Made by a program: the position numbers and the translations under genes. A stretch of DNA of 36,824 bases from a virus (taxonomy: Duplodnaviria > Heunggongvirae > Uroviricota > Caudoviricetes): the IMG/VR virus record IMGVR_UViG_2585427781_000006; one strand, given 5' to 3'. Positions 1 to 36,824 of this stretch are shown here, one piece after another. Positions within the stretch are counted from its first letter, which is position 1; each line of letters begins with the position of its first letter. The notes beneath the pieces are model-generated. The model did not search any database. It worked only from the letters and a program-made list of their open reading frames with translations, and had not been told where the DNA came from.

Positions 1-1017
1 TCACACTTCTAGCGTTGCGAGGGGGTTGAATCTCAGAGCCGTCTCAAGATGATCGGGTGCTAAATGGGCATAGCGCATAGTCATTTTTATATCGTGATGT
101 CCGAGGATTTTTTGCAAAGCAAGGATATTTCCACCCGACATCATGAAGTGCGCCGCAAACGTATGGCGCAGAACGTGTGTCAGTTGACCGCGAGGGAGCA
201 CGATAGACGTTTTTTCCATCACGGATAAAAATTGAAAATAGCAGTCTGTAAAGAAATTGAACCCATCAAGCGCCATGATCTCTTCGTAAAGCTCTTTACT
301 GATAGGGATGCTTCTGTTTTTCTTCCCCTTCGTTCTTACAAAGGTAATTCGGTATTTGGTCACTTGCGAGCGGGTAAGATTTATTGCTTCTCGCCAGCGT
401 GCGCCTGTGCTTAGGCATATCTTGACTACCAGTGCCAGAATTGGGTCCTGACGTTTGCAATCAGCCAGCAGTTCAACAATCTGCTCATGGGTAAGCCATG
501 CCATCTCTTTTTCTGCGATGGTGAATTTTCGCATGTTCTCCAGTGGGTTCGGATACGACCATTCGCCCAGGCGGGATAGTTCGCTAAAAACACTACTTAG
601 ATAGCTTTGCTCCAGGTTAATGGTGACCGGGCTTGCTCCTTTCTTCCATTTCTCGCTGAAGTAGATCTCACCTGTCAGGCGTTTATCTCGATAGTGGGCA
701 AACATTTTAGAGGTTAGATCAGTTGCAAGGGGATTGCCCAGAGCGTCAACCATCAACAGCAGTTTGTCATAGACATGCTGCCCAGCTGTCAGAGATTTAC
801 CATGTAGTTTGAACCATAGCTCAATCACGTCTTTCAATGTCCGACGATCCACTGATTCGCCCAGCCAGGGCTTTGCTTCGGTTTCTTCCATCGTGTGACG
901 CTCAAAAGCCAGAGCTTCGCCTTTGGTGGCGAATTGTTTACGCACACGACGTCCACTACGTCCGGCGGGGTAACATTCGCAAAGCCATTTTCCTGTGGTG
1001 AGTTTTCGTACTGCCAT
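1..1017 (-). CDS. int: Phage tyrosine integrase (P2/186 Int family)
   Basis: Tyrosine recombinase catalytic motifs (LRHTFAAHF ... HHDIKMTMRYAHL) in the 1..1095 ORF. Start placed at internal ATG 1017 (MAVRKLTTGKW) because a GGAGGG Shine-Dalgarno lies 8 nt upstream; the track start at 1095 is the alternative. Confidence 0.9.
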   Translation of the reverse strand: MAVRKLTTGKWLCECYPAGRSGRRVRKQFATKGEALAFERHTMEETEAKPWLGESVDRRTLKDVIELWFKLHGKSLTAGQHVYDKLLLMVDALGNPLATDLTSKMFAHYRDKRLTGEIYFSEKWKKGASPVTINLEQSYLSSVFSELSRLGEWSYPNPLENMRKFTIAEKEMAWLTHEQIVELLADCKRQDPILALVVKICLSTGARWREAINLTRSQVTKYRITFVRTKGKKNRSIPISKELYEEIMALDGFNFFTDCYFQFLSVMEKTSIVLPRGQLTHVLRHTFAAHFMMSGGNILALQKILGHHDIKMTMRYAHLAPDHLETALRFNPLATLEV

Positions 1018-1203
1018 AAAAAATGCCCTCCAGTAGAGAGCATTTTTACTGTATGTATAACCAGTGTCAATGTATGAAATCCTGCGACCATACATCTCAC
1101 TGAAGCCATAATGAAGTTAGCTATTTTTTGCTATGTGAGTATGTGACTTTTGCGGTTAGCCTGCGGCTCATTGTTATATTAGGCGCAGGTATAAAAGCAA
1201 AAT

Positions 1204-1395
1204 TTATCGCGAGTTTTTAGTACAGATTTTTTTTGATTTACTAATAGTTCCATCATTGCAAACGAACTTTCCATCGGAGGTACAGTGAGAGACACCTCCC
1301 TTTTTCCCAGAACAAGGATAATTTTTAGCATAGGTAGTTAGTGGGTTTAATAACAAAGAGCATGATAAAACCACAAAAAATACCTTACCAAGCAT
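1204..1395 (-). CDS. Small secreted cysteine-rich peptide (moron, unknown function)
   Basis: 63 aa with N-terminal hydrophobic signal-like segment ([11 protein letters not shown]) and a mature part with 5 Cys. Strong RBS (GGGAGG 5 nt upstream of ATG). AT-rich relative to flanks. Sits between the CI stop and int on the same strand. Confidence 0.5.
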
Positions 1396-1410
1396 AGTTT
1401 CCTCCCGGTA

Positions 1411-1980
1411 TTACCTAACGTACTTAATTGTTAAACTTATAATTTTCCCAATTATTTCAACATCTTCTATCTTGCACTCGAAGGCTCTGTTTCCACCCTC
1501 GACGAAGATTCTTCCACCGGGTAAACGAGTAATGTCACGGATCGTTATTTCGCCATCAATACTTATTACCCATTTACCATCACGTATATCATCAAATTCC
1601 TTATCACAAATAAATTCAGAATTATTATCTGTGATTACAAAAAGATTCTTGAATGCCGACGGTAGAAATTCTCTATCGAAAATATAAAAACCGTCTTCAC
1701 ACAAGGCCCCATCAGATAATACATATTTAGCAACTTCCATAGTATTTGTATTACCTGAAGTTTGCTTTGAACCATGCCCGGTTGTGAGCCAATTAAGCGA
1801 GGTGCCTGTTTCAAGGGCGCACTGGATTACCCATTCTGCTGGGAATGAGTCACGCATGTAGCGTGTGGCGAGTGTACTTTTAGAGATTCCTAAATGATCG
1901 CACAACGCCTGTCGAGTCTTGAATCCATAAGCTTCTACCATGCGCTCTATAGCGCCTCGTCCGCCTTTCTCCAAATTCAT
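1411..1980 (-). CDS. cI: CI-type immunity repressor (phage 186 CI-like)
   Basis: N-terminal HTH (TRQALCDHLGISKSTLATRYMRD), length about 190 aa and position next to int match 186 CI. ATG 1980 chosen over the GTG at 1986 because GGAG lies 7 nt upstream. Confidence 0.85.
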   Translation of the reverse strand: MNLEKGGRGAIERMVEAYGFKTRQALCDHLGISKSTLATRYMRDSFPAEWVIQCALETGTSLNWLTTGHGSKQTSGNTNTMEVAKYVLSDGALCEDGFYIFDREFLPSAFKNLFVITDNNSEFICDKEFDDIRDGKWVISIDGEITIRDITRLPGGRIFVEGGNRAFECKIEDVEIIGKIISLTIKYVR

Positions 1981-2004
1981 GGTCACTCCAAGTGAACTTT
2001 TATC

Positions 2005-2033
2005 TTGACGATTTCACTGTGCGATCGTATGTT
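2005..2033 (+). promoter_or_regulatory. Candidate rightward early promoter (pR-like): TTGACG-17-TATGTT, flanked by GTGAAC/GTTCAC inverted half-sites
   Basis: -35 TTGACG 2005..2010, 17-nt spacer, -10 TATGTT 2028..2033, about 70 nt upstream of the apl-like start. Inverted half-sites AGTGAAC (1991..1997) and GTTCAC (2040..2045) are candidate operators. Confidence 0.3.
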
Positions 2034-2105
2034 TATGGTGTTCACAAAATACAAACGATCCGTATTCGTCCTGATTAATCATCATTAAACGAGGAATGTT
2101 GCATC

Positions 2106-2327
2106 ATGAGACCTAACATTTCAATCACTCTTACCACCCCTCATGTGACTATTGAACGCTATAGCGAGCTGACAGGGCTATCCATCGATACCATCAATGA
2201 CATGTTGGCTGATGGACGCCTTATCCGTCACCGTCTGCGCAAAGATAAAAAACGCGAAAAAGTGATGATCAACATAGCAGCAATGACCGTTGATGCGCTT
2301 TCAGAATGCAATCTAAACCTTAATTAG
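2106..2327 (+). CDS. apl: Apl/Cox-like excisionase and switch regulator (small HTH protein)
   Basis: 73 aa, first gene rightward of the switch region, HTH-like segment ([23 protein letters not shown]). Position corresponds to 186 apl / P2 cox. Confidence 0.6.
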
Positions 2328-2359
2328 TTCGATTCTGAAATACATCAGAGGCATTGACC

Positions 2360-2869
2360 ATGTTTGATTACCAAGTTTCCAAACATCCACATTTTGATGA
2401 AGCCTGTCGTGCATTCGCATTGCGCCACAACCTGGTGCAACTGGCAGAACGTGCTGGCATGAATGTGCAGATTCTGCGGAACAAGTTGAACCCAGCGCAA
2501 CCTCATTTATTAACCGCACCAGAAATCTGGCTGCTTACCGATCTGACTGAAGATTCAACGCTGGTAGATGGTTTTCTGGCTCAGATTCACTGCCTGCCAT
2601 GCGTACCGATTAATGAGGTGGCAAAAGAGAAACTGCCACATTACGTCATGAGTGCAACCGCAGAGATCGGGCGTGTTGCTGCAGGTGCGGTATCTGGCGA
2701 TGTAAAAACCAGTGCAGGTCGTCGTGATGCTATCAGCAGCATTAACTCTGTAACACGACTGATGGCGTTGGCTGCTGTTTCATTGCAGGCCCGTTTACAG
2801 GCTAACCCGGCGATGGCGAGTGCAGTTGATACCGTGACTGGCCTCGGTGCTTCATTCGGTTTGCTGTGA
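2360..2869 (+). CDS. cII: CII-like lysogeny establishment regulator (phage 186 CII family)
   Basis: 169 aa from ATG 2360 ([19 protein letters not shown] ...), recalled as highly similar to 186 CII. Confidence 0.85.
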
Positions 2870-2876
2870 GGTGCTT

Positions 2877-3077
2877 ATGTTGACGAAAGAACCATCATTT
2901 GCATCGCTGCTGGTAAAGCAAAGCCCGGCAATGCACTACGGTCACGGCTGGATCATGGGTGAGGATGGAAAACGCTGGCATCCGTGCCGTTCACAAGATG
3001 AATTGCTGGCAGAACTATCTACGAAAAAACGGGGGAACAAATGGCTATTGAAGGCGCTGCGGCGACTGTTCCATTAA
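2877..3077 (+). CDS. Hypothetical early protein (position of 186 fil)
   Basis: 66 aa from ATG 2877 with GAGGTG RBS; follows cII in the early operon. Function not recognisable from sequence. Confidence 0.45.
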   Translation: MLTKEPSFASLLVKQSPAMHYGHGWIMGEDGKRWHPCRSQDELLAELSTKKRGNKWLLKALRRLFH

Positions 3078-3382
3078 GACCCGGTGAACGCCTGAATGGA
3101 CTTAATCATATTGCGGAGTTAAGGGCGAAAGTTTTTGGTTTGAATATTGAGTCAGAGCTTGAGCGGTTTATTAAAGATATGCGTGATCCACGGGATATCA
3201 ATAATGAACAAAATAAACGGGCACTGGCTGCCATATTCTTTATGGCAAAAATTCCAGCTGAACGTCATAGCATCAGCATTAATGAGCTGACCACTGACGA
3301 AAAGCGGGAGTTGATTAAAGCAATGAATCATTTTCGTGCAGTGGTGAGCTTATTTCCCAGACGGCTAACCATGCCGAATTAA
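3041..3382 (+). CDS. Hypothetical early-operon protein
   Basis: 113 aa ORF in the early operon, overlapping the previous gene end. No motif recognised. Confidence 0.55.
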   Translation: MAIEGAAATVPLRPGERLNGLNHIAELRAKVFGLNIESELERFIKDMRDPRDINNEQNKRALAAIFFMAKIPAERHSISINELTTDEKRELIKAMNHFRAVVSLFPRRLTMPN

Positions 3383-3449
3383 CCAACTAATGAAATTAAT
3401 GGCGTAAACCCGTCGGGCATCCCTTTATCTAAATTCAGGAGAATTGCTT

Positions 3450-3683
3450 ATGCGTAATATTGAAACCCTCACGACCAAAACCGGACCGGATGATGCAGGT
3501 CTTAATCTTTTACTGACAGAGGCTCGTCTGGAAGAACGCCGGGCAAGGGCTGAAGCAATGGCTGCTCGCCTCGATAGCCTGGCGTGTCATATCACCTCCC
3601 GCCAGCTAAACCACGTCGAAGCGGCAGAACTGCTGCGTGTGACTGCTGAAGCAATCCAGAACGAAGCGCAGGAGATCCACTGA
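3450..3683 (+). CDS. Hypothetical early-operon protein (P2 orf80-like position)
   Basis: 77 aa from ATG 3450 with AGGAG 9 nt upstream; its stop overlaps the next start (TGATG at 3681..3685). Confidence 0.55.
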   Translation: MRNIETLTTKTGPDDAGLNLLLTEARLEERRARAEAMAARLDSLACHITSRQLNHVEAAELLRVTAEAIQNEAQEIH

Positions 3684-3910
3684 TGGCTGATGCAATGGAT
3701 CTCGTACAGCAGCGCGTTGAAGAAGAACGCCAACGCCATATCCGTGCTGCCCGTGCCAAAACGCCGGGCGTGTCCCGCGTGCTTTGCGTTGAGTGTGAAG
3801 CGCCAATTCCGCCAGCACGCCGCCGTGCCATTCCTGGAGTGCAGCTTTGCATTACCTGCCAGGAAATCGCAGAGCTGAAAGGCAAACATTACAACGGAGG
3901 TGCTGTATGA
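3683..3910 (+). CDS. TraR/DksA-family C4 zinc-finger protein
   Basis: 75 aa with CxxC ... CxxC (CVECEAP ... CITCQEI), typical of phage TraR-like proteins. Stop overlaps the dam start (ATGA at 3907..3910). Confidence 0.7.
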   Translation: MADAMDLVQQRVEEERQRHIRAARAKTPGVSRVLCVECEAPIPPARRRAIPGVQLCITCQEIAELKGKHYNGGAV

Positions 3911-4764
3911 GCACCATCCTGAAATGGGCGGGTAATAAAACCGCCATTATGTCCGAACTGAAAAAATACCTTCCTGCTGGCCCGCGACTGGTTGAACCTT
4001 TCGCGGGTTCTTGTGCTGTGATGATGGCGACGGATTACCCCAGCTATCTGGTTGCGGATATTAATCCTGATTTAATCAACCTCTATAAAAAGATTGCCGC
4101 TGATTGCGAAGCGTTTATATCTCGTGCCAAAGTTTTATTTGAGGAAGCAAACAGTGAGCTGGCTTATTACAACATAAGACAGGAGTTTAATTACTCAACT
4201 GAAATTACTGATTTCATGAAGGCGATATATTTCCTGTATCTCAATCGTCACGGTTACCGTGGTTTATGTCGCTATAACAAGAGCGGGTATTTCAACATTC
4301 CCTACGGTAATTATAAAAATCCGTATTTCCCTGAAAAAGAAATTCGCGCATTTGCAGAGAAAGCCCAGCGGGCAACGTTTATCTGCGCGAGCTTTGATGA
4401 AACGCTGGCGATGCTGCAGGTGGGGGATGTGGTGTATTGCGATCCGCCGTATGACGGTACGTTTTCCGGCTATCACACTGATGGTTTCACTGAAGATGAC
4501 CAGTATCACCTGGCATCCATTCTTGAACATCGGTCATCAGAAGGACATCCGGTCATTGTTTCTAACAATGACACATCCCTGATTCGTTCGCTGTATCGCA
4601 ATTTTACTCACCACTATATCAAGGCAAAACGCAGCATCGGCGTGTCAGCTGGCGAGGGTAAATCTGCAACAGAAATCATTGCTGTTTCCGGGCCGAGCTG
4701 CTGGTTGGGATTTGATCCTTCGCGTGGCGTGGATAGTTCTGCCGTGTACGGAGTGTGTGTATGA
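3907..4764 (+). CDS. dam: DNA adenine methyltransferase (Dam-like, GATC-specific family)
   Basis: LKWAGNKT (AdoMet-binding region) and DPPY catalytic motif ([12 protein letters not shown]); overall collinear with E. coli Dam as recalled. Stop overlaps the gpA start. Confidence 0.88.
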
Positions 4765-7175
4765 GTCATGACGATATGAACAATTGCAGCGGCTTTAACG
4801 AGGCCGCCGCAGCATTTTCATGGAACGGCTCGAAAAAGGCCATTAACCCTTATCTGGACCCGGCGGAAGTTGCGCCGGAGTCTGCACTTTCAAACCTGAT
4901 CACTCTGTACGCTGCCGATAACGAGCAGGAACAACTGCGCCGCGAGGCACTGAGTGAGCAGGTCTGGGAGCGTTATTTCTTTAATGAATCCCGTGATCCT
5001 GTCCAGCGCGAAATGGAGCAGGATAAGCTCATTAGCCGGGCAAAGCTGGCGCATGAGCAGCAGCGTTTTAATCCGGACATGGTCATTCTGGCGGACGTAA
5101 ACGCCCAGCCTTCCCATATCAGCAAGCCGCTGATGCAACGTATTGAATACTTCAGCAGCCTGGGCAGGCCAAAGGCTTATTCCCGCTATTTGCGTGAGAC
5201 GATTAAGCCATGTCTGGAGCGACTGGATTGTGTACGTGACAGTCAGCTATCTGTTTCTTTCCGTTTTATGGCAAGCCATCAAGGGCTGGAGGGTCTGCTG
5301 ATCCTGCCTGAAATGAGCCAGGATCAGGTGAAACGCCTGTCCACCCTGGTAGCAGCGCATATGAGCATGTGTCTTGAGGACGCTTGTGGTGATTTGTATG
5401 CCACCGATGACGTTAAGCCAGAAGAAATCCGCAAGACATGGGAAAAGGTGGCAGCGGAAACCCTGCGTCTGGATGTTATCCCGCCTGCGTTTGAGAAACT
5501 TCGTCGGAAAAGAAACCGCCGCAAACCAGTGCCCTATGAACTCATCCCGGGTTCGCTGGCGCGTATGTTGTGTGCCGACTGGTGGTATCGGAAATTATGG
5601 AAGATGCGTTGCGAATGGCGGGGAGAGCAGTTGCGTGCTGTCTGCCTGGTCAGCAAAAAAGCATCCCCCTATGTCAGCTATGAAGCCGTGATGCATAAAC
5701 GTGAGCAGCGCCGTAAGTCGTTGGAGTTTTTTCGTTCTCATGAACTGGTGAACGAAGACGGCGACACGCTGGATATGGAAGATGTGGTAAACGCCAGCAG
5801 CAGCAACCCGGCGCATCGCCGCAATGAGATGATGGCCTGTGTTAAAGGTCTGGAGCTTATCGCGGAAATGCGCAGTGACTGTGCCGTTTTCTACACTATC
5901 ACCTGTCCGTCGCGTTTCCATTCCACGCTCAATAACGGCAGACCAAACCCGACCTGGACAAACGCGACGGTAAGACAAAGTAGCGATTATCTGGTCGGCA
6001 TGTTTGCTGCATTTCGTAAGGCTATGCATAAAGCCGAGTTGCGCTGGTATGGCGTGCGGGTAGCTGAGCCGCATCATGACGGTACTGTGCACTGGCATCT
6101 CATGTGTTTCATGCGTAAAAAAGACCGCCGCGCCATCACTGCATTACTGCGTAAGTTTGCCATCCGTGAAGACCGCGAGGAGCTGGGCAATAACACGGGA
6201 CCACGCTTTAAGTCTGAGCTGATAAACCCGCGCAAAGGTACGCCAACAAGCTATATCGCGAAATACATCAGTAAGAACATTGACGGGCGTGGTCTGGCTG
6301 GGGAGATCAGCAAGGAAACGGGTAAATCCCTGCGTGATAACGCTGAATACGTTAATGCCTGGGCGTCTCTGCATCGTGTTCAGCAATTCCGCTTCTTTGG
6401 CATTCCGGGGCGTCAGGCTTACCGTGAACTGCGATTGCTGGCTGGTCAGGCGGCAAGGCAACAGGGTGACAAAAAAGCAGGTGCGCCGGTACTGGATAAC
6501 CCGCGCCTTGATGCCATTCTGGCTGCTGCTGATGCTGGTTGTTTTGCCACCTATATCATGAAGCAGGGTGGCGTACTGGTTCCCCGTAAATATCACCTCA
6601 TCAGAACCGCTTATGAAATCAACGAAGAGCCAACCGCTTATGGCGATCACGGTATTCGTATTTATGGCATCTGGTCACCCATTGCAGAGGGCAAGATCTG
6701 CACTCATGCGGTGAAGTGGAAAATGGTTCGTAAGGCCGTTGACGTTCAGGAGGCGGCTGCCGACCAGGGCGCTTGCGCCCCTTGGACTCGTGGCAATAAC
6801 TGTCCCCTTGCTGAAAATTTGTACCAACAAGGGAAAGACAAATCAGCTGATGGGGATACCAGAACGGACATTACCCGCATGGATGACAAGGAGTTGCACG
6901 ATTACCTGCACAGTATGAGCAAAAAAGAGCGCCGGGACCTGGCAGCAAGGTTACGCCTGGTTAAACCGAAACGGCGTAAAGACTACAAACAGCGAATTAC
7001 ATACCATCAGCGACTGCAGCTCGTCTATGAGCTGAAGTCCAGAGGATTTGATGGTAGCGAGAAAGAGGTCGATTTACTCCTTCGCGGCGGCAGTATTCCG
7101 TCAGGAGCAGGCTTGCGTATCTTCTATCGGAACCAGCGTTTGTGGGAAGATGATAAGTGGCGGAACCTGTATTAA
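4761..7175 (+). CDS. A: Replication initiation endonuclease gpA (rolling-circle initiator)
   Basis: About 805 aa, following the early genes as in P2/186 gene A. Start at ATG 4761 overlaps the dam stop (ATGA). Confidence 0.88.
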
Positions 7176-7269
7176 TTACGCGGATTAACAATTCGTGCTC
7201 TTAATAATACCAGGCATATCAGGCTGATGAACGTAAAAAAACGTTTTACATCAGTAAGATTATTATATA

Positions 7270-7285
7270 CTGTAAATATAAACAG
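7270..7285. promoter_or_regulatory. LexA (SOS) box CTGT-N8-ACAG overlapping a promoter
   Basis: Perfect CTGTaaatataaACAG at 7270..7285 (20-mer TACTGTAAATATAAACAGTG 7268..7287), followed by a TACAGT -10-like hexamer at 7296..7301, upstream of the tum/dinI-like genes. Confidence 0.6.
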
Positions 7286-7328
7286 TGGTTATGCATACAG
7301 TATTGCTTGTGGTGTCATAGGAGGAAAG

Positions 7329-7517
7329 ATGCAGGACTATTTTTTGGAGTCTTTGAAGCTCCAGCGCATTGATTTTTTTCTTAAGCTTGTAGCGGCTAGT
7401 GAGTGTAGTGATGAAGAGAAGGGGCTGGCTCTGCAGTGGGTTTCTGAATTGACTGATGAACTCATGGCAAAGATCAGAACCCACGAATACAACCGCTCAA
7501 TGGATGTCATCAGTTGA
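7329..7517 (+). CDS. Small protein of the SOS-controlled module (Tum N-terminal-like position)
   Basis: 62 aa from ATG 7329 with AGGAGG RBS 4 nt upstream, downstream of the LexA box. Confidence 0.5.
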   Translation: MQDYFLESLKLQRIDFFLKLVAASECSDEEKGLALQWVSELTDELMAKIRTHEYNRSMDVIS

Positions 7518-7527
7518 GGTGACTTTT

Positions 7528-7761
7528 ATGCGCATTGAAATAATGATCGATAAAGAGCAGAAGATTAGCCAGTCTACCCTGGACGCCCTTGAATCCGAGC
7601 TTTACCGCAATCTGCGCCCCCTGTATCCAAAAACGGTAATTCGTATCCGTAAAGGTAGCTCTAACGGTGTGGAACTGACCGGACTGCAACTGGATGAAGA
7701 AAGAAAACAAGTGATGAAAATTATGCAGAAGGTGTGGGAAGACGACAGCTGGCTGCATTAA
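7528..7761 (+). CDS. DinI-family protein (Tum antirepressor C-terminal-like)
   Basis: 77 aa from ATG 7528 (MRIEIMIDKEQ ... VWEDDSWL), collinear with DinI as recalled. GAGGTGA RBS upstream. Confidence 0.8.
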   Translation: MRIEIMIDKEQKISQSTLDALESELYRNLRPLYPKTVIRIRKGSSNGVELTGLQLDEERKQVMKIMQKVWEDDSWLH

Positions 7762-7770
7762 GAAACGTTG

Positions 7771-7798
7771 CCCCCAAGAGGATTTATCCTGTTGGGGG
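7771..7798 (+). terminator. Hairpin downstream of the dinI-like gene (possible terminator)
   Basis: cccccaagaggat-tt-atcctgttggggg forms a long stem-loop. No clear U-tract. Confidence 0.35.
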
Positions 7799-8249
7799 GA
7801 GTTTGGGCAACGAGTGAAATGAGGTGTAAGGTGGGCGGTCATTTTGATAAGTGATCGTCCACTTTGTGTCAGAACCTGATGTTTGTTGTACATTCGGACG
7901 AATAGGCGGCGTTGTTTGCTTTAAAAATAAAACAGGAACACTTTGAGAAAGTGAACAGGTGTATTTATTTGTTGCTGATGAATGAGAGTAACTCTAATTT
8001 GGATAATTAGCTTGATAATAGGTCAGACGAAAATAATATTCCAGCACACTTTTGGTCGCAACAGGCATTAGTTAATTTTAAGTGATAAATTTTTATCCAT
8101 AAATTAACACTAGTGTGTCATCTAGCGAAACCGAATCGCTTTAACTCATAACTTGAAGTTGAATCAGTGGGGTAGCAGTAGGCATGCCGGAACTGATAAA
8201 CTGTGCAGAAGGCTAAACATTCATTCACTCGTGAGATAGTAGCTAAATT

Positions 8250-9116
8250 ATGCAAAGAATTATTCCTGATAAAAATTGGTGGGAAAAAGAGCGTATTAAT
8301 CGTAAAGCATCATCAATATGCCCATATGCTAGTTCATACAGATGTCCTCGATACTATCAGAGTGTAGTTTTGCTCTCAAGCATCAATGTGATAGCTGGTA
8401 TGGCAACTAGGAAAGAAAAAGAGTTGGGCGAATTTTGGGAAAGAACCACTTTCTCATCTTTATGTGATGAAGAAGTCCCTACAGTTACTACAAAAGAATA
8501 TGGCGGCCTTGCATCAGTTAGTAATTTTTGCCCAGAAATATCATTTAGATATTTACACTACTACGCCGATTATATGTGTAAATATGTTGATGAGATAGAT
8601 CAGGACACTGGCAGGCGTATTGCGGAAAAAGATAATTTAGAAAATGATTGGAAATATACATGGATGTCAGTCAATCCTAAATTTTATTTAGATTGCGATG
8701 TTTTTGAAACTGTCAAAAATTTCAATGAAGAATTGGCTAGTGATTACTTAAAAAGATTGCACCCAAATATCGTTCAGCAAATAGATAGAATGAATAATTG
8801 CTTGGATAATAATGATCCGGCAGGTGCACTGCACGCAGCCTCTAATATTTTAGAAACTATGGCTAAGGAAATCACTCAAAACCCGAATGTGGCAAATGAG
8901 TCATTGGGTGGTTTTTTTAAACAGTTCGAAAAAATGTCAAAATTACCTAAGAATCTTATTGATGCTGTTAAAGATATTTATGATTTACGCAACAAATTAC
9001 CTACTGCTGGACACGGAAGCTTGAACAAGCCTGAATTGACTATGGTAGAAGCTATAACTATTGCGGCAATGACAAAGGCGATTTTAGAAATTGAATATCG
9101 AAGCAAAGCCATCTAA
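8250..9116 (+). CDS. Hypothetical accessory protein (AT-rich cargo gene)
   Basis: 288 aa ORF in a strongly AT-rich island. N-terminal Cys pairs (CPYASSYRCPRY). No catalytic motif recognised with confidence. Confidence 0.6.
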   Translation: MQRIIPDKNWWEKERINRKASSICPYASSYRCPRYYQSVVLLSSINVIAGMATRKEKELGEFWERTTFSSLCDEEVPTVTTKEYGGLASVSNFCPEISFRYLHYYADYMCKYVDEIDQDTGRRIAEKDNLENDWKYTWMSVNPKFYLDCDVFETVKNFNEELASDYLKRLHPNIVQQIDRMNNCLDNNDPAGALHAASNILETMAKEITQNPNVANESLGGFFKQFEKMSKLPKNLIDAVKDIYDLRNKLPTAGHGSLNKPELTMVEAITIAAMTKAILEIEYRSKAI

Positions 9117-9243
9117 CAAACCAAATTATGTGGTTCAAATTCCCGCTACACTTCTGTGTTGCCGCCAGCGTCTACTTATCGCTGTGAGTTCAACGGGTGA
9201 TGATGCGTTAGAGATCTCTGAATCGATTGAAGTCTAAGGTTGT

Positions 9244-9265
9244 CAGGGCTGTAACAGCAGCCCTG
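9244..9265. terminator. Perfect 8-bp hairpin between the convergent cargo genes
   Basis: cagggctg-taacag-cagccctg. No U-tract on either side. Confidence 0.3.
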
Positions 9266-9365
9266 TGTCATGAATGGATTGCATATTAATTGACGAAGAA
9301 CAGACTAATATCATCGATAGCTGTTTTCAAAAATAGACCAATAACAAACTGAGATGTTATCGTAT

Positions 9366-10019
9366 TCATTTCGATGATTGATCCAGATGTGTATATAACC
9401 ATTGAAAGAGTTTTCTAATTTTTGTGATAGTATCTTTTAAATAATTTAAGGAGATTATTATATTATTTTCATTGTTTAATGAAAGAGTAGGTGTTTTATC
9501 AATGATATTTTTTAAGGCTACAGCTGTGCTCATTTTTTTAATGTCTCCATTAGCATGAACTATGCAATTCCTTACTTTGTTAAACTCTGTCATGAATTGC
9601 CACTCTTGTGACAGGCCAAAGTTTATATCCATTAATTTTGTTAAATATCTTTTTGCTTTGTGGATGCCATCACCATTAAAATCGGTTACTGATATATTGG
9701 TGTTTACAATCCTTTGACATATATTGCAATAGTCGTTTAGGTTGTGCTCTAAGCATGAGTATAAAGATACCAAAGCAGATTTATTAAAAATATTTGGTTG
9801 TATGTTAACTAAGAAATCATATTGCTCTGAATAATAGTCTTCTAAGTAATTAATATAATCGTCAGGAGCATTCTTTTTTTCATCTTCATATGCTTTTTTT
9901 AATTCCGATAAGTCAACTCTGTTTTGGCCGCCTGCTCCTAGGATATATTTTTCGAAATCATCAATCTGCGCTTCAAGTGAATATCTTGATAGCTGTGCGA
10001 AAAGTTTGTATTTACTCAT
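9366..10019 (-). CDS. Hypothetical accessory protein with HEPN-like R-N-x3-H motif (candidate Abi-type RNase)
   Basis: 217 aa ORF in the AT-rich island. Motif KVRNCIVHANGD matches the canonical HEPN R-[N]-x3-H signature in spacing and context. Confidence 0.6.
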   Translation of the reverse strand: MSKYKLFAQLSRYSLEAQIDDFEKYILGAGGQNRVDLSELKKAYEDEKKNAPDDYINYLEDYYSEQYDFLVNIQPNIFNKSALVSLYSCLEHNLNDYCNICQRIVNTNISVTDFNGDGIHKAKRYLTKLMDINFGLSQEWQFMTEFNKVRNCIVHANGDIKKMSTAVALKNIIDKTPTLSLNNENNIIISLNYLKDTITKIRKLFQWLYTHLDQSSK

Positions 10020-10362
10020 CGGTATGCCATTCCTTTTTAATTATAAACCTTTGGGTTAAAAGGTGCTGAAAATAGTAACTCATTATTTTTGTTTGTAAAG
10101 GGGGTATTGTTTTTACTAGATCAAGATAAAACAATGGGAATATCCGCTTTTCGCTCACAGCGGACTTTCATCTTTGTAAACCCGTATGATTAGCTTTTCA
10201 GCGGTCATTCAGATACGGATTTACGCTTCCCTTGGCTGTGCATGACTATGACGCATGAGATCGCATGATCGTTAGAGGATCGTTTTTGCTGAGGCCAGCC
10301 AGAACTGGCGTGCTTTTGCTTATGTCGTGCAGGTGCATGAAAACCACTACATAAAGCGGGCA

Positions 10363-10381
10363 GGCGTGGCGGGGATACGAG
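10363..10381. other. Probable cos site (cohesive end region)
   Basis: GGCGTGGCGGGGA at 10363..10375 matches the first 13 nt of the 186 cohesive end as recalled (GGCGTGGCGGGGAAAGCAT; P2 GGCGAGGCGGGGAAAGCAC). Lies in a 500-bp non-coding GC-normal stretch. Confidence 0.45.
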
Positions 10382-10410
10382 CGCGCGCTAAGTCATATAA
10401 GAGTTATATA

Positions 10411-10439
10411 TTGATTTGATTGCTGGACATGCATACAGT
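10411..10439 (+). promoter_or_regulatory. Candidate promoter of the kinase/HIRAN operon (TTGATT-17-TACAGT) with degenerate LexA-like box
   Basis: -35 TTGATT 10411..10416, 17-nt spacer, -10 TACAGT 10434..10439. CTGG-N8-ACAG at 10423..10438 is one mismatch from the LexA box core. Shares the 13-mer ATGCATACAGTAT with the tum promoter region. Confidence 0.3.
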
Positions 10440-10533
10440 ATCGCTCTATCATCTAATAAATCTTAGAGTATTTGACAATGTTTGGATAAAATGGAACCTA
10501 ACTTATTCATAATCCGCTAAACAGGGATGTCAG

Positions 10534-11448
10534 ATGCCATACCAATTGGTAGAGCTTAGCCCCGTAGCTAACGATCTTGAACAGTTAGGAACCAAAGAGA
10601 AGTTTTGGTTCTATTTCTCCGATGACACTGTAAATTTGCAGTTGTTTAAGTACTCTAGGCCAGGTACTGGCGAGCATTGGTCTGAAAAGTGTGCTGCTGA
10701 GTTATGTCATTTGCTTAACATTCCACATGCTAGCTATGATTTGGCGCGATACAATGGTCGATTCGGTGTGGTGACTCAGAATATCATTCCATCTGGTTTC
10801 CGGATGGTAATGGGAAATGAAGTGCTTCACAGTTCGACATTCGATTATCCAGGGCCTTTACAAGCCGGGGAAAAGCCGGTAAGGGTCAGAGAACACACTG
10901 TCACAAGGGTATTGGGTTGTTTAGATAGGGAATCTATCAAGCCTCCTCCGAGTGTATATGATCTAACCGGGCTAAATGCAGCAGATGTATTTTGTGGATT
11001 TTTGATGCTCGATGCACTTGTGAGTAATCAAGATCGCCATCATGAAAATTGGGCGATCATGCTTAACAATGAAACTGGTGAGCAGTTTTTGTGTCCAACA
11101 TACGATCATGCCGCTAGTTTAGGAAGGGAGATGTTAGATGATGAGCGTAACGAACGGCTTAATACTAAAGATAAAAATCGACAAATCCCATGTTTTGTAA
11201 GAAAAGCTCGCTCTGAGCTATTCAAAGCAAAAACTGATAAAAAGCCCTTGCTGACCGTTGAAGCATTTCAACATGCAGTTGAAGGGAGAGTTGCCGCTCG
11301 CGACCATTGGTTAGGTAAGTTGAGCGTTTTAACAGAAGATTCCATTACAGATGTGTTTAACCAAGTGCCTTCATCGTGTATATCCGACAGTGCACGTAGA
11401 TTTGCAACGTTAATGGTAATGGAAAATCGCAGAAGGTTACTAGAATGA
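10534..11448 (+). CDS. HipA-family Ser/Thr kinase, short form (kinase core only)
   Basis: 304 aa. Gly-rich loop-like LGTKEKFWF near the N-terminus (compare HipA VAGAQEKT), catalytic loop SNQDRHHENWA (compare HipA TDGHAKNFS) and CPTYDHAAS (compare HipA TPFYDIIS). Lacks the HipA N-terminal domain. Confidence 0.7.
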   Translation: MPYQLVELSPVANDLEQLGTKEKFWFYFSDDTVNLQLFKYSRPGTGEHWSEKCAAELCHLLNIPHASYDLARYNGRFGVVTQNIIPSGFRMVMGNEVLHSSTFDYPGPLQAGEKPVRVREHTVTRVLGCLDRESIKPPPSVYDLTGLNAADVFCGFLMLDALVSNQDRHHENWAIMLNNETGEQFLCPTYDHAASLGREMLDDERNERLNTKDKNRQIPCFVRKARSELFKAKTDKKPLLTVEAFQHAVEGRVAARDHWLGKLSVLTEDSITDVFNQVPSSCISDSARRFATLMVMENRRRLLE

Positions 11449-12185
11449 CTAATACAAACTCCGTTTACGTCGCATGGCAGGCACCAGATACCAGAGACTG
11501 GCATGTTGTTGGTAACTTGCAAGAGCGCAAATCGGGGTATGTTTTCAGGTATACCAAAGGTGCTCTTAAATCTACTAAATTTACAAAGTTTAGCGGCATG
11601 AGTGATGTTCGTGAAACTTATGTTTCGGAAGAATTGTTTCCTCTTTTTAAAAATCGCCTTTTATCACCGAGACGTCCAGAGTATCCGAGTTTCATTAAAT
11701 GGCTTGGATTTGAAGAAGATAAGGTAAATCCTATCGATATTCTTGCTCGCTCGGGAGGCTTACGAAGCACTGATCAGCTGCAGATTTTCAAAAAAATTGA
11801 TGTTGATTCTGATGGTAACTTTGAGCATTTTTTCTTCTTACATGGACTTGGTTACTTAAATAGCTTAGCTAATGCTCGTGTATCTGAATTGAAACCGGGG
11901 CAAATTTTGCGTCTTTGCTTGGATCTTCAAAATGAATACGATGGGGATGCTGTTGTCGTTCGTGCAGATAAACCAGCTGAAATCGTTGGTTACTGCCCTA
12001 GGTATTTAAGTAATGATATCAAGAAGATGTTATTGGATGATCCAAAATCAATCACTTTAACGGTCGAAAAGATTAGCGATGATGCTCCTCATAACTATCG
12101 GTTATTATGTAAATTATCAGGAGTACTAAGCCAAGCCTGTCAATCGACGCTGATTCCTCAGGATGAGTTTGAACCTATTGAGTAA
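11445..12185 (+). CDS. HIRAN-domain protein with HipA-N-terminal-like (HipS-like) region
   Basis: 246 aa, start overlapping the kinase stop (ATGA). C-terminal LRLCLDLQNEYDGDAVVVRADKPAEIVGYCPRYLSNDIKKMLLD fits the HIRAN signature. N-terminal half shows the pattern of the HipA N-domain (LFKNRLLSPRRP ... PIDILARSGG versus HipA FFDNLLPDSP ... PFDLLSEIGRD). Confidence 0.6.
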   Translation: MTNTNSVYVAWQAPDTRDWHVVGNLQERKSGYVFRYTKGALKSTKFTKFSGMSDVRETYVSEELFPLFKNRLLSPRRPEYPSFIKWLGFEEDKVNPIDILARSGGLRSTDQLQIFKKIDVDSDGNFEHFFFLHGLGYLNSLANARVSELKPGQILRLCLDLQNEYDGDAVVVRADKPAEIVGYCPRYLSNDIKKMLLDDPKSITLTVEKISDDAPHNYRLLCKLSGVLSQACQSTLIPQDEFEPIE

Positions 12186-12191
12186 ATGAAG

Positions 12192-12215
12192 AAAAGCCAC
12201 CAAACGGTGGCTTTT
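12192..12215. terminator. Bidirectional intrinsic terminator between the HIRAN gene and the portal gene
   Basis: Perfect 10-bp stem aaaagccacc-aaac-ggtggctttt with T-rich flank; A/T runs on both strands. Confidence 0.6.
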
Positions 12216-12219
12216 CTTA

Positions 12220-13260
12220 TTATGGGACTATATCTAGCGAGTAGGTATTAAACTGTATCGCCTCCTTGCCAAGCCAATCATTCATCTCCTGTAATCGCTT
12301 TTGTAGTGGCATTAGCTCATTTCGGACGAATACACGGCTGGCCTTCTCCACATCCCCAAACCCCCCGACATTATTAGGCATTATCCCCATCATTTGTGGC
12401 GGCACACGATGCGCCGCCATCATGTCGTCCCGGCTCACGTTCTTGATATTCAGGAACTCATCCTTCGCCGCCACTTCTGACAACGGGATAATCTGAAGCC
12501 CGTCCTTTTTACCGTTAGGCGAGTACATAAACAGGTTACGGAAGTTACCAGGACCTTTGGCGCTTTTCATCGCATTGCGGAGGTTGTTCACATCCTCCTG
12601 GTTCTGCGCTGCATCGGTCATGTACATGATGAAGCCTGCATGACTGCCGTTAATGTAATACTTGCGGCGGAACAGCGTGGCGGACTCGTTGAGCAGAGCT
12701 GACGGAATGGCAGAAAGATAACCAGGCAGGCCGTAGATCTCCTGGTTGATGTCCGGTTCCATCAGATGAAAAATGTTGCCTTTCGTGAACTGATACGGCT
12801 GCGTAGTCATGCCGTATTGCACAAACCAGTAGGTATCAAGGTCTAACCCGCGTCGGGTGTATTTTGCCAGTGCAGGCTCAAGGGCGATAACTTCACCGAA
12901 GCGGTTCGTGCGTTTCTCCAGGTAGGCGTTACCAAAAACCAGATAGTCCTGTACAAAACGCGAAAAAGCCTGCTGGCTGAGCAGCGGGTGAGGGATGTAG
13001 GTGCTGGTCAGAATGTTGCACTTCACTGCAATCGGTGAGCTGTGATGCACGGCGGCGCGGAAGGTTCGCGCCAGTCCGTCGAAACTCACAGGCGGCTCGT
13101 ACCAACGATCCATCTGTACGCATTCCACATAGTCCAGCAGTTCGCGGCGGTCCAGAACAGGAACGGGATCACCGAAGCTGAATGCTTCGGCTGAAGTCTG
13201 GCTTTTATGCTGGATCTGTTTCGTCGACGCAGCGCGGTTCTTCTTACTCTTTCCCATCAA
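12220..13260 (-). CDS. Q: Portal protein gpQ
   Basis: 346 aa, size and position as in P2 Q (adjacent to the large terminase gene, divergent from the capsid operon). Confidence 0.88.
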   Translation of the reverse strand: MMGKSKKNRAASTKQIQHKSQTSAEAFSFGDPVPVLDRRELLDYVECVQMDRWYEPPVSFDGLARTFRAAVHHSSPIAVKCNILTSTYIPHPLLSQQAFSRFVQDYLVFGNAYLEKRTNRFGEVIALEPALAKYTRRGLDLDTYWFVQYGMTTQPYQFTKGNIFHLMEPDINQEIYGLPGYLSAIPSALLNESATLFRRKYYINGSHAGFIMYMTDAAQNQEDVNNLRNAMKSAKGPGNFRNLFMYSPNGKKDGLQIIPLSEVAAKDEFLNIKNVSRDDMMAAHRVPPQMMGIMPNNVGGFGDVEKASRVFVRNELMPLQKRLQEMNDWLGKEAIQFNTYSLDIVP

Positions 13261-15023
13261 AAAATCTCCACAATATTGCTGGTATTGGCGGACTCGCCCT
13301 GCAGCGGTTCGTTAAACAGTGCGTGCATTGTTGCCCAGGCCAGATCGGCATGGCTGGCTTCTTCGCTGCGGCTGGCTTCATAGGTCGGGCGGTTGCCACT
13401 GGCAGTGGTAGCGCGACGGATTGCCATAAATGACTGCGCAATGTCGGTGTGCCCGGCGTCAAACTCCAGACGGCGGTGGCTGATAATGTCGTAGGCCTTG
13501 AGTACCAGGGCGTTTTTAACGTTGGGGTTATAGACAAACTCCCTGACGGCAGGAAAAAACGCTTTCACGTTCTCGTAAACCCCGTGACCGACGCCGGTCG
13601 AGTCGATACCGATATAGGTCACGTTATACTGTTCGGTCAGTTTTTTGATGGCGTCAGCCTGGGCGCGGAAGTCCATCCCGCGCCACTGGTGACGCTCAAG
13701 AATGCGGAACTTACCACCCGGCACGGCTGGCGGAGCCACCACCACGCATCCGGCACTGTCGCCGTTCTGCGTACCTTTTGCCGGGTCATAACCGATCCAC
13801 ACTTCGCGCCAGCCAAACGGGCGCAGGGCCAGTGCATGAAAGTCGGTCCAGACTTCCCAGCTGTCCACCATGCACGCCTGCAGTTCGCTGAGCGGGAACA
13901 CGGACGCGAGATCGTCCACGAACTCGCACATCAGCAGGTTCTGGTATTCGTCCGGGCTGTACTCCATGCGCAGCTGGTCGAGGTCGAACAGGTTACAGCC
14001 GCCGCGCACCGCATCTTCCACGGTGACTATCTGGCGGTATTGCCCGTCTGCGCACAGTAGGCCGGGGGCCAGATTGCTGTGGGACAGGTCGATGTCCACC
14101 TTGTCAGCTTTGTTGCGTCCACGGTTGAACAGCGCACCGGACCAGAACGGATAAGCACTGTGGGTCAGGCTGGATGGCGTGGAAAAATAGGTTTGTCGCC
14201 ATTTCTTGTGAATAGCCATACCGGAAGCCACTTTGCGCAACTCCTGGAATTTCGGTATCCAGAAATATTCATCCAGATACAGGTTGCCGTGGTAACTCTG
14301 CGCCGTGCGGGCATTGGTGCCGAGGAAGTAAAGCGTGGCCCCGTTAGGAAGCACCATCGGATCGCCTTTCAGCTCCACCTCGACTTCTTTGGCGAAGTCG
14401 ATGATGTACTGCTTAAAGACGTGAGCCTGTGCCTTACTGGCAGAAAGGAAAATCTGGTTACGTCCGGTAAGCAGGGCGTCAATCAGGGCTTCACGGGCAA
14501 AGTAAAAGGTCGCGCCGATCTGGCGTGACTTCAGCAGGTTGCGGATGCGGTTGGTTTTTCCGGCTTCCCACCAGTGGCGCTGGTAGTTGAACATGGAGGA
14601 ATGGAAGATTTCTTCCAGTTTCTCTATCTGTTCATCGGTGAAAACATTCTTTTCCGGCTGACGGCGCGGGCCTTTGTTGCGGTTGGCGACGTTAGGGTTT
14701 AAGTCGGCTTCGTTGCCGCCATTGTTAAACTTGCCGATCCGCGCGTGGCGCTCCGACTGGCGCGCCAGCAGGTCAATTTCTTTGAAATCTTTCCCTTCTT
14801 TGTGCTCCTTCATAATGAGCTGGCAGTAGCGTGCGGCGGTGGTGAGCTGCATCTGATCCAGCGGCCCATAGTCACCCCACTTGTCGCGTTTTTTCCAGCT
14901 GTGAACGGTTGCAACTTTCTCGCCCAGCATTTCAGCAATGCGGGCTACGCGGTATCCCTGAAAGTACAGCAGCATGGCCTGCCGACGGGGATCGAGATCT
15001 GCGGGTGTCAGTGTGGTGTTCAT
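13257..15023 (-). CDS. P: Terminase large (ATPase) subunit gpP
   Basis: 588 aa, size as P2 P; stop overlaps the Q start. Confidence 0.9.
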   Translation of the reverse strand: MNTTLTPADLDPRRQAMLLYFQGYRVARIAEMLGEKVATVHSWKKRDKWGDYGPLDQMQLTTAARYCQLIMKEHKEGKDFKEIDLLARQSERHARIGKFNNGGNEADLNPNVANRNKGPRRQPEKNVFTDEQIEKLEEIFHSSMFNYQRHWWEAGKTNRIRNLLKSRQIGATFYFAREALIDALLTGRNQIFLSASKAQAHVFKQYIIDFAKEVEVELKGDPMVLPNGATLYFLGTNARTAQSYHGNLYLDEYFWIPKFQELRKVASGMAIHKKWRQTYFSTPSSLTHSAYPFWSGALFNRGRNKADKVDIDLSHSNLAPGLLCADGQYRQIVTVEDAVRGGCNLFDLDQLRMEYSPDEYQNLLMCEFVDDLASVFPLSELQACMVDSWEVWTDFHALALRPFGWREVWIGYDPAKGTQNGDSAGCVVVAPPAVPGGKFRILERHQWRGMDFRAQADAIKKLTEQYNVTYIGIDSTGVGHGVYENVKAFFPAVREFVYNPNVKNALVLKAYDIISHRRLEFDAGHTDIAQSFMAIRRATTASGNRPTYEASRSEEASHADLAWATMHALFNEPLQGESANTSNIVEIF

Positions 15024-15069
15024 GGCACAAACCTACAGCCTTGAATGAAGGCTTTCCCCGCCTGCGGTT

Positions 15070-15087
15070 TGTGTGGTTGTCGGTACA
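15070..15087. promoter_or_regulatory. Ogr/Delta-type late promoter dyad TGT-N12-ACA (P/O intergenic)
   Basis: TTTGTgtggttgtcggtACAAA palindrome between the divergent P and O genes. Confidence 0.5.
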
Positions 15088-15165
15088 AATACCGCGCATT
15101 GTTTCACTGCCCCCATCACCGCAACCATAAGGCTCCTGTAAGTTTTTTCTAACGGAGCACGGCTC

Positions 15166-15999
15166 ATGACAGTGAAAGCAAAGCGTTTTCGCATCGGGGT
15201 GGAAGGTGCCACCACCGACGGACGCGAAATCCAGCGTGAATGGCTGGAACAGATGGCAGCCAGCTACAACCCGGCGGTGTATACCGCGCTGATTAACCTT
15301 GAGCACATCAAGTCTTATCTGCCGGACAGCACCTTTAACCGCTACGGCAAGGTGACGGCGCTGTTTGCTGAAGAAATCACGGAAGGTCCGCTGGCAGGCA
15401 AGATGGCGCTGTATGCCGACGTTGAGCCAACGGAGTCCCTGGTGGAACTGGTGAAAAAAGGCCAGAAATTATTCACCTCTATGGAAGTCAGCCCGAAGTT
15501 CGCTGATACGGGCAAAGCCTATCTGGTCGGCCTGGCTGCCACTGATGACCCTGCCAGTCTGGGTACGGAAATGCTGACATTCAGCGCCAGTGCAGCCCAT
15601 AACCCGCTGGCAAACCGCAAGCAGAATCCTGCCAATCTCTTTACCGCTGCAGAGGAAACGGTGATCGAACTGGAAGAAATCCAGGACGACAAACCGTCCC
15701 TGTTTGCCCGCGTCACGGCGCTGTTTACCAAAAAAGAGCAGTCCGATGACGCCCGGTTCTCTGATGTGCATAAGGCCGTGGAGCTGGTCGCCACTGAGCA
15801 GCAGAACCTGAGCGCACGCACCGAAAAATCCCTGTCTGAGCAGGAAGAACGCCTGTCTGAGCTGGAGACTGCCCTGCAGGCACAGCAAACCGCCTTTAAC
15901 GAACTGGTGGACAAGCTGAGTCATGAAGACAGTCGCCAGGACTACCGCCAGCGTGCAACAGGCGGTAACGCCCCCGCTGACACTCTGACCAATTGCTGA
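15166..15999 (+). CDS. O: Capsid scaffolding protein gpO
   Basis: 277 aa, first gene of the rightward capsid operon, size as P2 O. Confidence 0.88.
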   Translation: MTVKAKRFRIGVEGATTDGREIQREWLEQMAASYNPAVYTALINLEHIKSYLPDSTFNRYGKVTALFAEEITEGPLAGKMALYADVEPTESLVELVKKGQKLFTSMEVSPKFADTGKAYLVGLAATDDPASLGTEMLTFSASAAHNPLANRKQNPANLFTAAEETVIELEEIQDDKPSLFARVTALFTKKEQSDDARFSDVHKAVELVATEQQNLSARTEKSLSEQEERLSELETALQAQQTAFNELVDKLSHEDSRQDYRQRATGGNAPADTLTNC

Positions 16000-16015
16000 T
16001 GGAGCACAAAACCCG

Positions 16016-17074
16016 ATGAAGAAGAATACCCGCTTTGCTTTTAACGCTTACCTGCAGCAGCTGGCGCGTCTGAACGGTGTGGCAGTTGAAGAACTGTCCA
16101 GCAAGTTCACCGTGGAGCCGTCTGTGCAGCAGACGCTGGAAGACCAGATCCAGCAGTCCGCCGCTTTCCTGACGCTGATTAACGTCACGCCAGTGACTGA
16201 GCAGTCCGGTCAGCTGCTGGGGCTGGGAGTTGGCAGCACCATTGCCGGAACCACTGACACCACCGCGAAAGAGCGTGAACCTGTCGATCCGACGCTGATG
16301 GTCGATGTGGAATATAAATGCGAGCAGACCAACTTTGACACGGTGCTGACCTACGCGAAGCTGGACCTGTGGGCGAAGTTTCAGGATTTCCAGGTGCGCA
16401 TCCGTGACGCCATCGTGAAACGTCAGGCTCTGGACCGCATCATGATCGGCTTTAACGGCGTGAAGCGTGCGAAACCCTCCAGCCGTAGCGAAAACCCGCT
16501 GCTGCAGGATGTGAACAAAGGCTGGCTGCAGAAAATCCGTGAAGATGCACCGGATCACGTCATGGGCAGCACCACCACGGGCGGTGAAACCACACCGGGT
16601 GCGGTGAAAGTCGGGAAAGGTGGCGAATATGCCAACCTGGACGCCGTGGTGATGGATGCCGTCAATGAGCTTATCGATGTGGTCTACCAGGACGATGACG
16701 ATCTGGTGGTGATTTGCGGTCGTGAACTGCTGTCTGACAAGTATTTCCCGCTGGTCAACAAAGAGCAGGAAAACAGTGAAAAACTGGCTGCCGATATGAT
16801 CATCAGTCAGAAACGCATGGGTGGCCTGCAGGCCGTGCGTGCGCCGTTCTTCCCGCCGAATGCACTGCTGATCACCCGTCTGGATAACCTGTCCATCTAC
16901 TGGCAGGAAGACACCCGCCGCCGCTCAGTTATCGACAACCCGAAACGTGACCGGATTGAAAACTTTGAATCCGTTAACGAAGCCTATGTGGTTGAGGACT
17001 ACCGCTGCGCCGCACTGGTGGAAAACATCCAGATTGGCGACTTCAGCGCCGCAGCAGCAGAAACCGGAGCGTAA
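16016..17074 (+). CDS. N: Major capsid protein gpN
   Basis: 352 aa, follows gpO; size as P2 N. Confidence 0.9.
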   Translation: MKKNTRFAFNAYLQQLARLNGVAVEELSSKFTVEPSVQQTLEDQIQQSAAFLTLINVTPVTEQSGQLLGLGVGSTIAGTTDTTAKEREPVDPTLMVDVEYKCEQTNFDTVLTYAKLDLWAKFQDFQVRIRDAIVKRQALDRIMIGFNGVKRAKPSSRSENPLLQDVNKGWLQKIREDAPDHVMGSTTTGGETTPGAVKVGKGGEYANLDAVVMDAVNELIDVVYQDDDDLVVICGRELLSDKYFPLVNKEQENSEKLAADMIISQKRMGGLQAVRAPFFPPNALLITRLDNLSIYWQEDTRRRSVIDNPKRDRIENFESVNEAYVVEDYRCAALVENIQIGDFSAAAAETGA

Positions 17075-17077
17075 TTC

Positions 17078-17728
17078 ATGAGCCTGAGTCCCGCACGGCA
17101 GCATCGCCTGCGCGTTCAGGCTGAACAGGCCGCCCGCGAGGGCGGCAGCGTTCGCCACGCGTCGGGCTATGACCTGATGCTGCTGCAACTGGCGGAAGAC
17201 CGCCGCCGTCTCAAGGGCGTTCAGTCCACGGTCAAAAAAGAGGAAATCAAGGTGGAGCTGCTGCCGAAGTACGCCGCCTGGGCGGAGGGTGTCCTTGCTG
17301 CCGGAGGCGCTCAACAGGATGACGTGCTGATGTACGTGATGCTGTGGCGCATTGATGCCGGAGATTATGCCGGGGCGCTGGAGATCGGGCGTCACGCCCT
17401 GCGTCATGGCTGGGTGATGCCGCTGGGTAATCGCAATGTGCAGACCGTGCTGGCAGAGGAAATGGCAGACGCGGCGCAGAGCGCAATGCTTGCCGCCACC
17501 GGCTTTGATGCCGATCTGTTGCTGCAGACGCTGGAGCTGACAGACGGTCTGGATATGCCGGACCAGTCACGGGCGCGTCTGCATAAAGCGATTGGCGCTG
17601 TCCTGAGTGAAAGCAATCCGGCTTCCGCCCTTAACCATCTCAACCATGCGTTGCAGCTCGATCCCCGCTGTGGCGTGAAAAAAGACAAACAGCAGCTGGA
17701 GCGCAGACTGCGCAATGACAGCCGCTGA
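17078..17728 (+). CDS. M: Terminase small (endonuclease) subunit gpM
   Basis: 216 aa, follows N as in P2. Confidence 0.82.
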   Translation: MSLSPARQHRLRVQAEQAAREGGSVRHASGYDLMLLQLAEDRRRLKGVQSTVKKEEIKVELLPKYAAWAEGVLAAGGAQQDDVLMYVMLWRIDAGDYAGALEIGRHALRHGWVMPLGNRNVQTVLAEEMADAAQSAMLAATGFDADLLLQTLELTDGLDMPDQSRARLHKAIGAVLSESNPASALNHLNHALQLDPRCGVKKDKQQLERRLRNDSR

Positions 17729-17823
17729 CAGAACGTGCCCCCGCGCACGGGCGGCACGGGGTGGCGAAAGGCACAGCCACATCAAAACTCCGTCCACCGC
17801 CCTCTATTTCAGGAGAAAGCAGC

Positions 17824-18288
17824 ATGAAGTTTGTTGCACCAGAACAGGCACCGGAACAGGCGGAAATCATCAGAAATACGCCGTTCTGGCCTGATGTGGA
17901 CCTGTCGGAGTTTCGCAGTGTGATGCGCACTGACGGCACGGTGACGCAGCCGCGTTTAAAGCAGGTTGCGCTGTCGGCAATTTCGGAGGTCAACGCAGAA
18001 CTGTATGAGTTTCGCAGACGCCAGCAGATGCTGGGATATGCCTCGCTGGCAGAGGTTCCGGCGGAACAACTGGACGGCAAAAGTGAGCGCATTCAGCACT
18101 ATTTCAACGCGGTTTACTGCTGGGCACGCGCCATGCTCAACGAACGTTACCAGGACTATGACGCCACGGCGTCTGGTGTGAAGCGGGGCGAGGAACTGGC
18201 GGAAGCCAGCGGTGATTTGTGGCGTGACGCCCGCTGGGCCATCAGCCGGGTACAGGATGCGCCGCACTGCACAGTGGAGCTTATCTGA
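17824..18288 (+). CDS. L: Head completion/stabilisation protein gpL
   Basis: 154 aa from ATG 17824 with AGGAG RBS; position as P2 L. Confidence 0.82.
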   Translation: MKFVAPEQAPEQAEIIRNTPFWPDVDLSEFRSVMRTDGTVTQPRLKQVALSAISEVNAELYEFRRRQQMLGYASLAEVPAEQLDGKSERIQHYFNAVYCWARAMLNERYQDYDATASGVKRGEELAEASGDLWRDARWAISRVQDAPHCTVELI

Positions 18289-18491
18289 TGAAAGTGCGTG
18301 CGCATCAGTATGACACGGTGGACGCGCTTTGCTGGCGTCATTACGGGCGCACGCAGGGTGTCACGGAGCAGGTACTGAAGGCAAATCCGGGGCTTGCCGA
18401 ATATGGCCCCTTTTTACCTCACGGGCTGCAGGTGGAGCTGCCGGACATTCCGACAACCACCACCGTGCAGACCGTCCAGCTATGGGACTGA
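18288..18491 (+). CDS. X: Tail protein gpX
   Basis: 67 aa, start overlapping the L stop (TGATG); size as P2 X. Confidence 0.78.
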   Translation: MKVRAHQYDTVDALCWRHYGRTQGVTEQVLKANPGLAEYGPFLPHGLQVELPDIPTTTTVQTVQLWD

Positions 18492-18494
18492 ATT

Positions 18495-18710
18495 ATGACG
18501 CTTGAGCGAATCAGCGCCTTTATCACGTATTGCATCGCCGTCGTGCTGGCCTGGCTGGGCGATTTGTCCATCAAGGATGCCTCAACGCTGGGCGGCCTGA
18601 TGATCGGTGTGCTGATGCTGGCTATCAACTGGTACTACAAACACAAAGCCTACCAGCTTCTGCGCGACGGGCAGATCTCGCGGGAGGACTATGAATCCAT
18701 CAATCGTTAA
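18495..18710 (+). CDS. Putative holin
   Basis: 71 aa, two hydrophobic helices and a charged C-terminus, immediately upstream of the endolysin. Confidence 0.65.
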   Translation: MTLERISAFITYCIAVVLAWLGDLSIKDASTLGGLMIGVLMLAINWYYKHKAYQLLRDGQISREDYESINR

Positions 18711-19203
18711 ACGCTGCCTTGTCGGGGCCGTGCTGGCTATTGCTGCCACGCTGCCGGGTTTTCAGCAGCTTCACACCTCAGTGGAGGGGCTGAAACTGAT
18801 TGCCGATTACGAAGGCTGTCGTCTGCAGCCGTATCAGTGCAGCGCGGGTGTCTGGACCGACGGCATTGGTAATACATCGGGCGTCATTCCCGGCAAAACA
18901 ATCACGGAACGACAGGCAGCAGAAGGGCTGATCTCCAACGTGCTGCGTGTGGAGCGGGCGCTGGAAAGGTGTGTGAAACAACAGCCGCCGCAGAAGGTAT
19001 ATGACGCTGCGGTGTCGTTTGCCTTCAACGTGGGAACGGGCAATGCCTGCAGTTCCACGCTGGTGAAATTACTCAATCAGCGGCGCTGGGCGGATGCGTG
19101 CCGACAGTTGCCGCGCTGGGTTTATGTGAAAGGTGTGTTTAATCAGGGGCTGGATAACCGCCGTGCGCGGGAGATGGCCTGGTGTTTACAGGGAGCAAAC
19201 TGA
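18691..19203 (+). CDS. Endolysin (lysozyme, GH24-like) with N-terminal signal-anchor-like segment
   Basis: Lysozyme catalytic region EGLKLIADYEGCRLQPYQCSAGVWTDGIGNT (E ... D ... T triad context), preceded by a hydrophobic N-terminus (VGAVLAIAATLPG). Confidence 0.85.
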   Translation: MNPSIVKRCLVGAVLAIAATLPGFQQLHTSVEGLKLIADYEGCRLQPYQCSAGVWTDGIGNTSGVIPGKTITERQAAEGLISNVLRVERALERCVKQQPPQKVYDAAVSFAFNVGTGNACSSTLVKLLNQRRWADACRQLPRWVYVKGVFNQGLDNRRAREMAWCLQGAN

Positions 19204-19204
19204 A

Positions 19205-19582
19205 ATGAAAAAGAAATTAATCAGCGGGCTGTTTCTGATGTTATGGATGGCGCTGTTAATCACAGCAATGGTGTATCCCCAGGGGATTTTTCCGGTACTG
19301 GCAGCGTCCGGCGTTTGGGTAGCCTGTTTACTGACATGGGCGGTAATTCCGGTAGCACTGGCTGCGTTAATTAAGAATGGCCAGCTCTGGCAGGAGTTGA
19401 GGGCATCTTTGCTGAAGACCATTACCCGAAAAGAAAACGTATTTATCAGCTGGGTGATGCGATTGCTGATTGTCGTAAGTCTCGCCTGGACGGGGTGGGC
19501 TATTACCCTGGTCTTTTATCTACTGACCGTTATTGCCTTCTGGATCACCCGTAATCAGGTGGCGCAACAGGTAGCAGCATGA
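19205..19582 (+). CDS. Lysis-associated membrane protein (LysA-like)
   Basis: 125 aa, about four hydrophobic helices, between endolysin and Rz-like gene. Confidence 0.6.
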   Translation: MKKKLISGLFLMLWMALLITAMVYPQGIFPVLAASGVWVACLLTWAVIPVALAALIKNGQLWQELRASLLKTITRKENVFISWVMRLLIVVSLAWTGWAITLVFYLLTVIAFWITRNQVAQQVAA

Positions 19583-20007
19583 ACCGGTTGCTGCTGGTTA
19601 TGCTGGCGTTATTACTGGCGGCGCTGGGCTGGCAGACGTGGCGGCTGGCTGATGCCAGCCAGACCATCAGCACGCAGGCAGACGAGCTGCAGAGCAAAAG
19701 CCAGGCACTGGCAAAGAGCAACAGCCAGCTTATCAGCCTGTCCATTCTGACTGAAACCAATAACCGGGAGCAGGCGCGGCTCTATGCCGAAGCAGAACAG
19801 ACCAGCGCGCTGCTGAGACAACGACAACACCGGATAGAGGAACTGAAACGTGAGAACGAGGATTTACGCCGCTGGGCTGATACTCCTTTGCCTGCTGACA
19901 TTATCCGGCTGCGGGAACGTCCGACGCTCACCGGAGGTGCAGCTTACCGTCAGTGGTTGTCCGCGAGTGACGCCGTGTCGGCTGGATCAGGCAGCGCCGC
20001 GCACTAA
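19579..20007 (+). CDS. Rz-like i-spanin (LysB)
   Basis: 142 aa, N-terminal TM segment then coiled-coil-like charged sequence; contains the embedded Rz1 frame. Confidence 0.72.
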   Translation: MNRLLLVMLALLLAALGWQTWRLADASQTISTQADELQSKSQALAKSNSQLISLSILTETNNREQARLYAEAEQTSALLRQRQHRIEELKRENEDLRRWADTPLPADIIRLRERPTLTGGAAYRQWLSASDAVSAGSGSAAH

Positions 20008-20140
20008 CGGTGATCTGAACGCGTTGCTGGATGAAACGGAGGCCGCCTGGGCGGTCTGTGCAGACAAAGTGGACATGATTATTGCGTGTCAGGAGCGAAA
20101 CAGTGAACAAACCACAATCCCTGCGCCACGCCCTCAATAA
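19850..20140 (+). CDS. Rz1-like o-spanin lipoprotein (LysC), embedded in and extending beyond the Rz gene
   Basis: +1 frame ORF with signal peptide and lipobox LTLSGC. Start uncertain (GTG at 19850). Confidence 0.6.
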   Translation: MRTRIYAAGLILLCLLTLSGCGNVRRSPEVQLTVSGCPRVTPCRLDQAAPRTNGDLNALLDETEAAWAVCADKVDMIIACQERNSEQTTIPAPRPQ

Positions 20141-20534
20141 AGCGGTGCCTTATGTCCGCAATAACCCGGACAAACTGCATCTGTTTGTGGATAACGGTTC
20201 GCTGGTTGCCACGGGGGCCGGCTCCATGTCATGGGAGTACCGTTACACCCTGAACGCGGTGATTGAGGATTTCAGCGGGGACCAGAATCTGCTGATGGCC
20301 CCGGTTTTGCTGTGGCTGCGGGATAACCAGCCCGATGCCATCAATAATCCGGCGTTACGGGAAAAACTATTCACCTTTGAGGTGGATATTCTGCGCAACG
20401 ATGTCTGTGATATCAGCCTTAACCTGCAACTGACGGAGCGTGTGCTGGTCAGCACTGACGGCAGTGTGTCGAGCGTTGAAGCTGTAGCAGAACCCGATGA
20501 ACCTGAAGAAATGTGGACGGTGAAACGTGGCTGA
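20103..20534 (+). CDS. R: Tail completion protein gpR
   Basis: GTG 20103 with AGGAG RBS 7 nt upstream; the N-terminus (NKPQSLRHAL ... LHLFVDNGS) parallels P2 R as recalled. Confidence 0.8.
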   Translation: MNKPQSLRHALNKAVPYVRNNPDKLHLFVDNGSLVATGAGSMSWEYRYTLNAVIEDFSGDQNLLMAPVLLWLRDNQPDAINNPALREKLFTFEVDILRNDVCDISLNLQLTERVLVSTDGSVSSVEAVAEPDEPEEMWTVKRG

Positions 20535-20973
20535 ACTGCAGAAGGTGGACGACTGGCTGAGTGCTTTGCTGGCGAATCTGGAGCCAGCCGCCAGAAGCCG
20601 CATGATGCGCCAGCTGGCGCAGGAACTGCGCCGGGCACAGCAGCAGAACATCAGGATGCAACGCAATCCTGATGGCAGCAGCTATGAACCGAGGCGAGTA
20701 ACAGCACGCAGTAAAAAAGGCCGCATCAAACGGCAGATGTTTACAAAACTTCGCACCAAAAAATACCTGAAAACCGCCGCCAGCACGGATTCTGCCAGCG
20801 TGCAGTTTGAAGGTAAGGTGCAGCGTATTGCCCGCGTTCACCATTACGGCCTGCGTGATCGCGTTAGTCGCAAAGGACCTGAGGTCCGTTACGCAGAGCG
20901 TCGTCTTCTGGGCGTAAATGATGATGTTGAGGCAATGACCCGCGACATGATTCTGCAATGGCTGGCGGGGTGA
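20527..20973 (+). CDS. S: Tail completion / virion morphogenesis protein gpS
   Basis: 148 aa, GTG start overlapping the R end; size as P2 S. Confidence 0.82.
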   Translation: MAELQKVDDWLSALLANLEPAARSRMMRQLAQELRRAQQQNIRMQRNPDGSSYEPRRVTARSKKGRIKRQMFTKLRTKKYLKTAASTDSASVQFEGKVQRIARVHHYGLRDRVSRKGPEVRYAERRLLGVNDDVEAMTRDMILQWLAG

Positions 20974-20977
20974 TCTT

Positions 20978-20995
20978 TGTATCAGCACTGATACA
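20978..20995. promoter_or_regulatory. Ogr/Delta-type late promoter dyad TGT-N12-ACA (upstream of V)
   Basis: TTTGTatcagcactgatACAAG, internally palindromic, about 50 nt upstream of the gpV start. Confidence 0.5.
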
Positions 20996-21041
20996 AGTTG
21001 CAGCACTGCCGCCTTTCTTCCCCTGATGGCAACCTTTCCCT

Positions 21042-21620
21042 ATGAACGCACAATTAACCGAAATCATGCGCCTTATCACCAACCTGATCCGCACTGGGGT
21101 AGTCACCGAAGTGGACCGGGAAAACTGGCTTTGTCGGGTGAAAACGGGCGACCTTGAAACCAACTGGATTAACTGGCTGACGCTGCGCGCGGGTAATGCC
21201 CGCACATGGTGGAAACCATCGGAAGGTGAGCAGGTGGTGCTGCTGAGTCTGGGCGGCAATCTGGAGACCGCCTTTGCGCTGCCCGCTGTCTATTCGAATC
21301 AGTTCGCACCACCGTCGACGTCGGCGGACGCCTGCGTGACAGAACATCCTGACGGTGGCTGGTTTGAATACGAACCCGCCACCGGGCGCTGGTATGTCAG
21401 GGGCATCAAATCAATGGTCATTGAGGCCGCTGACAACATCACCCTGAAAACCAGTGAGTTTGTACTGGAGGCTGACCGCACGCGCATTAACAGCGAAGTG
21501 GTGATCAATGGTGGCGTTACCCAGGGCGGCGGAGCGATGAGTTCTAACGGGATCGTGGTTGATGCGCATCAGCATACTGGCGTCCTGAAAGGCGGCGATA
21601 CAACCGGAGGCCCGGTATGA
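21042..21620 (+). CDS. V: Baseplate spike protein gpV
   Basis: The N-terminus parallels P2 V as recalled (MNxxxxExxRxxxNxIRTG ... TWWxPSxGEQV). Confidence 0.88.
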   Translation: MNAQLTEIMRLITNLIRTGVVTEVDRENWLCRVKTGDLETNWINWLTLRAGNARTWWKPSEGEQVVLLSLGGNLETAFALPAVYSNQFAPPSTSADACVTEHPDGGWFEYEPATGRWYVRGIKSMVIEAADNITLKTSEFVLEADRTRINSEVVINGGVTQGGGAMSSNGIVVDAHQHTGVLKGGDTTGGPV

Positions 21621-21976
21621 CGCTTTATAGCGGGATGAACAATACCAGCGGCAAAGCCATTACTGATATTGACCATCTGCGCCAGTCGGTGCGGGACATT
21701 CTGCTGACGCCGCAGGGTAGCCGCATTGCTCGCCGTGAATATGGTTCCCTGCTGTCGGCACTGATAGCCCAGCCACAAAATCCGGCGTTACGCCTGCAGG
21801 TCATGTCGGCAGTGTATGTGGCGCTGAGTCGCTGGGAGCCACGGCTGACGCTGGATTACATCACCATTAACAGCAATTTTGACGGTTCAATGGTGGTGGG
21901 ACTGACTGGGCGGCGTAATAACGGTGTGCCTGTTTCCCTTTCCGTATCAACAGGAGCAGAGAATGGCAGTGATTGA
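21617..21976 (+). CDS. W: Baseplate protein gpW
   Basis: 119 aa, overlapping the V stop; size as P2 W. Confidence 0.88.
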   Translation: MTLYSGMNNTSGKAITDIDHLRQSVRDILLTPQGSRIARREYGSLLSALIAQPQNPALRLQVMSAVYVALSRWEPRLTLDYITINSNFDGSMVVGLTGRRNNGVPVSLSVSTGAENGSD

Positions 21977-22871
21977 CCTTTCGCAGTTGCCTGCGCCGCA
22001 GATTGTCGATGTGCCGGACTTTGAGACGTTGCTTGCCGAACGCAAGGCCGAATTTGTTGCGCTTCATCCGAAAGATGAGCAGGAAGCAGTGATCCGCACG
22101 CTGGAACTGGAATCTGAACCAGTCACCAAATTGTTGCAGGAGAACGCTTACCGTGAGTTGCTTCTGCGCCAGCGCATTAACGAAGCCGCGCAGGCGGTGA
22201 TGGTGGCTTACGCGATGGGCGGCGATCTTGACCAGCTCGCTGCCAACTACAACGTGAAACGCCTGACGGTGACGCCTGCTGATAATGACGCTGTGCCGCC
22301 CGTTGCGGCTGTGATGGAAAGCGATGAAGCGTTACGCCTGCGTGTGCCTGCAGCCTTTGAAGGGCTTTCGGTTGCGGGGCCAACTGCCGCTTATGAATTT
22401 CATGCCCGAAGCGCCGACGGTCGGGTGGCGGATGCCAGTGCAACCAGCCCGGCACCAGCAGAGGTGGTGCTGACTGTTCTTAGCCGCGAAGGCGACGGAA
22501 CTGCAGAAAAAGACTTGCTGGATGTGGTGGAGAACGCCCTGAACAGTGAGAACGTCCGCCCGGTGGCTGACCGTCTGACGGTTCGCAGCGCAGAAATCAT
22601 CCCGTACCGAGTGGAAGCCACCATTTTTCTTTATCCGGGACCGGAAGCAGAGCCGGTAATGGCAGCGGCAAAAGCCAGCCTGCAGAAGTACATCGCCAGT
22701 CAGACGCGTCTTGGTCGGGATATTCGCCGTAGCGCCATCTTTGCCGCCCTGCATGTTGAGGGTGTGCAGCGTGTGGAGCTGGCTTCCCCTCTGGCGGATG
22801 TGGTCCTGAACAAAACACAGGCGGCATCATGTACGCAGTGGAGCGTGACCAACGGAGGAACGGATGAATAG
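21963..22871 (+). CDS. J: Baseplate protein gpJ
   Basis: 302 aa from ATG 21963 with AGGAG RBS; size as P2 J. Confidence 0.88.
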   Translation: MAVIDLSQLPAPQIVDVPDFETLLAERKAEFVALHPKDEQEAVIRTLELESEPVTKLLQENAYRELLLRQRINEAAQAVMVAYAMGGDLDQLAANYNVKRLTVTPADNDAVPPVAAVMESDEALRLRVPAAFEGLSVAGPTAAYEFHARSADGRVADASATSPAPAEVVLTVLSREGDGTAEKDLLDVVENALNSENVRPVADRLTVRSAEIIPYRVEATIFLYPGPEAEPVMAAAKASLQKYIASQTRLGRDIRRSAIFAALHVEGVQRVELASPLADVVLNKTQAASCTQWSVTNGGTDE

Positions 22872-23469
22872 TCTGCTGCCACCGGGTTCAACTTCACTGG
22901 AGCGACGACTGGCGCAAACCTGCAGTGGGATTTCTGATCTGCAGGTGCCGCTGCGTGACTTGTGGAATCCGGCAACCTGTCCGGTCAGTTTCCTGCCTTA
23001 TCTCGCCTGGGCGTTCTCTGTGGATCGCTGGGATGAGGGCTGGACAGAAAGCGTCAAGCGCCAGGTGGCGAAGGATGCTTTTTATATTCATCAGCATAAA
23101 GGGACCACCAGTGCCGTGCGGCGGGTGGTGGAGCCGTTCGGCTTTCTGATCCGCATTATTGAGTGGTGGCAGACCGGAGAGGCACCGGGCACGTTTCGCC
23201 TGGATATCGGCGTGCAGGACCAGGGCATAACTGAAGATACCTATCTGGAACTTGAGCGACTGATAAGTGATGCCAAACCATGTAGCCGTCACATGATCGG
23301 CATGTCCATCAATCTGCAGACCAGCGGCCCGCATTGGGTGGGAGCCGCCAGCTATCTTGGCGAAGAAATCACGATCTATCCGTATATCAACGAAACGATT
23401 ATTTCCGGTGGCACCGCGCATGAAGGTGGGGCGGTCCATGTTATTGACACAATGAGAGTGAATCCATGA
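22864..23469 (+). CDS. I: Baseplate/tail protein gpI
   Basis: 201 aa, follows J as in P2. Confidence 0.82.
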   Translation: MNSLLPPGSTSLERRLAQTCSGISDLQVPLRDLWNPATCPVSFLPYLAWAFSVDRWDEGWTESVKRQVAKDAFYIHQHKGTTSAVRRVVEPFGFLIRIIEWWQTGEAPGTFRLDIGVQDQGITEDTYLELERLISDAKPCSRHMIGMSINLQTSGPHWVGAASYLGEEITIYPYINETIISGGTAHEGGAVHVIDTMRVNP

Positions 23470-24881
23470 GCACAAAATTTTATACCCTGCTGACGGATAT
23501 TGGCGCGGCGAAACTTGCCAGCGCCGCCGCGCTCGGTGTGCCGCTAAAAATTACCCATATGGCGGTGGGCGATGGCGGCGGAGTATTGCCAACGCCGGAC
23601 GCAAAGCAGACGGCACTGGTAAATGAGAAACGCCGGGCTGCGCTGAATATGCTTTATATCGACCCGCAGAACAGCAGCCAGATTATTGCTGAACAGGTGA
23701 TCCCTGAAAACGAGGGCGGTTGGTGGATACGTGAAGTGGGCCTGTTTGATGAGTCCGGGGCATTGATTGCCGTGGGCAACTGCCCGGAAAGCTATAAGCC
23801 GCAACTGGCTGAAGGCAGCGGGCGCACCCAGACCGTGCGCATGGTGCTGATTACCAGCAGTACGGACAATATCACCCTGAAAATCGACCCTGCTGTAGTG
23901 CTGGCAACCCGCAAGTATGTGGATGACAAGGCACTGGAGCTGAAGGTGTACGTGGATGACCTGATGGCAAAACATCTTGCCGCACCGGACCCGCATTCAC
24001 AATATGCACCCAAAGAAAGTCCGACGTTTACCGGAACCCCCAAAGCGCCAACGCCAGCGGCGGGGAATAATACCACGCAGCTTGCGACCACCGCATTTGT
24101 TCAGGCGGCACTGACGGCTCTTATTAATGGTGCGCCAGCCACGCTGGACACGCTGAAAGAAATAGCCGTAGCCATTAACAATGATCCGAAATTCAGTACC
24201 ACCATTAACAATGCGCTGGCACTGAAAGCGCCGCTGTCGAGTCCGGCACTCACCGGAACGCCAACAGCCCCCACGGCGGCGCAGTCGGTCAACAATACAC
24301 AGATTGCCACTACGGCTTTTGTGAAATCGGCGATTGCAGGAATGGTGGGTTCTGCACCTGCGGCCCTAGATACACTGAACGAACTGGCGGCGGCGCTGGG
24401 GAATGATCCGAACTTTGCCACGACAATGCTTAATGCGCTGGCAGGTAAACAACCGCTGGACAATACGCTGACTAATTTGAGTGGAAAGGATGTAGCTGGT
24501 CTTCTCGCATACCTTGGTTTGGGAGAAGCGGCAAAACGGAATGTAGGTAACGGGCAAAACCAAATTCCGGATATGGCGGCGTTTGCCAGTTCACTTTCAT
24601 CAACGGGTTTTCAAAAACTCCCTTCAGGTCTGATTATTCAGTGGGGTATTGTCAGTGGAGCATCAAACTATACGGTGACTTACCCGGTAACATTCCCAAA
24701 TCGTTCACTTGCGCTGTTGGCTGTGCCACATACAACGTCGGTGGCTGGTATATCTGCAATGGGCATAGCGAACTGTTCTGATATCAGCAAATCACAGTTC
24801 TATATAATTGTTGGCGGTATATCTCAGGGAGAAATTGTCAAATATGAAAGGTCCTGTTTTTGGGTAGCAATCGGTGTATAG
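23466..24881 (+). CDS. H: Tail fibre protein gpH (constant N-terminal part plus variable C-terminal cassette)
   Basis: 471 aa. C-terminal part from about 24540 lies inside the invertible segment. Confidence 0.85.
   Translation: MSTKFYTLLTDIGAAKLASAAALGVPLKITHMAVGDGGGVLPTPDAKQTALVNEKRRAALNMLYIDPQNSSQIIAEQVIPENEGGWWIREVGLFDESGALIAVGNCPESYKPQLAEGSGRTQTVRMVLITSSTDNITLKIDPAVVLATRKYVDDKALELKVYVDDLMAKHLAAPDPHSQYAPKESPTFTGTPKAPTPAAGNNTTQLATTAFVQAALTALINGAPATLDTLKEIAVAINNDPKFSTTINNALALKAPLSSPALTGTPTAPTAAQSVNNTQIATTAFVKSAIAGMVGSAPAALDTLNELAAALGNDPNFATTMLNALAGKQPLDNTLTNLSGKDVAGLLAYLGLGEAAKRNVGNGQNQIPDMAAFASSLSSTGFQKLPSGLIIQWGIVSGASNYTVTYPVTFPNRSLALLAVPHTTSVAGISAMGIANCSDISKSQFYIIVGGISQGEIVKYERSCFWVAIGV
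24518..24539. repeat. Left inverted repeat of the invertible tail-fibre segment (contains the invertase crossover site)
   Basis: TTTGGGAGAAGCGGCAAAACGG; exact reverse complement at 26020..26041. Flanking ACCTTGGTTT resembles the AAACC-NN-GGTTT core of gix/hix/cix sites. Confidence 0.65.
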
Positions 24882-24889
24882 GTATATCT

Positions 24890-25285
24890 ATGATTTATTT
24901 CTCAAAATCGACTAATGGTTTTTTCTTTGATGGTATAAACAGCGACATGCCTGCTGACATTGTTGAGATAAGTACAGACTTATACAATGAATTAATTGCC
25001 GGACAGCAGGAAGGGGGGAAATTAATCACGTCAGATGAAAATGGTTTACCGGTACTGAAATCTCCGGCGATTGATTATGTCGCACGTGCTGAAAATCAGC
25101 GAATGCAGTTACTTGCTCATGCCGATAATGTCACAGCTGACTGGCGGGTGGAATTAATGCTTGGTGATATCAGCTGTACAGATAAAGAAAAACTATCTGC
25201 CTGGATGGACTACAAAAAAGAAGTAAAAGCCGTCGACACTTCGACGGCTCCTGAGATTAGCTGGCCTGAGTTACCGGAGGTGTAG
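24890..25285 (+). CDS. Tail fibre assembly protein (Tfa, active orientation)
   Basis: 131 aa from ATG 24890; C-terminal ISWPELP motif shared with the opposite-strand copy. Confidence 0.75.
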   Translation: MIYFSKSTNGFFFDGINSDMPADIVEISTDLYNELIAGQQEGGKLITSDENGLPVLKSPAIDYVARAENQRMQLLAHADNVTADWRVELMLGDISCTDKEKLSAWMDYKKEVKAVDTSTAPEISWPELPEV

Positions 25286-25676
25286 GCCATTCAATATCTG
25301 GCGCACCGGAAGTATCGACCAGTTCCAGTGCGTCCAGGTAATCCAGCCACAAATTATATTGTGCCAGTTCCTCACCTTTCAGCCGGCCAATAGCCGCTTT
25401 ACCAGGCCATTGTTTACTGTTCATATAATCGTTGGCCTGTTCAATAAGTATATTTTTCATTCCCTCCGCTTCAGCTATTTCCTGTTCATGTGTCTTCGCT
25501 GGATATTCAGTAAGTACAGGGTAGTTATCCGGGCTATTGATAATAATTTTCCCCGTACTCTGACCATTCATAAGTTCATAATAAAGAGCATCTTCAATAT
25601 CGAAAGCATCATCGGGAATATCGCTGTTGTTTTCAGAGAAAAATCCCTGAACAGATGGGGACCATTTCATTTTCAT
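25257..25676 (-). CDS. Tail fibre assembly protein (Tfa', alternative orientation)
   Basis: 139 aa, convergent with and overlapping the 3' end of the plus-strand tfa; C-terminal IEWPTPP motif. Confidence 0.75.
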
Positions 25677-26041
25677 AATTTCCCAATTCCTAAAATATGG
25701 ACATCATCAGCCTTACGGGCATTCCAGGTGACAATTACATCGGTAGAGTGACGATTAACTGAGATTGCGTATGCTTCGTTAGTCGAGCCAGAAACTTTTG
25801 TGGCAAACACAGCAAACAGGACACCAAATGACTGGGGCCATTTATAGCCTGACAGCTGATAATTACCATTATCCAGTGTTACAGCTTTGACTGCTGCACT
25901 TGATGGAATCGTCAGCCACTGGAGTATCAACCCTCCTGGCAAAAGTTGTTTTCCATAAAAATCCCTCACACCACTAAATGAAACCATATCCGGTATCTGA
26001 TTTTCCCCTGTTCCCACGTCCCGTTTTGCCGCTTCTCCCAA
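25673..26041 (-). CDS. Alternative tail-fibre C-terminal cassette (Hv'), expressed only after inversion
   Basis: Minus-strand frame encodes [23 protein letters not shown], paralogous to gpH residues [23 protein letters not shown]. No independent N-terminal domain or RBS. Confidence 0.65.
26020..26041. repeat. Right inverted repeat of the invertible tail-fibre segment
   Basis: CCGTTTTGCCGCTTCTCCCAAA, reverse complement of 24518..24539; flanking AAAACCAACGTTT resembles the invertase crossover core. Confidence 0.65.
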
Positions 26042-26113
26042 ACCAACGTTTATGAAAATGCAGAGATAACGGCTAACTGGCATCATCCCTGGTTTTTATT
26101 CAGGGGATTGATC

Positions 26114-26680
26114 ATGCTTATTGGCTATGTACGCGTGTCAACAAATGACCAGAACACCGATTTGCAACGTAATGCACTGAACTGCGCGGGATGTGAGCGG
26201 ATTTTTGAGGACAAAATCAGTGGCACTAAGTCCGACAGACCGGGACTGAAAAAACTACTCAGGACACTATCGGCAGGAGACACGCTGGTTGTCTGGAAGC
26301 TGGACAGGTTGGGGCGCAGTATGCGGCATCTCGTTACGCTGATAGAAGAGCTGCGCCAGCGTGGCGTGAATTTCCGAAGCCTGACTGACAGTATTGATAC
26401 CAGTACCCCAATGGGCCGTTTCTTTTTTCATGTCATGGGGGCCCTGGCTGAAATGGAGCGCGAACTAATAGTTGAACGTACCAGGGCGGGGCTTGCTGCA
26501 GCTCGCGCCAAAGGCAGAGTAGGTGGACGCCGTCCTAAGTTGACCACCGAACAGTGGGCACAGATTGGACGTTTACTCGAGGCCGGAGAATCAAGACAGC
26601 GTATTGCACTGATTTTTGATGTAGGTATTTCCACAATTTATAGAAAATTTCCGGTAAATAAGAGCAATGAATCTCCCTGA
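26114..26680 (+). CDS. Serine recombinase, DNA invertase (Gin/Pin/Cin/Hin family)
   Basis: MLIGYVRVSTNDQNTDLQRNAL with catalytic Ser context and C-terminal HTH; near-identical in pattern to Gin/Pin as recalled. Confidence 0.92.
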   Translation: MLIGYVRVSTNDQNTDLQRNALNCAGCERIFEDKISGTKSDRPGLKKLLRTLSAGDTLVVWKLDRLGRSMRHLVTLIEELRQRGVNFRSLTDSIDTSTPMGRFFFHVMGALAEMERELIVERTRAGLAAARAKGRVGGRRPKLTTEQWAQIGRLLEAGESRQRIALIFDVGISTIYRKFPVNKSNESP

Positions 26681-26728
26681 ATCAGCATTATTTTGATTAT
26701 TCCTGCAAGCGGACAAATACCGTCATTT

Positions 26729-26746
26729 TGTGTGAATAACGGTACA
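26729..26746. promoter_or_regulatory. Ogr/Delta-type late promoter dyad TGT-N12-ACA (upstream of FI)
   Basis: TTTGTgtgaataacggtACAAC, about 80 nt upstream of the sheath gene start. Confidence 0.5.
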
Positions 26747-26822
26747 ACTGCGCTTAGCTGTTTGTCGGACACAATCACTTCAACATAGGGCGAAGCCTAA
26801 TCCAATCAGGAGGTTCGCCACT

Positions 26823-27995
26823 ATGGCTCAGGATTACCACCACGGGGTGCGCGTTGTTGAAGTCAACGAAGGCACCCGATCTATTACCACGGTGAGCACC
26901 GCCATCGTGGGTATGGTCTGCACGGGCGATGATGCCGATGCAAAAATGTTTCCTCTTAATAAACCCGTGCTGATCACTGATGTGCTGACTGCCAGCGGTA
27001 AAGCGGGTGAGTCCGGTACTCTGGCCCGTTCGCTGGATGCCATCGCTGACCAGGCAAAACCCGTGACCATTGTTGTGCGTGTGCCGCAGGGTGAAACGGA
27101 AGACGAAACCACGACCAATATCATCGGCGCAGTGACTGCAGAAGGTAAAAAAACAGGCATGAAAGCCCTGTTATCTGCCCAGTCACAGCTCGGCGTTAAA
27201 CCGCGCATTCTCGGCGTGCCAGGCCACGACACCAAGGCGGTAGCTACTGAGTTGCTGAGCGTGGCGCAAAGCCTGCGTGGATTTGCTTACCTGTCAGCGT
27301 ATGGCTGCAAGACAGTGCAGGAGGCGATCACTTACCGCGAAAACTTCAGCCAGCGCGAAGGGATGCTGATCTGGCCTGACTTTACTGGCTGGGACACGGT
27401 GCTGAATGCCGAAGCAACGGCATATGCCACCGCCCGTGCGCTTGGTCTGCGCGCCAAAATTGACGAGCAGACCGGATGGCACAAAAGCCTGTCCAACGTG
27501 GGCGTGAACGGTGTCACCGGAATTTCTGCAGATGTGTTCTGGGATCTGCAGGACCCGGCAACCGATGCAGGTCTGCTGAACCAGAACGACGTCACCACGC
27601 TTGTGCGTAAAGACGGTTTCCGCTTCTGGGGTTCCCGCTGCCTGAGTGATGACCCGCTCTTTGCCTTCGAAAACTACACCCGCACGGCGCAGGTGCTGAT
27701 GGACACGATGGCAGAAGCACACATGTGGGCGGTGGATAAACCGCTTAACCCGTCGCTGGCCCGCGACATTATCGAAGGTATCCGCGCCAAAATGCGCAGC
27801 CTGGTCAGTCAGGGCTATCTCATTGGTGGTGATTGCTGGCTGGATGAGTCGGTGAACGACAAAGACACGCTGAAAGCCGGAAAACTCACCATCGACTACG
27901 ACTACACGCCAGTGCCGCCACTTGAAAACCTGATGCTGCGTCAGCGCATCACCGATCAGTACCTGGTGAATTTCGCCAGCCAGGTCAGCGCGTAA
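26823..27995 (+). CDS. FI: Tail sheath protein gpFI
   Basis: 390 aa, size and position as P2 FI. Confidence 0.9.
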
Positions 27996-28004
27996 GGGGA
28001 CAAC

Positions 28005-28520
28005 ATGGCTTTACCACGCAAATTAAAACACCTGAACCTATTTAACGACGGGAACAACTGGCAGGGGATCGTTGAGTCGCTGACGCTGCCGAAATTTACC
28101 CGCAAATATGAGAAGTATCGCGGCGGCGGAATGCCGGGTGCGGTGGATGTGGATCTGGGGCTTGATGACAGTGCGCTGGACACAGAATTTTCCATTGGTG
28201 GTACTGAATTGCTGCTGTTTAAACAGATGGGTAAAGCCACGGTGGATGGCATCCAGCTGCGCTTTACCGGCTCTATTCAGCGTGACGATACCGGGGAAGT
28301 GCAGGCCGTGGAGCTTGTCGTGCGTGGACGTCACAAAGAAGTGGATTCCGGCGAGTGGAAGACGGGCGAAAGCAACACCACCAAAGTGACCAGTACCAAC
28401 AGCTACGCGAAGCTGACCATCAATGGTGAGGTGCTCTATGAAGTGGACCTTATCAACATGGTGGAAATTGTGGACGGTGTGGACCTGATGGAAGCGCACC
28501 GCAACGCCCTCGGCCTCTGA
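28005..28520 (+). CDS. FII: Tail tube protein gpFII
   Basis: 171 aa, follows the sheath gene. Confidence 0.88.
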   Translation: MALPRKLKHLNLFNDGNNWQGIVESLTLPKFTRKYEKYRGGGMPGAVDVDLGLDDSALDTEFSIGGTELLLFKQMGKATVDGIQLRFTGSIQRDDTGEVQAVELVVRGRHKEVDSGEWKTGESNTTKVTSTNSYAKLTINGEVLYEVDLINMVEIVDGVDLMEAHRNALGL

Positions 28521-28574
28521 TATATCTGAACGGCGCGGGATACCGCGCCAGAACCCAATTGACAGGACAGCAAA

Positions 28575-28877
28575 ATGAGCGATAAGCAGACTGAAAAGAC
28601 CATTCAACTGGATACCCCCATCAAGCGCGGTAAAACAGAAATCACCGAAATTGTGCTGCGTAAACCGCAGTCCGGTGCGCTGCGCGGTATACGCCTGCAG
28701 GCCATTATGGATATGGATGTAAACGCGATGATGATCGTGATCCCCCGCATCTCCAGTCCGGCACTGACTGCACAGGAAATTGCAGAGATGGACCCGGCAG
28801 ATCTCACTGCCATGTCGGTTGAGGTTGTCACTTTTTTGTTGAAGAAGTCGGTGCTTGCCGGTTTACCGACAGCCTGA
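28575..28877 (+). CDS. E: Tail assembly chaperone gpE
   Basis: 100 aa, upstream of the tape measure gene; contains the slippery heptamer near its 3' end. Confidence 0.82.
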   Translation: MSDKQTEKTIQLDTPIKRGKTEITEIVLRKPQSGALRGIRLQAIMDMDVNAMMIVIPRISSPALTAQEIAEMDPADLTAMSVEVVTFLLKKSVLAGLPTA

Positions 28878-29011
28878 CGGTTGACGATCTGGTGGCAGAT
28901 ATCGCCACCATTTTTCACTGGCCGCCATCCGTTACTGACGTTATGCCGCTGACCGAAGTGCTGGAATGGCGGTATAAAGCGATTCAGAGAAGCGGGGCCA
29001 ACGATGAGTGA
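28575..29011 (+). CDS. gpE+E' fusion produced by programmed -1 ribosomal frameshift
   Basis: Slippery heptamer T_TTT_TTG at 28832..28838 in the E frame. The -1 frame is open from 28838 to TGA 29009..29011 and overlaps the tape measure start. Confidence 0.65.
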
Positions 29012-32000
29012 TAACAACCTGCGTCTGCAGGTCATTCTTAATGCGGTTGACAAGCTCACCCGCCCATTTCGATCTGCGCAGGCCAGTTCAAGAGAACTGG
29101 CTGCTGCTGTCAAAAAATCCCGCGATGCAATAAAGCAGCTTGATCAGGCCGGGAGCAGTCTGGACAGCTTCCGAAAGCTGCAGGCAGAAAATCAGAAATT
29201 AGGCGACAGGCTGAACTATGCCCGCCAGCGTGCAAATTTGCTCAGTCAGGAACTGGGAGCGATGGGGCCGCCTTCGCAACGTCAGGTTGTTGCTCTGGGC
29301 CGTCAACGGCTGGCTGTTCAGCGCCTGGAAGAACGCCAGAAAAAGCTGCAGCAGCAGACGGCGCTTGTGCGTGCTGAACTGTACCGGGCGGGAATTTCTG
29401 CGAAAGACGATGCGGGAGCAACTGCCCGTTTAGCCCGTGAAACATCACGTTATAACCAGGAACTTTCGAAACAGGAGGCGCGGCTGAAGCGACTGGGGGA
29501 AGCTCAGCGCAGGATGAATGCAGCGCGTGCCAGTTATGCCCGTTCGCTGGAGGTGCGTGATCGTATTGCAGGTGCCGGAGCCACCACCACGGCTGCAGGG
29601 CTGGCAATGGGCGCACCAGTGATGGCGGCAGTAAAAAGCTATACCAGCATGGAAGATGCCATGAAAGGTGTGGCAAAGCAGGTCAATGGTCTGCGTGACG
29701 ATAATGGCAACCGCACTGCACGTTTTTATGAAATGCAGGATGCCATCAAGGCTGCCAGCGAACAGTTGCCAATGGAAAACGGTGCGGTGGATTTCGCTGC
29801 ACTGGTTGAAGGTGGTGCGCGCATGAACGTCGCAAACCCTGACGACAGTTGGGAAGATCAGAAACGTGACCTGCTGGCCTTCGCCAGTACGGCAGCAAAG
29901 GCGGCAACAGCCTTTGAGCTGCCAGCGGATGAACTGTCAGAAAGTCTGGGGAAAATCGCCCAGCTCTACAAAATCCCCACCCGCAATATTGAACAGCTCG
30001 GTGATGCGCTGAACTATCTGGATGATAACGCCATGTCGAAAGGGGCAGACATCATTGATGTGATGCAACGTCTGGGCGGTGTGGCTGACCGTCTGGATTA
30101 TCGTAAAGCGGCGGCGCTGGGTTCCACCTTCCTGACACTGGGCGCTGCGCCAGAGGTTGCAGCCAGTGCAGCAAACGCGATGGTGCGTGAATTGTCCATT
30201 GCCACCATGCAAAGCAAAAGTTTCTTTGAAGGGATGAATCTGCTGAAACTCAATCCTGAAGTGATTGAAAAGCAGATGACGAAGGATGCGATGGGAACCA
30301 TCCAGCGCGTGCTAGAGAAGGTAAACGCGCTGCCGCAGGACAAGCGCCTGTCTGCCATGACTATGTTGTTTGGTAAAGAGTTTGGCGATGACGCGGCGAA
30401 ACTGGCAAACAACCTGCCGGAACTGCAGCGTCAGTTAAAACTGACAGCGGGCAATGATGCGCTCGGCTCCATGCAGAAAGAATCCGACATTAACAAGGAT
30501 TCACTTTCTGCGCAGTGGTTGCTGGTCAAAACCGGAGCGCAGAACACCTTCAGCAGCCTGGGCGAAACGCTGCGCCAGCCGCTGATGGATATTCTGTACA
30601 CGGTGAAAAGCGTCACGGGAGCGTTGCGTCGCTGGGTGGAAGCTAACCCGGAACTGACAGGCACACTGATGAAAGCATCGGCTGTTGTGGCTGCGGTTAC
30701 CGTCGGCCTCGGCACCTTAGCGGTGGCGCTGGCTGCAGTGCTGGGGCCGTTGGCAGTGATCCGTCTGGGATTCTCTGTGCTGGGTATCAAAACGTTATCT
30801 TCCGTTACGGCAGCAGTAACTCGAACCAGCAGCGCGTTGTCCTGGCTGGCTGGCGCACCACTGGCACTGCTGCGACGCGGGCTTGCTTCATCGGGCAACG
30901 CCGCAGGTTTACTTACTGCGCCGTTGTCGTCTTTGCGCCGCACGGCATCACTGACGGGAAATGTCCTGAAAACTGTAGCAGGTGCGCCGGTTGCACTTTT
31001 GCGGTCTGGATTATCCGGTTTACGTGCTGTTGCTGTGATGTTTATGAATCCTCTGGCGGTACTGCGCGGTGGACTGGCCGCCGCAGGCACAGTGCTGCGA
31101 GTACTGGCATCTGGTCCACTGGCGATGCTGCGCGTTGCCCTGTATGCCATATCTGGTCTGTTAGGTGCTCTGCTCAGTCCGATAGGTCTTGTGGTTACTG
31201 CACTGGCGGGCGTGGCGCTGGTTGTCTGGAAATACTGGCAACCCATCACCGCATTTCTCGGTGGCGTGGTGGAAGGATTCAAAGCGGCGGCAGGTCCCAT
31301 CAGTGCAGCGTTCGAACCGCTTAAGCCCGTGTTCCAGTGGATTGGCGACAAAGTGCAGGCGCTGTGGGGCTGGTTTACTGATCTGCTGACGCCCGTTAAG
31401 TCGACCTCTGCCGAACTGCAGAGCGCAGCGGCAATGGGGCGGCGATTCGGGGAGGCACTGGCGGAAGGGCTGAATATGGTCATGCATCCGCTGGACTCCC
31501 TGAAATCCGGCGTTTCCTGGTTGCTGGAGAAGCTCGGCATTGTCAGTAAAGAGGCCGCAAAGGCAAAACTGCCGGAAAGCGTGACGCGTCAGCAACCTGC
31601 GACGGTGAATGCAGACGGTAAAGTGATGATGCCATCGGGTGGTTTTCCATCATGGGGATATGGCTTTGCGGGGATGTATGACAGCGGCGGGTATATCCCG
31701 CGCGGGCAGTTTGGCATCGTCGGTGAAAACGGGCCGGAAATTGTTAACGGCCCGGCAAATGTGACCAGCCGGAGAAATACAGCTGCACTGGCTGCCGTTG
31801 TTGCCGGAATGATGGGCGTTGCTGCCGCGCCAGCAGAGCTTCCACCGTTGCACCCTTTGGCACTTCCCGCGAAAGGTGGAGAAGCAATTGTGAGTCGCGC
31901 AGCCACTGTGCCGCTCGTTCAACGGATTGAGGCACCGACGCAGATCATCATTCAGACGCAGCCAGGACAAAGTGCGCAGGATATTGCGCGGGAGGTGGCA

Positions 32001-32081
32001 CGCCAGCTTGATGAACGTGAACGCAGGCTGAAGGCAAAAGCCAGGAGTAACTACAGCGATCAGGGGGGATACGACGCATGA
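29004..32081 (+). CDS. T: Tail tape measure protein gpT
   Basis: 1025 aa, Ala/Gly/Leu-rich central hydrophobic repeats, position after E/E'. Confidence 0.9.
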   Translation: MSDNNLRLQVILNAVDKLTRPFRSAQASSRELAAAVKKSRDAIKQLDQAGSSLDSFRKLQAENQKLGDRLNYARQRANLLSQELGAMGPPSQRQVVALGRQRLAVQRLEERQKKLQQQTALVRAELYRAGISAKDDAGATARLARETSRYNQELSKQEARLKRLGEAQRRMNAARASYARSLEVRDRIAGAGATTTAAGLAMGAPVMAAVKSYTSMEDAMKGVAKQVNGLRDDNGNRTARFYEMQDAIKAASEQLPMENGAVDFAALVEGGARMNVANPDDSWEDQKRDLLAFASTAAKAATAFELPADELSESLGKIAQLYKIPTRNIEQLGDALNYLDDNAMSKGADIIDVMQRLGGVADRLDYRKAAALGSTFLTLGAAPEVAASAANAMVRELSIATMQSKSFFEGMNLLKLNPEVIEKQMTKDAMGTIQRVLEKVNALPQDKRLSAMTMLFGKEFGDDAAKLANNLPELQRQLKLTAGNDALGSMQKESDINKDSLSAQWLLVKTGAQNTFSSLGETLRQPLMDILYTVKSVTGALRRWVEANPELTGTLMKASAVVAAVTVGLGTLAVALAAVLGPLAVIRLGFSVLGIKTLSSVTAAVTRTSSALSWLAGAPLALLRRGLASSGNAAGLLTAPLSSLRRTASLTGNVLKTVAGAPVALLRSGLSGLRAVAVMFMNPLAVLRGGLAAAGTVLRVLASGPLAMLRVALYAISGLLGALLSPIGLVVTALAGVALVVWKYWQPITAFLGGVVEGFKAAAGPISAAFEPLKPVFQWIGDKVQALWGWFTDLLTPVKSTSAELQSAAAMGRRFGEALAEGLNMVMHPLDSLKSGVSWLLEKLGIVSKEAAKAKLPESVTRQQPATVNADGKVMMPSGGFPSWGYGFAGMYDSGGYIPRGQFGIVGENGPEIVNGPANVTSRRNTAALAAVVAGMMGVAAAPAELPPLHPLALPAKGGEAIVSRAATVPLVQRIEAPTQIIIQTQPGQSAQDIAREVARQLDERERRLKAKARSNYSDQGGYDA

Positions 32082-32563
32082 TGATGGTGCTGGGATTGTA
32101 CGTGTTTATGCTGCGCACCGTGCCGTATCAGGAACTGCAGTATCAACGCAGCTGGCGACATGCGGCAAACAGTCGGGTAAACCGACGTCCGTCCACGCAG
32201 TTTCTGGGACCGGAAAACGACATGCTGACGCTTTCCGGTGTTCTTATGCCGGAGATAACAGGCGGCAGGCTGTCGTTGCTGGCACTGGAGCAGATGGCAG
32301 AACAGGGGAAAGCATGGCCCCTGATTGAAGGCAGCGGCACGATTTACGGTATGTATGTGATTGAGGGACTGAATCAGACTAAAACGGAGTTTTTCCGCGA
32401 CGGTATGCCGCGCCGGATTGAGTTCACCCTGTCGCTCAAACGAGTGGATGAATCCCTGTCCGATATGTTCGGTGATCTCAGTGCGCAACTGAATAATCTG
32501 CAGGACACGGCAACGTCTGCCTTAAGCGATATCAGTAAAACGGTGGGAGGGCTGCTGTGGTGA
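32078..32563 (+). CDS. U: Tail protein gpU
   Basis: 161 aa, overlapping the T stop; size as P2 U. Confidence 0.85.
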   Translation: MMMVLGLYVFMLRTVPYQELQYQRSWRHAANSRVNRRPSTQFLGPENDMLTLSGVLMPEITGGRLSLLALEQMAEQGKAWPLIEGSGTIYGMYVIEGLNQTKTEFFRDGMPRRIEFTLSLKRVDESLSDMFGDLSAQLNNLQDTATSALSDISKTVGGLLW

Positions 32564-33660
32564 ATTTCAGCTCTGAACTGCTTAACAAAGGCAACAAAAC
32601 TCCCGCATTCAGCATCAGTATTGAGGGCAGGGATATCACCACTGTGCTGGATAACCGCCTGATGAGTTTGACGCTGACGGATAACCGGGGCTTTGAAGCG
32701 GACCAGCTTGATCTGGAGCTGGATGACGCTGACGGAAAAATCGTGCTGCCGCGCCGTGGTGCGGTCATTACGCTGGCGCTGGGCTGGAAGGGGCAGCCGC
32801 TTTTCCCGAAAGGGGCATTCACAGTGGACGAGATTGAACACACTGGCGCACCGGACCGCCTGACTATCCGGGCGCGAAGTGCTGATTTTCGGGAAACGCT
32901 GAATACCCGCCGTGAAAAATCGTGGCATAAGACCACCGTCGGGGAAGTGGTGCAGGAAATTGCCGCGCGGCACAAGCTGAAGATGGCACTGGGTAAAGAC
33001 CTGTCGGATAAGCCCGTGGAGCATATAGACCAGACTAATGAGAGTGACGGCAGTTTTCTGATGCGGCTGGCGAGACAGTACGGTGCCATCGCGTCGGTGA
33101 AAAATGACAATCTGTTATTCATCCAGCAGGGGCAGGGCAAAAGCGCCACTGGTAAACCTCTGCCAGTGATCACTATCACACGCAAGGACGGCGACAGTCA
33201 CCGATTTACCCTGGCAGATCGCGGAGCCTACACGGGCGTAATTGCCAGCTGGTTGCATACCCGCGAACCTGCGAAGAAAGAAAGCACCACGGTGAAGCGT
33301 AAGCGCAGAACTAAGAAGCAGAAGAAAGAGCCAGAAGCGAAGCAGGGCGATTACCTGGTGGGTACGGATGAAAACGTGCTGGTACTTAATCGCACCTATG
33401 CCAACCGGAGCAACGCCGAACGAGCGGCGAAAATGCAGTGGGAACGCCTGCAACGCGGCGTTGCGTCATTTTCTCTACAACTGGCAGAAGGGCGGGCAGA
33501 TCTCTACACGGAAATGTCTGTGAAGGTCAGTGGTTTTAAACAGCCGATAGATGATGCGGAATGGACCATTACCACCCTGACACATACCGTCAGCCCGGAT
33601 AACGGTTTTACGACCAGTCTGGAGCTTGAAGTGAGGATTGATGATTTCGAAATGGAATGA
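32557..33660 (+). CDS. D: Tail protein gpD (late control gene D)
   Basis: 367 aa, GTG start with GGGAGGG RBS; position as P2 D. Confidence 0.88.
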   Translation: MVNFSSELLNKGNKTPAFSISIEGRDITTVLDNRLMSLTLTDNRGFEADQLDLELDDADGKIVLPRRGAVITLALGWKGQPLFPKGAFTVDEIEHTGAPDRLTIRARSADFRETLNTRREKSWHKTTVGEVVQEIAARHKLKMALGKDLSDKPVEHIDQTNESDGSFLMRLARQYGAIASVKNDNLLFIQQGQGKSATGKPLPVITITRKDGDSHRFTLADRGAYTGVIASWLHTREPAKKESTTVKRKRRTKKQKKEPEAKQGDYLVGTDENVLVLNRTYANRSNAERAAKMQWERLQRGVASFSLQLAEGRADLYTEMSVKVSGFKQPIDDAEWTITTLTHTVSPDNGFTTSLELEVRIDDFEME

Positions 33661-33750
33661 TTCTTCGCAATGGAGAACTTTTAAGTTTGCAAAATGGAAT
33701 AATACGGTATCATTGTTGTGAATTTAGCAAAAATGGGGAGAACTCGAAAA

Positions 33751-33969
33751 ATGATGATTTGCCCACTGTGTGGAAGTGCCGCCCATACTCGCAGCAGTTT
33801 TCAGGTATCTTCATTGACCAAAGAGCGTTATAACCAGTGCCAGAACATTAACTGCAGCCATACTTTTGTTACCCATGAAACTTTTGTTCGTTCGATTGCA
33901 ACACCAAAAGAGTCGAATCCAGTTCAGCCGCATCCAATGAAATCAGGACAGGTGGCGCTCTCTCTTTGA
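33751..33969 (+). CDS. ogr: Ogr/Delta-family zinc-finger late gene activator
   Basis: MMICPLCGSAAHTRSS ... ERYNQCQNINCSHTF, four-Cys zinc finger collinear with P2 Ogr as recalled. Start at ATG 33751 with GGGGAG RBS. Confidence 0.85.
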   Translation: MMICPLCGSAAHTRSSFQVSSLTKERYNQCQNINCSHTFVTHETFVRSIATPKESNPVQPHPMKSGQVALSL

Positions 33970-34204
33970 CGCTGCCGCCATTTTGTCGCCATCGTTAAAA
34001 AACAGTGCTTCTAACATCATGATTTTAAACATCTTAAATTTCAGGCAACAAAAAACCCATCAACCTTGAACCGAAATGGCGGGGGTGATGGGCTCCACAA
34101 AATGGGGACATCAAAGAAAAGCAGTGGCACTAATTAAGACTGATGCCCTGCGGAAAAGTTCTGCGGTTGTGCAAAAAAATTTCATTTTCAGGGCAACTTC
34201 AGTT

Positions 34205-35890
34205 TTATCCTAATCCTGGCCATACCATGACGATGATTGTCCCTGCCAGCGTCAGCAGGACGTTGGCGATTGCATAGGTGCCCGCATAGCCCAGCGCCGG
34301 GATGTTACTGCGAGCTGTATCACTGATGATCTCCATTGCCGGCGCGCAGGTACGTGCGCCCATCATTGCGCCGAACAACAGCGCGCGGTTCATTCGCAAT
34401 ACATAAGCACCGAACAAGAAACAGATAACCACGGGCACCAGACTGACAATCAATCCGGCAATCAACATCTGACCGCCAATCGCGCCCAGGCCGTTATTAA
34501 TACCGCTACCGGCGCTCAGACCAACGCCTGCCATAAACACCATCAAGCCGAACTCTTTCACCATGCTTAATGCACCCTGCGGAATGTAACCGAAGGTCGG
34601 GTGGTTAGCACGCATAAAGCCCAGCATAATTCCGGCGAATAACAACCCGGCAGCGTTCCCCATGCCGAAACTGAATGTGCTGAACTGGAAGGTGATCATC
34701 CCGATCATCAGCCCAATAACAAAGAAGGCGCAAAATGCCAGCAGGTCAGTGACCTGGCTGTGAATCGAGATAAAGCCGATGCGATCGGCGATGGTTTTTA
34801 CGCGACGGGCATCACCGCTGACTTGTAAAACGTCACCTTTGTTAAGCACGACGTTGTCATCTATCGGCATCTCAATCTGGCTACGAATGACGCGGTTAAG
34901 GAAGCAACCGTGATCGGTCAACTTCAGTTGTGCGAGACGTTTACCTACAGCGTTATGGTTTTTAACGACCACTTCTTCAGTGACGATACGCATGTCGAGA
35001 AGGTCACGATCGAAAACTTCTTTACCGTTACGGAAGCTGGGATCGAGTCGGGCATGGGCGTCGGGATAGCCTACCAACGCTATTTCATCGCCCATTTGTA
35101 GCACGGCATCACCGTCTGGATTTGCCAGAATCCCGTTACGTCGAATACGTTCAATGTAGCAGCCGGTTTGTCGATAAATACCCAGTTCACGCAGATTTTT
35201 GCCGTCGGTCCAGGCCACCAGCTCCGGGCCGACGCGATAGGCGCGGATCACCGGTAAATAAACCTTACGGTTGGCATCAGTGTCCAGGCCACGTTCGCGG
35301 GCGATTTGCTGGGCGCTGGTCTGTAAGTCCTGATGCTGCAATTTCGGCAAGTAACGCGCACCAACAATCAAACTCACCAGACCGATTAAATAGGTTAAGG
35401 CATACCCGAGGCTCAGATTATCCAGTGCCAGTGAGAGCTGCCTGCTTTCCATGCCGGAATGACGCAGTGTATCGCCAGCACCGACCAGAACCGGTGTCGA
35501 CGTCATAGAGCCTGCTAACATACCGGCCGTCAGGCCAATATCCCAGCCAAACAGCTTACCTAACCCTAAGGCGATCACCAGCGCACTGCCAACCATCACC
35601 AGTGCTAACATTAGGTAATTTTTCCCATCGCGAAAAAAAATGGAAAAAAAGTTCGGTCCGGCTTCAACCCCAACACAGAAAATAAACAGCATAAAGCCAA
35701 GATTAAGCGCATCGGTGTTAATGCTGAAATGTTGTTGGCCTAATAACAGCGATACGACTAAAACGCCAATGGAATTACCCAGTTGGATCGAACCAAGTCG
35801 TAACTTTCCGAGACATAGCCCAAGCGCGAGGACCACAAATAATAACAGAATGTAATTCCCATTTAACAATTCGGCGACGTTTATATTCAC
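34205..35890 (-). CDS. ybjL: Putative AAE-family transporter YbjL (host gene)
   Basis: 561 aa polytopic membrane protein with central soluble domains, recognised as E. coli YbjL; normal host GC content. Confidence 0.85.
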
Positions 35891-36159
35891 GGAGGCTAAC
35901 TTCTTGTTTACTAGTAAGCTGTTGAAAGAAATGGTAATTTACGATAATGTTTTTTACCAGAATTCAGGGCGCAGATTCATTCAGCGCACCTAAACGATAG
36001 TAAAGTAACAATATATTTTACTAGTGTAATCACATTAGGTATCAACGGCTATATGAATTGCGTTGGCCTATATTAGCATGGAATGCGAAGCGGCTTTATC
36101 TTACTGAACGCCACACTGGCGAAAAATGTGTTCGATAGACGCAGTGTCAGGAGGAACGA

Positions 36160-36537
36160 GTGAAACATAAACAACGTTGGGCGGGGGCAATCTGCTGTTT
36201 TGTCCTCTTCATTGTGGTGTGCCTTTTTCTGGCGACGCACATGAAAGGCGCTTTTCGGGCTGCCGGGCATCCTGAAATCGGCTTGCTATTTTTCATTCTT
36301 CCTGGAGCAGTCGCCAGCTTCTTTTCACAGCGTAGAGAAGTCCTGAAACCTCTGTTTGGCGCAATGCTGGCGGCACCCTGTTCGATGCTCATTATGCGGC
36401 TGTTTTTTTCACCGACGCGCTCATTCTGGCAAGAGCTGGCATGGTTATTAAGTGCGGTGTTCTGGTGTGCGCTGGGGGCACTGTGTTTCTTATTTATCAG
36501 TAGTTTGTTTAAACCACAGCACAGAAAAAATCAGTAA
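36160..36537 (+). CDS. ybjM: Inner membrane protein YbjM (host gene)
   Basis: 125 aa hydrophobic protein located between ybjL and grxA, as in E. coli. Confidence 0.75.
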   Translation: MKHKQRWAGAICCFVLFIVVCLFLATHMKGAFRAAGHPEIGLLFFILPGAVASFFSQRREVLKPLFGAMLAAPCSMLIMRLFFSPTRSFWQELAWLLSAVFWCALGALCFLFISSLFKPQHRKNQ

Positions 36538-36556
36538 AGCCCTCAACGCGAGGGCT
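36538..36556. terminator. Hairpin between convergent ybjM and grxA
   Basis: agccctc-aacgc-gagggct immediately after the ybjM stop. Confidence 0.4.
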
Positions 36557-36566
36557 TGTCAGACGA

Positions 36567-36824
36567 TCAGGCGTCCAGATTTTCTTTCACCCATGCAGCA
36601 AAATCGGTATAGCCGCCGATATGTTGCTGATCGACAAAAATCTGCGGCACGGTTTCTACGGGTTTACCTGCCTTTTGTTGTAGATCTTCTTTAGTGATCC
36701 CTTCCGCACGAATATCTACATAGTGATACTGAAAATCATCGTGTTCATTGCTCAATTTCTCAGCCAGATCTTTTGCACGCACACAGTAAGGGCAACCCGG
36801 ACGACCAAAAATAACGGTTTGCAT
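36567..36824 (-). CDS. grxA: Glutaredoxin 1 (host gene)
   Basis: 85 aa with CPYC active site (MQTVIFGRPGCPYCVRAK ...), complete at the window edge. Confidence 0.9.
   Translation of the reverse strand: MQTVIFGRPGCPYCVRAKDLAEKLSNEHDDFQYHYVDIRAEGITKEDLQQKAGKPVETVPQIFVDQQHIGGYTDFAAWVKENLDA

Follow-up and report, generated by a model that had tools for sequence, protein, structure and literature searches.

Does the tail-fibre region of a P2-like E. coli prophage carry a functional DNA inversion switch and, if so, to which class does it belong and what would it exchange? The question arose from a stretch of viral DNA of 36,824 nucleotides (IMG/VR record IMGVR_UViG_2585427781_000006, hereafter the window). 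An initial annotation of this stretch had described inverted repeats within a tail-fibre gene, next to a gene for a serine invertase. The features discussed below are collected in Table 1.

Results

Inverted repeats and crossover sites

Perfect 22-bp repeats had initially been placed at 24518..24539 (TTTGGGAGAAGCGGCAAAACGG) and 26020..26041. An inverted repeat is indeed present, but these two intervals do not form an exact inverted pair: the right arm was off by one base, as 24518..24539 pairs with 26021..26042, and the maximal perfect inverted repeat in the window sequence is 26 bp long, not 22 bp. Calculated from the window length, about 1.5e-7 perfect inverted pairs of 26 bp are expected by chance in 36.8 kb. 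The perfect repeat is contained in a 75-nt repeat (24502-24576 and 25984-26058) with a complementarity of 80%. Both repeats encode the peptide GLGEAAKR, as had been proposed, at residues 351-358 of the tail fibre gpH and in a minus-strand open reading frame (25673-26086).

The end of the perfect repeat coincides with the central dinucleotide in each of two pix-like 26-bp crossover sites, which lie in inverted orientation and share an asymmetric central dinucleotide, as is characteristic of this class of invertases. The right site is identical at 26 of 26 positions to the site adjoining pinE in the e14 element of K-12 (pixR). The left site has the same inner half-site and central dinucleotide as K-12 e14 pixL; its outer half carries an ATACC variant that is shared with the outer half of the functional P1 cixR. 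The half-sites of both crossover sites fit the TTnTCnnAAACC pattern of cix, gix, and pix. Two exact copies of the 14-nt core TTCTCCCAAACCAA were found in the window, and these are the two repeats, on opposite strands. Four other matches to the core have three mismatches each, and the total of six is within chance expectation.

A multi-site shufflon (R64 Rci, p15B Min, or the EPEC three-repeat type) was also considered and rejected, as the window holds two exact sites only and the recombinase is of the serine type. The R64 shufflon is served by a tyrosine recombinase and has more than two crossover sites and more than two arrangements.

Table 1 Features of the tail-fibre region, in window coordinates
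Feature	Position	Strand	Basis or remark
Left arm of the perfect 26-bp inverted repeat	24514..24539		Sequence
Right arm of the perfect 26-bp inverted repeat	26021..26046		Sequence
Left 26-bp crossover site, pixL-like, TTCTCGCATACC TT GGTTTGGGAGAA	24502..24527		Central TT at 24514-24515
Right 26-bp crossover site, TTCTCCCAAACC AA CGTTTATGAAAA	26033..26058		Central AA at 26045-26046
Invertible segment, 1533 bp including both central dinucleotides	24514..26046		Flipping this interval turns the N24 sequence into that of N17, without mismatches in the segment
gpH tail fibre in the window's orientation, 471 aa	23466..24881	+	ORF list, Pfam
gpH constant part	23466-24513	+	N-terminal 350 residues
Variable tip Hv	24516-24881	+	Gp53-like_C
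tfa, tail-fibre assembly chaperone for Hv, 131 aa	24890..25285	+	Caudo_TAP, 5.3e-24
Hairpin resembling an intrinsic terminator, 12-bp stem and T run	25225..25252	-	Putative function; directly after the tfa' stop
tfa', chaperone for the alternative tip, 139 aa	25257..25676	-	Caudo_TAP, 3e-22
H'v, silent alternative C-terminal tip	25673..26044	-	In silico flip and translation
Serine DNA invertase, Pin orthologue, 188 aa, catalytic Ser9	26114..26680	+	Resolvase, 2.5e-53; HTH_7, 8.5e-14 (Pfam)
Putative recombinational (Fis) enhancer	26132..26203		Within the 5' end of the invertase gene; positional homologue of the P1 cin enhancer

Alternative fibre tips and chaperones

One crossover site lies inside the fibre gene, the constant N-terminus is encoded outside the segment, and two C-termini are encoded inside it on opposite strands, each followed by its own Caudo_TAP chaperone gene; this is the layout of a tail-fibre switch. 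Open reading frames and Pfam matches agree with the initial description of a plus-strand C-terminus with tfa and a minus-strand alternative with tfa', bracketed by the repeats. GpH matched the Phage_tail_fib N-terminal family (5.4e-65) and, in its plus-strand tip, Gp53-like_C (5.6e-14). A sequence search of the PDB related the Hv tip to entry 4mtm, a 'putative tail fiber protein' (7e-5), and returned no solved relative for the H'v tip, whose match to Gp53-like_C was weak (0.0039, under the Pfam cut-off). With NCBIfam, none of the five proteins scored above the cut-off. Hv and H'v can be aligned for approximately 55 residues at 58% identity, with no further local alignment, and the two chaperones share 34% identity.

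The two chaperone genes are convergent, and the terminator-like hairpin that follows tfa' (read from 25252 to 25225) sits within the 3' end of tfa. This minus-strand hairpin was the only strong candidate; plus-strand terminator matches were at noise level (4 found vs 2.4 expected). The GC content is 43% in the invertible segment vs about 56% in its flanks.

Inversion of the segment in silico yielded an in-frame fibre of 473 aa composed of the gpH constant part and H'v. The fibre gene is in frame in both states (471 and 473 aa), and both products are annotated in RefSeq genomes, the longer one in strain N17 as a 'phage tail protein' (WP_032215957.1). It should be noted that the mechanically called reading frame of H'v extends to 26086, beyond the invertible segment. 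For annotation, this locus is to be read as gpH with two alternative C-termini, and the minus-strand 137-aa 'hypothetical protein' as the silent tip rather than as a separate gene.

Both orientations in related genomes

Sequences related to the query were found in 2801 of 5426 complete E. coli genomes. The window's orientation is present in E. coli N24 and MS20657, while E. coli N17 and N64 carry the flipped sequence at full length (99.9% identity). When a coverage of at least 80% was required, 11 genomes were oriented as the window and 21 were flipped. The prophages of N24 and N17 occupy the same chromosomal site and differ over 42.9 kb by six SNPs and the precise inversion of 24514..26046; once flipped in silico, their invertible segments have zero mismatches. 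The invertase gene is nucleotide-identical in N24, N17, and the window, and the crossover sites and the spacer are also identical except for one substitution at position 26090, in the spacer.

The claim that inversion exchanges the gpH tip together with its chaperone is borne out by the in-frame flip product and by the presence of both orientations in these sister genomes. Since near-identical sister prophages with an identical invertase allele are found in both orientations, we infer that the segment inverts in the source strain as well.

An assembly artefact was rejected as the origin of the orientation differences: the repeat is only 26-75 bp long, and complete genomes show an inversion that is exact to the base.

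The invertase gene and its putative enhancer

The adjacent gene had been called a Gin/Pin-type invertase. It does begin 68 bp past the right crossover dinucleotide, and its product is closest to e14 Pin rather than to Gin, with 86% identity to K-12 PinE and 78% to P1 Cin. The protein contains the motifs YVRVSTNDQ, with S9, and WKLDRLGRS. Its best solved relative is PDB 3uj3, deposited as 'DNA-invertase' (1.9e-92, full-length alignment), which we take to be Mu Gin. Residues were placed in Hin numbering, minus 1, with an offset derived from an alignment to 1hcr, a chain that starts at Hin residue 139. With this offset, K46, K47, R50, Q150, R153, and L154 of the window's invertase are the same as in PinE and Cin. 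Fis/enhancer-dependent invertases uniquely conserve Hin K47, K/R48, K/R51, Q151, R154, and L155 (PMC3798978). Judged by its sequence, the enzyme belongs to the Fis/enhancer-dependent Hin/Gin/Cin/Pin subclass of small serine recombinases.

In P1, the enhancer is annotated at nt 19-90 of cin, and the putative enhancer of the window is identical to it at 56 of 72 positions, and to pinE at 63 of 72. Synonymous-codon identity is 0.55 in this interval vs 0.43 across the remaining gene, a modest difference that is confounded by coding constraint and mosaicism. When the first 150 nt of the window's invertase gene, pinE, cin, and gin were scanned for the Fis consensus (G..YR.WWWWW.YR..C), no pair of sites recurred consistently; the scan is uninformative, since a simple motif cannot capture sites as degenerate as those of Fis. 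By analogy with its relatives, the switch would be expected to depend on Fis, the enhancer, and negative supercoiling. A promoter scan detected no sigma-70-like promoter for the invertase between 26047 and 26113.

Origin of the inversion

With high confidence, we assign the locus to the Gin/Cin/Pin/Hin class of two-site inversion switches; within that class it is a Pin (e14-type) module, carried by a P2-like prophage among its tail-fibre genes. The flipping might instead be catalysed in trans by a resident invertase of the same family, such as the cryptic-prophage enzymes PinE, PinQ, or PinR, with the local gene being dispensable or poorly expressed. Such an enzyme would meet a right site that matches e14 pixR at every position, the e14 segment can be inverted in trans by PinQ from the Qin prophage (PMC12529663), related sequences occur in over half of the complete E. 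coli genomes, and the promoter scan found none for the local gene. We nevertheless regard this explanation as improbable, as the local gene is intact with all checked catalytic and regulatory residues present, has been kept with the cassette across many phages, and occupies the canonical cis position with an enhancer homologue. Flipping in trans and a switch driven by the local invertase are mutually compatible explanations.

Homologous recombination by RecA between the arms of the 26-75 bp inverted repeat, in place of site-specific recombination, is a highly improbable source of the orientation differences. The breakpoints do fall within identical sequence and are not mappable to the dinucleotide, but RecA acts poorly on 26 bp of perfect homology, and identity ends at the pix central dinucleotide, as predicted by repeated site-specific exchange and not by homologous recombination. 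In addition, a dedicated invertase lies next to the segment, and prophages that are otherwise near-identical commonly occur in either orientation. We give just as little credence to a frozen relic, in which expression or Fis-site function would have been lost in the source genome and the switch locked in the window's orientation. This would be compatible with the single orientation seen in a single assembled sequence and with the negative promoter scan for the invertase; however, apart from position 26090, the sites, spacer, and invertase match those of N24 and N17, and these two strains are oppositely oriented. The two-site Pin-type switch is the reading that we retain: it is real and evidently active, but unremarkable within a class that has been known for a long time.

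P2-like context and relatives

The window shows the P2 late-gene order V-W-J-I-H ... FI-FII with P2-type proteins, which places it in the Peduoviridae, and Pfam Tail_P2_I and sheath domains were detected in it. The near-identical prophage of N24 is annotated with a P2-family capsid and ogr. Classical P2 had been said to lack such a switch. This holds for the reference P2 record, in which fun(Z), and no invertase, is found between the V operon and FI, but it overlooks that such a switch is no rarity among P2-like phages.

Among these is Cartapus (LF82 prophage 4; Peduoviridae, Elveevirus), which shares the order V-W-J-I-H-tfa-tfa'-tip'-invertase-FI-FII. Its cassette is 99.7% identical to that of the window, while the flanks are about 96% identical. 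Both Cartapus and LF82 were deposited flipped relative to the window, and the Cartapus invertase is annotated as 'Mu phage Gin invertase homolog'; the paper on this phage makes no mention of inversion (PMC9928086). Phage 500465-1 is grouped with Cartapus as likewise similar. Phages pro483, P88, and KP12 have a matching layout with an annotated DNA invertase, and pro483 and P88 hold other cassettes.

By description, the P2-like prophages of EPEC E2348/69 (Goldberg et al. 2014) and fin of Fels-2 in Salmonella are also alike. In the EPEC prophages, phase variation by inversion was demonstrated by sequencing and PCR, including in a simple two-variant version, as was inversion of the homologous e14 segment (PMC4272514). 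One of the EPEC loci contains three repeats and has four variants (PMC4272514), whereas the window has two sites only. The Fels-2 tail-fibre gene adjoining the pin homologue fin differs in orientation between LT2 and LT7, from which inversion was inferred (PMC7953296). Tail-fibre inversion in P2-like prophages is already known (PMC4272514, PMC7953296). No publication linking Peduoviridae, invertase, and host range turned up in a literature search.

Discussion

Proposed mechanism

Invertase dimers would bind the two 26-bp sites (24502-24527 and 26033-26058). If the enzyme works as Hin, Gin, and Cin do, a Fis-bound enhancer located in the 5' end of its own gene would bring both sites together in a synapse. 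Staggered double-strand cuts would then be made at the central AA/TT dinucleotides (24514-24515 and 26045-26046). Half of the tetramer would rotate by 180 degrees before religation of the ends, which would invert 1.53 kb; this subunit-rotation chemistry is presumed from the class of the enzyme. Because the left site lies inside gpH, the 350 constant residues are joined either to Hv, followed by tfa (471 aa), or to H'v, followed by tfa' (473 aa).

Populations of lysogens could in this way release virions with two different receptor-binding tips, a form of host-range bet-hedging, if the two tips differ in receptor or host specificity, as the analogy with known switches suggests. Two receptor specificities are probably mixed among the virions from such lysogens. 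This mixture is relevant to phage typing and when indicator hosts are sought; for Cartapus, no recipient strain was found (PMC9928086).

Possible cassette exchange

The 26-bp sites may double as portable junctions through which whole tip-chaperone cassettes are swapped between unrelated tail modules, for example between P2-like and e14-like/Mu-type prophages, possibly by invertase-mediated recombination between co-resident elements. Three observations speak for this tentative idea: the cassette is more conserved than the flanks in the comparison with Cartapus, homology blocks to carriers with an unrelated context (vB_EcoM-613R3, ANT, and S3) all have their left edges in the left site, at 24503-24514, and the low-GC segment lies in a backbone of higher GC content. 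Of note, the left edge of the Cartapus block is also at 24514, but there it is only the inversion breakpoint, as the flanks match on the other strand. A role at the level of the lysogen, such as receptor masking against other phages, is a further possibility, weaker than that of cassette exchange; receptor masking was reported for StfE2 of e14 (PMC12529663).

Comparison with the e14, Mu, and P1 switches

The e14 P segment of K-12 has the same order of fibre constant part, tip, tfa, tfa' (reverse), tip' (reverse), and invertase. It is about 1.8 kb long, and its tips and chaperones (stfP/tfaP/tfaE/stfE) differ from those of the window. The window, for its part, belongs to a complete P2-like prophage, and its constant part is a collar-fibre N-terminus of the P2 gpH type. 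Strain ANT carries the very same cassette beside pinE in an e14-like, Mu-type tail module, and its Tfa proteins (WP_000639074.1 and WP_000782984.1) are identical to those of the window.

The G segment of Mu with Gin and the C segment of P1 with Cin follow the same logic, with a constant Sc, the tips Sv and Sv', the chaperones U and U', 26-bp sites, and an enhancer within the invertase gene. Gin and Cin have 74-78% protein identity to the invertase of the window. The invertible segment is 1.5 kb long in the window vs about 3 and 4.2 kb in Mu G and P1 C. The sites of the window share the central AA of cix and pix, whereas gix has GA/TC. The inverted repeats have the crossover sites at their outer edge, an arrangement shared with P1 cix, but in P1 the invertase gene is on the other side, with cixL overlapping the 3' end of cin. 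The locus adds nothing conceptual to the Gin/Cin/Pin/Hin paradigm; as the initial likening to Mu G and P1 C implied, all structural elements of a switch of the Mu-G, P1-C, and e14-P type are present.

Organization of the tail fiber locus

The window is a P2-like prophage whose left end carries a cut integrase gene and a CI repressor gene, and whose late genes follow the order V, W, J, I, H ... FI, FII. The stretch that begins at 12257 and extends to the right end is 98-99% identical to an E. coli N24 prophage that adjoins ybjL and whose annotation includes ogr and a P2-family capsid. As described in the initial annotation, the locus comprises a plus-strand C-terminus of the tail fiber gpH with its assembly chaperone gene tfa, a minus-strand tip with its own chaperone gene tfa', and a serine invertase gene. 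The tip in the window's orientation (Hv) and the silent alternative (H'v) align over ~55 residues, with 58% identity there and no local alignment beyond, and the two chaperones are 34% identical.

Genes and crossover sites of the tail fiber locus, with the sites of known invertase systems
Feature	Position	Strand	Description
gpH	23466-24881	+	471 aa; Pfam Phage_tail_fib 5.4e-65, Gp53-like_C 5.6e-14
tfa	24890-25285	+	Pfam Caudo_TAP 5.3e-24
tfa'	25257-25676	-	Pfam Caudo_TAP 3e-22
Alternative-tip ORF	25673-26086	-	Pfam Gp53-like_C 0.0039, below Pfam cut-off
Serine recombinase	26114-26680	+	Pfam Resolvase 2.5e-53, HTH_7 8.5e-14
Left crossover site	24502-24527		TTCTCGCATACC-TT-GGTTTGGGAGAA
Right crossover site	26033-26058		TTCTCCCAAACC-AA-CGTTTATGAAAA
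P1 cixL			CAATCCTAAACC-TT-GGTTTAAGAGAA; annotated record
P1 cixR			TTCTCTTAAACC-AA-GGTATTGGATAA; annotated record
Mu-type gix sites			TTATCCAAAACC-TC-GGTTTACAGGAA and TTCCTGTAAACC-GA-GGTTTTAGATAA; annotated record
K-12 e14 sites			CTCTCGAAAACC-TT-GGTTTGGGAGAA and TTCTCCCAAACC-AA-CGTTTATGAAAA; annotated record

Classical P2 had been said to lack this feature, and correctly so: in the reference P2 genome, the gap that separates the V operon from the pF promoter contains fun(Z) and lacks an invertase. A TGT-N12-ACA box is found in the window at 26729-26746, with ~77 bp separating it from the start of FI downstream, and resembles the Ogr-type activator site of pF, one of the P2 late promoters. If it is this site, the far half of the invertible segment and the invertase gene fill the fun(Z) inter-operon slot of P2, the invertase gene being the last element of the gap.

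A minus-strand ORF starts with an ATG at 26086, in the non-inverting stretch that separates the right crossover site from the invertase gene, and crosses the site into whichever tip is there, giving 137 aa in the window; its counterpart in the flipped state of strain N17 is a 135-aa 'gp53-like domain-containing protein'. Neither a promoter nor a convincing ribosome-binding site was seen for this ORF, whose part outside the alternative tip spans 26045-26086, and its annotation is probably a side effect of the silent cassette. Directly downstream of tfa' lies a strong terminator-like hairpin (25252-25225, minus strand; 12-bp stem and T run), inside the 3'-terminal coding sequence of tfa, which converges on tfa'. 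Since a terminator scan detected no comparable plus-strand terminator after tfa, we speculate that the two orientations may differ in how the late V operon terminates and in how far transcription continues towards the invertase.

Inverted repeat and crossover sites

An imperfect 75-nt repeat with 80% complementarity (24502-24576 and 25984-26058) contains a perfect inverted repeat of 26 bp (24514-24539 and 26021-26046). The chance expectation for a perfect 26-bp inverted pair was calculated as ~1.5e-7 in 36.8 kb. The repeat had initially been placed at 24518-24539 and 26020-26041, with a length of 22 bp; its existence holds, while the length falls short of the true 26 bp and the right arm was 1 base off. 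Translation bears out that both arms encode the peptide GLGEAAKR. The window has exactly two copies of the 14-nt core TTCTCCCAAACCAA, one on each strand, at the two repeat positions; the remaining matches have 3 mismatches each, and six matches in all are within chance expectation for the window.

Both arms belong to 26-bp sites with the half-site pattern of classical invertase sites. The P1 cix records annotate the crossover at the central dinucleotide, and the perfect identity between the arms of the window ends exactly there, as would be expected if exchange always occurred at this position, since the outer half-sites would then never swap. In e14, the E. coli K-12 element encoding the invertase PinE, the site adjoining pinE is identical to the window's right site (26/26), and the inner half and central dinucleotide of the left site are also the same. 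The left outer half-site of the window deviates by ATACC, as does the outer half of the functional cixR of P1.

Both orientations occur in nature

Inverting 24514-26046 in silico placed the constant part of gpH in frame with the other tip, producing a 473-aa fiber whose stop overlaps the tfa' start. Both 2.9-kb sequences, unflipped and flipped, were used to search 5,426 complete E. coli genomes. Full-length matches showed the window's orientation in N24 and MS20657 (99.9%) and the flipped one in N17 and N64 (99.9%) and LF82 (98.0%); at coverage of at least 80%, the counts were 11 and 21 genomes, respectively. N24 and N17 are both CSF isolates and share the chromosomal position of the prophage; over 42,901 aligned bases, they differ by 6 single positions and the segment, which has 0 mismatches once flipped in silico. 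The sites and invertase gene of the window are nucleotide-identical to those of both strains, with only three differing positions across 23900-26800 (24002, 25175, and 26090). Phage Cartapus (Peduoviridae, Elveevirus), which is the LF82 prophage and ~96% identical in the flanks of the segment, has a 99.7% identical cassette that is inverted relative to its own gpH and invertase. These comparisons between sister genomes provide evidence that inversion with this very allele of the enzyme has been recent, precise, and repeated.

In E. coli FORC_081 (NZ_CP029057.1, 1701074-1704802), an IS26-family transposase interrupts a flipped-state copy of the locus, and the annotation under this match lists two recombinase family proteins.

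Invertase and putative enhancer

The 188-aa invertase shares 86% identity with K-12 PinE, 78% with P1 Cin, and ~74% with a Mu-type Gin. Among solved structures, its best match is chain 3uj3, a Mu Gin entry deposited under the name 'DNA-invertase' (E = 1.9e-92, residues 1-184), and the nucleophile Ser9 is present in YVRVSTNDQ. Residues K47, K/R48, and K/R51 (helix B) and Q151, R154, and L155 (DBD helix 1) of Hin were described by McLean et al. as unique to Fis/enhancer-dependent invertases (PMC3798978). Their equivalents in the window are K46, K47, R50, Q150, R153, and L154, and PinE and Cin carry these residues as well.

Positions 26132-26203 are the positional homolog of the enhancer annotated within P1 cin, with 56/72 identities to P1 and 63/72 to pinE. 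In an alignment of seven invertase genes (window, pinE, cin, gin, pro483, P88, and SJ46), synonymous-codon identity peaks in the first ~50 codons (0.55 for codons 7-30 vs 0.43 for the rest), which fits an extra non-coding constraint at the 5' end of the gene, the effect being modest and confounded by mosaicism. From these sequence comparisons, 26132-26203 is a probable but not demonstrated enhancer.

Mechanism and alternative explanations

The locus is very probably a Pin-type serine invertase switch: it has two sites, an enzyme, in-frame fusions both ways, and a chaperone per tip, and both orientations exist in nature. As in other members of the invertase family, the two sites would synapse on a Fis-bound enhancer and undergo 2-nt staggered cleavage at AA/TT, with strand exchange by 180-degree subunit rotation and then religation. 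By analogy with Mu and P1, receptor recognition would differ between the tips. Invertases acting in trans could flip the segment as well: PinQ acts on e14 in trans (PMC12529663), and the window's crossover sites are e14-like. Such trans activity is compatible with a Pin-type switch, and it is unlikely that the local gene is dispensable. RecA recombination across the 26 bp is highly improbable and would leave unexplained why identity ends at the crossover dinucleotide. Just as improbable is a frozen relic, which is hard to square with alleles that match those of N24 and N17 at the nucleotide level.

We also consider it possible, if doubtful, that unrelated tail modules have exchanged entire tip-chaperone cassettes horizontally, with the crossover sites as the junctions. 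This reading draws on three observations: the cassette matches that of Cartapus more closely (99.7%) than the flanks do (~96%); the homology of vB_EcoM-613R3, ANT (e14-like element), and S3, all with a different fiber context, starts inside the left site (24503-24514); and GC content is 43% in the segment and 56% in the backbone. The homology to Cartapus likewise starts at 24514, but this boundary merely marks the inversion, the flanking sequence of Cartapus aligning to the opposite strand. Site-mediated cassette exchange is an old idea, and its proof here would be of modest interest.

Accessory island

At the P2 accessory-gene hotspot, the window has a low-GC island (8000-12200; 34-42%, compared with ~56% for the structural genes). 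Two overlapping plus-strand ORFs (10534-12185), between the replication endonuclease and portal genes at the tin/old-type hotspot of P2, match a PADLOC candidate defense system (PDC-M03A, 1.4e-121; PDC-M03B, 3.4e-93); the 304-aa ORF has a weak HipA_C match and the 246-aa ORF a HIRAN match (1e-13). The N24 prophage, nearly identical elsewhere, carries a P-loop NTPase in place of PDC-M03A/B. Two more ORFs, at 8250-9116 (plus strand, 288 aa) and 9366-10019 (minus strand, 217 aa), have no Pfam match, and the latter has a weak PADLOC RTasHEPN match (1e-5).

Comparison with known systems

The Gin/Cin/Pin/Hin invertase class has been textbook material since the 1980s, and the architecture is already known in P2-like phages. 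Cartapus has a 'DNA-invertase, Mu phage Gin invertase homolog' annotated beside two tfa genes, and pro483 (genus Peduovirus), P88, KP12, and 500465-1 have a layout like the window's. Phase variation by inversion was demonstrated by Goldberg et al. in two P2-like EPEC prophages, using sequencing and PCR, one of the loci being a simple two-variant version (PMC4272514), and Zaworski et al. described a Fels-2 tail fiber inversion adjoining the pin homolog fin (PMC7953296). The closest known module is e14 Pin, and strain ANT carries the same cassette, with identical Tfa proteins, beside pinE in a Mu-type tail module.
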